Origin: Leptonemataceae bacterium
GTDB taxonomy: Bacteria > Spirochaetota > Leptospiria > Leptospirales > Leptonemataceae
DNA length: 64,000 bases
NCBI GenBank assembly: GCA_965227295.1
Contig: OZ245742.1
Coordinates: 2,496,001 to 2,560,000, forward strand
Reading direction: 5' to 3'
The notes beneath the pieces were generated by a model that made no database searches, had not been told where the DNA came from, and saw only the letters and a list, made by a program, of their open reading frames with translations. The translations under genes and the position numbers were made by a program. Of the stretch, positions 1 to 64,000 are shown in pieces. Positions within the stretch are counted from its first letter, which is position 1. Every line of letters begins with the position of its first letter.

Positions 1-1
1 C

Positions 2-940
2 TCCTGCGCATTTAACGCCGTCGGCGACGTCGTTGCCGAAAGCAAGATCGATACCGAGGCCCGCGGCGGTTACGCCCACGTCCTGGATCGCATCCGGGGG
101 GAGATTGTTGCCGTTCGCAAAGAGTTAGTCGAGAAAGGTTACGAGTTGAAAGGTGTCGGTCTGTGCGTGCCCGGTGTGGTGGTGGCCGACCAGGGGCGGG
201 TGAAGATCGCGCCGAACCTGGAATGGGAGGACGAGCAGCCGGCCGAAGACCTTCGCAACGGGGACCTGGCGGGCCTGCCCATTGTTCTCGCCAACGATGT
301 GAACGCCGGGCTGATCGGCGAACTGTCGGCGCACGAACATCCGCCGGAGAACGTCGTCGCGTACTTTTGCGGGACGGGCATCGGCGGTGCCGTGGTATTG
401 AACGGAAAGCTGATTACCGGTCGCCTGGGCGGGGCCGGCGAGGTCGGCCACATGGTGGTTCGCCTGGGCGGTCGCAAGATCCAGGACGGGGGCATTCGCG
501 GTTCCCTGGAATCCTACATTGGAAAATGGGCGTTGAATCATAAGATCCGGCGTCGCCTGGACTCCGGCAAGAAGACCGCGTTGCGCAAGATCATCGACTA
601 CGACTTAAACAAGACCCCCGTCAAATCATCCTCGCTCAAAAAAGCCTACACCGCCGGCGATAAGTTCACCGTCGATCTTATGGAAGGTTACTATTGTAAG
701 TATCTCGGCGCCGGCATCGCCCAGACGACGAACCTGCTGGAGCCGGAGCTGATCGTTCTCGGCGGCGGCATCATGGAAGCCCTGGGCCTCAGCCTCATTC
801 CTCACATTATGAAATACCTGGATAAGTACTGCGTGGCCCACATCCCGGAACTGCGCCTGGCGCATATGGGCGACCTGGCCGGACCGGCCGGGGCCGCGCG
901 CCTTGCCCGGGAAGCTCAAGAGGCCGGCGCAGAGCGATAG
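2..940 (+). CDS. ROK family sugar kinase (glucokinase-like), 5'-truncated by window edge
   Basis: Frame open from position 2. Motifs GVGLCVPG, LANDVNAG, GTGIGGAVVLNG, GAGEVGHM, GSLESY, IVLGGG. Confidence 0.9.
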   Translation, partial: SCAFNAVGDVVAESKIDTEARGGYAHVLDRIRGEIVAVRKELVEKGYELKGVGLCVPGVVVADQGRVKIAPNLEWEDEQPAEDLRNGDLAGLPIVLANDVNAGLIGELSAHEHPPENVVAYFCGTGIGGAVVLNGKLITGRLGGAGEVGHMVVRLGGRKIQDGGIRGSLESYIGKWALNHKIRRRLDSGKKTALRKIIDYDLNKTPVKSSSLKKAYTAGDKFTVDLMEGYYCKYLGAGIAQTTNLLEPELIVLGGGIMEALGLSLIPHIMKYLDKYCVAHIPELRLAHMGDLAGPAGAARLAREAQEAGAER

Positions 941-959
941 TTTCGCTAAGTATAATTCA

Positions 960-1205
960 ATGTACGTTTACATCATCCTCTACGCACTCATCGGCCTGGC
1001 CTGCCTGGCCCTCTCCACGGGCCTCGTTTACCGGCGTTGGTGGGAGAGCGTGGACGAGTTCTCCCGGCCCAGCGTACGCATGGCGATGATTCTGCTCGCC
1101 GCGGGTTTCCTCGGTCTGGCCATGTACAACTGGTATCGTTACGAAGCTATCCAGGTCCAGCGCATGCAGTACCTCAACGAACAAAAAGAGCCGTCGCAAG
1201 AGTAA
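960..1205 (+). CDS. small membrane protein with two TM helices
   Basis: ATG at 960, two hydrophobic stretches, fills the gap between co-oriented genes. Confidence 0.7.
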   Translation: MYVYIILYALIGLACLALSTGLVYRRWWESVDEFSRPSVRMAMILLAAGFLGLAMYNWYRYEAIQVQRMQYLNEQKEPSQE

Positions 1206-1250
1206 CCGGGGCGGATCTTAAGTTTCTGTGAGTATTGCCGTTACACAGGT

Positions 1251-3422
1251 ATGCTCGCGTTTCGCATTGTGTTCGTAATCGCCGCCTGTCTACCGTCGGC
1301 TCTCGCCGCGCAAGCATACCTCGACGCCCGCCTGGGCAACGCGGCGCTGAACGGCCAGCTCGATCGCCTGGATCGACTCATCAAAGCCGGCGCAAACGTG
1401 AACGCTAAGATCCCGGCGCGTTTTCATACCGGCGAAACCCCGTTGCATCTCGCCGTGCGGACGAATCAGCGGCAGGTCGTCGCGCGCTTGATGGCCGCCG
1501 GTGCGAACGTGGACGCCCGCGACGATCGCGGCGAGACGCCGCTCATAACCGCGGTGTACTTCGAACACACGGAACTGGCGCGCGAACTGCTGCGCGAGCA
1601 CGGCGCCGATCCGAACGTTGCCATGCTGAACGGGCTCCGCCCGCTGCACGTCGCCGCCGACCGCGGCTTGAATGAACTCGCGCGACTGTTGCTGGAGCAC
1701 GATGCGGCCGTCGATGCGCGGACGGGGAGCGGCATTACGCCGTTGATGGTGGCGGCGAAACGGCATGCGGCCATCGTCCGATTGTTGCTCGATGCCGGCG
1801 CGAATCCGCGGGCGACCACGAAGCAGGGGACGACGCCGTTGATGTACGCGGCGCACGCGGCCGCGACGAACATCGTGCGGATGTTGCTCGCCGCCGGGGC
1901 GGACGTGCAAACGAAACGCGGTGACGGCAGCGACGCATTCGATTTTGTGTTATCGCCGCACTATATCTCTTTTGATTTGCCCGGCAGCATCGAACTCTTC
2001 GCGCAGCGCGGCGTGGATGTGTGTCGTCGCGGCGGCAAAGAACAAACTCCGTCGATCATGTACCGGGGATTGCGCCGGGACATCGCGGCTCTGGAAACGA
2101 TCTTGCGGCACGGCTGCGACCCGCGCGCCGTGGATGCGAACGGCCGGTCGATTTATGATCTGCATCTGACGAACGAGGAGCAAACGCTCATCGATGCGCA
2201 TACCTCCTCATCGGAGGAAGAGCCGCAGGAAGAAGAGATACGAATCGAAGAACTGCGGCGGGAAGATCGGCCTGAAGAGCGCCGCACCTTTGCGGAACAG
2301 GCCCGGGAAACCGCATGCACGCCGGCGTTGTACGAGTACCTGAACAACGGCGGCGATCCCAATGCCGGCCCGGACTACTCTCCACCATTGATCCAATACG
2401 TCTTGCAGTGTTCCGATGCACTGCAACGCGTGCGTACCCTGGTGAATGCCGGCGCGCGTTCGCGCTGGAACAGCACGTCTCTGTTCGAAGCCGCCATCAG
2501 CAACGATGTGCTCGATGATGAAATGTTTGCGCTGCTTCGCAAGGCCGGCGCCGTTCCGCACGAGGCCGACGGAACCAACGCGCTGTGTTTCGCCGTTCGC
2601 ACCGGACGATTGCGCGCGCTGCGGACCCTGCTGCGTCATGCCGCGCCGGCGCGTTGTCATGATTTCGCGTTTACGTTGATTCCCGCCGATCTTTATGCGC
2701 GCCGGAACGCACCGAAAGAACAGCTTGCGGCAATCATCGCCGCGTTGCCGGTTTCGACGGAAGCTCGCCTGGAAGATGCGCTTGTCGCCGGTAAAAGCGA
2801 AGCCGCGGCCAGCATTCTACGCGAGCATCCCGCTCTGAATACGAGCGTCGTCACGGTGCAGCTCGCCCTGAGAAACGGCGACGAAGCCCTGGCCGATCTC
2901 TGCCTCGATCGCCTGGTCGGTGTGACGCATCCGACGCTGGCGGCTTTCTTCAAGGCTCAGGCTCAGGCTCTGGTCGATGTCCCGGACGACGGCGCGTTCG
3001 TGCAGTACCTGTTTCGCCACGGAGTGGATGTCCGCGCTGTCGATTACCCCGGTCGGCAATCGCATCTCATTACGACTGCCGGAAACCGGCCGCGTATGAC
3101 CGCGGCGTTGTTGCATCTACCCGTGGACTGGTCGCCGCAAGATCTGGATGGTGCCCTGTTCGAGGCTGTCTATGGTGATCAGTACGAGACCGCGGTGTTG
3201 CTGGTGGAGGCCGGGGCGAACGTTCGTCGAGAGAACAGCGGAACTTTGTTGCGGCTGGCCCGTAAGAATCCTCGCATGCATCGTTTCTTGCGCGCCCAGG
3301 GATTGTACGTTCGGTCCGGTGATGAAGCCCTGGAAGTGCCGCTGGAGGTTGAGCCCCCCGGCGGCAGGCGCGTGGAGGAAATCCAGAAAAGGCTGGAACC
3401 GCTGAACCCCGCGAAGCCCTGA
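1251..3422 (+). CDS. secreted ankyrin-repeat protein
   Basis: Signal peptide. Repeated GETPLHLA/GETPLITA/GLRPLHVA/GITPLMVA/GTTPLMYA and GADVN-type ankyrin motifs. Confidence 0.92.
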   Translation: MLAFRIVFVIAACLPSALAAQAYLDARLGNAALNGQLDRLDRLIKAGANVNAKIPARFHTGETPLHLAVRTNQRQVVARLMAAGANVDARDDRGETPLITAVYFEHTELARELLREHGADPNVAMLNGLRPLHVAADRGLNELARLLLEHDAAVDARTGSGITPLMVAAKRHAAIVRLLLDAGANPRATTKQGTTPLMYAAHAAATNIVRMLLAAGADVQTKRGDGSDAFDFVLSPHYISFDLPGSIELFAQRGVDVCRRGGKEQTPSIMYRGLRRDIAALETILRHGCDPRAVDANGRSIYDLHLTNEEQTLIDAHTSSSEEEPQEEEIRIEELRREDRPEERRTFAEQARETACTPALYEYLNNGGDPNAGPDYSPPLIQYVLQCSDALQRVRTLVNAGARSRWNSTSLFEAAISNDVLDDEMFALLRKAGAVPHEADGTNALCFAVRTGRLRALRTLLRHAAPARCHDFAFTLIPADLYARRNAPKEQLAAIIAALPVSTEARLEDALVAGKSEAAASILREHPALNTSVVTVQLALRNGDEALADLCLDRLVGVTHPTLAAFFKAQAQALVDVPDDGAFVQYLFRHGVDVRAVDYPGRQSHLITTAGNRPRMTAALLHLPVDWSPQDLDGALFEAVYGDQYETAVLLVEAGANVRRENSGTLLRLARKNPRMHRFLRAQGLYVRSGDEALEVPLEVEPPGGRRVEEIQKRLEPLNPAKP

Positions 3423-3467
3423 AATCCAATGCAGAATCCCCGCCGGGGCGCCGATAATGAAGAGACT

Positions 3468-5180
3468 ATGTCTCCGCGCTCCGCCAGGTTACTGCGTACG
3501 GCCCTTGCCGCCGTCCTCGGCGTGGTAGTGCTCTGTTGCCCGGCCGTGGATGCGAGCGCCGAACCCGGCACCCGGGGGCGGCCCATCGTAGAGTTTCGTT
3601 CAGTAGAACTTAGCGAGTATCCCCTGGTGCGCGTGCGGTTCCAGGCGGCGTCGCCGTATCCGCACTTCGTCGAGCAGGACGAGCAACCGCACTTTCATCT
3701 CGTCGAAGTCATGGACGATCACGAGTGGGTGACGACGCCGGAGAAACTCACGGTCCTGAAAGATACCGCCGATCGTCTGAACCTCGTCATGATCCTGGAC
3801 TCCACGAAGTCCATGTCCCCCGCGGCCTTTAAGAGCGCCGTATCCTCGGCGAAGCGTCTGGTGGCCGGTCTGGGAGCGAAAGATCGGGCGGCGCTGTACA
3901 CCCTGGAAAAAAAAGGCGATCCCGGATTGCTTACGGGATTCACCGGCAGCCAGGAAAAGCTCGCGTCGTTATTGAAGAAAGTCCGCCGCGAGGGGCGCGT
4001 CACGCGCTTGTATGATACTTTATACAGCGGCATCTACACGGCCCAGGGCGCCCTCGGCAGCGCCGAAGCCTCGGAAGAACCCGGGGAATCGCGGACGCTG
4101 GTCCTGTTGCTCACCGACGGCCGGGAAGAGGACTCGTTCTTAACCGACGACGATTGTTTCGAACTGAGTGAACTCGGCCGACGTTTCAGCATTCCGGTGT
4201 ACGTCGCGCTCTACGGCAAAACGAAACAGTCCGGCGAAAGCAGCGCCATGCGTCTGCTCAAACGGCTCACGCTAAAGACCGGCGGGCGTTTGTTAAGCAG
4301 CGCGCGCCCGGACCAGGTGGCCGATCTGCTCGCGGAGTTTCGGCGTCTGCCGCGCCCGTTCTACGAAATGAGCTATCGCAGCCCGGCCGCGCCGGATGTC
4401 TGGCCGGGCTCCCTCGTAAGCCAGCGCCTGGTCATGCAATCCAACGGCGCCGAATATGCCGATCGCCGGGACTACCGGGTCCCGTTCTTAACCTTCCTCG
4501 CGGCAAAATTAGCAAACCCGCTCTGGTTGCTCGCCGCCGTGGTGCTGATGATTTTGATCGTCCTGTTGCTGTTCTTGCTCGCGTATTTGCGTTCGCGGCG
4601 CAAGCGCGAAGACGAACAGCGCTCCCTGGCCACGATCCCGCCGGTGCCGCCCGTGGTGGCCGTCGCCGAAGGCGAGGACGGTGCCGAGATCGCCGGTTAC
4701 GAGGATGATCTGCCGGATATTGCGCCGTACGTCATCAGCGATGATGACGTGATGCCCGGGGAAGTTCGGCGTCCCGTGGCCGCGGCCCAGGCCGGCGTGT
4801 TGATGGACGGCGAACGTACGCTCTACATGCGCGAGTATACCTATCGCGTGACGCAGATGGCCCTGCGCCAGGCGCGGGCGTATCGCCGTGCGTCGTTGAT
4901 CCTGGACAGTCGCCAGCGCGCGTCCCGGGAGTACGACCTCTTTCTGGATAACACGGTCATCGGCAGCGGGCGCTGGGCGAATATTCCGGTGCGCGACGAA
5001 GCGGTGTCTCCCGTACACGCGAAGATTAAAAAGATCGACAACCGCTTCGTGGTCTACGATCTTCTCAGTGCGTCCGGGGTGTATCTGAACGGTCGTCGTT
5101 TGCTCCGGCCCCGCGGCCTGAACGACGGCGACGAACTGCGGATCGGACGCACGCGATTCATTTTTCGCGGCCTGCCGTGA
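3468..5180 (+). CDS. VWA domain + TM helix + C-terminal FHA domain protein
   Basis: ILDSTKSM (MIDAS-like), TRLYD, LLTDGRE; hydrophobic TM segment; FHA motifs IGSG..VSPVHA..DLLSASGVYLNG. Alternative start at 3429. Confidence 0.85.
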   Translation: MSPRSARLLRTALAAVLGVVVLCCPAVDASAEPGTRGRPIVEFRSVELSEYPLVRVRFQAASPYPHFVEQDEQPHFHLVEVMDDHEWVTTPEKLTVLKDTADRLNLVMILDSTKSMSPAAFKSAVSSAKRLVAGLGAKDRAALYTLEKKGDPGLLTGFTGSQEKLASLLKKVRREGRVTRLYDTLYSGIYTAQGALGSAEASEEPGESRTLVLLLTDGREEDSFLTDDDCFELSELGRRFSIPVYVALYGKTKQSGESSAMRLLKRLTLKTGGRLLSSARPDQVADLLAEFRRLPRPFYEMSYRSPAAPDVWPGSLVSQRLVMQSNGAEYADRRDYRVPFLTFLAAKLANPLWLLAAVVLMILIVLLLFLLAYLRSRRKREDEQRSLATIPPVPPVVAVAEGEDGAEIAGYEDDLPDIAPYVISDDDVMPGEVRRPVAAAQAGVLMDGERTLYMREYTYRVTQMALRQARAYRRASLILDSRQRASREYDLFLDNTVIGSGRWANIPVRDEAVSPVHAKIKKIDNRFVVYDLLSASGVYLNGRRLLRPRGLNDGDELRIGRTRFIFRGLP

Positions 5181-5914
5181 CCATGTCGAAGCCGGATCTC
5201 ACGCTAACCCTTTCGAAAATCATCTTAGTCATCTCCGGGCCGCTGTGCGGTGCGGCCTGTTCTTCGACGCCGGCCTGGATTCACGCGTTACCGGAGGGCG
5301 CGCCGTCCGCGAGCCTCGCCGTGCTGTCGGGCATCTGGGAGCGGCCGGTGAAGTCCCGCTACGGCGTGGGCAACGACGAGGCGCATTCCGTGGGCCGGGA
5401 GACGCTCGCGATCGACGCGAACACCGGCGGCATTTCCGGCCGCGGGCGCTACGAAAAACTGCACGTGTATCGGGAGCTCGTCGGCGGCATGCGGCGCACG
5501 CGTTTTTACCGGGAGACGGGCAGCCTGGAACGGCGCGGCGTGTGGGTGCTCACAAAACCGGAGGCGGCCTGGTTTTTCGAGGAGGAGACCGAGTCCGCGA
5601 TGCCGGCGTTAAACATCCAGATACCGAATGTTAGAAATCTTGCCGCGCAGGCCGAGGAGGCTTTCGCGCCCGGGGCGTTGCTCTTTCACTACGAGGCCCC
5701 ACGCGAGGATCCCGCTCCACACTACGAGAATCTGGAGCCGCTCCCCGCACGGCTTACGCCGCTCACGTACGATCACTTCGGCGTGTTGTACGAGCAGGGT
5801 TTGTATGAGGGCGCCGAGGATGCGTACGACGGGGCGTCCGAGAACTTTCGCAACGCGCTGATCGTGTGGAACGAGAAGCGGTTTCATTCGCATGGGTACT
5901 TGAAGAAGGATTGA
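5177..5914 (+). CDS. hypothetical protein, possible lipoprotein
   Basis: Overlaps the upstream stop (GTGA). N-terminal hydrophobic stretch ending in AAC. Confidence 0.65.
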   Translation: MTMSKPDLTLTLSKIILVISGPLCGAACSSTPAWIHALPEGAPSASLAVLSGIWERPVKSRYGVGNDEAHSVGRETLAIDANTGGISGRGRYEKLHVYRELVGGMRRTRFYRETGSLERRGVWVLTKPEAAWFFEEETESAMPALNIQIPNVRNLAAQAEEAFAPGALLFHYEAPREDPAPHYENLEPLPARLTPLTYDHFGVLYEQGLYEGAEDAYDGASENFRNALIVWNEKRFHSHGYLKKD

Positions 5915-5995
5915 CTCCGAGGACCGAGGTAGCGAGGTTTTTGGGAGTGCGAACCTGCCGGGATGGTTGGTTTGCGTATGAGTAACTCTGCTCTT

Positions 5996-6125
5996 GCGTG
6001 AGGGATGCGCAGGGTTGCGCGCAGCGCAATTCCGTAGTGAGCGAAGCGAACGCAGGAACGAGCGCGAATGCGCGAGCCCGGAGCAGCCCGACCCACCGCG
6101 CGAAGCGCGGAGGGGCACGCCCAAA
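5996..6125. repeat. structured intergenic repeat (REP/MITE-like), family 1, copy A
   Basis: Multi-hairpin element (GCGAAGC mini-hairpins, ending GGGGCACGCCCAAA). Colinear similarity to the reverse complement of 41959-42078. Confidence 0.7.
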
Positions 6126-6136
6126 GAAAGCGTACC

Positions 6137-7234
6137 TTATTTTCTTCTTCGGCTTCTGCGCGGCTTCGATTCGCTGTCTCGCCAGTTCATCATCCAATCC
6201 AGCACGCGGTAATCCATCCATCTACGATCCGGGAAGAACGGGTGCTTCTTTGCGATCCAGCCGACGTGGCCGCCGTGGCGCGTCTCGTGGGCCGTGATGT
6301 GCGGTAAGGAATCCCACGGCGTTTCGTCCCAGCCCGCGGGATGGATGAGCGGATCGTCCCGGGCGTGCAGGACCAAACCGGGCACGTCGATGTTCGCGAT
6401 GTAGTGCCGCGCACTGGCGTGCATGTAGTATTCGATGGCGCCGCGGTAACCCCCGGCCGGCGCGACGAAGCGATGATCGAAGTCGAAGAACGATTCGATC
6501 TCGGCCAGCTCGCGTTCTAACGGCAGTTCCGAGGTGTGCGGAAATTTTCCCAGGCGCGCACGATTTTTGATGTCCGTTAAGAAGCTGCGGCGATACAGGC
6601 GGCACTGCGGCGCGTCGAGCAGCTCACACGAGCGATACAAATCCAGCGGCGGGCTGATGGCCACGAAGGCGTCGGCCGGCGGCCGCGCGCGTCGGCGTTT
6701 GCGCGAGCCGCCCCAGAGCAAACGCTGGCGATTGCGTTCTTCATCGTCCTCGCCGAGCAGTTTCAACGTAAGGTTCGCGCCGAGGGATATGCCCATCATC
6801 ACCACGCGTTCGGCGACGTGTTTGCGCGCGTAATCGCAGACGGTTTCCAGATCGATGGTGAGCCCGGCGTTGTAGGCGTGACCGGCCAGGTGCAGACCGC
6901 GGCCGCACGTGCGCAGGTTCATGCGGACCACGTGAAAGCCGGCGTTCAGTAACTTGCGCGAGAGCTGCATGTTGTAGGTGGAATCGGCGTCGCCCTCCAG
7001 GCCGTGGACGAGTACGCAGACCGGCGCGTCGTGATGGGCGCGATCGGTGAAGCGATGGATGGAGACGAGCAGGCGATCGCCGGTGCCGTCCTGGGTCGGC
7101 AGAATCGCCGTTTCGTGCAGCAGGCCCACGTGCCGGATACGCCGGCCCGGCAGGCGCGGCAGAAAGTACCCGGCCAGGGTCTGGGCGTGGTTGTTGCGCA
7201 GAAAAGGAGCCGGCTGGAACGGGATCAGGGACAT
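6137..7234 (-). CDS. YheT-family alpha/beta hydrolase
   Basis: HAQTL, VHGLEG, RMNLRTCG, GISLGAN, HARDDPLI, GGHVGW motifs. Confidence 0.9.
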   Translation of the reverse strand: MSLIPFQPAPFLRNNHAQTLAGYFLPRLPGRRIRHVGLLHETAILPTQDGTGDRLLVSIHRFTDRAHHDAPVCVLVHGLEGDADSTYNMQLSRKLLNAGFHVVRMNLRTCGRGLHLAGHAYNAGLTIDLETVCDYARKHVAERVVMMGISLGANLTLKLLGEDDEERNRQRLLWGGSRKRRRARPPADAFVAISPPLDLYRSCELLDAPQCRLYRRSFLTDIKNRARLGKFPHTSELPLERELAEIESFFDFDHRFVAPAGGYRGAIEYYMHASARHYIANIDVPGLVLHARDDPLIHPAGWDETPWDSLPHITAHETRHGGHVGWIAKKHPFFPDRRWMDYRVLDWMMNWRDSESKPRRSRRRK

Positions 7235-7327
7235 CGTGACTTGTAGGAACTCTTACGTGCAGAACGTCCGGCCGTGCGACAAGTAGAAATCGGCTGACAG
7301 CGCATCCGCGACGGCCAGTGTGGATGT

Positions 7328-8131
7328 GTGGAAGATCCGCTGATCATTGCCGGGCGCGCGTTTCGCTCGCGGCTCTTCGTCGGCACGGGTAAGTTCTCGT
7401 CGTCGGCAAAGATGCGCGCCGCGGTGGACGCGTCGGAGTCGGAGATGGTGACCGTGGCGCTGCGACGCATCGAACTCAAGGGCGATGTCAAAGACCAGGA
7501 CATGATCGCCGCCCTGGATCTTTCAAAGATCCAGCTCCTGCCCAACACCAGCGGCGCCCGGGACGCCGCCGAGGCCGTGCGCCTGGCAAAGTTGGCCCGG
7601 GAACTGGGCGGTGGGAACTGGGTCAAACTCGAGGTGACACCGGATCCGCGTTATCTTTTGCCCGATCCGGTGGAGACCCTGCGCGCCGCCGAAGAACTTG
7701 TGAACAACGGCTTCATCGTCCTCCCATACATGCACGCCGATCCCGTGCTCGCTCTGCGTTTGCAAGATGCCGGCTGTGCCACCGTGATGCCGCTCGGTTC
7801 GCCCATCGGTTCGAACCAGGGCATTCGTACGGCGGAGAGCATTCGGATCATCATTGAACAGGCGCGCGTGCCGGTGGTGGTGGATGCGGGCCTCGGTGCT
7901 CCTTCCCACGCGGCCGAGGCCATGGAGATGGGGGCGGATGCGGTGCTCGTAAACACCGCCCTGGCGATCGCCCGCGATCCTGCCCGCACGGCGCGGGCTT
8001 TCGCGCTCGCAGTCATTGCCGGGCGCGAGGCGTTTTTATACGGAGTCGACGGGGCCGGAGATCCGGGGCAGTGGAACCAGGCGCGGGCGTCCAGTCCGTT
8101 GACGGGGTTTCTGGATGAGGAGTCGCGGTAG
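7328..8131 (+). CDS. thiG: thiazole synthase
   Basis: [54 protein letters not shown]. Confidence 0.97.
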
Positions 8132-8153
8132 GGCATCCTTTCGGAATTGTAAG

Positions 8154-9221
8154 ATGATTAAAAAAGTATTCGCGCTAACTTTTGCCGGCATTGCCTTTGT
8201 CGGAGCCACCTTCGTACTGTATGCGAACCGTGAGTTCACCGCGCCCATTCGCGGCGAACATGCCATCGCCCGGATGGACAGAGTGGAACTGGGCGGCCTG
8301 GAGCAGTTCGTGTTGATTCGCGGCGTGGACGTGCGCAATCCGTTGCTCCTGATCGTGCACGGCGGACCCGGCGCGGCCGAGACGCCGCTGGTGCGCGAGC
8401 ACCTGGCTTCTCTTGAGAAACACTTTACGGTCGTCAACTGGGATCAGCGCGGGGCGGGCAAATCCTACTCGCCGGACATCGATCCGAAAACCATGAACCG
8501 CGAGCAATTCGTCGCCGATGCGATCGAGTTGATTGAGCATCTTACGAAGCGCTTCGAGCGCGAGCGAGTGTATTTACTCGGCCACTCCTGGGGTTCGTTG
8601 ATCGGCGTGAGCGTGGCGCAAAAACGGCCGGACCTCCTGCACGCTTACATCGGCACGGGGCAGATCGCGCGCATGTCGGAAACGGAGCCGATGTCGTACC
8701 ACTGGACCCTGGCGCAGGCCCGGGAGCGGGGTGACGCGAGCGCCGTGGCCGAACTGGAAGCGATCGGCCCGCCGCCGTACGGCGACGAACCCGAGGACAT
8801 TCAGAAGCTTTTGACGCAGCGGCAGTATCTCTTCGGTTACGGCGGCAGCGTGCACGGTGTTACCAGCGTAACGGCGATCCTGCTGCCGCTCTTTTGGAAC
8901 GACGAGTACAATCTGGGCGAAAAACTCGCTTACGTCGATGCCATGATGTTTTCGACGCCGCTGCTCTGGCCGGAACTCCGCGACGCGGATTTGTTTCGTG
9001 AAGTTCCGGCGCTGGACGTGCCGGTGTACCTGGCCCAGGGTCGTCACGATCGTGTCGCCGATTCCGGCGTGGCGAAGCGCTGGTTCGATGCGTTGCGGGC
9101 GCCGCGCAAGGACTTTCAGTGGTTCGAACACTCGGCGCATTCCCCGGCTTTCGAGGAGCCCGAGGCGTTCACGCAGTGGATGGAGTCCTTAATTCAGGAC
9201 GGCCGTCACTTACGCGAATGA
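8154..9221 (+). CDS. alpha/beta hydrolase (proline iminopeptidase-like)
   Basis: HGGPG, WDQRGAGKS, GHSWG, SAHSP motifs. N-terminal membrane anchor. Confidence 0.9.
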   Translation: MIKKVFALTFAGIAFVGATFVLYANREFTAPIRGEHAIARMDRVELGGLEQFVLIRGVDVRNPLLLIVHGGPGAAETPLVREHLASLEKHFTVVNWDQRGAGKSYSPDIDPKTMNREQFVADAIELIEHLTKRFERERVYLLGHSWGSLIGVSVAQKRPDLLHAYIGTGQIARMSETEPMSYHWTLAQARERGDASAVAELEAIGPPPYGDEPEDIQKLLTQRQYLFGYGGSVHGVTSVTAILLPLFWNDEYNLGEKLAYVDAMMFSTPLLWPELRDADLFREVPALDVPVYLAQGRHDRVADSGVAKRWFDALRAPRKDFQWFEHSAHSPAFEEPEAFTQWMESLIQDGRHLRE

Positions 9222-9261
9222 ATCTTGCTTTACAATCAGAAGCTGCGGTCGATCTTACAGC

Positions 9262-9861
9262 ATGCACCGTCCTGGTTTCATTGTAACACTGATTTTCATC
9301 GCGTGCGCCGTTCTGTTTTCACATTGCGGCGATGCCTCGCAAGAATCGGAACCGGAAATGGAAGGGCAAAGCGGCGACACCGTCGAAGCCGGCGCGTGCA
9401 ACGTCAACGCTTACGTCATCGATCCGGACCCGGCCGGTTTGAACGTACGTACGAAGCCGGAGAACGGGGACGTATTCCTGCAACTTCCGCCGGAGAGTCT
9501 GCTCACGGTGGTGGACGCGGAAGAAGGCTGGTTGCGCCTGGCCCGGGCGGAAAGCATCGAAGGCGATGTGCTTTACGATCAAACGAAAGATAAACGCCCG
9601 GCCTGGGCTTTTGCGAAGTTGATCGGAACCAGCACTCGTACGGAAATCAGCACCGAGTCGTTCGCCGGCGCGAAGATCTACGCCGAACCGAACATCAACG
9701 CAAAGATCCTGAGTCGCGCCCTTTCTGAAACCGGCGGTGAGTTGTTGGATTGCAGCGGCTCGTGGGTCAAAGTCCGCATCGGCGACGAACACGAGGACAC
9801 TGTCGAAGGCTGGCTGGCCCCGGACGGCCAGTGCCCCAATCCGGTGACGACCTGCCCGTAA
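9262..9861 (+). CDS. SH3-like domain lipoprotein
   Basis: Signal peptide with Cys; DPDPAGLNVR..GWL and WVKV..GWL SH3b-like segments; C-terminal CPNPVTTCP. Confidence 0.75.
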   Translation: MHRPGFIVTLIFIACAVLFSHCGDASQESEPEMEGQSGDTVEAGACNVNAYVIDPDPAGLNVRTKPENGDVFLQLPPESLLTVVDAEEGWLRLARAESIEGDVLYDQTKDKRPAWAFAKLIGTSTRTEISTESFAGAKIYAEPNINAKILSRALSETGGELLDCSGSWVKVRIGDEHEDTVEGWLAPDGQCPNPVTTCP

Positions 9862-9900
9862 GCGCGTGCCGCCGCGGGGCGGCGTGCCTTCTTTGTAACT

Positions 9901-11058
9901 ATGAAAGATCCGATCACGCCGGGCGACTTCAGTGAATTTATGGCCGGTCAGGACTTCGCGTCGACAGCGCGCAGGATTGCAGGAGCACCGGAGGATGCCG
10001 AAGAAATCCGGGCGCGCGTGCGTGGTGTGCTCGCGCGGGCGGAGCAGGACGTCGAACCGGGGCCGGAGGATCTCGCGGCGTTGCTCTCGCCGGCGGCGGA
10101 TGCCTGTCTCGAAGAAATGGCCGTGACGGCGCAACGCATTACGCGCAAACGCTTCGGACGTACGGTGCAGATGTACGCGCCGATGTATCTTTCCAACCAC
10201 TGCTCGTCCACGTGCACGTACTGCGGCTTCAGTTTCGGTAACAAAGATGTGCGACGATTGACGCTCACGCCGGAGCAGGCCGTGGCGGAGGCGGATCTAT
10301 TACACGAGCGCGGAATCCGGCACATCCTGCTGCTCACCGGTGAGGCCTACAAAGAGACGCCCGTCGAATACTTAGAAGAAGTCTGCGCGCGCCTGGCGCC
10401 GAAGTTTCCGTCCATCAGCATCGAGGTGTATCCGTTGTTAGAAGACGACTACCGGCGGCTGCGCGAAAGCGGAGTGGACGGACTCGCGGTCTATCAGGAA
10501 ACCTACGACCCGTTAAGATACTCTGAGTTACATTTAGGCGGCATGAAGAAACGCATGAACTTTCGCCTGGACTGTCCGGACCGGGGCGGCCGGGCGGGGT
10601 TGCGCCGCATTGCCCTGGGAGCGCTCCTGGGTCTGAGCGATCCCGCGGCGGATGCGTACTTCGTAGCGTTGCATGCGCGGCATGTGCTCAAGCGTTACTG
10701 GCGGACCCAGGTGTCGCTTTCGTTGCCGCGGCTGCGGCCGGCCAGCGGTGTCGGAGAGTTGCCGGTAGTCGGCGACCGCGAGTACGCGCGCTACCTGTTC
10801 GCGCTGCGCATCTTTTTGCACGACGCCGGCCTGAATCTTTCGACGCGGGAACCGGCGCACCTGCGGGATCACCTGGCGGAGTTGTGCATCACACACATGA
10901 GCGCGGGGTCGAAGACGGAACCCGGCGGTTATTCCGGGGCGGAGAGCACGGAGCAGTTCGAGATCGAAGACCGGCGCAGTGTGGCGGAAATCCGCGCCAT
11001 GCTCGAAAGCCGTGACCTGGAGCCGGTGTTTACGGACTGGAGCCAGGTATTAAAGTAG
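9901..11058 (+). CDS. thiH: 2-iminoacetate synthase (radical SAM)
   Basis: YAPMYLSNHCSSTCTYCGF, YQETY, SLPRLRP, LSTRE, SAGSKTEPGGY, QFEIED. Confidence 0.96.
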   Translation: MKDPITPGDFSEFMAGQDFASTARRIAGAPEDAEEIRARVRGVLARAEQDVEPGPEDLAALLSPAADACLEEMAVTAQRITRKRFGRTVQMYAPMYLSNHCSSTCTYCGFSFGNKDVRRLTLTPEQAVAEADLLHERGIRHILLLTGEAYKETPVEYLEEVCARLAPKFPSISIEVYPLLEDDYRRLRESGVDGLAVYQETYDPLRYSELHLGGMKKRMNFRLDCPDRGGRAGLRRIALGALLGLSDPAADAYFVALHARHVLKRYWRTQVSLSLPRLRPASGVGELPVVGDREYARYLFALRIFLHDAGLNLSTREPAHLRDHLAELCITHMSAGSKTEPGGYSGAESTEQFEIEDRRSVAEIRAMLESRDLEPVFTDWSQVLK

Positions 11059-11075
11059 GTCCAGCGTAAGTTAGC

Positions 11076-11489
11076 ATGATTCTGCACCGCGTATCCGTAT
11101 CGGCGATCCTGTTTAACGAGGCCGGGCGCATTCTGTTGCTCTCCCCGGACGGGCGAGGGGAGTGGCAATGCGTCGCGGGCCGGTTGGAGGATGAGAGCGT
11201 GGACGACGGAATGCTGCGCGAGATTCGTGAGGAACTGGGGACGGTCTGCGAGGTACGCGTGGTGGACACCATTGACGCGCATACGTTCGAAGCGGGCGGT
11301 GAGCGTTATGTGTCGTTGTATTTCCTGGCGCGGTACGTCGGCGGCGACATCGTACCCGGCGACGATCTCAGGGGTTTCGGCTACGGCTGGTTTACGAAAG
11401 ACGAGGTCGCGCAGATGCAGGTGAGCCGGCCGGCGCAGCCGTACATCATTCACCGCGCGTTCGCGATGATGGCGAAGTACTTGAAATGA
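11076..11489 (+). CDS. NUDIX hydrolase
   Basis: Nudix-box-like GRLEDES...REIREELG. Confidence 0.85.
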   Translation: MILHRVSVSAILFNEAGRILLLSPDGRGEWQCVAGRLEDESVDDGMLREIREELGTVCEVRVVDTIDAHTFEAGGERYVSLYFLARYVGGDIVPGDDLRGFGYGWFTKDEVAQMQVSRPAQPYIIHRAFAMMAKYLK

Positions 11490-11995
11490 TGCAGCGCAAC
11501 CTCGGACCGCTTACGTATCTCTGGATGATCTTCATCGTGGCGTTCGCGAAGATCTCGTTGCCGCTGTACTTTTTCGTCGCCGGTTATCTCGGCGAAGCGA
11601 ACATGCCCGTGCTCATCTGGGCGCTGTTCGGAATCTTTGCGGTGCCCGGCATCGTATTATTGCTGCGCCGACCGCGCCAGGTTTTGTTCGTCGCCGCCGC
11701 GTTTGTTGTGGGCATTTTCGTGGCGTTGACACCGCTTTTCGAAACCCACGGGGAACGCATTCATCTGCTATTGTTCGGAGTGCTGGGCGTAATGATCAGC
11801 CGTGACCTTCGGGAGCGCGGTCCGTGGACGGCGTTGATCGTAGTTTTGATTGCGTGTACGTTAGTGGCGAGCATCGACGAGATCGTGCAGGCTTACACGC
11901 CGCGGAGGATGGGCCAGGCGAAGGACGTGCTGCTGGGCGTGCTCGGCGGGATCTGGGGTTGGTTGATGTGGCGGGCGTACGCGCGCCATGGATGA
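11486..11995 (+). CDS. VanZ-family membrane protein
   Basis: Multiple TM helices; ERIHLLLFG..DEIVQAYTPRR..DVLLG. Confidence 0.8.
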   Translation: MMQRNLGPLTYLWMIFIVAFAKISLPLYFFVAGYLGEANMPVLIWALFGIFAVPGIVLLLRRPRQVLFVAAAFVVGIFVALTPLFETHGERIHLLLFGVLGVMISRDLRERGPWTALIVVLIACTLVASIDEIVQAYTPRRMGQAKDVLLGVLGGIWGWLMWRAYARHG

Positions 11996-12009
11996 TCGGT
12001 TGGAACAAC

Positions 12010-12039
12010 AAAAAAACCGGCGTTCCCGCCGGTTTTCTT
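12010..12039. terminator. bidirectional intrinsic terminator
   Basis: A-tract, then CCGGCG-TTCC-CGCCGG, then T-tract, between convergent genes. Confidence 0.85.
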
Positions 12040-12108
12040 AACGCACAAGCAAGAGGGGTGACCGGAGCGGGCGCTCTCCTCGCGCCCCGTAGGTCACCCC
12101 TCTTGCGG

Positions 12109-13047
12109 TTATTGGTTGTTCTTCGCGTTCTTCGCCATCGTGAGGAAGAAACCTTCCACATCGAACCAGGCCTGGCCGCTGTAGAGAGCGTTTACGATCT
12201 GCAGATGGTCGATGCCGCTGACGTAGAAGTTCCAGGAGGGCTCGCCTTTGTAGGTCCCCCACTTCGCGGATTGAACCGGAACGAGGCCGTCGTTGGAACC
12301 GCCGAGTCCTTTGACCAGGCCGCCGACGTAGCAGGCGGGTTGCAGTAAGAACATGAGCGGATGCTGGATCGGATCGGCCCAGGTCATGTGCGACGTCCAG
12401 CTGTAGTACTTCACACCCGAGGCGTTCGGGGTGTAGCTGTTGAACGCGTTCATGCCGTCGGTGGTCAGCGATTCCAGTGCGGACAGCGCATCCTGCTCGC
12501 CGCCGTAGACGAGGCCGGCGAGCGAGCCGAGAACGTCGGCGACGAAAGGCTCCAGCCAGTCCGGGATAACGCCTTTGACGATATCCGCGACGGGGCTGCC
12601 GCGGTGCGGCGAGCTGATGGTGGTCAGCGTGGATACCTTCGACTTCATGCCCAGATTCGAGGTCATGTACCGGGAGTCGAGGCCGCCCTGGGAGTGACCG
12701 AAGACGTGGACTTTGGAGTAACCGTTGGCGGCCATCCAGTAATTGATCTTGTCTTTCAGTTGTTGTCCGCGCGCTTCGTTGGAAGCCGCCGCCGTTTTCG
12801 TCGGCGCGTAGACCGCTACGCCCTGGGAGCGTAGATAAGAGTCCATGCCGCCCCAGTATTCGGCGATGTTGATGATGCCGTTGGAGTCTTCGCCCCAGCC
12901 GAACAGGCCGTGGGACAGAACGATGGGGTAGCTGCCTTCGAGGGGCTTCGGTGAAGATCCGCCGCCGCCGGCGAACAGGGCGGACGTGGATCCGAGGAAA
13001 AAGATAGAAATAGCCGTGACGGCCGAGAAAAATCTCAGTCGCTTCAT
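12109..13047 (-). CDS. secreted triacylglycerol lipase (family I-like)
   Basis: YPIVLSHGLFG, GHSQGG, SSPHRGS, NDGLV, DHL. Signal peptide. AGGAGAG RBS upstream of ATG 13047. Confidence 0.93.
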   Translation of the reverse strand: MKRLRFFSAVTAISIFFLGSTSALFAGGGGSSPKPLEGSYPIVLSHGLFGWGEDSNGIINIAEYWGGMDSYLRSQGVAVYAPTKTAAASNEARGQQLKDKINYWMAANGYSKVHVFGHSQGGLDSRYMTSNLGMKSKVSTLTTISSPHRGSPVADIVKGVIPDWLEPFVADVLGSLAGLVYGGEQDALSALESLTTDGMNAFNSYTPNASGVKYYSWTSHMTWADPIQHPLMFLLQPACYVGGLVKGLGGSNDGLVPVQSAKWGTYKGEPSWNFYVSGIDHLQIVNALYSGQAWFDVEGFFLTMAKNAKNNQ

Positions 13048-13219
13048 ATTGAACACTCTCCTAAAATTTGTGCGGACTTCGTCTCGCGCGAAGTCCTGTT
13101 TTCGATCGTTTATATTTTTTATATTTTAGAACGACCGTTCCGCCATCATGACATGTCGTCATTGATTTTGCAATCAATAATTTGGAGAACCCGGTGGCGG
13201 TGGCCGGCTCCGCCGGGGA

Positions 13220-14875
13220 ATGTCTCGACACCTGCCGCATTCCGTTTCACACGACGGGGTGCACGCGCTTCGCCTGGTTTCCCTGGTCCTCTTTCCTGTG
13301 GCGGCGTTGTTCGCCTTCCTGCGTTCGTTGCATTTCGACTTCGCCCGATCTTACGCCCTCTTTAACTCGGACGCGTTCTACCCGTACGCCTTCGCGCGGG
13401 ATTTGCTCGACGGCGCACGTATGAGCGGCTGGTCGGTGCCGCCGGCGCCGGCCTGGGTACCGGATTTGATCCTGGCTTTCTGGGGCGTAGCGTTGACGGA
13501 CGCGCTCGGCCTCTCTCCGTTCTATGCCATCTACATCACCGGCGCGCTGTCGGCCGCGCTGTTGGTGTTCGTTTACGTCGCGTTCTTCGCGGCCCTGCGA
13601 TCCGTAGAACCGACGGCGCCCGCTCCCGGGCCGGCCGCTCTGTGGCCCGCGGGTTGGATCTTTCTGGCCGGCGCGACGGTTTTCGACGGCTCGCTCTTTC
13701 CGTGGTTGCTCGTGCCGTCCTTTCATGTCGGGGCCTTCCTGTTCTGGCCGGTGCTCGGCGCGCTCTCTGTGCGGTTGCTGTCGCGGTTGGAGGACGGCGA
13801 GATCTTAAGTGCACGCGGGCGAATGTTACTGATTACGCTCGGACTGACGGGCTTCGCGGGTACGCTGTCGGATTTATTCTTTTTATTGTATGCCTGGTTG
13901 CCGCTCGCCCTGGCGGTGCCGCTGTGTTGGGGCGGTAAGCGCGGGTGGCGCGTGAGCCTGGCGTGGTTCGGCGGGGCGTTGCTCGTGGTCTTTGCGGCGC
14001 TCGTGTTCGAGAGCGTTTTCGTGGATCGGTGGCTGGTGCTGGCCCAGGCGCAACCGAACTTCAAGGGGGCCGTGTCCACGCGGGGTTTGCTCGCGTTCTT
14101 CGAGTACGTGAGTGCGTTCTTCGCCGGGGTGCCGCCCCATCTCGGTGTTCTCTTCGCCGCGGCGTGTCTGCTCGCGGGCCTCGTTGCCTGGCGCGGCTCC
14201 GGCGTCTTAAGATTCTTTGCGATGATGTTTGTCTTTCAGGCGGGGTTCGTACTCGCCGGCAGTTTTCTCGCGAACTATACCCGCGGCGTGGAGACGACGT
14301 TGTATCGTTATCTCGTGTATCTTTTTCCCGCGGCGTTATTCTTTTTATGGTACTGTGCGATCCATGCCTGGCGCTTCGTCGAACGGGCCGTGCCGGTACT
14401 GTGCGGCCTCGGGGCGGCGCTGGTGATCGTTCTGGAGTTATTCGTGCTGCCGCGGCCGGCCGGCGTAAGGCCCGCGCATCTTCAGTTAGCGCAGTGCCTG
14501 GACTCGAATCGTGAGCGCCTGGGCGCGACCGGTGACGCACCGGTCTACGGCCTCGCCGATTACTGGCAGGCGAAGAACGTGAGCTTCTTGAGCGAACGCG
14601 ACGTTCGACTGCGGCAGGTGACGTTCAATCTGGCGATTGCACACTGGAATTCGAACTTCTGGTGGTACGATTTACCGGACGGCGCGGGTTATACGTTTGT
14701 GTTACCGAAGGACCTCGATCGCGCCGGCCTGGCACGGGAATACGGCGAAGCGGTGGACACGTTTGATTGCGCGGGTTTTGAAGTGTTGGTGTATGATCGG
14801 ACGAACCGATTGTTCGAGACCTTTCCGAAACATTTGCTCGCCCCGTGGCTGCGGGCTACCGGGCGGGAGCGGTGA
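13220..14875 (+). CDS. polytopic membrane protein (GT-C glycosyltransferase-like)
   Basis: More than 10 TM helices, N-terminal FNSD motif, C-terminal soluble domain with ADYWQA. Confidence 0.7.
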   Translation: MSRHLPHSVSHDGVHALRLVSLVLFPVAALFAFLRSLHFDFARSYALFNSDAFYPYAFARDLLDGARMSGWSVPPAPAWVPDLILAFWGVALTDALGLSPFYAIYITGALSAALLVFVYVAFFAALRSVEPTAPAPGPAALWPAGWIFLAGATVFDGSLFPWLLVPSFHVGAFLFWPVLGALSVRLLSRLEDGEILSARGRMLLITLGLTGFAGTLSDLFFLLYAWLPLALAVPLCWGGKRGWRVSLAWFGGALLVVFAALVFESVFVDRWLVLAQAQPNFKGAVSTRGLLAFFEYVSAFFAGVPPHLGVLFAAACLLAGLVAWRGSGVLRFFAMMFVFQAGFVLAGSFLANYTRGVETTLYRYLVYLFPAALFFLWYCAIHAWRFVERAVPVLCGLGAALVIVLELFVLPRPAGVRPAHLQLAQCLDSNRERLGATGDAPVYGLADYWQAKNVSFLSERDVRLRQVTFNLAIAHWNSNFWWYDLPDGAGYTFVLPKDLDRAGLAREYGEAVDTFDCAGFEVLVYDRTNRLFETFPKHLLAPWLRATGRER

Positions 14876-14945
14876 GAGGTAGATCGTCGATGCGTTGGCG
14901 GCAATCACTTGACCGTCCTCCGGACTGTATCACACTTACTTTGCC

Positions 14946-16157
14946 ATGCCCCGCCCCGCGCGTCCCAACCTGCTCGATCCCGCTGCGATTCCCGATCCGT
15001 ATCCCATTTACGCGGAGATGCGCCAGGCGGGGCCCGTGTTTCGGTCGCCGCAGTTTCGCGCGCACTTAATACTCGGCCATGCGGAAGTTTCGGCCGGCCT
15101 CAAAGATCGACGGTTTTCCGCAAAGCGGGCGGACGGCGTCATTCAGGCGATTCGCAGCGAAGACAAAAACGAGTTCGCGAACCTGGCCGATGCGATTCGA
15201 CGCTGGCTGCTGTTTCGTGACGGGCCGGAGCATGCGCAACGACGGCGATTGTTGATGCAAGGTTTTACGCCGCGAGTGTTAGGCAAACTGCGCGGGCCGA
15301 TTAAGAGCAGCGCGCATGAGCTGTGCGATCGCCTGGCTGCACAGCATGCGCCCGATGCCGCCGCGCACTTTGCGAATCCGTTGCCGGTGGTCGTCATCGC
15401 GAACATGCTGCACGTTCCGCCCGCGGATCATGCCAGGGTCTTTCGCTGGTCCGAGGACCTGGCGCGTTTCTTCGGTGCGCTGAGCATCGACGCGGAGACG
15501 GCACGTTCGGCCGCGCAAACGAATACGGAGATGTTCGAGTACATGGGCGCGATCGTGCGGCGCCTGCGTTCGGAACCGGGGGATGATTTTTTGAGCGCGC
15601 TGGTCACCGCGGAAGACGACGGCGCTGTCTGGGACGACGAGGAGCTGTGCTTGAATCTGGTGGCGCTGTTGTTTGCCGGCAATGAAACCACGCGGCATCT
15701 TATTGCGCACGGCATTCATCTTTTGCTGACGCATCCCGATCAACGCGCGCTGGTCCGCGAGAGTCCCGATCTATGGCCGCGGGCCGTCGAAGAAGTGCTG
15801 CGTTTTGCGGCCCCGGTGCAGATGATTTCGCGGGTGGCCGCGGAGGACCTGGAACTCGGCGGGCAGCGGATTCGCGCGGGGCAGCGCGTGTTCTTTTGCC
15901 TGGCCGCCGCCAATCGCGATCCGAATGTCTTCGATGAGCCGGATCGTTTTGATGTTACGCGCACGGAAAACCGGCACGTGAGTTTCGGTCAGGGCTCGCA
16001 CTATTGCGCGGGCGCGGGCCTGGCGCGCCTGGAAGCGGAGGTGGCGTTGCGCGTGTTGTTCGAGCGTTTTTCTGAGATCGAGCTGGAACCGGCACGGTTG
16101 AAGTGGGGGTTAACTTTAATTTTGCGCGGCTTTGCGGAATTGGGGGTGCGGTTGTGA
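14946..16157 (+). CDS. cytochrome P450
   Basis: AGNETT (I-helix), EVLR (ExxR), FGQGSHYCAG heme-Cys motif. Confidence 0.96.
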   Translation: MPRPARPNLLDPAAIPDPYPIYAEMRQAGPVFRSPQFRAHLILGHAEVSAGLKDRRFSAKRADGVIQAIRSEDKNEFANLADAIRRWLLFRDGPEHAQRRRLLMQGFTPRVLGKLRGPIKSSAHELCDRLAAQHAPDAAAHFANPLPVVVIANMLHVPPADHARVFRWSEDLARFFGALSIDAETARSAAQTNTEMFEYMGAIVRRLRSEPGDDFLSALVTAEDDGAVWDDEELCLNLVALLFAGNETTRHLIAHGIHLLLTHPDQRALVRESPDLWPRAVEEVLRFAAPVQMISRVAAEDLELGGQRIRAGQRVFFCLAAANRDPNVFDEPDRFDVTRTENRHVSFGQGSHYCAGAGLARLEAEVALRVLFERFSEIELEPARLKWGLTLILRGFAELGVRL

Positions 16158-16738
16158 AGCGAGGCAAACGAATCGCGTCTTACGCGAGCGCGGATTACGT
16201 TCGCCCGTTTTAGCACCCGGGTATCATCTTCGTTGCGCCACCAGTGAATCTGCGATTCCGTGATCTCAAACGAGCCCGACCAACCTTCCGGTTCGAACAT
16301 GGATACGTCAAAGAACAGCCGGCCCTCTTCGGAAATGCCGTAACCGTACCGGCACTGCGGGCGATACCGGCAAAGATCCAGCGGCTCGTCGGATTCGATC
16401 ACTGCCTCTCCGTCCGGCGACAGGCGGATCAGCATGCCGTGTCCGCGATACGCACGCTCTGATTCGGTCCAGCGCGTCTCCGGGCGAACGAACAGAAAGA
16501 CGCTGTAGGTGAATAACGTATATCCGGCGTAGATGGCCGTGGCCAGGGCGCCGGCCCCGCTGCTGTATGCGGCCCCGGCGATTGCAGCATCGCCGGCAAA
16601 GGCCGCGGTCGTGGCCAGGGTATTTTTCGGACCGAGATCGCGCTTTACGTTTGTGACCAGGCATTGGCCGTACAAGACGAGCGTGAATATGACGACGACG
16701 TACTTCATCTTACGTTCGTTCAGAAGGGTAAAGTTCAT
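16001..16738 (-). CDS. hypothetical membrane protein
   Basis: ATGA overlap with the upstream LRR gene; hydrophobic N-terminus. The 3' end overlaps the P450 gene. Confidence 0.55.
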   Translation of the reverse strand: MNFTLLNERKMKYVVVIFTLVLYGQCLVTNVKRDLGPKNTLATTAAFAGDAAIAGAAYSSGAGALATAIYAGYTLFTYSVFLFVRPETRWTESERAYRGHGMLIRLSPDGEAVIESDEPLDLCRYRPQCRYGYGISEEGRLFFDVSMFEPEGWSGSFEITESQIHWWRNEDDTRVLKRANVIRARVRRDSFASLHNRTPNSAKPRKIKVNPHFNRAGSSSISEKRSNNTRNATSASRRARPAPAQ

Positions 16739-17676
16739 TCGAACCCAGACCAGGCAATCACCGTGATGCCGCGGTCTTCGAGTTGTTTGCGTTGATGTTC
16801 GTCGACGCGACAGCCGACCAGGTTCACAAGTTTCAGAGCGGGCAGGGTAAACAGGGCGGTGACGTCCTCAATCTCGTTGAACGAAAGATCGAGTTCTTCC
16901 AGGCTGTCGAGCCCCGTCAGGCCGTCAATCGCGGTGATGTGATTGTTCGATAAATACAGGCTCCGCAGGCGGCTTAAGTTCGCAAGCGGATCGACGGACT
17001 CGATGCTGTTGTCTTCCAGGTGGATGCCGTAAAGATTTATGCAGGCTTCGATGCCGGACAGGTCGTCGATGTCGTATCCGGAAAGATTCAAATCGCCTTC
17101 GAGACCGGCGAGCAGTGAATCGGTCAGCACCTCGTGTTCCAGGCCCGGCTCTTCGAGAACCAGGGCCTCGAGGAAATTCCTGCTCACCGCGTACTCCCGG
17201 TCGTCATCGGAATCCGCATCTTCTTCCTGGTACGGATGCAGAACCTCGTCAAAGTCGGCGTCCACATCGTAAGCCCAGTCAGTGCTATCGTAGTAACGAT
17301 CCACGTCCTCCTCCACGTCGGGTTCTCGGGCGCGCGGTTTCGGCCGTGGCGTGCTGCGCCGCTTCAGCATGGCGTCGATGACTCCGGCCAACGTTTCGAG
17401 CCCCGCGGGATTGCCGCCCTGCGAAGCGCCGTCGATCGTGTTCAGGTACTTTTGCAGACGATCCGGATGGAACGTCTTGATGAGAGTCAGGAACGCCTTG
17501 CCGGGTGCGTCGTTGAAATCACCGTGCAGTTCGGCGGTGTAGGCCCGCCGGTAAATTTCCTGAATTTCGGCGTAGTGTTTGTTGCGGTAGAGTTCAATGA
17601 GTCGAACGGATATGCGTTCGAGGTTTTCCCGGGTGAAGCGTTTTCGGAGGCGGTCTACGAGTTCGGGTAGAGTCAT
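16735..17676 (-). CDS. leucine-rich repeat protein with an N-terminal HPD-containing helical domain
   Basis: LxxLxLxxNxI repeats (LRSLYLSNNHI, LEELDLSFNEI). N-terminal IKTFHPD. Confidence 0.85.
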   Translation of the reverse strand: MTLPELVDRLRKRFTRENLERISVRLIELYRNKHYAEIQEIYRRAYTAELHGDFNDAPGKAFLTLIKTFHPDRLQKYLNTIDGASQGGNPAGLETLAGVIDAMLKRRSTPRPKPRAREPDVEEDVDRYYDSTDWAYDVDADFDEVLHPYQEEDADSDDDREYAVSRNFLEALVLEEPGLEHEVLTDSLLAGLEGDLNLSGYDIDDLSGIEACINLYGIHLEDNSIESVDPLANLSRLRSLYLSNNHITAIDGLTGLDSLEELDLSFNEIEDVTALFTLPALKLVNLVGCRVDEHQRKQLEDRGITVIAWSGFE

Positions 17677-18546
17677 CTACTTCGAGCTTTTTCCTTTCTT
17701 TCCGGCCGTCGCTTTTTTTCCGCCGCCTTTCTTCTTCCGCGACGCCTTCTTCTTTTGCGGGGGTGCCTCTTTCTTCGTGGCGCGTTTCGCCCGCGGCCGC
17801 CGGGGCCGGCGTTCGAGTAACGCGGCGACATCATCCTGCAAACGCTGCGTGAGATTCTTAATGTTCTCTTTCGAAACCTTAGCGTCCGGCGCCTGGAAGT
17901 CCCGGGGGTCGATGACCTCTCCCACCCGATAAATGATCGAGCGCGACGACTTCTGGCGATCGCTGATCCAGCGATTGAGATCCGAAAAACCGAAGGCTCC
18001 GGAAATGGCCGTGGGCACGATGCGAACGCCGGTTTGGAGCGCGATGCGTGCCGCCAGGCCGCGGAAGCGCTGGAGTTTGCCGTTCTGAGAACGGCTGCCC
18101 TCCGGATAGATGACCACCGCCTCGCCGCGTTCGAGCAGTTCCGTGACTTTCTGTACGACCTCGTCGTAGTACTTTATGCTGCCGGCCGCGTCGCCGCTGC
18201 GGTAGGCGCGCACCACCGGCAGTAACCTCGCATCAGCGAACATTTGCGAGATGAGGGCCGTGAGTTCTTCGAGAACGTCCATGAGAATCGTCGGGGCACC
18301 GGCACGCCGGGCGCGCTCCAGAAATCGGCGGATGCGTCGCTCGGGATTGTCGCCGAAGAGTTCGGCCTTCGCGAGATAACACAAGCCGCGGCCGGAGTAC
18401 ATGCCCTGGATGACGGGATCGATGAGATCGCTATGATTGCAGACGATGAGTAACGGACCGTTTTTCGGGATGCGTTCGGTATCCTCCGTGCGTACGGAGA
18501 CCACCGAGTTCAGCAGCGAGTGCAGTAGTAAGGTACGTTGGTCCAT
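17677..18546 (-). CDS. lysophospholipid acyltransferase (PlsC family)
   Basis: NHSDLID, YLAKAELF, IYPEGSRS motifs. Lys-rich tail. Confidence 0.9.
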   Translation of the reverse strand: MDQRTLLLHSLLNSVVSVRTEDTERIPKNGPLLIVCNHSDLIDPVIQGMYSGRGLCYLAKAELFGDNPERRIRRFLERARRAGAPTILMDVLEELTALISQMFADARLLPVVRAYRSGDAAGSIKYYDEVVQKVTELLERGEAVVIYPEGSRSQNGKLQRFRGLAARIALQTGVRIVPTAISGAFGFSDLNRWISDRQKSSRSIIYRVGEVIDPRDFQAPDAKVSKENIKNLTQRLQDDVAALLERRPRRPRAKRATKKEAPPQKKKASRKKKGGGKKATAGKKGKSSK

Positions 18547-18598
18547 CGTTCGTAGAGGCCCCGCGCCGCGGAATCACGGTGCGCCCGGGCGCACCGCT

Positions 18599-20239
18599 TC
18601 ACAGTTGCGCGACGATTTCATCCGGCGAAAGTTTCGCTTCGCCGTTGAATCGAAAATCTTTGATCATCCGCACGACGTCGTCGCGCTTCAGAATCTCTTC
18701 CTGGTAGACGCCGCCCTCCGCGCCCTGGAGAATCTTAAACAACGCCGGCTGATCGACAATGCCGGCTTCGAACGCGGCCAGGCCGAAACCGATGCCCGCA
18801 CGGCACGGCCGGGGCCGGGCCACGCGATCGTCGTCGACGTACTTCGGGCCGAGCCCTCCCGGCAACGCCGCCGCGATGAGCTTCTCCATTTCTTCGAAGG
18901 CCGGCTCGTTGCGCGACAGGTTGATCCAGACGTGCTCCACGGAATTTACCGGGCCGTGGACTTCCAGGTTGCGCTCCACCAATCGTGCAATGCGCTTCGC
19001 GGCGTCCCGGGTCAGCGCTTCGCGGTCCAGAAAATTGAGACGGTACAGGTAGTTCTCCAGCGCGGATCCCGTGAGTTCACCGAGCAGCAGATACTGGTAG
19101 AGCGTGAAGATGAAGAAGTCGCTCTCCTTGTTGTCGCCCATCAGAATCTCCCGCGTGTTCGTGGGCTGCATGAGCCGATTTTCGAGCAGGGTGGTGAGCT
19201 TGTATGAGATGTGATCGAACAAAGAGGCCAGGCTGGAGCCCAGAAACTTGAGCGTGCGTTCCAGGCTCGTCGACACGCCCTGACTGAGGACGTCGTTGAG
19301 ATTGAGAATGCTGCTGGTGATTTTCTTGAGGATGTTATCAAAAGTGCTGAGCAGGTACTTTAAGTGCAGTCCCGAGAATTCGATGTCGTGATGATCGAAG
19401 ACCGCCGAGAGGGTGCGCCGGAAAAAGTGCGGCGACGCCGAAATGAACAACAGCGGGATTTCTTGCTGCGCCTGGCGATAGAACTCCGGCAGGCCGGTGA
19501 TGGGCGTCTTCTCCTTCGGCGTTTCGAAGAGCGTATCCATTAGGCCCTGGGTGGAGTGGATCGGCGTGTTGAGAAACGTCTGGTCGATGTCCGAAGTGAG
19601 CAGGCGCCCGTCGTACTCGTTCGGCAGGATGCGCAGGCGACCGTAGCCGATGGGCATGTCCTGTTTTAGTATGAGGCTGTCGCTGTTGCCGATGTAGGCG
19701 AGGTCCGCGACGCTCTGGCGCACGCTATGGATGCCGCGCAGAATGACCCGCGTGACGTAATCGCCCGGTGCCAACCGTTCCGCCGCCGCGGAGGGATCCA
19801 CCTCGAAGAAACCTTCGTCCCCGGCGATGATTTCACCGGACGACCAGATGACACGATCGCCGTGGTCTTCGCCGTCCGCGTCCACGGTGTCCGCGTCGGC
19901 ATCTTCGCCGGCGATGTTCTGGTAGCGCTTCGGCGTGGCGGTGAGAATTTCTATTTGCAGTCTCGGCCGCCGCACGCTCATCATGCTAAAGTCCTGGATG
20001 GGGCGGATGAGTTCGCGCAGGGAGCGCGGAAGATTGTGGAGGATATCCCACTCTTCGTCGATCTGGCTGCGGGTAATGGGGATGTCCACGATCTGGCCGG
20101 CGATGCGCACGCGATCGGCCTGGCCGCAGGCCCCGTTCAAAAGGGCCACCCGCTTTTTATCGTAGGGGGCCTCGGTCGAGGCGTCCTCGATGTTGCCCGG
20201 CGCGGCGGGTTCGTCGGTCTGGCGGGACTCGTCGGTCAT
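18599..20239 (-). CDS. App1/DUF2183-like phosphatidate phosphatase domain protein
   Basis: SDIDQTFL, FISASP, LMGDNKESD HAD-like motifs. Confidence 0.8.
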   Translation of the reverse strand: MTDESRQTDEPAAPGNIEDASTEAPYDKKRVALLNGACGQADRVRIAGQIVDIPITRSQIDEEWDILHNLPRSLRELIRPIQDFSMMSVRRPRLQIEILTATPKRYQNIAGEDADADTVDADGEDHGDRVIWSSGEIIAGDEGFFEVDPSAAAERLAPGDYVTRVILRGIHSVRQSVADLAYIGNSDSLILKQDMPIGYGRLRILPNEYDGRLLTSDIDQTFLNTPIHSTQGLMDTLFETPKEKTPITGLPEFYRQAQQEIPLLFISASPHFFRRTLSAVFDHHDIEFSGLHLKYLLSTFDNILKKITSSILNLNDVLSQGVSTSLERTLKFLGSSLASLFDHISYKLTTLLENRLMQPTNTREILMGDNKESDFFIFTLYQYLLLGELTGSALENYLYRLNFLDREALTRDAAKRIARLVERNLEVHGPVNSVEHVWINLSRNEPAFEEMEKLIAAALPGGLGPKYVDDDRVARPRPCRAGIGFGLAAFEAGIVDQPALFKILQGAEGGVYQEEILKRDDVVRMIKDFRFNGEAKLSPDEIVAQL

Positions 20240-20317
20240 GACTTCCTGCAAGGGAAGGTCCGGGCGACGGAACTGTCACTTAAAAAATAGCATACTTTTA
20301 CCAGCACCTCCTCGTTC

Positions 20318-21223
20318 ATGAAAGATACATTGCCTCCGCCGCCGGCCTTCTGTTACTCCGGGGATTACAACATCGATCTCGGTCAGCACGTTTTCCCGGC
20401 GGTAAAGTTTCGCCACATCCAACAACGCCTCGCGAAGGACGGGCGCTTTCGCAAACATCGTTTCATCCAGCCGGAGCCCGTCACCGTGGACCAGGCCGGG
20501 CTCGTCCACAGCCGGGCCTATCTGCGGGACCTGGTCTCCCTCCAGGTAACGCCGCGTACGCATCGCAGCGAACTGCCGCTCATTGAGGAGGTGGTGCGCG
20601 GATTTTTCCTGGCCACGGGCGGGACCGTGGAGGCGGGGCGCCAGGCCCTGGAATGCGGTCGCGGGGTGAACCTGGGCGGCGGCTTTCATCACGCCTTTCG
20701 CGATCATGCCGAGGGATTCTGTTATCTCAACGACGTCGCCATCGCCGTGCGCGTGTTGCAGCAGGAAAAAAAGATCAAACGCGCGCTGATCATCGACCTG
20801 GATGTCCACCAGGGCAACGGTACGTCGCGCATCTTTCTGTGGGACTGGAACGTCTACACGTTCTCCATGCACGAAGAGAACAACTATCCCCTGAAGCAAA
20901 AGTCCTCGTACGACATCGGCCTGGAAACCGGCATCGGCGACGAAGAGTACTTAAAGACCCTGGGCGAGGCACTCGAGGTCATGCGACGCAAGTTCGAGCC
21001 GGATATGATCTTCTACGTCGCCGGAGTGGACGTCTATCAACGGGACCGCCTGGGCGGACTGTCGCTATCGAAAGAAGGCGTCCGCGAGCGGGATCGCATG
21101 ATTCGCGACTACCGTCCGGATGTCCCCCTGGTAACGGTGCTGGCCGGCGGTTACGCCGTGAACGATTCCGACACCGTGGATCTGCACATCGGCACCTGTG
21201 AAGTGATGGCGGATCTTGCGTAA
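20318..21223 (+). CDS. histone deacetylase family protein
   Basis: GGGFHHA, GFCYLND, DLDVHQGNGT, GVD, AGGY. Confidence 0.95.
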   Translation: MKDTLPPPPAFCYSGDYNIDLGQHVFPAVKFRHIQQRLAKDGRFRKHRFIQPEPVTVDQAGLVHSRAYLRDLVSLQVTPRTHRSELPLIEEVVRGFFLATGGTVEAGRQALECGRGVNLGGGFHHAFRDHAEGFCYLNDVAIAVRVLQQEKKIKRALIIDLDVHQGNGTSRIFLWDWNVYTFSMHEENNYPLKQKSSYDIGLETGIGDEEYLKTLGEALEVMRRKFEPDMIFYVAGVDVYQRDRLGGLSLSKEGVRERDRMIRDYRPDVPLVTVLAGGYAVNDSDTVDLHIGTCEVMADLA

Positions 21224-21259
21224 CTTTAGGTGAATTACACTTAATCAGCACGAATTCAC

Positions 21260-22186
21260 ATGGGATTTTTCAGCGACTCGGACAAATGGGGCAAGAAACG
21301 CGCCCGGGAAGTGGGGGACGAGCCGCCGTCTCTCGAAGACGAGGTGCGCGCGACACCGAAGAGCGACAAGAGTTCGGACAAGGCCTTTCCCCAGAACATC
21401 GAACTCTGGGACGACCTGGAAGCCGAGGCGCTGGAAGAGGATCTGCGCGGTTCCGCCCTGGGCGCGCCGCCGGCGGACGGTCAGGTCCGCATGTTCGGCA
21501 AGTTCAGCCGGGAAGACATTGAAAAACAGATGGAGTGGTCCGGCATTACGTCGGCGTTGAAAGAGAAGGGCTACGAAAACACGGAGATGGAGCTGAACTA
21601 TCTCTCGGAGCTGGACCAGCGCATCTTCGTGCGTCAGGACGAGCAGGTGCTGATCCACATTCGGCTGAAGCTCTCGCACTTTCGCTTTCGATTGCACCCG
21701 GAAACCCCGCGCATCAAACTGCTTTACATCGACTGGCTGCTCACCCAGCATCCGCACTCGCGAAACATCCGCGAGGAGCGGCTTTTTCCCGGTCAGGACC
21801 TGCCCGGCCTCGGCATTTTTCCGCAGCTAACCACATTTTTGCGAAACTTAGCGCTGGGCGTGGGCGCCCGGGGGGCCTTTAATATTCCCGAGTACTTTCA
21901 CGACGCGATGTTGTTTCATCGTCAGTTTAACTTTTACGATCCGTTGCGCGAGGCGTTCTTTCGCGGCATCATTCGGGATCTGCGTCGTTACGGGGCGCGG
22001 GAAATCTCCCATGCGTTCGGCGAGAACCGCATCCTCGATCAGAACGGAGACGCGCTGGACTGGAAGCCGGGCGAGATGATCTCGATTCTCTCTCCGGATC
22101 TCGCGGATCGCATCTGGTCGCCGGAGTACTACACGCGGGTGGTGCGCGAATTGAAACGGATTCGGTTTCAACTCGTGGAGAAGTGA
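21260..22186 (+). CDS. conserved deacetylase-associated protein (possible acetyltransferase)
   Basis: Long ORF with host-like codon usage; LLYIDWLLTQHP..LFPGQDLPGLG..PEYFH block. Function is inferred. Confidence 0.65.
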   Translation: MGFFSDSDKWGKKRAREVGDEPPSLEDEVRATPKSDKSSDKAFPQNIELWDDLEAEALEEDLRGSALGAPPADGQVRMFGKFSREDIEKQMEWSGITSALKEKGYENTEMELNYLSELDQRIFVRQDEQVLIHIRLKLSHFRFRLHPETPRIKLLYIDWLLTQHPHSRNIREERLFPGQDLPGLGIFPQLTTFLRNLALGVGARGAFNIPEYFHDAMLFHRQFNFYDPLREAFFRGIIRDLRRYGAREISHAFGENRILDQNGDALDWKPGEMISILSPDLADRIWSPEYYTRVVRELKRIRFQLVEK

Positions 22187-22205
22187 GGGCGGCGCGCGGG
22201 GAGTC

Positions 22206-22919
22206 GTGGCGGAGAAGATCTACAGAATTCCCACGGTGCCGCCCGGGGAGGATCATGCGCTCAGTGTCGTTCTTCTTTATATATCGGTGCCGGCGTTTAT
22301 TGCCACCGTTGCCCTGGCGAAAGCTTTTGGGACGGTGGTATTGTCGATTCTGCTGCCTCTGGCTATGGTCGGCATCCTGGTCTATCTTGCTGCGTATCAG
22401 GGATGGGTATCAAAGATCGCGCCGAAGAAGCTGAGTGCCGTTCGTGTAACCGACAGCGATGTTATCTTAGAGTTCGACAACGGCGCGCCGGACGAGCGCA
22501 TCGCCCTGGCTGATCTGCAGCACGTAGAACTGGACCTGCGTTCCGCTGCGGACGGCACTCTGACTCTCGACGCCGCCTCCGGAGAGATCAGCGTACACTC
22601 CGGCGATGCCGGCGTGCTCTGGTCCTTGCGTAAACATCTGGAGACTGAAATCTACGCGCGGAAGGTTACACCGCGGCCGCCGCCGATTGTGCCGGCTCCG
22701 GAGCCGCCGTCCCGGCCCCGGTCGCCGGCGGCGCAGCTCGGGCGTATGTCGCATACGCGGACGCGACGGGTGCAGAGTTCGGAAGCGGAAGCGGAAACGC
22801 AAAGCGTAGAGGAAGAAGTGTCGACCGAGAGCGTGGAGCCGCCCCGGCCATCGCTGGAACTGAAGCCGGAAGAAGCGGGTGAGGCCGAAGACGAAGCACA
22901 ACGCTGGCGGTCGATCTAA
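22206..22919 (+). CDS. RWRSI-tail membrane protein, paralog 1 (type A)
   Basis: MAEKIY start, two TM helices, LWSLRKHLETEI, LELKPE, ends QRWRSI. Confidence 0.8.
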   Translation: MAEKIYRIPTVPPGEDHALSVVLLYISVPAFIATVALAKAFGTVVLSILLPLAMVGILVYLAAYQGWVSKIAPKKLSAVRVTDSDVILEFDNGAPDERIALADLQHVELDLRSAADGTLTLDAASGEISVHSGDAGVLWSLRKHLETEIYARKVTPRPPPIVPAPEPPSRPRSPAAQLGRMSHTRTRRVQSSEAEAETQSVEEEVSTESVEPPRPSLELKPEEAGEAEDEAQRWRSI

Positions 22920-22922
22920 CAT

Positions 22923-23618
22923 ATGCCGAAGAGAACTTACATAATGCAGGCGTCGCCGCGCACACCCTTCGTCACAGGTCTTACCTCTGTGCTCGTCCTT
23001 GTCGCGGTCTCCTTGATGCTCTTTTTCGTATTGCTCGCCGTCTTTCCGAAGGCTGGTTTCCATGTGATCCTTCTGTTTCTCGCGCTCGGGATCCCCGGCT
23101 TGCGTTTCATAAAGAAAGTTGCGCCGCGGGCGCGAAATGCACCGACGAAGGATGCGCACACGGTTCAGCTAACGGAGGAAAGCTTGTTGTTCGAGTCCGG
23201 CACCACAAGGACGAAGGCGCAACTGGCACTCGATGAAATCCGCCGAACTGTCTTAAAAGTCTCGTCATCGAAATCCGGCAAGCTCAGCATCTACGCGCGC
23301 GGCCGGAACCTCGTCATTCGCGCGGCGGATCCCGCGGCGCTGGCCGAGTTGCACGCGGATCTCGAAGACGAAATTCGCAAACGCAAGTTCGCATCCGCCC
23401 ATCCTGCACAGTCGCATTCCGGCCCGAAAACGGCTCCGATCCCGCCCTCGCGACTGAGGTTGCGGACACAGGGGAGTGGAGTCGCGGAGCCGTCGACAGC
23501 CGGAGTGGGGGATGCTAATGCTGCAACAGAGAAAGTTAAAGAGGCTCTGAAGGCCGTGCACGAGGGAGGCGCAGCGGAGATCCAGGAAGACGAGCAGGGT
23601 CGCTGGCGGTCTATCTAA
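22923..23618 (+). CDS. RWRSI-tail membrane protein, paralog 2 (type B)
   Basis: Two TM helices, HTVQLTEE, RNLVIR, GPKTAPIPPSRL, ends GRWRSI. Confidence 0.8.
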   Translation: MPKRTYIMQASPRTPFVTGLTSVLVLVAVSLMLFFVLLAVFPKAGFHVILLFLALGIPGLRFIKKVAPRARNAPTKDAHTVQLTEESLLFESGTTRTKAQLALDEIRRTVLKVSSSKSGKLSIYARGRNLVIRAADPAALAELHADLEDEIRKRKFASAHPAQSHSGPKTAPIPPSRLRLRTQGSGVAEPSTAGVGDANAATEKVKEALKAVHEGGAAEIQEDEQGRWRSI

Positions 23619-24356
23619 ATGGCGGAGAAAACTTATAAAATCCGGGCGCCGATCGATTCGCAGCGAATCGGATTGATCGGCCCCGCGTTCTGGGCGCTGA
23701 TCTTGTTGCCGCTGGTGTTGACCGACGGCGGAGTTCTATCCGCGACCGTTTTTCTGGTGACGATTCCGGTGTTCATCGGCTTTGTCGTGTGGTTGTTTCA
23801 ATGGGCGCGCAAGGGATCGGGAGTGCGGGCCGTGCGATTAACAGACGATGAATTACACTTAGAGCGAGTCGCCCGCCGGCCGGTGCCGCCGTTTTCGCTG
23901 GATGATCTGCGCCTGGTCGAGCTGAAGATGGAAGCCGCAAACAGCGCGACCATTCGCATCGTCTTCACGAATCGTTGCCTGGAGATCGAATCCAACGACT
24001 CGGGTACGCTCTGGGCCCTGCGCAAACATCTGGAAAACGAGATCCAGGCCCGGCGCGCTTCCAGCCCGGCTTCGCCCGTTTCGGCGCCGCCCGTGAATCC
24101 CGGACCAGGCTTGCGACTTCGGCGCCGCACGCATGTGCGCCCGCGGTTGCGATCGACGCTCGGCGAGGCGCCGGAGGAATCGCAAGAGGCTTCGCAAGAA
24201 GATGTGAGTACGCACGAGGAATCGCGCGAAGATCATAACAAGCCGGAGCCGCCGCCCGCGCTGGAACTGAAACCGGAAGCCGTGTCCGAAGAACCGCCGC
24301 CTGTCGAGGAAGCGGACGAGACGGATGACGAAGAACAGCGCTGGCGGTCGATTTAA
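23619..24356 (+). CDS. RWRSI-tail membrane protein, paralog 3 (type A)
   Basis: MAEKTY start, two TM helices, LWALRKHLENEI, LELKPE, ends QRWRSI. Confidence 0.8.
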   Translation: MAEKTYKIRAPIDSQRIGLIGPAFWALILLPLVLTDGGVLSATVFLVTIPVFIGFVVWLFQWARKGSGVRAVRLTDDELHLERVARRPVPPFSLDDLRLVELKMEAANSATIRIVFTNRCLEIESNDSGTLWALRKHLENEIQARRASSPASPVSAPPVNPGPGLRLRRRTHVRPRLRSTLGEAPEESQEASQEDVSTHEESREDHNKPEPPPALELKPEAVSEEPPPVEEADETDDEEQRWRSI

Positions 24357-24375
24357 TTCGCAGCGCGCATAAATC

Positions 24376-25092
24376 ATGGCCGAAAAGATACACAACATAC
24401 CCGCGCTGCCGCGGCCCGAAGGCTTCGACTGGACCGAGATCGGCTGGCGTCTGATCGTAATTGCTGCGGCGGTGATGATCCTGCTTCTTTTTGCCGCGGT
24501 GGCGTTGTCCTACAGCCAAATCACTCTCGTCGGAATAATGATTTTTTTGGCAGTACGCTTTATACTCTATGTGATGGACAGCGAGGACAGAGCGTGGCCC
24601 GCCCCGGCCCAACCGACGCCCGCGCCGATTCATCTGCGCAAACAGGCAAGCCACACGGTTCGATTAACCGAAGATGAAATCATCTTTGAATACGGAGCGA
24701 ACGGCCGGAGCATGCGCCTGCGTCTCGACGACGTTCGTCGCGTGGGAAAAAACGTACGCTCCGTGGATGAGGCTAAGTTGATCATCCATGCCCGGCGCCG
24801 CAACCTGGTGATCCGTACGAATCAACCGCACATGCTCATGGATTTGTACGCACACCTGGAGGACGAGGTCCGGAAACGCAAACTGCCGACAACGCCGCGG
24901 GCGCGGCGGCGCGCGGGTCCGAAGACGGCTCCGATTCCACCTTCGCGATTGAAGCTACAGAGTGCGCCCGCGCAGAAGCCCGCGGAGGATGCCGGGGCGG
25001 CGAAAGAGAACGTCAAAGAAACCCTGAAGGCCGCGCACGAAAAGGCCGCCGATACCGAAGACGATGAACAAAGCCGCTGGCGTTCGATCTAA
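24376..25092 (+). CDS. RWRSI-tail membrane protein, paralog 4 (type B)
   Basis: MAEKIH start, two TM helices, HTVRLTED, RNLVIR, GPKTAPIPPSRL, ends SRWRSI. Confidence 0.8.
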   Translation: MAEKIHNIPALPRPEGFDWTEIGWRLIVIAAAVMILLLFAAVALSYSQITLVGIMIFLAVRFILYVMDSEDRAWPAPAQPTPAPIHLRKQASHTVRLTEDEIIFEYGANGRSMRLRLDDVRRVGKNVRSVDEAKLIIHARRRNLVIRTNQPHMLMDLYAHLEDEVRKRKLPTTPRARRRAGPKTAPIPPSRLKLQSAPAQKPAEDAGAAKENVKETLKAAHEKAADTEDDEQSRWRSI

Positions 25093-25095
25093 TAC

Positions 25096-25438
25096 ATGGC
25101 GAGAAGAAGTTACAAGCCACGCAGTCTGTGGCGACCGAAGACGGCGACGAACGAGAAGGTATATAAGGTCCGGCGCCCGCTGAAGCCAGGCGCGGGTCGC
25201 CGCCGAGATTCGTAATCTGCGGTCTCTCGGCGACCAATTGAACGCGGAGTTGCGCAAGCGCGGTCGCGCGGGAACGCAAACGAACATTGCGAAAGATGCG
25301 TTCGCGAAAGGTGCAACGGACGATGCGTCGGCGCAGCGCGAGTGCGCCGTGCAAGAAGATGCACCCGGCAACGCGGCGCCGGAAAAAGATGCGCGGGACG
25401 GCACCGAAAGCGAAGAAGATCGATGGATGTCGATCTGA
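25096..25438 (+). pseudogene. degenerate fifth RWRSI-family paralog
   Basis: ATG 25096 (MARRSY) frame stops early. A different frame gives LRSLGDQLNAELRKR...EEDRWMSI. TM region is missing. Confidence 0.6.
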
Positions 25439-25488
25439 ACGAAATAATCTCCGGCGAGCACTAACCGGCACGCCGGAGATGTTAGTGC

Positions 25489-25728
25489 TTAATCCGGATA
25501 CTTCGCGAAGGTATTCGGGCAAATCTTCTTGATGCCGGCGTCATCTTCGGTTTCGATGATTTCCACCAGCTTGTTCTGAAAATCTTCGTCTTCGATGTCG
25601 ATGCCGTTTTCGTAGGCTTCGGTAAGGCATTCTTCCAGGATCTGTTCGCCGTCTTCTTCGGCGAAGGCCGGCACCGCAAAAGCAACGGTCAGCAAGGCCG
25701 TAAGCAGAGCGAGGATCAACTTTTTCAT
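25489..25728 (-). CDS. small secreted acidic protein
   Basis: Signal peptide MKKLILALL..AFA, AAGGAG RBS, two Cys. Confidence 0.85.
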   Translation of the reverse strand: MKKLILALLTALLTVAFAVPAFAEEDGEQILEECLTEAYENGIDIEDEDFQNKLVEIIETEDDAGIKKICPNTFAKYPD

Positions 25729-25886
25729 GGATGTACTCCTTGGAGTGTCAGGGGATATTCCGGAGAACCGGTCGACGGCGCGTGGCCGTCAGGGATTCGA
25801 CGGATGCGCCGAGAGTCCGATCGTACGAAAAACGCGGCAAGGCAAAAAATTTGCAGCGGCCCGAACATCTTACTGACCACGATTGC

Positions 25887-25917
25887 TTGACAGCTTTCCC
25901 GCGCACGGAGGCATACT
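25887..25917 (+). promoter_or_regulatory. sigma70-like promoter upstream of the tRNA-like RNA
   Basis: TTGACA (25887-92) and CATACT (25912-17). The 19-nt spacer is longer than optimal. Confidence 0.5.
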
Positions 25918-25926
25918 GCCCTGCTT

Positions 25927-26136
25927 CGTCCCGGGGTCAGGATGTTGCCGTCCGGCGGTGCCCGAGCCTGAGATCGGCGAGGGTATTTCGGCGAAGCGCA
26001 AAAAAATCTGGAGGTCAGTGGTTCGAATCCACTACGGGGCGCCAATCAGTCCCGTTAGCTCAGCCGGTTAGAGCGCCCGACTGTAACTCGGTAAGGCCCG
26101 CAGGAGCCTATCCTGCACCCCCGGAGGCGCGGGACG
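25927..26136 (+). ncRNA. circularly permuted tRNA-like RNA (YrlA/Y-RNA-like)
   Basis: The T-arm AGTGG-TTCGAAT-CCACT plus ACGGGGC-G-CCA (26017-26044) precedes GTCCCGT-TA-GCTC-AGCCGGTTA-GAGC-G-CCCGA-CTGTAAC-TCGG (26049-26091). The acceptor strands are complementary. The flanks GGGGTCAGGAT and ATCCTGCACCCC can pair. Confidence 0.75.
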
Positions 26137-26374
26137 TCTCAGCGCCGGGAACGGAACGCGGGCTGCGGCCTGCGGGAAATTCCCGGCGCACCGGAACATC
26201 GGCCAGCAGGTCGCGGATACCGATCCGTGCCGCCGCTTCGCAACCGCGCGCCGCCCGTATTCGGTCGGTGCAAGGTCCCGAGGCAGCGTGCGCGCATCTC
26301 AAGCAGACCTCCGCCGTTGCGAAGGGAGGCGTTCCGCGTCTTCATTTTCGTAACTTTTTTTGAGAAGTAGTTAG

Positions 26375-27487
26375 ATGATTCACATTAAGAAACATGAACG
26401 TGGATTGATGTATCGCCACGGAGATTTCGTGCGCTTGATCAGCAAACCAGGGCCGGTGCGGGTCTGGAGTTTCGCCGGCTATCATCTTGAAATCCTGAGC
26501 GCCGGTGCTCCCTTTACCCCGGACCACGACGCGGGTCTTTATCTCGAGGACCCCGACTTCGCCGCCGCGACGGACGTCTTCGACGTCGCCGATCACGAGC
26601 GCGGTTTGCACTACGTGGACGGTCACTTAAAAGAACTGCTGCATCCCGGCCGTTACATCTACTTCAAGTCCCACGTGCGTCGAGAGGTCCGCAAGTTCGA
26701 CGTGCGGTTGCCCGAAATTCCCGCGGACGTCGTGCCGGCGCTGCTCCGATTGCCGCAGTGGAATCTTTTCATGAGCCGTGAACAGGTACAGAAACACGAG
26801 GCGGGTCTGCTTTTTTTTAACGGCGTGTTGCAGCGGACCCTCGAAGCCGGCGCATACTACTTCTGGCAGGGCCCCATGAACGTCCAGGTGCAACGCGTGG
26901 ACCTTCGCCGCCGGCAGATCGATATGGCCGGCCAGGACATCATGACGGACGACAAGATCACGCTGCGGCTGAACTTCGTGTTCCAGTACAGAATCGTCGA
27001 TCCCGTGAAGGTCGGCACGGGCATCGAAGATTTTGCGAATCAACTCTACGTTTTGTTGCAATTGATCTTAAGGGAGTACGTCGGAACGTTAAAGCTCGAT
27101 GAGCTGTTGCAGAAAAAAGAAGAAGTGGATCAGTACGTCCTGGGCAAGCTCAAAGCAAAGGCCGACGAATACGGCGTGGAGTTCCTGTACGCCGGCGTGA
27201 AGGACGTCATCCTGCCCGGCGAAATCAAGGACATCCTCAATCTGGTGCTGACCGCGGAGAAGCAGGCCCAGGCGAGCATCGTCACTCGCCGCGAAGAAAC
27301 CGCGTCCACGCGCAGTTTGTTGAACACGGCGAAGCTCATGGACGAGAACCCCACGTTGTATCGCTTAAAAGAGCTTGAGTATCTTGAACGCATCAGCGCC
27401 AGGGTGGATAGCATTTCGGTGATGGGCGGCGGATCGGTGTTGGAACATTTGAACGCGGCGTTGTTGCGCGAACGCGGGAAAGAGTAG
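26375..27487 (+). CDS. SPFH/band-7 'slipin' family protein
   Basis: Repeated V..HERGL..G..L..G.Y units; VDLRR..GQDIMTDDKITLRLN; VKDVILPGEIKDILN; RREETASTRSLLNTAKLM. Confidence 0.92.
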   Translation: MIHIKKHERGLMYRHGDFVRLISKPGPVRVWSFAGYHLEILSAGAPFTPDHDAGLYLEDPDFAAATDVFDVADHERGLHYVDGHLKELLHPGRYIYFKSHVRREVRKFDVRLPEIPADVVPALLRLPQWNLFMSREQVQKHEAGLLFFNGVLQRTLEAGAYYFWQGPMNVQVQRVDLRRRQIDMAGQDIMTDDKITLRLNFVFQYRIVDPVKVGTGIEDFANQLYVLLQLILREYVGTLKLDELLQKKEEVDQYVLGKLKAKADEYGVEFLYAGVKDVILPGEIKDILNLVLTAEKQAQASIVTRREETASTRSLLNTAKLMDENPTLYRLKELEYLERISARVDSISVMGGGSVLEHLNAALLRERGKE

Positions 27488-27510
27488 GGGCGATCGGCAG
27501 GCGGCGAAAT

Positions 27511-28242
27511 TCAAGATGCTTTCGAGTGGGAATCGGACAGGACGGTCAGCCCGGGCATTGCGTTGTGTTCGCGACCCTGCAAGAGCCGCCCGTTTTTTTT
27601 CTTATTCGTGCCGCCCCATTGTTTGAAGAAAAAGGGTACGCCCTGTTTTTTGCACAGATCCCGCACTTCAATCACCCAATCTGTTTGCATCAGTCGCGCC
27701 CGTCTACCTGACTCGCCGCCGACGATCACCCAATCGATTCCGCTCAGGTTCATGCCGCGAACACTGGAGAGGAGGGGCTCCACGGATAAGAATTTCACCC
27801 GGGCCGGAACCCGGCGTAGATCGTCGATACGTTGATAGACTTGCGCGTTTTCGATCGAAACCCCCATCCAGATATTCGGCGACCAGTTGAGATGCGAACT
27901 CAGTTGCGCTAATCTTTGGGAACGCTTTGTTAGTATTTGAAATGTGTGGTGCGGACATCGGCGCATCACGTCGAAAACTCGCTGAATAAAGGATTCCGGA
28001 ACGTCGTCATGGAAGAGGTCGCTCATTGAGTTGACGAAATAGATCGTCGGCTTCCGGCGCCTCAGGGGAATTGCCAGGCGATGCTCATGTATTTTAACCT
28101 CGTTGAATTGCCCCCATTGCGTTTCGAAGCGCCGGGTGAGGGCTTCGGCATAGCAGTATTTGCAGCCGGAGCTGACTTTGGTGCAACCGGTTGTCGGATT
28201 CCAGGTTGCTTCGGTCCATTCAATGGAAGATTGTACGGCCAT
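27511..28242 (-). CDS. DUF5131 / phage Gp37Gp68 family three-Cys protein
   Basis: [55 protein letters not shown]. Confidence 0.95.
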
Positions 28243-28244
28243 GT

Positions 28245-29075
28245 TCAGTCTCTATACCTGTCGAAGATTTCGGACACGATTTTGGCGCCTGTTGCATTCG
28301 GTGATGCGAAAAGGACGTAGTACACTACGGCCCCGCGGGAATTTTTCATCGGCAACGGGTCTGCGACGTATTGGAACCCTGCAACGTTTTTGAGGCGCTG
28401 GCGAAACCCTTCGGCGATAGTTTCATTGTCGGTTTTTTCGGAGACAGGCCCGAAGAGATCTTGTTGAACATTGTAGGCAATGGATCTCCATGATTCATCT
28501 CCCCAAAAGCGGTTCATACGCTCGACATTTGCTGCGGAAACGGAATCCTGATTCTTTCGGAAGACGTTGCGGTTCATATCCATAATCGGGAAGTTCAAAA
28601 AGATCTCAATACGGCCACTCAGTCCCGCGGTTTGGAGGATTTGCCAGTCCAATTGTAAGCCGTAAGGGTCCAGAATACACAGGCAGCGCATGTAGCGGTC
28701 CCTCAGTAACTGCGGAAAAACCTGTTTCAAGAGGATATCGTTGCAGTCGCCCTCATAATACCTGGCGTCCGGGTGATCGCCGGCCTTTTGACGAAGGTGT
28801 TGAATCTTGGCGGAATTCATATCAATGAAATGATATCCGCGAAACGGTGGCCGGGTGCGCAAAGCGATAATCGGGCTGCCTTCGATTGGCCTGCGGCCTT
28901 CTTTTGATAGGTGCAGTCCGGCCCCCGAAAAAGCGTCCACATAGTGATGACGAAAGTATCCCTGTGCGCTCAAGATTCTGGAATAAGCGGAGGCATACTT
29001 GCGGATGACCTCAAGTTTTATTTCAGACCACGGTCCGATTTCGTCCGGATCGAACTGTAATTCCTCGTCTGACAT
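28245..29075 (-). CDS. tcmP: three-Cys-motif partner protein (SAM-methyltransferase-like fold)
   Basis: [30 protein letters not shown] motifs. Directly upstream of the DUF5131 gene. Confidence 0.88.
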
Positions 29076-29272
29076 CACCGATCCCCCTTTTGATCGGCAG
29101 TATACCAGAGGGGTGTGACATTTTTTGATTCGAGGCGCAGACATTCTCAACCGGCTTCCCCCCGCCAATCGCACCGCTGCTCATTTCCCGTGACCTTCCC
29201 GATACCCCCGCGTCTCAAGTTTCGCGTGACGTACCCACCCCACCTTCTTAACCTGGATTCGGACATCCCTGC

Positions 29273-32200
29273 ATGAAAAACGCCATCTCCTATTTTGTCC
29301 GGAATCCGCTCTTTGCCTGGCTGGCCATCACCTTTCTGTTCCTCGCGGGCGGTCTGGCCGTCGTTTCCATGCGCAGCGCCGCGTTCCCCGACGTGGATTT
29401 CCAGCAGGCGAAGATTACCACCGTCTTCCCCGGCGCGCCACCGGCGGACGTCGAACAACTCGTCACCATACCAATAGAAGAAAAGATCAAAGAAGTCGAC
29501 GGACTGGAAGAGGTGCAGTCCGTTTCGCGGCAGTCCGTGAGCGAGATCACGGTCAAAGTCGATCTGGAAGAGGATGATCCGGCCGAGGTCCTGGAAGAGG
29601 TTCGCCGCGCCATAGATCAGGTGAACGATCTGCCGGCGCAGGTTACGGATCGGCCGCTCTTCGAAGAGCGCAAGTCCGGCAGTTTTCCGATCCTGGAGTT
29701 CGCGGTCTACGGCGACGTCAGCGAAATCGAACTCTATGAATCGGCGAAACTCCTCGAACGCGAACTGGAAAAGGTCGAGGGCGTGGCCCGGGTGGATCTC
29801 TTCGGCTCCCGGGATCGCGAATGGCACGTCCTCGTAAACCCGGACGCCCTGGAACGCAACTTCCTCTCGCTCTCGGAAGTGAATCGATCGATTGCCATGC
29901 GCAACGTCAACATCCCCGGCGGCACCCTGGCCCGGGGCAAGGCCCGAAACATTCGCACCACCGGCGAGTTCGAAAACGCCGACGAAATCCTGTCTTTGCC
30001 CGTTCGTTCCAACGACATCGGCGGAATGATTCGCGTGCGCAGTTTCGCCACCGTGAGCGATACCTTCGAACGCCCGGAGTTCCTCGCGTCCGTTGAAGGC
30101 AAACCCGCGATCAACCTGCTGGTCCTCAAGAAAGTCAAGGCGGACATCCTGCGCACGGCGGCGCGGGTGAACACGGCCATCGAAGCGGCCGAGGGCAAAG
30201 CGGCCGCGAACGGAGCAGAGGCCGTCGAGGGTTATCTGCCGGATGCCGTGAGTACGCTCATCATCAACGACGAGTCGAAGCGCACGGCCCACCGCCTGGA
30301 CGTGGTGCAATCCAACGCGCTGTTGGGTTTCGCGTTGGTCGTGTTGATCCTCATGGCCTTCTTAACCGTCCGCGATGCAGTGTTAACGTCCCTGTCTCTG
30401 CCGTTTACGCTGCTCGGCACTCTGTTCGTCTTTCCGGCCTACGACATCACCTTCAACCTGGTGTCCATGCTCGGCATCATCATTTCGTTGGGCATGCTGG
30501 TGGACAACAGCATTGTAATTTCGGAAAACATCTATCGCTATCGTGAAGAGGGGCTCGATCCCGAGGAGGCCTCGGCCCGGGGCGCCTCGGAACTCGTGGT
30601 CCCCATCATCGGCACGTACCTCACGACCATTGCCGCCTTCGCTCCCATGCTCGTCATGTCCGGGCTCATGGGCAAATTCGTGTGGCAGATCCCCTTCGTG
30701 GTCATCTGCACGCTCAGCGTAAGTTTGATTGAATCGTTCTTTCTGTTGCCGGCCCGGGTGGCGCGCTTCGGCAAATCGCTGCAAACGGACGCACAGCCGC
30801 GCAGGCACGTCATTCGCAACGCCTTCGATACCGGCTTCACTGCGATTCGAAACGGCTTTGAATGGTTCGTCGCGTTGATGGTGCGTCGGCGTTACATCTC
30901 TTTCGGCGGCATCATCGGTCTTCTGATTCTCGCGATCTTTTTACAAACGCAGATGAAGTTCAACCTGTTCCCTCGTGAGGGCGTGGAAGCCTTCATCGTC
31001 AAGGTGGAGTTCGAGCCCGGCGTGCGAGTCCAGGATACCATGCAACGCATGGAGTACGTCGAAAATCTCATTCGGCGGATTCCCGACGACGAGCTGGAAA
31101 GCTACACGGTGAAGGCCGGCATTCAGCAGCAGGATTCTCAGGACATATTAACTCGCGTCGGCGAGCACTTAGGCATGGTGCAGGTGTTTCTCACGCCGGA
31201 GTTGCAACGGGATCGCCTGGCCAAAGACATCATCGCGGGCTTCGAGGACGAGCTGAATCAAATCCCCGACGCCGTAAACGTTTTCGTCGAAGAGGTGGTG
31301 CCGTCGCCGCCCATCGGCGCGGCGGTGACCCTGGCAGTGGAGGGCGACGACTACGATACGCTCCAGAAGATCGCCGACGACGTTAAGGCCTTTTTGCGTA
31401 ACGATCTGGACGGGGTGCGGAACATCGCCGACGACTACAACCCCGGCCGCGAAGAGTACGTCATCCGCCTGGATGAAGGCGTGGCCGCCCGGGCCGGCGT
31501 GGATACACTCCAGGCCGCGCAGTTGATCCGCACGGCCTACGAGGGCAACGAGGTCGCCACCATTCGCCGGGGCACGGACGAAATCACCATCCGGGTCCTC
31601 TACGACGACGCCCATCGCGGCGACGTGGACGCCCTGGGCGCCGTCCGCCTGGTGAACCGCAGCGGCCTGCATACGGAGCTGCGCACCATTTCCCGTACCG
31701 AGGTCCGGACCGGGCCGGAGTCTTTGCGGCACTTCGACTTCGAGCGCGCGGTCACCGTCACGGCGGACGTGGACGATGCTAAAATTACATCGGTAGAAGC
31801 TAACGCGGCAGTCTTTGAGAAGTTCGCGAACATCTCCACGGAATATCCCGGCTACGCCATTCGTTTTCGCGGCGAGCAGAAGAGCACCGAAAAGAGCATG
31901 GCCAGTCTCGCCCGGGCCGGCGTGGTCGCCTTCTTCGCGATCTATGCCATTCTGGCCGTCATCTTCAAGAGCGCCCTCAAGCCGCTCATCATTTCGCTCA
32001 CGCTGCCGCTGGGACTCATCGGCGTGAGCATCGGATTCCTGACGGCCGGCAAGGCGCTGAGCTTCTTCGCCATGATCGGCATGATCGGCCTCGCCGGGGT
32101 GGTCGTGAACTCTTCGATCGTCCTCGTGGACTTCATCGAGCAACTGCAACGCGAGGGCCGGGATCGTTACACGGCGCTGAGCGAAGCGGCGGGCATTCGT

Positions 32201-32533
32201 TTCCGGCCGATCCTGCTCACCACGCTCACGACCATGGCCGGCCTGTTGCCGACGGCCTACGGCATCGGCGGTTCGGATCCGGTGTTGATCCCCATGACGC
32301 TCGCTCTCGCCTGGGGCCTGTCGACGGGCACGTTCGGGGCGCTAATATTAATTCCGTGTATGTTTGCGATCGGCTACGACATCCAGGATTTTCTCGGGCG
32401 GCGCATGAACGGCGGAAGTGCGGGTGTGAGCAGCGCGCAGGTGAGTGCGATGAGTCAGGACGATGCGGGGGCGAGCCTGTACGATGAGCCGGCCAATCGC
32501 GGGCGCGGACGTACGCCGCGCGCGGGGAAGTGA
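29273..32533 (+). CDS. RND efflux permease (AcrB/AcrD/AcrF family)
   Basis: 1086 aa; FPDVD, GMLVDNSIVISENI, GVVVNSSIVLVD, RFRPILLTTLTT. Confidence 0.95.
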   Translation: MKNAISYFVRNPLFAWLAITFLFLAGGLAVVSMRSAAFPDVDFQQAKITTVFPGAPPADVEQLVTIPIEEKIKEVDGLEEVQSVSRQSVSEITVKVDLEEDDPAEVLEEVRRAIDQVNDLPAQVTDRPLFEERKSGSFPILEFAVYGDVSEIELYESAKLLERELEKVEGVARVDLFGSRDREWHVLVNPDALERNFLSLSEVNRSIAMRNVNIPGGTLARGKARNIRTTGEFENADEILSLPVRSNDIGGMIRVRSFATVSDTFERPEFLASVEGKPAINLLVLKKVKADILRTAARVNTAIEAAEGKAAANGAEAVEGYLPDAVSTLIINDESKRTAHRLDVVQSNALLGFALVVLILMAFLTVRDAVLTSLSLPFTLLGTLFVFPAYDITFNLVSMLGIIISLGMLVDNSIVISENIYRYREEGLDPEEASARGASELVVPIIGTYLTTIAAFAPMLVMSGLMGKFVWQIPFVVICTLSVSLIESFFLLPARVARFGKSLQTDAQPRRHVIRNAFDTGFTAIRNGFEWFVALMVRRRYISFGGIIGLLILAIFLQTQMKFNLFPREGVEAFIVKVEFEPGVRVQDTMQRMEYVENLIRRIPDDELESYTVKAGIQQQDSQDILTRVGEHLGMVQVFLTPELQRDRLAKDIIAGFEDELNQIPDAVNVFVEEVVPSPPIGAAVTLAVEGDDYDTLQKIADDVKAFLRNDLDGVRNIADDYNPGREEYVIRLDEGVAARAGVDTLQAAQLIRTAYEGNEVATIRRGTDEITIRVLYDDAHRGDVDALGAVRLVNRSGLHTELRTISRTEVRTGPESLRHFDFERAVTVTADVDDAKITSVEANAAVFEKFANISTEYPGYAIRFRGEQKSTEKSMASLARAGVVAFFAIYAILAVIFKSALKPLIISLTLPLGLIGVSIGFLTAGKALSFFAMIGMIGLAGVVVNSSIVLVDFIEQLQREGRDRYTALSEAAGIRFRPILLTTLTTMAGLLPTAYGIGGSDPVLIPMTLALAWGLSTGTFGALILIPCMFAIGYDIQDFLGRRMNGGSAGVSSAQVSAMSQDDAGASLYDEPANRGRGRTPRAGK

Positions 32534-32534
32534 A

Positions 32535-32915
32535 TCAACCCTCCGCGCTCTTCCGCTTACCCTCGATCTCCACCTGCCGCAAAAACAACGACAGCATCGT
32601 GTAGATCGATTGCAGCAAACCTGCGTCTGCGTCGGCGAAACGAACGGAGATCATCCATCTGCCGTTTTCCCACCAGCAACGTTCGCAATGCGTGAGGCAT
32701 TCGAAGTGCAGGCTGCGATCGTTGCGGGAGCGCAGGACCACAAAGACCGGTGTGCCGCGGCAGACACGGCCGTCTACGCCGAAGGTCAGGCCGCCGCAAC
32801 GCGGGGCACGCCGACGTTCCGTCGGATGGACCCGGGCCGTGCCGCTTTCATCGATGCGATAGCGCACCGTAAAGACGGCGTCGACCTCGGGAAAACTTTC
32901 GTTACCGAACATCAT
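32535..32915 (-). CDS. hypothetical protein, PilZ-like
   Basis: ERRRAPR followed by GGLTF; C-terminal VRF. Confidence 0.45.
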   Translation of the reverse strand: MMFGNESFPEVDAVFTVRYRIDESGTARVHPTERRRAPRCGGLTFGVDGRVCRGTPVFVVLRSRNDRSLHFECLTHCERCWWENGRWMISVRFADADAGLLQSIYTMLSLFLRQVEIEGKRKSAEG

Positions 32916-33092
32916 AAGCGAGACTCTGTGTGATTAGACGAATGCAAGCTCCACGGGATCGCCGCTTCGGTTCAAATTCTTCGTGACACGCGGGCCCTGG
33001 TGCGCCGCACTGGTGCGGCCCCGCAATTTCATATAAAAGTAACCGATCTGCAACGTGAAATCATTCCGAACAGTCGATACTTGCAATCATAG

Positions 33093-33506
33093 ATGATCCG
33101 TACTGTTTTTCCTTCATCTATTCTGGCCGCGGCGATATTGGCCGCGTTAGCTTTCCCGCTCTCCGTCTCCGCATCCGGCTGGGAGACCTGCCGTTCCGAC
33201 TGGCAGCGCTACTGCAACTCTGTCGGCGATCAGTACTCCGTCTTTCAATGTCTGCAAGAACGCGAGGAGGACCTGGCTCCCGTGTGTCGGCAGTTTCTCA
33301 GCAAGGAGCACGCCCGACTGCGGGCCGGTGCCCGGAAGTCCTGCGGTGACGATTACGCGCGACTCTGCTGGTATGTGGTGCCGGGAGACGGTCGCATCTT
33401 CCGCTGCCTTCAGGGACAACTGGAACGGTTGTCCTCGGACTGTCGGGCTCACTTCGATACGCTGCCGGATATCAGTGGATCGGCGGGCCACTTCTATACC
33501 CTGTAA
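33093..33506 (+). CDS. secreted cysteine-rich repeat (GLG1-like) protein
   Basis: Signal peptide; two C..D...C....G.G....CL......L...C repeats. Confidence 0.85.
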   Translation: MIRTVFPSSILAAAILAALAFPLSVSASGWETCRSDWQRYCNSVGDQYSVFQCLQEREEDLAPVCRQFLSKEHARLRAGARKSCGDDYARLCWYVVPGDGRIFRCLQGQLERLSSDCRAHFDTLPDISGSAGHFYTL

Positions 33507-33620
33507 AATTGATAGTTTTACCGCGGACGCATTGCCTTTCGTTCAGGAACTACAAAGATTCGCGAAAATAAACGATTTTGTATTGAAACCAATGCCGCCT
33601 GAGCGGTATCACACCGGATC

Positions 33621-35678
33621 ATGAGGAGTTTCTTGCGTTCACTTCAGGGCCGGCTGGTTACGTACTTTCTAATTCTGAGCGTAGTCCCCCTGTTCATCGT
33701 CCTCGTTGCCACCACAGCCGGGAACCAACTTCTCATTCAGGCCACCATTCGCGAAGAGGTCGAAGTTCTGGCCGCCGCGAAACACCATTCGTTGAACCGC
33801 CACGTGGATATGATGCTGCGTCAGGCGGCGCAACTGGCGGACGATCCCGCGCTGCGCGGATGTGTGGCCGCGGATTTCGGCGGGGCGTCCTGCGGTGAGG
33901 CCGACGCCGCACTGCGTCGTTTCCAGGAAGGCAACTGGGGCCTGTACCATCACATCATGCTCGCCGACGGAAGCGGCCGGGTGCGCCTCAGTCCCCGGCA
34001 CGGCAGTCGCAACAATCATCATCTCGGCCAGGACATCAGTGTGGCCGAGGGTTTTGACGAGGGTCGTCGCACGCCCACCGTTTCCGGCTTCTTCGGTTTC
34101 GAAGAAAATGACCACTATCATCAAATGCTATTTTATCCGGTGCGCGGCGGCGCGGGCGTCCTGGTGCTTGAAGTGGAGATTCAGTTCATCTACGATATGT
34201 TGTTCGAAAGCTTTGCGTGGCGGGACTACGGTCGGCTCGTGTTGTTTACGCCGGACGGTCATCGGGTGGTGCGCAATCGTGAGGAGGTCGCGGGGGTTGC
34301 CGACCACGGAGGTCTGCACGCCATGCAGGAGATGCTGGACGAAAGGACGCGGAACAACAAGGTCGAAGCGGAGGAGGCCGGCGACGATACCATGCTGGTC
34401 GCCGGATCGTACCGCAACGAGAAAGGACAACGCGTCCTCGGTGCTTACGTCCGCGGGGATCGGCCCTGGATCCTCGCGGTGGAAATCGAAGAGGCGCGCA
34501 TCTATCGTCCGCTCTACTTCAGCGCGCTCATTGCTCTGCTCGTGTCTCTGGCGGCGACCGCGGTCATCATTACCGCGGTGTGGTACGCCAGCCGGCGTCT
34601 CACGCGACCGATTACGGCGCTGGCGGACCAGTTCCGGAACCTGGCCGCCGGCGAAAGCGATCTGCGCGTGCGCATCGAATCCAACGTCGGCCAGGCGGAG
34701 ATCGACGGTCTCGCCCGGGACTTCAACACGTTCCTGGAACAGCTCGGTGAGATCGTCCAGGACGTGCAGAATACCTCGGCATCGTCGATGGAAGCCGCGG
34801 AATCCTTAAGTGGTAGCGCCATGACATTAAAGAAGCGCGCCACGAGTACGGCGCAGCAGATCCAGGAAGCCGCCGCCACGGTGGAAGAGATATCCAGTTC
34901 GTTTGAGAACGTCGTCCAGCTCGTGGACCGCCAGTACGATTCAATCACCGTCAGTTCGCTGTCGACAAAGGAGATGGACGCATCGCAGCAGCACATCGGA
35001 AGCAACGTCGCCGAGTTAAAGAAACTCAGCGATCGCGCCGGAGAACTGGGCAGTCGCGGCGAGGGTGTGTTGCGTACGGCGGTGGAAAGTATCGCGGCGA
35101 CCCGCCAGACCGGCGAACGCATTCGCGAGATCCTGGGAATGATCGAAGAGGTTTCGGATCGCACGAACCTGCTGGCGCTCAACGCGTCGATTGAAGCGGC
35201 CCGGGCCGGGGAAGAAGGCCGCGGATTCGCGGTGGTGGCCGGTGAAGTCTCGCGCCTGGCCGATACGTCCGCGGAGTACTCCGGGGAAATCCAGGAACTT
35301 ACCGCGCAGACCCTGGAACACCTGCAACGCAACTCCGAGCGCATCGACGAGGTGAGCGAGGTCCTCACCGGCCTGGTCGAAGTCATCCGTTCGGTGGAGA
35401 ACTACGTGAGCGGCATCAACGAGGCGGTCAGTGCGCAATCGGAAAAGACCGGCGATCTGGGCGAGGCCATGGAGTCCCTGGAAAAAGACGCCTCGGATAT
35501 GCGCACGCTCAACCGCGAGCAACTGAAGGCGGCTCAGGACATCAACGACGGTCTGCAAAGTATTTCCGGCATCGCCGACGATCTTTCGCAGTTGTCCGCG
35601 AACCTCGACGAAACCGCCGGCCGCGTCACCCGTCTCGGCCGCTCCATCGAAGCGACGCTCCGTCGATTCGCGACGTGA
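33621..35678 (+). CDS. methyl-accepting chemotaxis protein (Cache-HAMP-MCP)
   Basis: Two TM helices, HAMP domain, [30 protein letters not shown]. Confidence 0.96.
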
Positions 35679-35811
35679 TGATCCCCTTTGCTGACACGAC
35701 CCGATCTTAAGTATAAGTGGTCTGAAGTTAGGTCGGGCGCGGGGGCACGCCCAAGCTAACTTCAATTATTTTACCCTTAAGCTCGGGGCATCCACGAACT
35801 ACGGATCATCA
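35676..35811. repeat. long imperfect inverted repeat between convergent genes
   Basis: Nested pairs TGATGATCC/GGATCATCA, CCCGATCTTAAG/CTTAAGCTCGGG, TGAAGTTAG/CTAACTTCA, GGGCG/CGCCC. Confidence 0.7.
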
Positions 35812-37689
35812 ATGCGACACTCGATTTCTGCCGGCGCGTTTGCTTTTGTACAGCAGACCGTCGATGCGTGAATAGAAGCCGTCCGTGCGTTCGCCGCGGG
35901 CGTGTTGGCCGCAGCCGATGGAAACGGTAACATGCAGTGAGCGGCCGTTAAAGGCGATGCTCAGCGCGGCCAGGCGCGAGCGGATTTTCTCGGCGGTGGT
36001 GACGGCCCCGTCCAGTTCGGTCTCGGGCAACAAAATCAGAAACTCCTCGCCGCCGGAGCGCGCGACCAGGTCGGCCTTGCGGGTGTGCTGCTGCAAACAT
36101 TCGGCTACGCGCATGAGCACCTCGTCCCCGGCCAGATGGCCGTGCTCGTCGTTGACTTCTTTAAAGAAGTCCAGGTCCACCATGAGCATGCTGAACGTGG
36201 AACTGTAGCGTTCCGCGCGTTCGATTTCCTTTTCAAGTTCCTGAAAAAATACGCGGCGGTTCCACAGGCCGGTCAACGGATCGGTGGCCGCGAGTTCATT
36301 GAGTTTCGCTTCGTAGCCGGCCTTGTACAATGAAGCGGAGAGCACGGGCGCGAACAGATCGATGTGCTCGCGTTCCTGTTCCGAGAAGGCATCACCGGCG
36401 GTGCGGAAAAAGTACACGGCACCGAGGATGCGGTTTTCGGACATGATCGGCGCACCGATAAACGTAAACGCGCCCAACTGCGTGAACTCCGGTTGCGAGA
36501 GGCGATGACCGGCGTAGTCTTCAATGATGAACGAATTCGTGTTGTGATAGATGAGGCCGTAGGGTGTGTCCAGGGCCGGCGTGCGAAATTCCTGGAAGTC
36601 CGCCATGACCTTCGGATCCTTACTGAACAGATGGGCGAAGCGCAGCGTATCGTCCTCGCTTTCGTGCAGAGCGATGACGGCCAGGTCTGCCGTGAGCAGT
36701 TCCGCCGTTCCGGAGAGCGCGGTTTCGATGGTCCGATCGGCGCCCTGTTCGGTGAGCAGGCGCGTGAGCAGGCCGTTGACGCGGCTGCTCAATTGGACGG
36801 TGGCGTCCAGGCGGCGGTCCGCGGCCCGGCGCGGTCCCTCGACTCCGGTAAAGGTCGTAATGATCATGGGCGCGGCGCCGCGTCCCAGCGGGCTTGAGGA
36901 AACCAGCATGTACCCACCGACGCTTTCCAGGTAATACACCTCCTCGTGCGGAGCGTTGGTGGCCAGGGAACGCTGGAACGGCGCGTCCTGAAAGGCCGTG
37001 CTCTCGTTCTCTTTGCGGGCGCGCCATTGGGCCGGGGGCAGCGGCCGGCCGCGGAGTTCCCGCGCGTCCTGTTCGCTGAGCTGCAACACCCGGCGCGCCG
37101 TAGCATTCATGCGCACCAGGTTACCGTTGGAATTCAACAACAGGATGCCGGTGGGAATGAGTTCGAAGATGCCCGTCAGCAGTTCCTCGCGCTGGCGTAG
37201 ATTGAGATCGAGCAACACGCCCGGCGTGAGATCGCGGCAGACGAGCAGGGCGCCCTCGACTTCGCCGCTCTCGCGGCTTTCCACGGGGATGGCGGTCAGC
37301 ACGGCATGCAGGCACTCACCGGTTTTATGGATCAACTGCACGTCGTCCGAAGCGACGATCTCCCCGTCTTCCAGCGCCGGGCCGTAGATGCGATCCAGGA
37401 TCTCCGCGTCCGAAAGCGCCGCGACTCCGGGATTCTTACGTTGTTCTGCCTCGCGATCCACCAGGATGAGGCCGCGAAAATCCCGACCGCGCAGTTCCGA
37501 GCGCGGCCGACCCAGTAAACGACACGCTGCCTGGTTGGCGTAGCTGATGCGATGCTCTCTGTCCACCGAGACGATGGCGTCGCTCACCGCGTTTAATAAG
37601 TAGTAGTTGGTTTCGAGTTTGTCCGGAGAGACGAACGTGAGTCCGACTGCATCCACGCGTCCTTCAGGTTGCCAGGCGTCATACTGCAT
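35809..37689 (-). CDS. diguanylate cyclase (PAS-PAS-GAF-GGDEF)
   Basis: DPLTGLWNRR, DLDFFKEVNDEHGHLAGD, RKAD I-site, GGEEF. Confidence 0.95.
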   Translation of the reverse strand: MQYDAWQPEGRVDAVGLTFVSPDKLETNYYLLNAVSDAIVSVDREHRISYANQAACRLLGRPRSELRGRDFRGLILVDREAEQRKNPGVAALSDAEILDRIYGPALEDGEIVASDDVQLIHKTGECLHAVLTAIPVESRESGEVEGALLVCRDLTPGVLLDLNLRQREELLTGIFELIPTGILLLNSNGNLVRMNATARRVLQLSEQDARELRGRPLPPAQWRARKENESTAFQDAPFQRSLATNAPHEEVYYLESVGGYMLVSSSPLGRGAAPMIITTFTGVEGPRRAADRRLDATVQLSSRVNGLLTRLLTEQGADRTIETALSGTAELLTADLAVIALHESEDDTLRFAHLFSKDPKVMADFQEFRTPALDTPYGLIYHNTNSFIIEDYAGHRLSQPEFTQLGAFTFIGAPIMSENRILGAVYFFRTAGDAFSEQEREHIDLFAPVLSASLYKAGYEAKLNELAATDPLTGLWNRRVFFQELEKEIERAERYSSTFSMLMVDLDFFKEVNDEHGHLAGDEVLMRVAECLQQHTRKADLVARSGGEEFLILLPETELDGAVTTAEKIRSRLAALSIAFNGRSLHVTVSIGCGQHARGERTDGFYSRIDGLLYKSKRAGRNRVSH

Positions 37690-37813
37690 GTTCGGGGATG
37701 CTCACGTCCCGGTCACGGCGGAGTTCCGCGCCGGATCATACATCGTAGCATCGTCCTTCTGCCCGGCAAGTCTTTTGCAAAATCGCCCCGACCGCACTTT
37801 TTCGCTGGAACAA

Positions 37814-37860
37814 TATACGGTATCGTATAATTCTGACACAAGTTATACGATGCCGTATAA
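37814..37860. promoter_or_regulatory. two palindromic operators (likely TetR sites)
   Basis: TATACG-GTAT-CGTATA (37814-29) and TTATACG-ATGC-CGTATAA (37843-60), just before the AAGGAGG RBS of a TetR-containing operon. Confidence 0.75.
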
Positions 37861-37871
37861 AAGGAGGTCGA

Positions 37872-38396
37872 ATGCTGCTCGATCACTACTGTCCGGAGTA
37901 CGATTATAACGAGGTGCATGCCGGCCGGTTGCCGGGCACTCCGGCGGAGAACTACGCCCTCGTACGACGCCTGGACTTCAGTTCGTCCTGGATCATTCGC
38001 ATGCTCTTTTTTCTGCGCGGCCTCGACGCGAGCGCCCTCAGTCTGGATGCCATGCTGGCCGGAGACGAGTTCGGCATGTTGCAGGAAGATCCCCCGCACG
38101 AGTACGTCGTCGGCGGCCTGGTGAGCCCCCGGCTCAAGGCCGTGGCAATCACTTCGACCGAACACTTCCTGGAGTTTCAGGAGCCCGAGGCCATGAAGCT
38201 CGCCTGGAACTTTATCCTGAAGCCCGGCGACGGCGACACCGTGGTTACGACGGAAACCCGGGTGCTCTGTCTCGGCAGTAAGATGAAACGCAAGTTTGCC
38301 GTGTATTGGTTTTTCATTCGCCCGTTCAGCGGTCTGGTGCGTCTGGAGATGTTGCGCGGCCTGCGCCGGGAGTCCCGGCACCGGACAACGACATGA
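37872..38396 (+). CDS. DUF2867-like protein
   Basis: AAGGAGG RBS; YDYNEVH..LFFLRG..TTETRV..FAVYWFFIRPFSGLVR. Confidence 0.75.
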   Translation: MLLDHYCPEYDYNEVHAGRLPGTPAENYALVRRLDFSSSWIIRMLFFLRGLDASALSLDAMLAGDEFGMLQEDPPHEYVVGGLVSPRLKAVAITSTEHFLEFQEPEAMKLAWNFILKPGDGDTVVTTETRVLCLGSKMKRKFAVYWFFIRPFSGLVRLEMLRGLRRESRHRTTT

Positions 38397-39007
38397 AAGA
38401 TCGCAAGAACGTCAGCGTCGAAGATTGGTTGTACGCCGGCTTACTGGCGTTTGCCGAAGGCGGTGAGGCCGGCGTGCGCGTGGAAAGAATCGCGCAGAGC
38501 CTGGGGGTCAGCAAGGGCAGTTACTATTACTACTTCTCGTCGCGGCAGGAATACCTTGAGCGCATGCTGGACTATTCTCTGCAAATCGGTACCCAGGACT
38601 TCATTGATCGGGCGTCCGGGGCCGGCGACCCTGTGGAGCGTCTGCGTGTGCTGACGCTCGCAGTCTTTCAGGATCGCCGCGAGCGGGACTTCGATTTTCA
38701 TCTACGTGATTATGCCCGCCGCAGCGAATTCGCCGCGCGTATCGTGAAGCGCACCGATCGGCAGCGCATCGAATTTGTACGGAACCTTTTGATCGAAGCC
38801 GACGTGGTGCCCGGAGAAGCGCTCTTGCGTGCGGAGATTTACTATAATTATTATCTGGGATGGTACCAACGACGCAAGGACGTGCAGCCGGGACGCCGGG
38901 AACTGCGAGCGCAGTTGGAGATCGTTGCCCGCATTGCGGGCGTGGACCTGACCGGCGCTCCGGACCCGGCGCGGCGAACCGCGGCACGCGGTCTCCAAAA
39001 GAATTGA
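38393..39007 (+). CDS. TetR/AcrR family transcriptional regulator
   Basis: HTH motif VRVERIAQSLGVSKGSYYYYFSSR. ATGA overlap with the upstream gene. Confidence 0.93.
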   Translation: MKDRKNVSVEDWLYAGLLAFAEGGEAGVRVERIAQSLGVSKGSYYYYFSSRQEYLERMLDYSLQIGTQDFIDRASGAGDPVERLRVLTLAVFQDRRERDFDFHLRDYARRSEFAARIVKRTDRQRIEFVRNLLIEADVVPGEALLRAEIYYNYYLGWYQRRKDVQPGRRELRAQLEIVARIAGVDLTGAPDPARRTAARGLQKN

Positions 39008-39080
39008 CATACACCGTGCGATCCACTTCCGGCCGGCGGATCGGGTTGACAGAGAGCCTTCGTCGCCGTTCCCTGTCACC

Positions 39081-39944
39081 ATGTCTGACGTAACCATCGG
39101 TGTAATCGGCGGCTCCGGATTGTACGATCTGGACGGCCTCGAAGTCAAAGACGAGGTGTTCCCGGAAACTCCCTGGGGCAAACCCTCGGACTCCATCGTC
39201 ATCGGCGAGTTCGGCGGCAAGCGCCTGGCCTTTCTGCCCCGCCACGGTCGCGGTCACTTTTTGCCGCCGCACCAGGTTCCCTGGCAGGCAAACATCGCTG
39301 CCCTCAAAATGCTCGGCGTCGAAGAGATCGTCGCCTTCTCCGCCGTGGGTTCGTTGCGCGAAGAGCTGCCGCCCCGGGACTTCATCCTGCCAAATCAAAT
39401 CATCGACCGCACCAAAGGCATTCGCCCGTCGACGTACTATGAAGACGGCATCGTCGTGCACGCCACGTTCGGCGATCCCTTCAGCGACTATCTGCGCGAC
39501 ATCATCTGGGCCAAACGCGACGCCCTGGAGAACGCCACCATGCATCGAGACAAAACGCTCATCTGCATGGAGGGCCCGGCCTTCTCCACTCGTGCCGAGT
39601 CGAACATGTACCGCCAGCTCGGCGGCGACATCATCAACATGAGTTCCATTCCCGAATCGAAGCTGGCCATGGAACTGGAAATCAGCTATCAAATGGTCTG
39701 CATGTCCACGGACTACGACTCCTGGAAGATTGAAGAAGAAGCCGTGACCGCCGAGGAGATCATCCGTGTGCTGGGAGACAACTCCGCCAACGGAAAGAAG
39801 CTGCTCGCCGCGATCATTCCCGACCTCGGCACGCAGTCGAACCCGCGCAAGGGCAGCGTGAAAAACGCGGTCATCACCGCCCCGGACAAACGTAATCCCG
39901 AGACGGTCAAGAAACTCAATCAGGTCCTGCCCGGTTACTTCTAA
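39081..39944 (+). CDS. mtnP: S-methyl-5'-thioadenosine phosphorylase
   Basis: IGVIGGSGLY, FLPRHGRGH, AVGSLRE, CMEGPAFSTRAES, STDYDSW. Confidence 0.95.
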   Translation: MSDVTIGVIGGSGLYDLDGLEVKDEVFPETPWGKPSDSIVIGEFGGKRLAFLPRHGRGHFLPPHQVPWQANIAALKMLGVEEIVAFSAVGSLREELPPRDFILPNQIIDRTKGIRPSTYYEDGIVVHATFGDPFSDYLRDIIWAKRDALENATMHRDKTLICMEGPAFSTRAESNMYRQLGGDIINMSSIPESKLAMELEISYQMVCMSTDYDSWKIEEEAVTAEEIIRVLGDNSANGKKLLAAIIPDLGTQSNPRKGSVKNAVITAPDKRNPETVKKLNQVLPGYF

Positions 39945-39945
39945 C

Positions 39946-40857
39946 ATGCCCGGCGCCGCTCGCACTACCCTATGCGTGCTAATTGTTAGTGCGCTTGTGT
40001 TAACGGCGCCGGCGTCGCTGCGTTCCCAGGCCTTTTTGCTGCAACCCGGCTCCGGGGCGGGGCTGCAGGGCGAAAAGTTCCCGAGTCCCCGGGACCCGTC
40101 CTACGTCGCGCCGGTCCTGCCCCAGGGCGTGCGCGAGGACGCCGGTGATTCCCTGGAAGACCCGGCGTTGCTGCTCGCCACCGGCGGCCTCGAAGGCGGC
40201 GGCGGGGATCTGCTGTCCGTCTTCACCGAGCGTCGTCGGCGCCAGCAGGAAGCCGCGCGCCGCAACGACCGCTACGGAGAACAGCGCGCCCTCGACCTGG
40301 AAGAGGCGGGCCAGGAACGCGTACTGGCCGAGCAGTCGGTGCTCAATCAATTCGGCGATCGTGGTTTCCCGCGGGGCCTCGGTTCTCCGCCGCAGTACAC
40401 CGAAACGCCGGCCCGTCGCTTTGGAATCATCTGGGGTCTTTCCATGCCCATTACCACCGGCTTCGCCGCCGCTCTCTACGAACTTGCCGGGCCCGGCATC
40501 CGTACCAACGGCGCGCCGGACTACGCGGCCCTGGGCGGCGTCTTCGCCGGCGGTGCCCTGCTGGCTGCTTTCATTGCGTACTACGATTACGATGAGATGC
40601 AGCAGCTCTACGCGCATCGCCAGGCCCACGCCGCGCACCGCCGTTATTTAATGAGCCGGGACGGGCCGCGCGGCGCCAAGGGCGCCCTGGGGGGCGACAA
40701 CAACGTCTCGTACCTGGAACGCGCGGAACGCCCGCACGCGAGCCTGGATGCAAGCGTCATCTTGAAGCAGTACTCAGCCGCTAACTTCCCCACCGTAGAT
40801 GTTAATCGAGGGCGAGACGAACACCGGGCCGCCCTCGGCTGGAGCTTTCGCTTTTGA
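39946..40857 (+). CDS. hypothetical secreted or membrane protein
   Basis: Signal peptide, two hydrophobic helices, operonic spacing. Confidence 0.65.
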   Translation: MPGAARTTLCVLIVSALVLTAPASLRSQAFLLQPGSGAGLQGEKFPSPRDPSYVAPVLPQGVREDAGDSLEDPALLLATGGLEGGGGDLLSVFTERRRRQQEAARRNDRYGEQRALDLEEAGQERVLAEQSVLNQFGDRGFPRGLGSPPQYTETPARRFGIIWGLSMPITTGFAAALYELAGPGIRTNGAPDYAALGGVFAGGALLAAFIAYYDYDEMQQLYAHRQAHAAHRRYLMSRDGPRGAKGALGGDNNVSYLERAERPHASLDASVILKQYSAANFPTVDVNRGRDEHRAALGWSFRF

Positions 40858-41834
40858 TGCGTTTGTTTCGTTGCGCGGTACTGTTGGTGTTGGTGGGCAC
40901 GGCCTGCGGCCGGGCGGATGACGCAGCGATTCCCGTCGGTGATCTGGGGCCCATGCGCGTTCTGGCCTATAACGTGCAGTGTCCGTTCTGCAATTACGAT
41001 TTCATCTGGCCGTTTCGCTTACAGGAAATGGCGGTTTCGTTTTTCTTTCACCAGCCCGATCTCGTCGCCGCGCAGGAGTTGATCACCGACTACGACGCCG
41101 CGCATTTTCAGGACGCCCTGGGCTGGAATCGCGAAACCGGCGAACGTTATTTCGCCCGGATCTGCCGCGCGCACTGCGACAGTGCCATCTTTTATCGGAA
41201 GAGCAAGTATCGCGAGCTGGAGCGCGGCAGTGTGTGGCTCACGAACTGGCCGCCGCGGAAAATTCTCTGGGCCCGCCTGGAACAAAAGTCCAACGGCGCG
41301 CAGTTTATCTTCGCCAGTACGCACTTCGACAACCATCAACCGAATCAGGAACGCAGCGCCCGCCTCGCCGCGGCATGGGCCTTCGAGTGGCTGAACCGCG
41401 GTGTGCCGGTCATACTGGCCGGCGACTTCAACTCGTCGTTGTCCGGCCGCGCCACGGTCAAGGACGGTACCAGGGCCGCGTCCGCCGCCGGTTTCGCGCT
41501 GCTCGCCGGCACCTTCACGAACGCCTACGAACTTTCACCACGCTGCGAGATTCACACGAACCACACGGATCCCGCGACGAACGTCTTTCGATTTGAAGAG
41601 GCCATCGATCACATCTGGTTGCTTTCGCCGCACGGCGGAATACGGGACGCCGGCTGGAGCGTCGACAACTGGCTCGTCAACTATCGCTGGTTCCGCCATC
41701 CGCACGCCCCGCGGGTCTGGTATCCCTCGGATCACTGGCCGATCATGGCCGAACTGAGCTGGAGCGCGGACGATCGAAAAGCAACGCCGGCGGTTGCTAA
41801 GAGTGATTGCGTAATTGTTAAGACGGAGTTGTAA
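40857..41834 (+). CDS. endonuclease/exonuclease/phosphatase family lipoprotein
   Basis: YNV, AQE, THFD, ILAGDFN, IDHI, PSDHWP motifs. Lipobox-like GTAC. Confidence 0.9.
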   Translation: MRLFRCAVLLVLVGTACGRADDAAIPVGDLGPMRVLAYNVQCPFCNYDFIWPFRLQEMAVSFFFHQPDLVAAQELITDYDAAHFQDALGWNRETGERYFARICRAHCDSAIFYRKSKYRELERGSVWLTNWPPRKILWARLEQKSNGAQFIFASTHFDNHQPNQERSARLAAAWAFEWLNRGVPVILAGDFNSSLSGRATVKDGTRAASAAGFALLAGTFTNAYELSPRCEIHTNHTDPATNVFRFEEAIDHIWLLSPHGGIRDAGWSVDNWLVNYRWFRHPHAPRVWYPSDHWPIMAELSWSADDRKATPAVAKSDCVIVKTEL

Positions 41835-41958
41835 TTCGGAATTCTTCGCGCCACCGAGTGCGAAGCACGGAGGGGAACGCGCATACAAGCATTACTTTCC
41901 TATAAGTTAACGTTGCGTTTTTTGGCCTGGAATCATGGCAGAATTAAAGCGAGACTTT

Positions 41959-42078
41959 TTGGGCGCCTCGCCGCCTTCGGCGGCGACCGGGCTTTCCAGG
42001 GCTCCGCGCTACGCGCTTCGGTCCTCCGCTACGCTCCGGACTCGCGGCTGCGCCGCGACCCTTCCAATCCCTGGCGCG
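41959..42078. repeat. structured intergenic repeat, family 1, copy B (inverted relative to copy A)
   Basis: The reverse complement aligns colinearly with 5996-6125. Related hairpin fragments lie at 41859-41882 and 42145-42232. Confidence 0.7.
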
Positions 42079-42239
42079 AAGAGATGCAAATTCGCGGGTA
42101 TCACTGTTTGATAGCGACATCGTCTCCCGCGACTTTTTGGTCAGCCCCCGCAGCGAAGGATCCCGGAGCGCGAAGCGCGGAGGGGAACATCACTCCGGCT
42201 TCGCCTGCGGTCCTCCGCTTCGCTCCGGGAGCAGTTTTG

Positions 42240-42647
42240 TCACGTCGATTCCTCCGCATCCTCCCCGAACGAAAGCAAATGCCCGTCCGGATCGCGCAGG
42301 CTGAACTCCAGCATTCCGTAGAACGTCGTCTCCAATGGCGTAACATCACATCCGCGTGACTTAAGCGAGGCGTGTAGAGCACGGACATCTTCCGGATAAA
42401 AGTAATAGATCGCGGAAAAATCGTGTTTGTCCCCGCCGGGGAGCGTGTGCGGGAGGGCCGGCCCCGCTTCGGTGCCCGCGAGCATGAGTAGCACCGGGCC
42501 CGCGCGGAGTTGGGCCCAGTTCCATTCGCGGATGGTGTCGGCTTCCGTGAGGACTTCGAAGCCCAGGGCGTCGCGATAAAAGGCGAGGCTGCGCCGGACA
42601 TCCTGCACGGCGATCATGGGAATCATGTTGCGGTAGGCTACGGTCAT
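42240..42647 (-). CDS. VOC/glyoxalase-bleomycin resistance family protein
   Basis: VQDVRRSLAFYRDALGF; TFYGMLEFSLRDPDGHLLSF. Confidence 0.92.
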   Translation of the reverse strand: MTVAYRNMIPMIAVQDVRRSLAFYRDALGFEVLTEADTIREWNWAQLRAGPVLLMLAGTEAGPALPHTLPGGDKHDFSAIYYFYPEDVRALHASLKSRGCDVTPLETTFYGMLEFSLRDPDGHLLSFGEDAEEST

Positions 42648-42735
42648 GGCTCAGGCTGTGCTGCGGATTCGCGCCGTCCAGTACTTGCGGCATTTTGCTT
42701 GACCCGGCCGTCCCCGGCAGGGCCCCTGAAGAACG

Positions 42736-43236
42736 ATGGCGAGCAAACGCAAGAAGACCGGCAAGTCCACCGGTTCGAAAAAGAAAAAGTCTTCCACAAA
42801 GTCCCGGTCGTCGAAGTCCGGCGGATCGTCCCGGCCCCGGCCCCCGTCCCAGGCCGTGCGGGCCGCCCTGAAGGACGAAGGGATCGACGACATCACCCTG
42901 CTCAATGTCCACAAGTACCCGGAGTCCGTACCGTCCTCCGTCGTTTCCTTCGTGCGCAACGACCGCAATTCCCAGCGCCGGCTGGAGGAATTGATCAAGG
43001 GCCTGCCGGGCGGCAAGCGCGGCCAGAGCAGCTTCAATCAATTGTTCCAGCAAAAGATGGATGAGAACCCGGCACCGCCGCCGTCCACCCGCCGTTCCGG
43101 CGATGAAGAAGGCGACGAGAGTCAGGAGGAGGCCCCGGCCTCCGGCGGCGGCGACATCCAGCCCGCCGAGTATCGTCCCCGGGCCGGCGGGGAGTCCGGC
43201 GGCGTCGGCGGATTTTTACGGAAACTCTTTTCGTGA
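42736..43236 (+). CDS. hypothetical low-complexity protein
   Basis: Lys/Ser-rich N-terminus. GTGA overlap with hom. Confidence 0.65.
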   Translation: MASKRKKTGKSTGSKKKKSSTKSRSSKSGGSSRPRPPSQAVRAALKDEGIDDITLLNVHKYPESVPSSVVSFVRNDRNSQRRLEELIKGLPGGKRGQSSFNQLFQQKMDENPAPPPSTRRSGDEEGDESQEEAPASGGGDIQPAEYRPRAGGESGGVGGFLRKLFS

Positions 43237-44537
43237 AACCACTGGGCATCGGCATCCTCGGCCTCGGCACCGTCGGTCGCGGTCTGCTGCAAATCCTGCG
43301 CGAACAGGCGACGCTTCTGCGTTCTCGTTCGGGTCTTGAAATGCAGGTGCGTCACGTCTTCGATCGTTCCTGGCAGAAGAAGCTGGAGATCCTGGGCGAC
43401 ACCCCGGCCTCGGACAATCTCGAAGAAGTCCTGCGCCATCCGGACATCGACGTCGTCGTCGAACTCATCGGCGGCATCGAGCCGGCCTACGATTACGTAC
43501 GCGAGGCGTTACGTCGCGGCAAACACGTGGTGACCGCGAACAAGGCGTTGCTCGCGCGCCACGGTAACGAACTCTTTCAACTTGCATACGAACAAAAGCT
43601 GAACATCGGCTTCGAGGCGGCCGTGGCCGGAGCATTGCCGGTCATTCGTAACATGCGCCGATCTTTCATTACGGATAATGTCAGCACCATCGTCGGCATT
43701 CTCAACGGCACGAGTAATTTCATTCTCACGCGCATGATGGACGACGACATGGATTACGACGAGGCCCTGGCGCTCGCCCAGGAACGCGGCTTCGCCGAGG
43801 CGGATCCCACGTTCGATGTCGGCGGATACGACGCCGCGCAGAAGCTCGCGATCCTCGCGGCCCTGGCCTTCGATACTTCGATCTCCGAGGACGCGGTGGT
43901 GGTCGAGGGCATCGATCGCATTCGCCACATCGATCTCGACTTCGCCGCGGGATTGCGGCGCGTGGTGCGCCCGCTGTCCATCGCGAAACGTGACCCGGAC
44001 GGTCGCATCTCCCTGCGCGTGCATCCCGGAATGATTCCCGGAGACCATCCGCTTGCGACCATCGACGAAGAACGCAACGCCGTATTGATGGAGACGTCCA
44101 ACAGCGGACCCTCGTTGATCATGGGGCTGGGTGCCGGCGCGCGGCCGACGGCGGCGGCGGTGATCAGCGACCTGGTTTTTCTGGGCGGTTGTCATCCCGA
44201 GCATTCGCAGATCTGGTTATCCGGTTCCGAACCTCCGCAATTGGTTACGGAGTACGAGTATCGGTTTTATCTGCGCTTCGAAACGGAAGATCGTCCCGGC
44301 GTGCTGGCGGAGATTGCCGGCATCCTGGCGAAAGAGGATATCTCGATCGCCCAGGTGCATCAGAACGAAGCGGCGGAGCCGGCGAACATCGTCGTGGTCA
44401 CTCACTCCGCGGATGAGGCGGCGTTGTTTCGCGCCCTCGATACGATCAACGATCTCAGCTCGGTGCTGGCCCCGGCGACGTTCATTCGCATGAAAGAAGA
44501 TTTTCAGGAAGACTTCGAGGAAGATTGGAGCCCCTGA
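43233..44537 (+). CDS. hom: homoserine dehydrogenase with ACT domain
   Basis: GLGTVG, HVVTANKA, FEAAVAG, GILNGT, GFAEADP, GAGA.PTA, DRPGVLA. Confidence 0.96.
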   Translation: MKPLGIGILGLGTVGRGLLQILREQATLLRSRSGLEMQVRHVFDRSWQKKLEILGDTPASDNLEEVLRHPDIDVVVELIGGIEPAYDYVREALRRGKHVVTANKALLARHGNELFQLAYEQKLNIGFEAAVAGALPVIRNMRRSFITDNVSTIVGILNGTSNFILTRMMDDDMDYDEALALAQERGFAEADPTFDVGGYDAAQKLAILAALAFDTSISEDAVVVEGIDRIRHIDLDFAAGLRRVVRPLSIAKRDPDGRISLRVHPGMIPGDHPLATIDEERNAVLMETSNSGPSLIMGLGAGARPTAAAVISDLVFLGGCHPEHSQIWLSGSEPPQLVTEYEYRFYLRFETEDRPGVLAEIAGILAKEDISIAQVHQNEAAEPANIVVVTHSADEAALFRALDTINDLSSVLAPATFIRMKEDFQEDFEEDWSP

Positions 44538-44905
44538 GCTTTCGCATTGTGCGCCATGACCTTCCGGACGGGTCCGCACACTTTGACGTCTTTCTGCTGA
44601 CGCCGGAAGATCCGCTGCCCACCCTGGAGCTGGCGGATGCGCCGCAACTCCGGAAACTCCTGGCCGACGGTGGGGCAGACGTCGGCGGGCCCTGGGTTGC
44701 CCGCGCCGTGGTGGGGGGCGACGCGGGTTTTTCCGCGGTCCGTAAGGCCGACCACCGGGGCATCTACCGGGAGTACCAGGGGCCGATTTCCGGCGGTCGC
44801 GGCGAAATACGCGAGGTCGGCCGGGGACGCTGGGAGGCGGCGGTTCCGGAAAATCCCGGCGACAGCGTGTGGATTTCCCTTGAATCGTTGCCTGGGATTG
44901 GCTAA
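44525..44905 (+). CDS. stand-alone LigD 3'-phosphoesterase-like domain protein
   Basis: H...HFD..L and DHR..Y..YQGPISGGRG.I....RG.W pattern. Start codon uncertain. Confidence 0.6.
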   Translation: MEPLSFRIVRHDLPDGSAHFDVFLLTPEDPLPTLELADAPQLRKLLADGGADVGGPWVARAVVGGDAGFSAVRKADHRGIYREYQGPISGGRGEIREVGRGRWEAAVPENPGDSVWISLESLPGIG

Positions 44906-45010
44906 TTTTGGCGCGTGGTGCGCTTTTTTTATGGTGGAAGGGCCCGGATTCGATAAAATTCGACAGCCGACGTATAATTCTTTCGTCCTATTTTCTCAGC
45001 AGGTGATGGG

Positions 45011-45469
45011 ATGGGACTTCAATCAACCGCCGAAACCGGGGCGTCACGGCCGCCTCTGAATTCTCTGATGCGCGAAGCAGAATCGTTCTGGAACGGAGAC
45101 AGTCCGGGCAACCTGGTGTTCCCCGACTTGCAGCTCGCCTTCGAAAAGGGCGAGGGCGCCGCGAAGCCATGTCTTGTCGTGCACTTCATCGGCAAGATCA
45201 GCAACAGCAACTCCTACGAACTCAACCGCAAAACCCACGTATTCTTTGAACACCAGTATCCCATGATCTTCGACCTCTCGCGCCTCGAGTACATCAACTC
45301 CAGCGGCGTGGCGATCCTCTTCTCCGTCTTCTTTCGTTCGCAACAGAACGGCCACCGCCTCATCATCGGCGGTGTTCATCCCTTCCTCAAACGCGTGTTT
45401 AACTTAATGGATCTGCCGGACGGCCTCGTTGTGCTTGACAGCCTTGCCGAAGCCAGGGCCACGATCTAA
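45011..45469 (+). CDS. STAS domain anti-sigma factor antagonist
   Basis: FDLSRLEYINSSGVAIL; VFNLMDL. Confidence 0.88.
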   Translation: MGLQSTAETGASRPPLNSLMREAESFWNGDSPGNLVFPDLQLAFEKGEGAAKPCLVVHFIGKISNSNSYELNRKTHVFFEHQYPMIFDLSRLEYINSSGVAILFSVFFRSQQNGHRLIIGGVHPFLKRVFNLMDLPDGLVVLDSLAEARATI

Positions 45470-45495
45470 TCCGGCAAATTCGCCCCGGATTGTCC

Positions 45496-46605
45496 ATGCC
45501 CGTTCCCTTTATTGATCTCAAACGTCTCGAAGACGGCTTCCTCGATCGCTGGATGGAGAAGCTGCGAACCATGTCCGAAAACACCGCCTTCATCGGCGGC
45601 CCCGAAGTCGCACAGCTCGAAGACACTCTGAAAAACGAAAACAACGTCGCTCACGCGATCAGTTGCGCCAACGGCACCGACGCCCTGCAACTGGCTCTCC
45701 GTGCCGCAGGTGTCGGCCGGGGGGATACGGTCCTCCTGCCGGACTTCACGTTCTGGGCCACCTTCGAAGCCGTGGTCAACGTCGGCGCGGACCCCGTTAC
45801 CGTGGACATCGATCCCGCGGAAGTACACCTGGACTTCGATCTCTTCGCGCAGGCCATCGATGAGTACAAACCTAAAGCTGCGATGATCGTACATTTGTAC
45901 GGCTGGGGCCACTCGCGCCTCCAGGACTTCCGCACGCTCTGTAAGGATCGTGGTGTGGTTCTGATCGAAGACGGCGCCCAGGCTTACGGCGTTTCGTACC
46001 GCGGCGAGTCCATCTACAAAGACGCCGACATTTCCACGATCTCGTTCTATCCCGCGAAGGTCTTCGGAGCCGCGGGCGACGCGGGCGCGGTCCTCACGAA
46101 CAACGACGAGTACGCGAAGCGGGTGCGCAGCATGGCCAACCACGGCCGCAGCGAACACTACAGCTACGGCTACGTCGGCTGGAACTCGCGCATGGATTCA
46201 TTCCAGGCGGCGTACCTGAACCTGTCACACGAGTTTCTGGCGCAGCGTCTCGACAGCCGGCGCAAGTCGCAGCAGTACTATCGCGAACGTTTTAAGGACA
46301 GCGGGCTGCGCTGCATCGCCCCGCACTCCGACTACGTAGAGAACGGTTACCTGAACTTAATGCTCTACGATCCCGCGGAGCGCGAGCGCGTGGCCGCCGT
46401 GCTGAAAGAAAAAGGCATCGGCTTTGCGATGGTTTATCCGGGCGCCATGTCGAAGCAGGACGGAGCACAGGGAGAATTCAAAGCGGCCGTCGGCGGCGAA
46501 CACGCCGATCACGCGGCGAAGTCGGTTTTGAACTTGCCACTGTTTCCGTACATGAGCCAGGCCGAGCTGGACGAGGTCGTGGATGTCGTGTTATCGGTGA
46601 AGTGA
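45496..46605 (+). CDS. DegT/DnrJ/EryC1/StrS family aminotransferase
   Basis: VPFIDLK, NGTDALQLAL, IEDGAQA, SFYPAKVFGAAGDAG, NSRMD. Confidence 0.95.
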   Translation: MPVPFIDLKRLEDGFLDRWMEKLRTMSENTAFIGGPEVAQLEDTLKNENNVAHAISCANGTDALQLALRAAGVGRGDTVLLPDFTFWATFEAVVNVGADPVTVDIDPAEVHLDFDLFAQAIDEYKPKAAMIVHLYGWGHSRLQDFRTLCKDRGVVLIEDGAQAYGVSYRGESIYKDADISTISFYPAKVFGAAGDAGAVLTNNDEYAKRVRSMANHGRSEHYSYGYVGWNSRMDSFQAAYLNLSHEFLAQRLDSRRKSQQYYRERFKDSGLRCIAPHSDYVENGYLNLMLYDPAERERVAAVLKEKGIGFAMVYPGAMSKQDGAQGEFKAAVGGEHADHAAKSVLNLPLFPYMSQAELDEVVDVVLSVK

Positions 46606-46617
46606 CTGAAGTATTTT

Positions 46618-46760
46618 TTGCCACAGAGTCACAGAGAGCACAGAGGGAAGGATTGGCGGATAGGATAGATTTGCAGTGATAGCCCCCTTGCAATTTGCGA
46701 ACTCGATGGTAGTATCTCTCATCTAAACAAAACTCTGTGTTCTCTGTGACTCTGTGGCAA
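46618..46760. repeat. CACAGAG-type inverted-repeat element, family 2, copy A
   Basis: TTGCCACAGAGTCACAGAGAGCACAGAG ... CTCTGTGTTCTCTGTGACTCTGTGGCAA (27/28 complementary). Confidence 0.85.
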
Positions 46761-46783
46761 AGAGAGCAGAAGGAAATATTTAC

Positions 46784-47140
46784 ATGCAAAACGTCACTTA
46801 CGCCCTGTTCGCATTCGCCTTCGCCGCTGCGGCGTTGATCGCCTGCGGTACGGGCATGACCGTGGAAGACCTTTCGAACATCAACGAGGACTCCCTGGAC
46901 TCGATCCCTTACCTCGACTCCATCAGCGAGAACTCCACCGAGCCCCTGGCCGACGGCTGCCTGGGTGTAAAGAAGGACGTCGTCGATCGTTTCCCGAAGA
47001 ACCAGCAGGGTGCGAAGGCCGTTTCGAAGATTTGCAGTCACGTGAACCGCAAGCCCTGCAATTCCGAGGATGAGTGCATTGAACGCTGCAAGGCCGCGTG
47101 CAAAGAAGACGCCCTGGCCAAAGCCCTGAGCGGCGGCTGA
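46784..47140 (+). CDS. small Cys-rich lipoprotein
   Basis: Lipobox LIAC and further Cys residues. Confidence 0.8.
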   Translation: MQNVTYALFAFAFAAAALIACGTGMTVEDLSNINEDSLDSIPYLDSISENSTEPLADGCLGVKKDVVDRFPKNQQGAKAVSKICSHVNRKPCNSEDECIERCKAACKEDALAKALSGG

Positions 47141-47317
47141 TCGGTGTCGTTCTCTGGATGTGTAAACCGAATCCATCTCGCCGCGCTTCGTGTAAGCATG
47201 TGAACATAGCGCGGAAACGCGGCGTCTATCGTCGTCGACTGCGCGAGCCTCGCTTGACGTAACTGTTCCCCTGAACGCTCAATTGTTGCAATTGAACGTA
47301 TTTTGAGGGAAGCCGTC

Positions 47318-49066
47318 ATGGCAAAGGCCTTACAGTCATCCACGTCACAGTCGAAAACCACAACAGCCGCCGCCCGGCGACCGGCATTCGTGCCGAAGAC
47401 GCGAGCTCCATCGGCGCATCGCTTTGCTCCGACCTTCCATGGTGAAGGGCAGGACGTTCAGAGCGAGAATCCGTCCTTGCGTCCCGGGCGGAACGGAGTC
47501 GTCCAGGCCCGCCTGAAGCTCGGAGCGTCGAACGACCCGGCGGAAGCCGAGGCGGATGCGGTCGCCGATCGAGTCATGCGGATGCCCGATGCGAACGGCA
47601 ACGGGACAGCGGAGGCGGTCAGCGAGACCGCCGTGCAGCCATTACGCCGTCAGTCGGACGGCGGAATCCGGCGGACACCCTGGATCCAGCGGGCCTGCGT
47701 GGGAAACTGCGGGGCATGGGTTCCGGATAAAGAGAAGGAGCAGGAGCAATCGTCGACGGTCCGGCCGAAACGCGACGGCGGTTTCGCGGGTGGTGGTACG
47801 TTGGGCGGTTCCGCGGCCGCTTCGATCCATGCGGCTCTGGATGCCGGAGGCAGTCCGCTGCCGGTCGCGGAGCGCCGGTTCTTCGAGCCGCGTTTCGGTG
47901 AAGACCTCAGTGATGTGCGCATCCATACCGGTGCGGGCGCCACGCGGGCGGCGGAGTCGATCCAGGCCCGGGCGTTCGCGTACGGAAACAACATCGTATT
48001 CAACGCGGGCCAGTACCGGCCGGGCTCCACGGAAGGGCGCCGGCTCCTGGCCCACGAGATTGCCCATACCCGCCAGCAAGGCGGCCCCGCCCGGCGTGCG
48101 CCGATCATCCGCCGCCAGGAGGACGGTGACACTTACGAGAAATACTCCGACGACAAAAACACAGGCACGAGCAACATTGCCGAAAAGGTTACTCCCGAGT
48201 GCGTGAAAGAAGCATACCGCGGGCGCATTCGTATGAATGTGAGCGAAGACAAAGGTACAATCCGGGTCACGCTGGACATGCGGCCGTGCGAGCTTGCTGT
48301 CAGTACGTACAAAAATTACCTGTTCTCCCAGGACCAGAGAATCTTCCGTAAGATTCTGGAAGAGTCTTATTCGGATCAGCTGGACGCGTTGCCCGAGCGT
48401 TTCACGGCGGGTGAGGGAGGGCCACTCATTGAGAGCCGTGAGCAGTTTCTAGACTACGCGGAGAAACATTTTGACAACCTTCCGATTCCGAATACGCAAA
48501 ACATCAGCCGCTACGCCACACTCGTGTTGGTCCGGGGCCCGAACAATACGTTCCAGGGAGTCCCGATCCAGAACGGAACCTGCCTTATTGTTGATAATAG
48601 CCCCACAATGTGGGATTCCACGGAACCGAACCATTTGAAGTTCTTGATCGAACAAGCCCTCGCCGGGCTGCCCGGGGGAGCGACTGTGCGTCTGATGCAA
48701 TTCGGCAGCACTTGCGATGGTCCGCTCCAGTCGTACAGCGGTAGCAGCCCGGTGGAACTCGCAGAACAGCTATACCCGAGACTCGGGCTTAGCAACGTAC
48801 AGAGTTCTTCCGCTGTCCCCCCCTCGTCCGATAATTGTGCCGGCGAGAGCGTACCGCTGGACGCAAGCGAGCAAGCGCTGGCCGGCTCCGGGACAGGACG
48901 AGGCTGCGCAGCCCGGGCGATTCATGATCCAGGCTGCAGCAATGTCTTCATATTCACGGACTTACTCAGAAACGCCGCAAACAGATGCCTCTGCGACGCG
49001 GTGGCCGGGGTCGAGAATGTTACTGTCTACAGTCTCAACTCCAGTGGAAACAGTTGCGAGCAATAA
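47318..49066 (+). CDS. DUF4157 (eCIS-core) domain protein with variable C-terminus
   Basis: VQARLKLGASNDPAEAEADAVAD; FFEPRFGEDLSDVRIH..ARAFAYG..LLAHEIAH..QQ. Confidence 0.9.
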   Translation: MAKALQSSTSQSKTTTAAARRPAFVPKTRAPSAHRFAPTFHGEGQDVQSENPSLRPGRNGVVQARLKLGASNDPAEAEADAVADRVMRMPDANGNGTAEAVSETAVQPLRRQSDGGIRRTPWIQRACVGNCGAWVPDKEKEQEQSSTVRPKRDGGFAGGGTLGGSAAASIHAALDAGGSPLPVAERRFFEPRFGEDLSDVRIHTGAGATRAAESIQARAFAYGNNIVFNAGQYRPGSTEGRRLLAHEIAHTRQQGGPARRAPIIRRQEDGDTYEKYSDDKNTGTSNIAEKVTPECVKEAYRGRIRMNVSEDKGTIRVTLDMRPCELAVSTYKNYLFSQDQRIFRKILEESYSDQLDALPERFTAGEGGPLIESREQFLDYAEKHFDNLPIPNTQNISRYATLVLVRGPNNTFQGVPIQNGTCLIVDNSPTMWDSTEPNHLKFLIEQALAGLPGGATVRLMQFGSTCDGPLQSYSGSSPVELAEQLYPRLGLSNVQSSSAVPPSSDNCAGESVPLDASEQALAGSGTGRGCAARAIHDPGCSNVFIFTDLLRNAANRCLCDAVAGVENVTVYSLNSSGNSCEQ

Positions 49067-52000
49067 CTACAAACCCTGGCCGCGCTTGTACTTGCCTTCG
49101 TAATAGTGGAACTGGATCTCATCGGCGAGGAACTTGAAGTACTGATACTTCTCGCTCCCCGGTAGCTGCTTCTCCGCCATCTCGTTCATGGCCTTGATTA
49201 AGTTGCGGCGCTTGAGTTCGTTGTTCCAATCTTTGCGCGGAAAACACACCGCCTGGGGCATGCCCACGATGCGGTTCGATTTCGGTACCATCACCGTCAC
49301 CGCCAGGCTGCTCTTGATGGCTTCGGCGGCGTGTTCGCGCTTTTGTTCCGGTTGTTTGCGCAGTTCGGGCATGGAGCGAATCTCTTCGAGCAGATCGTCC
49401 GGCGAAAGGGCCATGCTCCAGATGCCCTGCGCATCCCGGCTGCCCTTGAAGAGTTTTTTCTCGGCCCGGGTGGCGAGCTTTGCGATGGATACGGTTTCTT
49501 TTTTTTCCTTCTGCGCTTCTTTGCGGGCCTCTTCTTTTGCGGCCTTACGTGCCGCGCGTTCCTCCGGTGAACGGCCGAAGCTCAGCATGCCGCCGATGGC
49601 CCCGGCCAGGCGCTGATCCCAGCTTGCCGACGCTGTCTTCTTTTGCGAGTCGGCGGCTTTCTTGTTTGCGGCGGCTTTTTTCGAACCGCCCGCCGTTTTC
49701 GCCGCGCTATCCAGTTGCAGCGGCGTGTCCGCGTCGAAGCTCGTGTCCGGGACGGAGTCTTCTAAGTTATTTTCACTGTCGGTTAGCCCGACCGGTACGC
49801 TGCCGTCGTCCCAGGCGGGGGTGTCGATATCGTCCAGTACAGTCTCCTGGAAGGTTTCTCCCGCCTCGGTGACGATCCGGCGATGATGTGCGTCCTCCAG
49901 GTCTCCAGCCGGCGATGGTGCTCCGCCCGGTGGTGCCGCTCCGCCCGGTTGCGCTGCCTGCGGCGGAGCGCTGTTTCGCTGCGGCGATGACGTTGCGGTG
50001 TTGCCCCGGGCGGTGGTTTGAGCTATTGTCCCGGCAGGCCGCGTCGTCGGCGGACCCGCGCTACGCCGGGCCGCTTCCGCCGTCTGCGTATGCTGATTGA
50101 GTCGGGCGATGCGTTGCAGGACCGTGCGCTCCGCCGGCGAGGCGTGGGCATAGGCTTTACGCAATTCCTGCAGGGTCGGCGCGTGGTCGGACTTCAGTAA
50201 CTTTCCTACGTTAGAAGTTTGTGGCCGTCTTTTACCCGGCGCGGTGCCGGGGCGTCGACCGCGGGCGGCGCCGTAGCGACGCTGCACGACCTGGCGGAAC
50301 GCGGGGGCCACGGACTTCCGAATGAACTCCGGTGCCTCGTCGAGATTTTGCGCGTCGATCCAACCCTCGGCGGCGCCGGCTTCCAGGATGTGCAGGGCTT
50401 CCAGGGACGCGCGGTACTCGGCCGTATGTTTGCGCTCCCGCGCGAAGATCTCCGGGAAGACGGACGCCGGCGATTTTTTCCCGGCGATCAATCGCGGCAG
50501 TTGGGCGCCGTTGCGCAGAAAGAAACTGCGCGCGCCGCGCTTCGTATCGTCGAGGGAATCATGGGTTTGCGCCATGCGACGATAGCGATCGATGGCCGCG
50601 CGCAGACGGCGGTCGCGCTCGGGATTGAGGATGCGGCGGGAGTGGGCGATGGAATGCAGGGCGGTAAGCATGCGCGCCTTGTTGGCCGCCGTATGCGGGG
50701 CCGCCGTAATGGATGTAAAGGCCTCGTCGAAACGATCGTCGTGGCCGGCGCGCAGTTCCCGGCGCAACCCCTCGGGAGACTCGGGGTTATCCAGGAAAGA
50801 TTGAAAGAGCGTCTTGCGTTTGTCCCGGTCCTTTTCCTGGAGGGCCGTGCTGAGGGCCGCGGCGGCCGCGTTGCTGCGGCGTTCGCGTTCCACGGAACGG
50901 CGTTTTTCCGCGAAGCTTTCGCCGGGCAGATCGATGCCGGCCGCTTCGAATTCGGTAATGCGTTTGATCTTTGCGGCGTGGTCTCCGGCGCTCTCGACGG
51001 TCTGGTGAAAGAGATACGTCAACCCGGCCTGTTCCCGCCAGGGCTCCGGCGTATCTCCTCCGGCCGGCGGGCTCTCCGCTTCTTCTCGCAGGCGTTCCAG
51101 TACCGCCGCCCGCTCCGCCGGCGGCGCGGCGACGTCGTTTAGAATGCTTTCAGCAAATGTTAAGGCCTGCGCCGGATTTTCCACAAATAGCCGGCGGACC
51201 TCTTCGGCGCGAGCGCTGACGCTTTCGTCCGTAAGATTCGGCGGTGCCGGTTCGCCCGCGTCGAAGGCGGCGATTTCGTTGCGCACGCGTTCCACCGGAT
51301 CGTAGGCGTGGCTGCGCCGCAGGGTTTTCAGAACGCTGTCGATGTTCGGAACGGCGGGGGCGGCACCGTCCGTCTGGTCCGCATGTTGATCCTCCGCCTC
51401 TTCTCGATCCAGGCGTTCGCCCACGGCCGCCAGCTCCGCCCCGCGCAGGCGGGCTTCCACGGCTCTGCGCGCGCGGCTGTGTTCGGGCAGGCTTTCTTTC
51501 AGCGCCGCCAGGATGCGCTGTTGTTTATGCAACGGTTCCCGGGCGATTTCGTCGAAGACCCGGGCGTCGAACTGCTGCTCGACGATGTTTTGATAAATCG
51601 TAAAGATGGTGGGCCAGATGGACTGGAACGTTTCGTCCTGCAGGCGTTCGCGCAGATAGTCGAGTTGCGCGGCGATGACGTCCACGGGTTCGCCGCCGGC
51701 CCGCCGGATTTCCGCTAACTTCTGATGAATCATGTTTAACAGCCGCGGCGTTTCTTCGCGCAGGCTATTGCGATAGTTTACCAGGCGGGGAATGAGATGC
51801 GGCTCGCGTTCGCGAACGGCCGGATCCTTTTCCAGTTCGGCGATGAGATGATCCACGAAGGTGCGCATCTCGGGGATCGTGAGGCGGCGGGCCAACGAAG
51901 ACAGCAGGGCGAAGATGCGCGCAAAGAGTCCGTCGGCGTCTTCTAAGATTTCCCGGAGCTGCGGGTGATAGCGTCGATAGAGTTCGTCGCCGAGGCCGCG

Positions 52001-53197
52001 GACGGATCGGTCCGCGCGTTCGGCGGGGTCGTCCCCGGCGTGTTCCGGATGGGCGCCGCGCTCGTCCTCGGCCTGGATATCGGCCAGGTCCTGGTTCAGC
52101 TTTTGTTCGATCTCTTCCAGTTCGCCGCGTTTGCGTGCGAGATATTCCTGGAGCCTGCGTTCTTCAGCGTCCGGCCCGGTCGCTTCTTCCGGCGTGCTTT
52201 CGGCCGTAGTCTCCGCCGGTTCCGTGCTGTCCGATGGCGGTGCGCTTTCATTGTTTTCGTCCGCCGCAATCGCCGGATTTTCTTCCGGCGCAGCCGGTTC
52301 GGCATCCACCTCCGCGAAGGGGTGTTCTTCTTCATGTACTGCTTGTGCGGATTGCGCGGCCTCCGGTTCGGTTGCCGCCTCGGCGTCCAGGGCCGCCTCG
52401 AATGCCGAGGCGGCAGTGGAGGCAGACGCAGCGGCCGCATCATCTTGCGCAGCTTCCGTTGCGTCCGCTGCTAATGTGCTTTCTTCGGATGTTAACGCAG
52501 CGTCCTCGTCCGGATCGCGGGTTTCCAGGATCTGTCGGAGGTGCGGAACGTGCGGTTCGAGCACGGGGTCCAGTTCTGCGCGGGCGATGTAGGTGCGCCC
52601 GGAGTTCTTGTCGTGGGCCTCTACGTACTCGTGGAAGTCGCGCACCACGGATTCGCGGGCCTGGACCTGGTCATCGCGTTCCAGGTGTGCCAGTCCGGCC
52701 TTCAGATGATGGTGATCCTTTTCCAGTTCCAGGAGGTGGTCGGCCGTTTTGGCGGCCCGGGGGCGCACGGCTTCTTTGAGAAACAACAGAACGAACTGCG
52801 GTCCCTCGGTGTGATCCAGCTCCGCCAGAATGGGAATGAGTGTGGCGACGCCCAGGCGATCGCGATCGGCGAGGTCCTTGATGCGGCTTTCGTAACGCGC
52901 GGCACGTTCGCGGTAGTAGCTGCCGTAGTGGTAGTCCGCGACGGGATGCGAACTGCGTCCGGGATGCAGGCGCCGGGCGAGCAGCGTTTCGAATTCGTAG
53001 AGGGCGCCGAAGGGAACGCCCCGCTCACGCAGCGCGGTGGAAATGCTTCGCGCCCGTGGGATCAACGCAAGACGGTTGGTGTCCCGGATGAGCGCCGTGA
53101 TCATCGTCCGCCGGTTCTCAGTCGAAGAACGAGCGAACTCTTCGGCGAAGGCGGCGTTGCGCCGGCCGCCGAATATGCCGGGTAACCATTCTGCCAT
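49067..53197 (-). CDS. large hypothetical protein (1376 aa; helical with low-complexity linkers)
   Basis: Long ORF with host-like codon usage. No motif recognised. Confidence 0.8.
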   Translation of the reverse strand: MAEWLPGIFGGRRNAAFAEEFARSSTENRRTMITALIRDTNRLALIPRARSISTALRERGVPFGALYEFETLLARRLHPGRSSHPVADYHYGSYYRERAARYESRIKDLADRDRLGVATLIPILAELDHTEGPQFVLLFLKEAVRPRAAKTADHLLELEKDHHHLKAGLAHLERDDQVQARESVVRDFHEYVEAHDKNSGRTYIARAELDPVLEPHVPHLRQILETRDPDEDAALTSEESTLAADATEAAQDDAAAASASTAASAFEAALDAEAATEPEAAQSAQAVHEEEHPFAEVDAEPAAPEENPAIAADENNESAPPSDSTEPAETTAESTPEEATGPDAEERRLQEYLARKRGELEEIEQKLNQDLADIQAEDERGAHPEHAGDDPAERADRSVRGLGDELYRRYHPQLREILEDADGLFARIFALLSSLARRLTIPEMRTFVDHLIAELEKDPAVREREPHLIPRLVNYRNSLREETPRLLNMIHQKLAEIRRAGGEPVDVIAAQLDYLRERLQDETFQSIWPTIFTIYQNIVEQQFDARVFDEIAREPLHKQQRILAALKESLPEHSRARRAVEARLRGAELAAVGERLDREEAEDQHADQTDGAAPAVPNIDSVLKTLRRSHAYDPVERVRNEIAAFDAGEPAPPNLTDESVSARAEEVRRLFVENPAQALTFAESILNDVAAPPAERAAVLERLREEAESPPAGGDTPEPWREQAGLTYLFHQTVESAGDHAAKIKRITEFEAAGIDLPGESFAEKRRSVERERRSNAAAAALSTALQEKDRDKRKTLFQSFLDNPESPEGLRRELRAGHDDRFDEAFTSITAAPHTAANKARMLTALHSIAHSRRILNPERDRRLRAAIDRYRRMAQTHDSLDDTKRGARSFFLRNGAQLPRLIAGKKSPASVFPEIFARERKHTAEYRASLEALHILEAGAAEGWIDAQNLDEAPEFIRKSVAPAFRQVVQRRYGAARGRRPGTAPGKRRPQTSNVGKLLKSDHAPTLQELRKAYAHASPAERTVLQRIARLNQHTQTAEAARRSAGPPTTRPAGTIAQTTARGNTATSSPQRNSAPPQAAQPGGAAPPGGAPSPAGDLEDAHHRRIVTEAGETFQETVLDDIDTPAWDDGSVPVGLTDSENNLEDSVPDTSFDADTPLQLDSAAKTAGGSKKAAANKKAADSQKKTASASWDQRLAGAIGGMLSFGRSPEERAARKAAKEEARKEAQKEKKETVSIAKLATRAEKKLFKGSRDAQGIWSMALSPDDLLEEIRSMPELRKQPEQKREHAAEAIKSSLAVTVMVPKSNRIVGMPQAVCFPRKDWNNELKRRNLIKAMNEMAEKQLPGSEKYQYFKFLADEIQFHYYEGKYKRGQGL

Positions 53198-53338
53198 AGC
53201 GTAGTTTTATGAGACGAAACGTTCTTTTGTAGATCGGTCCGCGGCGGCCAGGCGTCTACCGTTTTTGCCGCGAGTTTTCGCCAGGGATGCGACGCTGGAA
53301 AACACTTTACATACGACCGGTACACGGGAACATCCGGC

Positions 53339-55255
53339 ATGTCCAAACAGCGCGCGCTTCCGAAGTACACTGCCTATCATCTACTCACCGCCACCACGGA
53401 TCAGTGGCCGGACTCCATCGCTCAAAAGTACCGCCCCGATCCTGGAAAAAACTACGTCGACGTTACGTATCGTGAAATGTACGAAAACGTTCGGAACATC
53501 GCCCTGGGGCTTACCGAGATCGGTATGCAGCGCGGCGATCGCGTCGGCTTGATTGCCGACGTCGGCCACCTGTGGATGCAGACGAGCCTGGGCATTACCT
53601 CCGTCGGCGGCGTGGATGTCCCGCGGGGTACCGACGCCACCGAGGCCGACCTCAAGTACATCTTCGGCCACGCCGAGTGTCCCATCGTCATCCTGGAACA
53701 CGCGAAAGTCTTTGAAAAAATTCGGCCGTCCCTGGGGGAACTGGGCGGGATCAAGAAGATCATCTTCATGAACGATCCCGGCGAGCTTAATGTTTCCGGA
53801 CTGGAAGTTTACACTTTAAAAGAAGTCATGGCGAAGGGGGCCGCGGTGGCCGACGGTGAAGGCAAGTTCAAAGCGGCGGCCGAAGCCGTAAGCGAAGACG
53901 ATCTCGTTACCATCATCTACACCAGCGGCACCACCGGTTCACCGAAAGGCGTAATGCATACGCACAAGTCCCAGGTATGGGAAGTGGTGCATACGATTCA
54001 GGGCATTAAGGTGGATCCGAACGGGGTGACCATGGGATTCCTGCCGCCCTGGCATGTGGCCGAGCGCCTCATTGAAATGACGGCGTTGCGCACCGTAACC
54101 GCGGTGGCCTTTACTTCGGTGCCGACCCTCGCCAGGGACCTGGCCGCGGCGCAGCCGACGTTTCTTTTGAGTGTCCCGCGGGTGTGGGAAGCGTTTTATA
54201 ATCGCGTCATCGAAAACGTGAAGAAGGCCTCGCCGGTGGCGCGGGCGCTGTTCAATTTTTCGCGCTGGACGGCGCTTAAGTTTTCGAAGCAGTACGACGT
54301 TCTGTTCGGTCTCAAGTATCGCCTGCAACCGGAGTTCATCATCTTAACCGCCGCTGAAAAAGTCGCGGCCATCTTCTGGTTATTGCTGCTGCTGTTGCCC
54401 TACGGCTTCGCGCGAATCATTCTCGGTAAGGTGCGTGTCGCCCTGGGCGGTCGTGTGAAGTTCGCCATCTCCGGGGCGGGGGCGCTGCCGGAACACATCG
54501 ATCGTTTCTTTTACAGCATCGGCGTGCCCATTGTCGAAACCTACGGCATGACGGAAACCATGGGCGTCACCGCGCGCCGGCGTCTGCCGGGGCTCGTGGT
54601 GGGAACCGTGGGGCGTCCGTTCCCCGGCACGGAAATCAAACTCCTGGACGAGCAGGGCAACGAGGTGAAGGGCCCGTACGAAAAGGGCGTGGCCTGGCAC
54701 CGCGGCCCGCACATCATGAAAGGTTACTACAAAGATCCTGACAAGACCTCGCAAACCCTGGTCGACGGCTGGTTGAACTCCGGGGACATTCTTATGTGGA
54801 CCGTGCAGGGGGACCTCAAGTTCGCCGGCCGCGCGAAAGACACGATCGTTCTCTTCGGCGGCGAGAACGTGGAGCCGCTGCCCATCGAGGACGCGCTGAA
54901 TCAGAGTTCGTTCATCGCGAGCTGCGTCGTGGTCGGCCAGGACAAGAAGAACCTGGGCGTGCTGATCATTCCCGCGGTGGAACCGGTGCAGAAACACTTC
55001 GAAGACCAGGGCGTTAGCGTCGACGCGGACTGGACGAAGTGGAACGACGACGAAAAAGTCCGCGCGTTGATGAAGTCCGAGATCAAACGGCTCAACAGCG
55101 ACAAAAACGGCTTCAAGAATTTCGAACGCGTCTCCGCGTTTTACATTCTGCCGCGCGAGTTTCACATCGGCGACGAGCTGACCCAGACGCTGAAGATCAA
55201 ACGCAACGTCGTGTTGTACAAGTACGAGAAAGAAATCGAAGCGATGTACAGCTGA
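53339..55255 (+). CDS. long-chain fatty acid--CoA ligase (FadD-like)
   Basis: IIYTSGTTGSPKGV, ETYGMTE, GWLNSGD, GRAKDTIVL.GGENVEP. Confidence 0.95.
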   Translation: MSKQRALPKYTAYHLLTATTDQWPDSIAQKYRPDPGKNYVDVTYREMYENVRNIALGLTEIGMQRGDRVGLIADVGHLWMQTSLGITSVGGVDVPRGTDATEADLKYIFGHAECPIVILEHAKVFEKIRPSLGELGGIKKIIFMNDPGELNVSGLEVYTLKEVMAKGAAVADGEGKFKAAAEAVSEDDLVTIIYTSGTTGSPKGVMHTHKSQVWEVVHTIQGIKVDPNGVTMGFLPPWHVAERLIEMTALRTVTAVAFTSVPTLARDLAAAQPTFLLSVPRVWEAFYNRVIENVKKASPVARALFNFSRWTALKFSKQYDVLFGLKYRLQPEFIILTAAEKVAAIFWLLLLLLPYGFARIILGKVRVALGGRVKFAISGAGALPEHIDRFFYSIGVPIVETYGMTETMGVTARRRLPGLVVGTVGRPFPGTEIKLLDEQGNEVKGPYEKGVAWHRGPHIMKGYYKDPDKTSQTLVDGWLNSGDILMWTVQGDLKFAGRAKDTIVLFGGENVEPLPIEDALNQSSFIASCVVVGQDKKNLGVLIIPAVEPVQKHFEDQGVSVDADWTKWNDDEKVRALMKSEIKRLNSDKNGFKNFERVSAFYILPREFHIGDELTQTLKIKRNVVLYKYEKEIEAMYS

Positions 55256-55355
55256 GGCGTCGCCGCTGCTGCACATAGTTACGTTTACGACTCTCCAGGA
55301 TCGCATTTCCGCACGAAAACCGTTGACGTGGTTTCGCGGATGAAGCATTTCCTGA

Positions 55356-55376
55356 ATTAAATCATCATGATTTAAT
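55356..55376. promoter_or_regulatory. perfect AT-rich palindrome, operator-like
   Basis: ATTAAATCAT-C-ATGATTTAAT, about 45 nt upstream of the 55422 start. Confidence 0.55.
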
Positions 55377-55421
55377 ACTGTTACGCGGGCGCTGCAAAGT
55401 CTTCAGCGTCCGGGAGAGCGT

Positions 55422-57053
55422 ATGAGCAGCCCTGGGATCGCCGCCGATGTGCAAATCGAAACTCCGCGGAGGTTTTCGCAGTCTTCGCTGTGGACGATCC
55501 AGCGCCGGTTCTTCGAAGAAGAAGGTATCTCCGCCTGGAGTTCCGGTACGGTTCCGCATTACATCACGTCGAACCCGTACATAGCCGGCGCCTATGCGCG
55601 GATGATCCAGGCTTATCTGCGGGACGTCGCGTCGACGCTGCAGGACGACGAGCCGGTCTATATCATCGAACTGGCCGCGGGTTGCGGGCGGTTTTCGTAC
55701 TATTGCGTGCGTGCCTTAATCGAACTGCTGCGCGGCAATGATCTGCAAAGGCCGCGGAACTTCGTCTACGTGATGACCGACCTCGCCGAAGCGAACGTCG
55801 AATTCTGGGACGAACACGAGAAGCTCAGGCCCCTGGTCGAGCAGGGACTGCTGGACTTCGCGCGCTTCGACGTCGAATCGGATCGCGAACTGAATTTACG
55901 CAAGAGCGGCACGAATCTTTCTTTCGATCGGCCGGTTGTGAATCCCGTGGTCGTCATCGCCAACTATTGCTTCGACTCGCTGCGCCAGGACGTTTTCGCC
56001 GTGAAGGACGGCGCCGTCCACGAGGGCCTGGTCTCCCTGTGGGCCGAAAACGATTCGATTCGCCCGGAGGAGGCAAAGGCCGAGGCGCTGCAGCTCATTG
56101 AACTAAAATACGATTATAAAAAGTTAACTGATGAAGATTACTACGGCGACCCGGAGCTGGACGCCATCCTGGCTTCCTACGCCGGCCGTCTCGGGGATAC
56201 CATCGTCGGCTTCCCGGAAAGCACGCTGCGTTTCTTGCGAGAACTGCGCCGGTGGTCCGGGGAGCGCCTGCTCCTGCTTACCGGCGATAAAGGTTTTGCA
56301 AACGAGGAGGATCTGCTGGACCGCCGGGAACCGGAAATCGTGGTGCACGGTTCTTTTTCCATGATGGTGAACTATCATGCCATCGGCGAGTACCTGCGCC
56401 GGCACGGCGGCGACCTGTGGAATCCGCCGCAGCAGTGTGCGAGCCTCAACGTCTGCGCCGGTTTGCTCGGCGGGGGCGAGTTTCCGGAAAGCCGTCGCGT
56501 CTTTGAAGAAGAGTTCGTCCGCCGCAATCCGGACGACTACTATTACATGCGCAAGAACTTCGCCCCGGTGCCGATTCTGCCTCAGGATGCGACGAACCCG
56601 GAGATGGTGCCGGAGCCGCGGCCGGATTTGCTCGCCATCCTCGCGTATTTGCGGTACGGCGGTTGGGATGCCGACGGATTCTTGAGCGTCTTCGAAGCCT
56701 TACGTGAAGCGGTGAAGGTCGCCGATGCGCGGCAGCGCCGGGAGGTGTGGTTCGTGTTGCGCAACGTCTGGGAGCATTACTACGCCATCGGCGAGGAGCG
56801 GGACCTGGCGTTTCACATCGGGATCATCTTGCACGAAATGGAGTTTTTTCCCGAGGCGGTGCAATTCTTCGAACGTTCGCGCCAGCGGCACGGCGCGGAT
56901 CCCAATACGGTCTACGACATCGCCGTGTGCTACTATCATCTACGGGATCTGGATTCGGCACTAAGGTACGTTCAGGAGACTTTAGTGATTGATCCGAATT
57001 TTGAGGCGGCGCGGTCGCTGCGGATCCGCCTGGAGCGAGAGCGCGAAAGCTGA
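55422..57053 (+). CDS. SAM-dependent methyltransferase (MidA/NDUFAF7-like) with C-terminal TPR
   Basis: YIIELAAGCGRF, VIANYCFDSL; C-terminal TPR helices. Confidence 0.8.
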   Translation: MSSPGIAADVQIETPRRFSQSSLWTIQRRFFEEEGISAWSSGTVPHYITSNPYIAGAYARMIQAYLRDVASTLQDDEPVYIIELAAGCGRFSYYCVRALIELLRGNDLQRPRNFVYVMTDLAEANVEFWDEHEKLRPLVEQGLLDFARFDVESDRELNLRKSGTNLSFDRPVVNPVVVIANYCFDSLRQDVFAVKDGAVHEGLVSLWAENDSIRPEEAKAEALQLIELKYDYKKLTDEDYYGDPELDAILASYAGRLGDTIVGFPESTLRFLRELRRWSGERLLLLTGDKGFANEEDLLDRREPEIVVHGSFSMMVNYHAIGEYLRRHGGDLWNPPQQCASLNVCAGLLGGGEFPESRRVFEEEFVRRNPDDYYYMRKNFAPVPILPQDATNPEMVPEPRPDLLAILAYLRYGGWDADGFLSVFEALREAVKVADARQRREVWFVLRNVWEHYYAIGEERDLAFHIGIILHEMEFFPEAVQFFERSRQRHGADPNTVYDIAVCYYHLRDLDSALRYVQETLVIDPNFEAARSLRIRLERERES

Positions 57054-57093
57054 ACATCTTTACGCTTGCTAAAAAGCGGACGCCTGTCCAGAA

Positions 57094-58347
57094 ATGGCCA
57101 TGCGCATACTGAAAATCGCGGCGGGGTTGCTGGCGGCCCTGCTCCTCATCGTGTATCTTCTGCTGCCGGTGCCCGGAGCCGATCCGGAGCCGGTGCAATC
57201 CGGCGTGGATGCGGCGAGCCTGGATCTTTCGTACTTCAAGAAAGACTACGACGAAAGCCGCGCACACTTCCGCGAAATCACGGCGCGCCTCACAGAGCAG
57301 TATCCAGGTACGCGCAGCGGCGTGCTGAACGTGCCGTCGGCGGTGGACGATGATCTTACGATCGACTGGCTCTACGTACCGGCGCGATCGGCGCAAAAAC
57401 GTCTGCTCATTCTTACGAGCGGTTTGCACGGGGCCGAGGGGCCGGCCGGGGCCGCGGTGCAGCGCGCGTTCCTGGACCGACGCATGCAGGACGTGGATCT
57501 TAACAGCACCGGCGTGCTTGCGATCCATGCCATCAACGCCTACGGCTTTAAGTACTTCCGACGTGTTACCGAGAACAATGTGGACCTCAACCGAAACTTC
57601 GACGAGGACGACGCCCTCTTTGCCTCGAAGAACGAAGGCTATCACACCATCTACGATCTGCTCAATCCGCAGGGACCGGCGGCGGCGGCTTACATCGGCG
57701 AACGTTTGTTTTTTCTCGAGGCAGTCGGCAACATTCTCTACTACGGTATGCCGGCGCTGCGCCAGGCGGCGTTGCAGGGCCAGTACGAATTTCCCGAGGG
57801 CATCTACTTCGGCGGCCAGGCCTTCGAGCCGCAGAAAGAACTACTGACGCCGCTCCTCGTGGAAACCGCGCGAGCGTACGACGCGGTGGTGCTGGTGGAC
57901 TTTCACACCGGCTACGGAAGCCGGGGCGTGTTGCATCTTTTCCCGAGCGAGGCGGAAGACGAACGCATGCGCACGGCGACGACGAACCTGTACGAAGGTT
58001 ACACCATCGACTGGGCCGAAGAAGGCGGCGAGTTCTACAGCGTCACCGGCGAGTTTACGATGTACGTCGACGCTTTGCTGCGCGAAGATCAACTCTACAT
58101 TCCCATGGTCTTTGAGTACGGTACGCTGAACAGCGACACGACCACCGGTGCCATCGAATCGATTCATCGGACCATCATCGAGAACCAGGGCATTCAACAC
58201 GGTTACGCATCCGCGGAAGATGAGGCCGAGATCAAGCGTCGTTACCGGGAAATGTTTTATCCCACGAGTGAGGCCTGGCGCGCGAAGATTTTCAGCGATA
58301 CGGACGCGATGTGGGACGATGTCCTGCCGCGACTGAACGAACTGTAG
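57094..58347 (+). CDS. DUF2817 / M14-like zinc carboxypeptidase, paralog 1
   Basis: SGLHGAEG, HAINAYG, NVDLNRN, DFHTG, EYGT. Confidence 0.88.
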   Translation: MAMRILKIAAGLLAALLLIVYLLLPVPGADPEPVQSGVDAASLDLSYFKKDYDESRAHFREITARLTEQYPGTRSGVLNVPSAVDDDLTIDWLYVPARSAQKRLLILTSGLHGAEGPAGAAVQRAFLDRRMQDVDLNSTGVLAIHAINAYGFKYFRRVTENNVDLNRNFDEDDALFASKNEGYHTIYDLLNPQGPAAAAYIGERLFFLEAVGNILYYGMPALRQAALQGQYEFPEGIYFGGQAFEPQKELLTPLLVETARAYDAVVLVDFHTGYGSRGVLHLFPSEAEDERMRTATTNLYEGYTIDWAEEGGEFYSVTGEFTMYVDALLREDQLYIPMVFEYGTLNSDTTTGAIESIHRTIIENQGIQHGYASAEDEAEIKRRYREMFYPTSEAWRAKIFSDTDAMWDDVLPRLNEL

Positions 58348-58365
58348 CGCTCGAACGCGATCGTC

Positions 58366-59625
58366 ATGCGTAGATCCCGCTACTTACTGATCTTTTTGTG
58401 CGTCCTGGCCGGGGCCTACTTTCTTTTGCCGCGGCCGGGCGCGCCGGTGAGCGACGATACGATGAGCGGAGACACCTCGGTGGACGCAAAGTTCCTCGGG
58501 TACTTCCCGGAAAGTTACCGCGAAAGCCGCGAGCGTTTCCGTTCCGCCGTCGACCGGTTACGCGCGAAGGATCCTCGAGTGCAAAGCGGCGCGGTCGCCG
58601 TTCCCACCGGCGAACGGCTGAGCATCGACTGGCTGTATGTTCCGGCGCGCAGGCAACGCCGCCGGCTGATCGTGCTCACGTCCGGCCTGCACGGAGCCGA
58701 GGCGCCCGCGGGGGCGGCGGTGCAGTTGCACTTTCTGGATCACATCTATCCCGGTCTCGATCACGCGAGCACGGGCGTGTTCCTGGTGCACGCGATCAAT
58801 CCTCACGGCTACGCTAACTTTCGGCGGGCCACGGCGAACAACGTGGACCTCAATCGCAACTTCGGCGTTAACGAACAACTATTCGAACTTAAGAACCCCG
58901 GCTACGATCAGATTGACGATCTCCTGAATCCCCGGGGACCGGCCCGGGCCGGCCGTTTCGGGGAGCGTTTGTTTTTCATGAAAGCGATCAGTAAGATCGC
59001 CGTGCACGGAATCAACACGCTGCGCCGGGCGGCGTTGCAGGGCCAGTATGAACATCCGCAGGGCATCTACTTCGGCGGCGACGATTTCGAACCGCACGTG
59101 TCGTTGATGCGCGAGCTCCTGCGCGAACGCCTGCGTCGTTACGATGCGGTGTTCCTCGTGGACCTGCATACCGGCTACGGCGACCGTGGGGCCCTGCACG
59201 TCTATCCCGTCAACGAACCGGACGCGGACATGCGTCGGCGTATTGAGGACGTCTACGGAGCAGAGGGGGCCGGTTACGAGCTGGCCTGGGCGAACGAGCA
59301 GACCGGCTTCTTTCCGATTCGCGGGGACTTCATGACTTACGTCGGCTCCCTGCTGAAAGCGGAGCAGATCTATGTGCCCGTCATCATCGAGTACGGCACC
59401 ATGAACAGCCGCCGCACGGCCGGGGCGATCGAGTCCATTCATCGCACCATCCTGGAAAACCAGGGCGCGATGCACGGTTACGCCGCTAACAGCGACGAAC
59501 TGGAAATTAAGCGCCGCTACCGGGAAATGTTTTTTCCGTCCAGCGAACGCTGGCGATCAACGATACTGCGGAAAACGCGGGACTTCTGGGATCGCACGCT
59601 GCACCGGTACGGCGACGTGCGTTAG
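58366..59625 (+). CDS. DUF2817 / M14-like zinc carboxypeptidase, paralog 2
   Basis: SGLHGAE, HAINPHG, NVDLNRN, DLHTG, EYGT. Confidence 0.88.
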   Translation: MRRSRYLLIFLCVLAGAYFLLPRPGAPVSDDTMSGDTSVDAKFLGYFPESYRESRERFRSAVDRLRAKDPRVQSGAVAVPTGERLSIDWLYVPARRQRRRLIVLTSGLHGAEAPAGAAVQLHFLDHIYPGLDHASTGVFLVHAINPHGYANFRRATANNVDLNRNFGVNEQLFELKNPGYDQIDDLLNPRGPARAGRFGERLFFMKAISKIAVHGINTLRRAALQGQYEHPQGIYFGGDDFEPHVSLMRELLRERLRRYDAVFLVDLHTGYGDRGALHVYPVNEPDADMRRRIEDVYGAEGAGYELAWANEQTGFFPIRGDFMTYVGSLLKAEQIYVPVIIEYGTMNSRRTAGAIESIHRTILENQGAMHGYAANSDELEIKRRYREMFFPSSERWRSTILRKTRDFWDRTLHRYGDVR

Positions 59626-60656
59626 AGTTTTCCCTGGGTCGCCTCTTTGTATACGACGTACATCTGCGGCACGTCGGCCTTCAGGCGGTCCTCGTAGGCG
59701 CGCGCGCTTTCGCGATCATGGGCGTGAAAGCGATGATGATGCATGAGGCAGAGATAGAAAAACGCCAGCGTCGCACGGACGCGTTCTTTGTAGCGCTCCA
59801 CCACCTGATTCAGATCGCGACTGAGGCGCGCGGATTCGCTTTGTAAGTGTTGGATCTCGGCGGGGGACAGGCGGCGCAGGCCCTCGTAGTGAAAACAAAC
59901 GGCGTGCAACCGGGCGGGAAACCACTCGCGCGTGCGTTCGAGATCGTGTTCGAATTCTTGATACAACGTGCCGAAGATTCCGACCGCCGGTTGGGAGGCC
60001 ATGAGGCCGGGATCGATCTCCGTCGCGTTCACCAGGCAGGCGTCCCGGTAGAAGCTCACGCCCTTTACGCGGGCTTCGCGCGGAGTATCTTCGTCCTCGG
60101 AGAGCGGGCCGGCCTGGGAACACAAAGACTCGCCGAGTAAAAAGAAAAGCACCGCATCGCTGCGACCCTTGCGCCGGGCATAGAGTAAGATGTCCGCGGC
60201 ATTGGCGTAATCTTCGAGACGGATCAAACAAACAGCGAGGGTCTTCAACAGTTCGCCGTCCACCGCGGACGCGCCTTCTTGCTGAAACGCAGTGCGATAG
60301 TTCTCCGCCGCTTCGCCGAGCACGGCGCGCATGGTGGCACGAAACGATAAACAGCCCGTAAACTCGCGCTCCTCGGCAATGTTTTGAAAATCATCCCATT
60401 GCCGCATCAACCAGTCGGCGAGGCCGCGGCCCTCTTTCAAGGACGTGCGCCGATCCTCGCGATTGATCCACCAACCCGACGCGTAAAAACCGCAGGCGTA
60501 CTCCGGATCGTTGGGATCGTCGTTGGCCAGCAGATCGCCGAAGCGCGCCCGGGCCTCGCCGAAGTCGCCGGCCGCGAGAAAGTCCAGGGCCGCGCGAAAC
60601 CGCGCTCCGGCGCTGCCGGCGTCCGCGGCGTCCGGGCTTTCGGAAGCGTCACTCAT
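59622..60656 (-). CDS. TPR-like hypothetical protein
   Basis: Helical-repeat character. ATGA overlap with yajQ. Confidence 0.7.
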   Translation of the reverse strand: MSDASESPDAADAGSAGARFRAALDFLAAGDFGEARARFGDLLANDDPNDPEYACGFYASGWWINREDRRTSLKEGRGLADWLMRQWDDFQNIAEEREFTGCLSFRATMRAVLGEAAENYRTAFQQEGASAVDGELLKTLAVCLIRLEDYANAADILLYARRKGRSDAVLFFLLGESLCSQAGPLSEDEDTPREARVKGVSFYRDACLVNATEIDPGLMASQPAVGIFGTLYQEFEHDLERTREWFPARLHAVCFHYEGLRRLSPAEIQHLQSESARLSRDLNQVVERYKERVRATLAFFYLCLMHHHRFHAHDRESARAYEDRLKADVPQMYVVYKEATQGKL

Positions 60657-61147
60657 CGATAGTTGTCGAAGGCGACGGCGAAGTCCAGGTCCGCGTCGCG
60701 CAACATCTTTTGCACGCGCTGAAGATCGTCCTTGCTCTTGCTCGAAACGCGCAGGCTGTCGCCGTTGATGCGCGATTGCACTTTGATCTTCGAGTCCTTG
60801 ATCATCTTGTTGATCTTCTTGGCCTGGTCCTGGGTGAGGCCGTTCTGCACGGGGATGCGCGTTTTGAAAACGCCGCTCACGTTCGTTTCGAATTCCGCGT
60901 CGAAGCCGAAGGCCTTGAGGTTCAGGCCGCGCTTGAGCATCTTCGTTTGCAGCACGTCGATCATTTGTTTCATGCGCATTTCGTCGGAGGCTTCGAGGGC
61001 CAGGATCTCGTTCTTTTCGAGTTTGATTTCCGCCGTGGCGCCTTTGAAGTCGAAGCGGTTCGCGATTTCCTTGCGCGCCAGATCGATGGCGTTGTTGAGT
61101 TCCTGCAAGTCTACTTTGCAGCCGATGTCAAACGAGCTTTCTGCCAC
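60653..61147 (-). CDS. yajQ: YajQ family cyclic di-GMP-binding protein
   Basis: SFDIGCKVDLQELNNA..RFDFKG..LRVSSKSKDDLQ..FDNYR. Confidence 0.95.
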   Translation of the reverse strand: MAESSFDIGCKVDLQELNNAIDLARKEIANRFDFKGATAEIKLEKNEILALEASDEMRMKQMIDVLQTKMLKRGLNLKAFGFDAEFETNVSGVFKTRIPVQNGLTQDQAKKINKMIKDSKIKVQSRINGDSLRVSSKSKDDLQRVQKMLRDADLDFAVAFDNYR

Positions 61148-61161
61148 TTAAATATCCTTTG

Positions 61162-61362
61162 GCCACAGAGGCACAGAGAGCACAGAGTTGAATGTTGCTA
61201 TCGAAGCACTCTCACCGCGGAGGCGCGAAGGACGCGGAGAGATTACGTATGAGAACGGCGATTTGCAATTCCAGACCTTACGCTCGCTCTCCGTGGCCTT
61301 CGCGTCTCTGCGGTGAACACGGTACAATTGTAACAACTCTGTGTCCTCTGTGCCTCTGTGGC
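61162..61362. repeat. CACAGAG-type inverted-repeat element, family 2, copy B, with a nested inner inverted repeat
   Basis: Outer arms 61162-61190 and 61334-61362; inner arms 61211-61241 and 61287-61317. Confidence 0.85.
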
Positions 61363-61367
61363 AAGAG

Positions 61368-64000
61368 TTACTTCAAGGCCGCCTTAAGATTCTCCACCGC
61401 CAGGTTCAGCGCCTCGTCCATTTTCGACGCGTCTTTGCCGCCGGCCTGGGCCATGTCCGGGCGACCGCCGCCGCCGCCGCCCAGTAACTTTGCCGCATCG
61501 CGGATTAAGCTCGAAGCGTTCGCGCCGGCGTCCACGGCTTTCTGATCGGCCATGAACAACAGCGTGGGCCCCTTGTCGGCGACGACGTTGCCCAACAGGA
61601 CGACGATGCCGCGGCTCTTTTCTTTGAGCTTATCGCCGAACTTCCGGAGCATGTCCGGGTTCTGGTCCTGCACGGCCAGTTTGACGATTTTCACGCCGCC
61701 GCTTTCTTCGGCGCCGGCCAGGGTCTCGTCCGCGGTTTCCATTAACTCGCCGACCTTTGCACTCTGCACGCCGCGCTCGAACTTTAACAGTTTCTTTTCG
61801 TTCTGCGCAAGCAGTTTCGTTGCCCGGGCGATGTCTTCGGCCAGCTTCGGTCCGTCCAGGGGCTCCTGCACGGCGGCCCCGGCGGAGATGGGCAGGTCGG
61901 TTTTTACGTGGAGGGCGCGCGCTTCATCACCGTGTTCGTCGATCAGGGCCTGGACCTTATCGTTGTGCGCGGCGATCTTAGCGTGCAGTTCGTCCAGGTC
62001 GTCCTGGAATCTGCGCAGGGCGTCGTCGCCGGTAACGGCCTCGATGCGCCGGTTGCCCGCGCCGGGGCTGGTCTCCCGCGTAATGTGAAAGACGCCGACG
62101 TCGCCGGTGTTGTCGACGTGGCAACCGCCGCAGAACTCAATCGAAAGATCGCCGCTTTTGCCCATGCTGACGACGCGCACTTCCTGGCCGTACTTTTCGC
62201 CGAAGGTCGCCACGGCGCCTTTCTGCTTCGCCTCTTCGATGGGCAGGACCTCCCATGCGACGTCGGCGCGGGCCTGAACGGCGGAGTTGACCTCGGTCTC
62301 GATTTTCGAGAGCAGGGCCTCGTCGATTTTTTCCGGATGCGAAAAGTCAAAACGCAGATAGTCCGGCGCGACCAGGGAGCCGGTCTGGATGATGTGATCG
62401 CCCAGTTTCTCCCGCAGCACGCGGTTTAACAGGTGCGTGGCGCTGTGATGCCGGGTGAGACCGCGGCGGCGTTCCACATCCACGAAGGCGTTCAGTTCGT
62501 CGCCGGTTTTCAGGATGCCGTTCTTCATGGCGCCCAGGTGTAAGTGATAGCCGCCGTTCTTTTGCGTGTCGTGCACTTCGAAGAGACCGCCGCCGTCGGA
62601 CGCGAGTTTACCGGAGTCCCCCAACTGTCCGCCGCCCTCGGCGTAAAAAGGCGTACGATCGAGGATCACTAATCCGCGTTGACTTTCACTTAATTCGGAC
62701 ACCACGTCGTAGGCGCCGTCGTTTTCCGCGACCAGGGCCAGGACCTTCGCGGCCGCGCCGCCGTCGTTCACGGCGTAGCCCGCAAACTCGGTCTCCGGAA
62801 TCGCCGGCAGGTCCGGCGGCAGCGTAATGCTGCCCCATTGATCGCCGCGGGAGGCGTTCTGTTGTTCCTGCATCTTGCGATCGAAGGCCGCCATGTCCAC
62901 GGAGAGGCCTTCTTTCTCGGCGAGTTCGATGGTCATCTCTTTCGGAAAACCGAACGTGTCGTAGAGCATGAAGGCGTCTTCGCCGCGGAAGACCTTCGCC
63001 TTGCGCTGCTTGTGTTCGGCCAAAAACTCGTTCCAGCGACCCAGGCCCTGTTCCAGCGTATGCAGAAAACGCTCTTCCTCGGAGCGGATGCGTTTTTCAA
63101 TGTCCTCCTGCTTTTTGCGCAGCTCCGGATAGAACTCGCCGTACAGCTTCGCCACCAGAGGAACCAGACGATGCAGGATCGTGGTGTACACGCCCAGTTC
63201 GCGGGAGAAGAGCAGGGCGCGCCGCAGCACCCGGCGGATCACGTAGCCGCGGCCGGTGTTGCCCGGAAAGATGCCGTCGGCGATGGCGAAACACACGCAG
63301 CGCACGTGATCGGCGAGTACACGATAGGGCGCGGCCGTAGCTTTTGAATAGGGAACCTTAGTGCGATCGTCGCGCAACTCAGCGCTCAGCTCTTCGATCT
63401 TGCCGATGATTTGCCGCAGCTCGTCGGTATCGAAGACGGAGTCCGAGTGGTTCAGGAGCGCGACGATGCGTTCCAGGCCGGCGCCGGTATCGATGCCCTG
63501 CTTCGGTAATTTGTGCAGCTTGCCCTGGGCGTCCTGGTGAAACTCGTTGAACACCAGGTTCCAGTACTCCATGTAACGATCGCCTTCGCCGCCGGGGCCG
63601 TCGTCCGGCCCGTACTCCGGACCGCGGTCCAGGTACAGCTCCGAGCACGGACCGCAGGCGCCGGTGTCCCCGGCCGGTCCCCACCAGTTGTCCTCTTTGC
63701 CCAGGCGGCGGATGCGGCTTAACGGCACGCCGATCTCTTCGTTCCAGATGCGTTCGGCTTCGTCGTCGTCCTGGTAGACGGTGATGTAGATCTTTTCCGG
63801 ATCCAGCTTCAAACGTTCCAGGGAAAACTCCCAGGCGAAACGAATCGCCTCGCGCTTGAAGTAATCGCCGAACGAAAAGTTGCCGAGCATTTCGAAGAAC
63901 GTTAAGTGGCGATCGGTCTTGCCCACGGATTCCAGGTCCGTGGTCCGCAGACATTTCTGGATCGTCGCCGTCCGCGGATGCGGTGGTTCTTCGGTGCCGG
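61368..64000 (-). CDS. alaS: alanine--tRNA ligase, N-terminus beyond the window
   Basis: QKCLR, HLTFFEMLGNFSFGDYFK, CGPCSE, DTGAGLER, TPFYAEGGGQ, HSATH, CGGCH, GGGGGRPDMAQAGG. Confidence 0.98.
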   Translation of the reverse strand, partial: GTEEPPHPRTATIQKCLRTTDLESVGKTDRHLTFFEMLGNFSFGDYFKREAIRFAWEFSLERLKLDPEKIYITVYQDDDEAERIWNEEIGVPLSRIRRLGKEDNWWGPAGDTGACGPCSELYLDRGPEYGPDDGPGGEGDRYMEYWNLVFNEFHQDAQGKLHKLPKQGIDTGAGLERIVALLNHSDSVFDTDELRQIIGKIEELSAELRDDRTKVPYSKATAAPYRVLADHVRCVCFAIADGIFPGNTGRGYVIRRVLRRALLFSRELGVYTTILHRLVPLVAKLYGEFYPELRKKQEDIEKRIRSEEERFLHTLEQGLGRWNEFLAEHKQRKAKVFRGEDAFMLYDTFGFPKEMTIELAEKEGLSVDMAAFDRKMQEQQNASRGDQWGSITLPPDLPAIPETEFAGYAVNDGGAAAKVLALVAENDGAYDVVSELSESQRGLVILDRTPFYAEGGGQLGDSGKLASDGGGLFEVHDTQKNGGYHLHLGAMKNGILKTGDELNAFVDVERRRGLTRHHSATHLLNRVLREKLGDHIIQTGSLVAPDYLRFDFSHPEKIDEALLSKIETEVNSAVQARADVAWEVLPIEEAKQKGAVATFGEKYGQEVRVVSMGKSGDLSIEFCGGCHVDNTGDVGVFHITRETSPGAGNRRIEAVTGDDALRRFQDDLDELHAKIAAHNDKVQALIDEHGDEARALHVKTDLPISAGAAVQEPLDGPKLAEDIARATKLLAQNEKKLLKFERGVQSAKVGELMETADETLAGAEESGGVKIVKLAVQDQNPDMLRKFGDKLKEKSRGIVVLLGNVVADKGPTLLFMADQKAVDAGANASSLIRDAAKLLGGGGGGRPDMAQAGGKDASKMDEALNLAVENLKAALK

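Follow-up and report, generated by a model that had tools for sequence, protein, structure and literature searches.

A large structured RNA with a permuted tRNA-like domain upstream of slipin genes in Spirochaetota and Paenibacillaceae

Permuted tRNA genes are known from the red alga Cyanidioschyzon merolae, where the 3' half of the gene comes first and mature decoding tRNAs are made. In bacteria, Burroughs and Aravind reportedly described, in Nucleic Acids Research in 2016, modules of SPFH/Band-7 proteins with 'a novel tRNA-like molecule', these modules being said to act as scaffolding cofactors in the repair of RNA. According to Wang et al. [quoted passage not shown] A literature search for slipins or SPFH proteins with tRNA-like or noncoding RNAs found nothing beyond this paper, and SPFH, slipin, stomatin and Band 7 do not occur in the preprint on skipping-rope tRNA mimics.

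The other related RNAs are the bacterial Y RNAs of the YrlA type, which are tRNA-like and bound by Ro60/Rsr. Chen et al. (2014, PMC4201824) use as a criterion for YrlA that a Ro60/TROVE gene is encoded no more than about 4 kb away and in the same orientation, and they tie the motif GNCGAAN0-1G near the 5' end of Y RNAs to the binding of Rsr. They also describe the YrlA of M. smegmatis as cleaved by RNase P and receiving CCA.

We analysed a window of 64,000 nucleotides from the genome of a Leptonemataceae bacterium (GCA_965227295.1, contig OZ245742.1, positions 2,496,001 to 2,560,000), denoted G000, and compared it with G001 and G002, two other species of the same genus, below called congeners. 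The original prediction was that of a circularly permuted tRNA-like RNA at 25927-26136. The letters are as described there: a tRNA 3' half is followed by a 5' half, and the acceptor strands form seven of seven pairs, one of them G-U (Table 1). The mimic is real, but the flagged range covers only about a half of the RNA. The latter is approximately 430 nt long in G000 (about 25922-26350) and 500-560 nt long in the congeners, and homology within the genus exceeds the flagged borders, with a TTGAC box at one end and a U-run at the other. The parts conserved in the genus are a 5' hairpin, the GGUGC...GUAU hairpin, the tRNA-like module or modules, the hairpin downstream of them, and a 3' domain. 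The conserved structure of the RNA falls into three parts, namely a 5' domain of hairpins, the permuted mimic in one or two copies, and a long rod on the 3' side.

Table 1. Features of the RNA and of the slipin gene in G000 (window positions)
Feature	Positions	Strand	Details
Promoter-like site	TTGACA 25887-25892, CATACT 25912-25917	+	19-nt spacer; from sequence
5' domain	25922-25998	+	MFE folds
5'-domain helix	25922-25930 with 25990-25998	+	includes GGCGAAG
5'-domain hairpins	25940-25953; GGUGCCC...GGGUAUU 25957-25987	+	MFE folds
Permuted tRNA mimic	26007-26092	+	order: variable-loop strand, T-arm, acceptor hairpin, D-arm, anticodon-like arm
Variable-loop strand of mimic	TCTGG 26007-26011, AGGTC 26012-26016	+	from sequence
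T-arm AGTGG/TTCGAAT/CCACT	26017-26033	+	from sequence
Acceptor hairpin	26034-26055	+	8-nt loop GCCAAUCA
Acceptor 3' strand ACGGGGC	26034-26040	+	then G-CCA-ATCA, 26041-26048
Acceptor 5' strand GTCCCGT	26049-26055	+	then TA (U8-A9)
D-arm GCTC/AGCCGGTTA/GAGC	26058-26074	+	D-loop GG present
Anticodon-like arm CCCGA/CTGTAAC/TCGG	26076-26091	+	7-nt loop CUGUAAC
Hairpin GCAGGA/GCCUA/UCCUGC	26100-26116	+	almost invariant in genus
3' rod domain	26123-26343	+	220 nt; folds concordant in the three species of the genus
Rod outer helix, 18 bp	26123-26140 with 26326-26343	+	folds
Rod core	26188-26325	+	GGAUACCG bulge, UCUCAAGC...CCUCC strand
U-rich tail AUUUUCG...UUUUUUU	26344-26361	+	terminator-like, after outer helix
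Slipin (SPFH/Band-7) gene	26375-27487	+	370 aa; RNA end 25 nt upstream

Standard searches say little about this region. ARAGORN finds no tRNAs in the native window, and calls tRNA-Tyr(gta) in five of five scripted re-ordered joins of the mimic halves. No Rfam family reaches its gathering threshold anywhere in the window. Permissive Rfam searches of the native sequence, proposed earlier as a check, gave nothing but matches to two models, YrlA (RF02553; 29.3 bits where 69 are required for gathering, covering just positions 24-84 of the 114 in the model) and tRNA (28.7 bits against 29, the match spanning the D-arm through to the hairpin downstream), both of them sub-threshold. Positions 24-84 of the YrlA model are its tRNA-like core. 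Two other 29-bit YrlA matches in G000 are junctions of clustered neighbouring tRNAs, and since such junctions reach 29 bits, a lone sub-threshold match means little. The folding energy compared with shuffled sequences is not significant (z = -1.73). As it is unremarkable by itself, the case for structure rests on comparison with relatives.

The same RNA is present in G001 and G002, the latter with two tandem modules. The T, acceptor and D helices are fully paired in all four modules of the genus. The acceptors of the congeners have differing sequences, are capped by UUCG, GGCA and GCAA, and lack CCA. The 5-bp stem closing the module covaries (CCUGA/UCAGG, CCUGG/CCAGG, UUUGA/UCAAA), and so does the Levitt pair 15-48, which is G15-C48 in G000 and A15-U48 in both congeners. 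The four modules score 26.1-35.8 bits with the YrlA model, all below the threshold.

More distant modules were sought with a covariance model, R2, built from the three congener modules; the seed was limited to these because the 5' domain and the acceptor region were wrongly aligned by MAFFT. The G000 module, which is outside the seed, scores 46.6 bits. Among 42 genomes of the family, R2 finds modules with closed acceptors in six other genera, at 36-59 bits. In an alignment of 26 related modules that share the same four helices, 96.1% of cells are paired (100% in the acceptor helix) and 19 of 21 pairs show compensatory changes. For the rod, a second covariance model, R1, was built from three sequences of the spirochaete genus only; the rod alignment (14 rows from at least ten genera) has 89.3% of cells paired and compensatory changes in 38 of 46 pairs. 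These counts are generous, because both alignments were fitted to the structures of the models and related rows are not independent, but the signal is still large. Sliding the pairing partners by 1-3 columns leaves 30-48% of cells paired in the modules and 32-41% in the rod. Shuffled alignments as good as the real one were 0 of 500 for the rod; for the modules they were 0 of 500 on four of the five measures and 1 of 500 on the fifth.

One trivial explanation is that the module is debris of a tandem tRNA array, with the 3' end of one gene followed by the 5' end of the next, or that it is a chance feature of an ORF region. Indeed, G000 has 86 tRNA genes, including two dense arrays with spacers of 2-5 nt, the junctions in such arrays of tandem tRNAs score about 29 bits with YrlA and 25-40 bits with R2, and a 210-aa ORF (25731-26363) spans the region. 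However, the acceptor strands pair 7/7 in every module, with compensatory changes, and the placement relative to slipin is conserved (see below). The G000 module is unlike any of the 86 tRNAs of its genome, the best local scores being 20/44 and 17/38. The ORF has no Pfam match, and the RNA of G001 is spanned by no ORF of at least 70 aa. Covariation and the conserved context refute this explanation, and we assign it practically no probability.

Another alternative is a genuine circularly permuted tRNA-Tyr, cut and rejoined, or a chargeable tRNA of two pieces cut in the acceptor loop; the former had been offered earlier as one reading of the locus. It would agree with the ARAGORN calls of tRNA-Tyr(gta) on the re-ordered join, with the GCCA directly after the acceptor 3' strand, with the presence of an RtcB ligase gene in the genome, and with the processing of the M. 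smegmatis YrlA by RNase P followed by gain of CCA, as given in the relevant section of PMC4201824. On the other hand, the acceptors of relatives are capped by UUCG, GCAA, GAAA and similar loops without CCA: among the modules these caps are loops of 3-8 nt, and CCA occurs in G000 only. The anticodon-like arm of G000 is no isolated oddity: such a local arm, with a stem of 4-5 bp and a 7-nt loop with U in the second position, is found in 13 of 36 related modules, most of the others being closed by an upstream strand instead. Where present, the anticodon-like triplet varies (GUA, UUU, UCU, GUU, GUC and others). The real tRNA-Tyr of G000 has a long variable arm and an unrelated sequence, and the module forms part of a larger RNA that is itself conserved. 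A decoding tRNA is therefore highly improbable.

The upstream end of the RNA is marked by the promoter-like hexamers listed in Table 1, near which we infer that transcription starts. They are where the original prediction put them, and a TTGAC(A/G) box is found at the corresponding place 5' of the RNA in G001 and G002 and about 445-595 nt 5' of slipin in the relatives G044, G024 and G012; however, a sigma-70 promoter scan did not call this site. The GGUGC...GUAU hairpin of the 5' domain covaries in the genus (GUGCCC/GGGUAU, GUGCUCCG/CGGAGUAU, GUGCCCCG/CGGGGUAU), and 16 of 34 related loci contain a match to its regular expression. The hairpin following the mimic lies in a 25-nt block that is identical in G000 and G001 and has three mismatches in G002, the invariance leaving no covariation. 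An outer stem pairing 25933-25943 with 26110-26121 had been proposed to close the structure. These segments are complementary in G000, but the stem is not conserved: it competes with the two local hairpins at 25940-25953 and 26100-26116 and has no counterpart in the congeners.

The 3' domain is 220-260 nt long across the genus, with an outer helix of 18-20 bp; its sequence diverges while the pairing is retained. In G000 it ends with a match of the terminator scan (26325-26343) followed by ATTTTCG. U-rich tails follow the rod in most of the spirochaete relatives inspected, and no clear U-run was seen in the Paenibacillaceae loci inspected. The distance from the end of the rod to the start codon of slipin ranges from that in G000 to about 100 nt. 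We considered a rival pairing, in which 5' leader and 3' end would compete for one strand (CGUCCCG/CGGGACG in G000, CCCCGUG/CACGGGG in G001), and set it aside, since 7-nt complements are expected by chance in a GC-rich RNA of this length.

The RNA co-occurs with slipin across genera and phyla. Orthologues of the slipin are encoded in 16 of the 42 genomes of the family, and all 16 carry the RNA, 14 of them directly upstream of the gene and two at an unlinked position (these and the following counts are from related genomes and thus are not independent samples). In all 14 slipin-bearing family genomes other than G001 and G002, an R2 module stands directly 5' of slipin and shares its orientation, and a motif scan showed further features of the RNA upstream of the gene in these genomes. 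The modules in the six other genera are flanked by the same 5' hairpins and the same 3' rod, and the next gene is the slipin orthologue.

A sample of 400 genomes of the phylum contained 17 further Spirochaetota genomes with slipin. In 15 of these 17 loci, R2 matches 300-400 nt 5' of the gene; of the remaining two, one has no match and in the other the contig ends 310 nt upstream. In the family Paenibacillaceae, slipin is present in 36 of 101 genomes. Of the 14 loci taken, 12 have a match to the rod model R1 directly 5' of slipin. Apart from these, R1 finds the rod in 13 loci of other genera. R2 is weak here (5 of 14 loci), and ARAGORN finds no tRNAs in the 14 loci; by eye, the T-arm, acceptor hairpin, D-arm and anticodon arm can be discerned in the same order. 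At the Rfam gathering thresholds, 15 related loci yield nothing but three real tRNAs.

Less sensitive searches returned the genus only. BLAST searches with the RNA in sets of 41 and 156 relatives gave hits in the genus, plus pieces of tRNAs, and R1 with strict filters applied to 151 genomes of the order again recovered the genus only; this was a loss of sensitivity, since the searches at the level of loci later found the rod elsewhere. An exact-pattern scan gave 38 loci in genome contigs, close to the number estimated by chance, of which two were real, both from the same genus; 18 loci in metagenomes, none of them real; and no loci in viral sequences.

The link to an SPFH protein suggested initially is therefore borne out by adjacency in 14 of 16 family genomes and by its recurrence in two phyla, with co-transcription of the two genes as a putative arrangement. 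Collecting the regions upstream of slipin homologues and looking for covariation, as had been advised, showed that the RNA recurs there and that covariation is strong in both the module and the rod. The suggestion that the RNA is an orphan did not survive, as its putative partner gene lies immediately downstream.

This arrangement is also what would be expected of a cis-acting leader of the slipin mRNA, which is the main rival to the idea of a partner RNA. The leader would be an attenuator or riboswitch-like element, in which the tRNA-shaped module binds a tRNA-recognising protein or another signal and sets transcription or translation into slipin, with the rod and U-run acting like a terminator. 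The shared orientation and the position 5' of slipin, seen in 14 of 16 genomes of the family, 15 of 17 loci of the phylum and 12 of 14 Paenibacillaceae loci, are consistent with it, and so is the long helix with a U-run ending 25 nt before the start codon. Indeed, this distance leaves no room for a separate slipin promoter in G000. However, the RNA of G001 and G002 is unlinked. In these genomes slipin is located elsewhere, with a short leader lacking the RNA, whereas the RNA has its own upstream TTGAC box and terminal U-run, lies among unrelated genes and is followed by a convergent one. It nevertheless retains all helices through compensatory changes, and in G002 the module has been duplicated. 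A pure leader would be expected to decay once separated from its gene, and thus these copies count against it, as does the lack of a clear U-run in the Paenibacillaceae members inspected. A leader role is possible, though we consider it rather doubtful. The persistence of the unlinked RNA, with compensatory evolution and duplication of the module, speaks for the RNA having a function of its own, in trans. Still, leader and trans roles are compatible, and both could hold.

The order of the T-arm, acceptor and D-arm is that of YrlA, as had been noted from the start; the match to the YrlA core, the covariation of the tertiary pair and that of the 26 modules bear this out. It could therefore be supposed that this is an ordinary Ro60-type Y RNA whose Ro60 gene is elsewhere or has been lost. 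The YrlA matches on all four genus modules, albeit sub-threshold (26.1-35.8 bits), fit this, as does GGCGAAG, located 17 nt upstream of the module. However, no TROVE/Ro60 match was found in the whole single-contig genome of G000, nor in G001 or G002, while positive controls were matched, so that there is no gene from which the ~4 kb distance on the same strand could be counted in G000. The score is far below 69, with the match limited to the tRNA-like part. The GNCGAAN0-1G motif was recognised correctly at 25990-25996 but occurs in only 2 of 34 related loci, and hence does not characterise this family of RNAs. The Ro60-type reading is largely refuted, and we regard it as very unlikely. In G046, a genome of the same bacterial family, a like module lies beside a TROVE gene in the canonical arrangement. 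This is a positive control, indicating that both pairings, with TROVE and with slipin, occur within one bacterial family.

The absence of Ro60 and RtcB from the neighbourhood was correctly predicted: the sole RtcB gene (C1:1038085-1039191) is about 1.48 Mb from the RNA and is flanked by hydrolase genes. With RtcB not nearby, G000 does not show the setting of RNA repair that belongs to the published prediction.

A vWA protein that could be called Ro-like was considered as a partner and rejected. No link between its sequence and Ro60 was found in PDB, and it is absent from G001 and G002, the latter speaking further against the Y-RNA reading. The tRNA-mimic RNAs beside this protein, at about 0.286 Mb, have a different build, with normal tRNA order inside a handle. 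As the RNAs differ, the link to Ro60 is missing and the congeners lack the gene, the vWA protein is not the partner of the RNA described here.

The slipin itself has a clear Pfam Band_7 domain (E=2.2e-28, 99.9 bits against a cut-off of 23.6), and its homologues are named 'slipin family protein' by their sources. NCBIfam gives only HflK, below the threshold, and PADLOC gives nothing. Among 8,000 candidates scored, 7,869 are homologous at E <= 1e-10, and proteins of about 50% identity are found in Paenibacillus, Cohnella, Brevibacillus and Clostridia. By eye, there is no hydrophobic segment at the N-terminus. Slipins of this type are very common, and we know of no function assigned to them.

In the AF2 model of the slipin (pLDDT 84.9), N-terminal beta-sheet repeats are followed by an SPFH alpha/beta domain and by long helices at the C-terminus. 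For stomatin, prohibitin, HflK/C and QmcA the match is best at residues ~110-353 (Z about 15-16; for the stomatin SPFH domain, Z 16.1 and rmsd 1.9 over 113 residues). The only solved chains aligning with residues 1 to ~353 are major vault proteins, whose residues 323-720 align with 233-262 residues of the model at Z 10-12 and 10-12% identity. An analogy between slipins and vaults has reportedly been drawn in print before. The likeness of the predicted model to the vault protein is an architectural resemblance, and it proves neither homology nor a cage.

No competing identity of the RNA emerges: apart from the three real tRNAs, neither the window nor the 15 related loci give an Rfam match at threshold, and the RNase P RNA, 6S RNA and tmRNA are located elsewhere in the G000 genome. 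Judging from comparative sequence data, the flagged stretch would be the tRNA-shaped middle domain of a noncoding RNA of about 430 nt upstream of slipin, and this RNA may well be the partner of slipin in the way Y RNAs are partners of Ro60; we see the chances of this as evenly balanced. If so, the RNA and slipin would share one promoter, part of the transcription continuing past the rod's U-rich end. The rod, the 5' domain or both would bind a slipin multimer, predicted to be stomatin- or vault-like. The tRNA-shaped module would offer the elbow and acceptor stack of a tRNA to factors recognising tRNA, candidates being RNase P, modification enzymes, and tRNA-directed nucleases or ligases, and might serve as a decoy, sensor, bait or tether in a response to RNA damage or translation stress.

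A bolder version, which we find improbable but worth stating, is that soluble vault-like slipins and tRNA-mimic RNAs form a widespread bacterial RNP, a prokaryotic counterpart of the vault and Ro particles. The rod would dock on the shell, and exchangeable modules (one or two, with or without the anticodon arm) would monitor the tRNA pool for damage or buffer such damage, without depending on RtcB. If the RNA does bind slipin, the complex would be a third class of bacterial tRNA-mimic RNPs besides tmRNA-SmpB and Ro-Y RNA, and would provide a testable handle on the role of soluble SPFH cages. Irrespective of that, slipins across at least two phyla carry a large structured RNA on which no Rfam model reaches threshold. 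There is also a practical warning here: permuted tRNA mimics escape tRNA finders and fall below the Rfam YrlA threshold.

Among the known systems, the permuted tRNA genes of C. merolae share with the slipin RNA a 3' half preceding the 5' half and complementary acceptor strands. They differ in that the slipin RNA has, in relatives, an acceptor capped by a tetraloop, and that its permuted unit lies within a larger RNA.

The likeness to vaults is of another kind. The slipin model unites beta repeats with an SPFH domain and a long helix, and a small structured RNA is genetically tied to the protein. The major vault protein has an SPFH-like shoulder domain and is aligned, by its residues 323-720, over the whole length of slipin. 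However, with 10-12% identity this is a resemblance of fold only, and vault RNAs are not tRNA-shaped, unlike the slipin RNA.

With YrlA, the RNA shares the order of T-arm, loop-closed acceptor-like stem and D-arm, the retained positions of tRNA tertiary pairs, and a location beside the gene of a presumed protein partner. In contrast to YrlA, it has no Ro60 gene, no conserved GNCGAAN0-1G, no Ro-binding stem formed by the 5' and 3' ends and only a sub-threshold Rfam score; its length is about four times that of YrlA, further conserved domains are present, and the neighbouring gene is slipin.

The closest precedent is the b7a-tRNA, which can be compared here through the citing paper. In both cases the gene of a tRNA-like noncoding RNA adjoins an SPFH/Band-7 gene, as it does in G000. 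Given the prediction attributed to Burroughs and Aravind by Wang et al. (2018), in the portion dealing with it, the term 'new system' used for the locus at the outset was too strong. Differences from the b7a-tRNA, as far as the description in Wang et al. goes, are the permuted order in every locus examined, the absence of embedding in an RtcB operon (RtcB being 1.48 Mb away), and the tRNA shape forming one domain of an RNA of 430-560 nt, whose rod is recovered in both phyla. The slipin RNA is a variant of this predicted, uncharacterised Band-7-associated kind, one that is widespread and absent from Rfam.

The slipin-linked RNA of the window is preceded by five successive ORFs, and its slipin gene is convergent with a gene for a DUF5131 protein of the phage Gp37/Gp68 type. 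None of the five ORFs was assigned to a Pfam family. No synteny was observed between this neighbourhood and G001 or G002, two other species of the same genus.

Coordinates of features at and beyond the slipin locus
Feature	Location	Strand	Remark
Five successive ORFs	window 21260-25092	+	231-308 aa each; upstream of the RNA locus
DUF5131 gene	window 27511-28242	-	Pfam
Doubled module	L010 (G002) 1533-1677	-	tandem
Locus of ARAGORN call	L006/L094 (G021:C292:17181-17296)		call is 79 nt long
Two tRNA arrays	C1:4547528-4559530 of the window's genome		outside the window
Two tandem RNAs	L013 2472-2802 (own genome ~285.5-285.8 kb)	-	beside vWA protein gene
Closed-acceptor tRNA mimic	L098 (G046:C1:121928-121996)		upstream of TROVE-domain gene
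TROVE-domain gene	L098, ORF 1583-2932 of locus

The permuted tRNA-mimic module, the middle domain of the slipin-linked RNA, is doubled in tandem in G002. The junction between the two copies scores as a normal-order tRNA (40.6 bits, Rfam). In G021, the permuted module and the hairpins following it are overlapped by an ARAGORN call, "tRNA-Arg(tct)", which is probably a false tRNA call caused by the slipin-linked RNA. A tRNA-like sequence in normal order lies approximately 130 nt upstream of the slipin-linked RNA in G008 (L100, contig C517), and three real tRNAs are likewise found upstream in G202 (L145).

The genome from which the window derives contains two dense, partly mirror-image tRNA arrays, together comprising about 40 tRNA genes with spacers of 2-5 nt, in addition to an ordinary scattered tRNA set. 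The tRNA-tRNA junctions within the arrays resemble YrlA, the tRNA-like Y RNA of Ro60 (about 29 bits).

The same genome encodes two tandem RNAs, each with a normal-order tRNA body within a common handle GGCAUGCAAUCGGA.../...CGCACUCGCGUGCC. They adjoin a ThiF-like gene and the gene of a vWA protein of 599 aa, and their architecture is unrelated to that of the slipin-linked RNA.

Finally, in G046, a member of the same bacterial family that lacks the slipin, a gene encoding a TROVE (Ro60) domain is immediately preceded by a tRNA mimic with a closed acceptor. The mimic and this gene are a canonical Ro60/YrlA pair.
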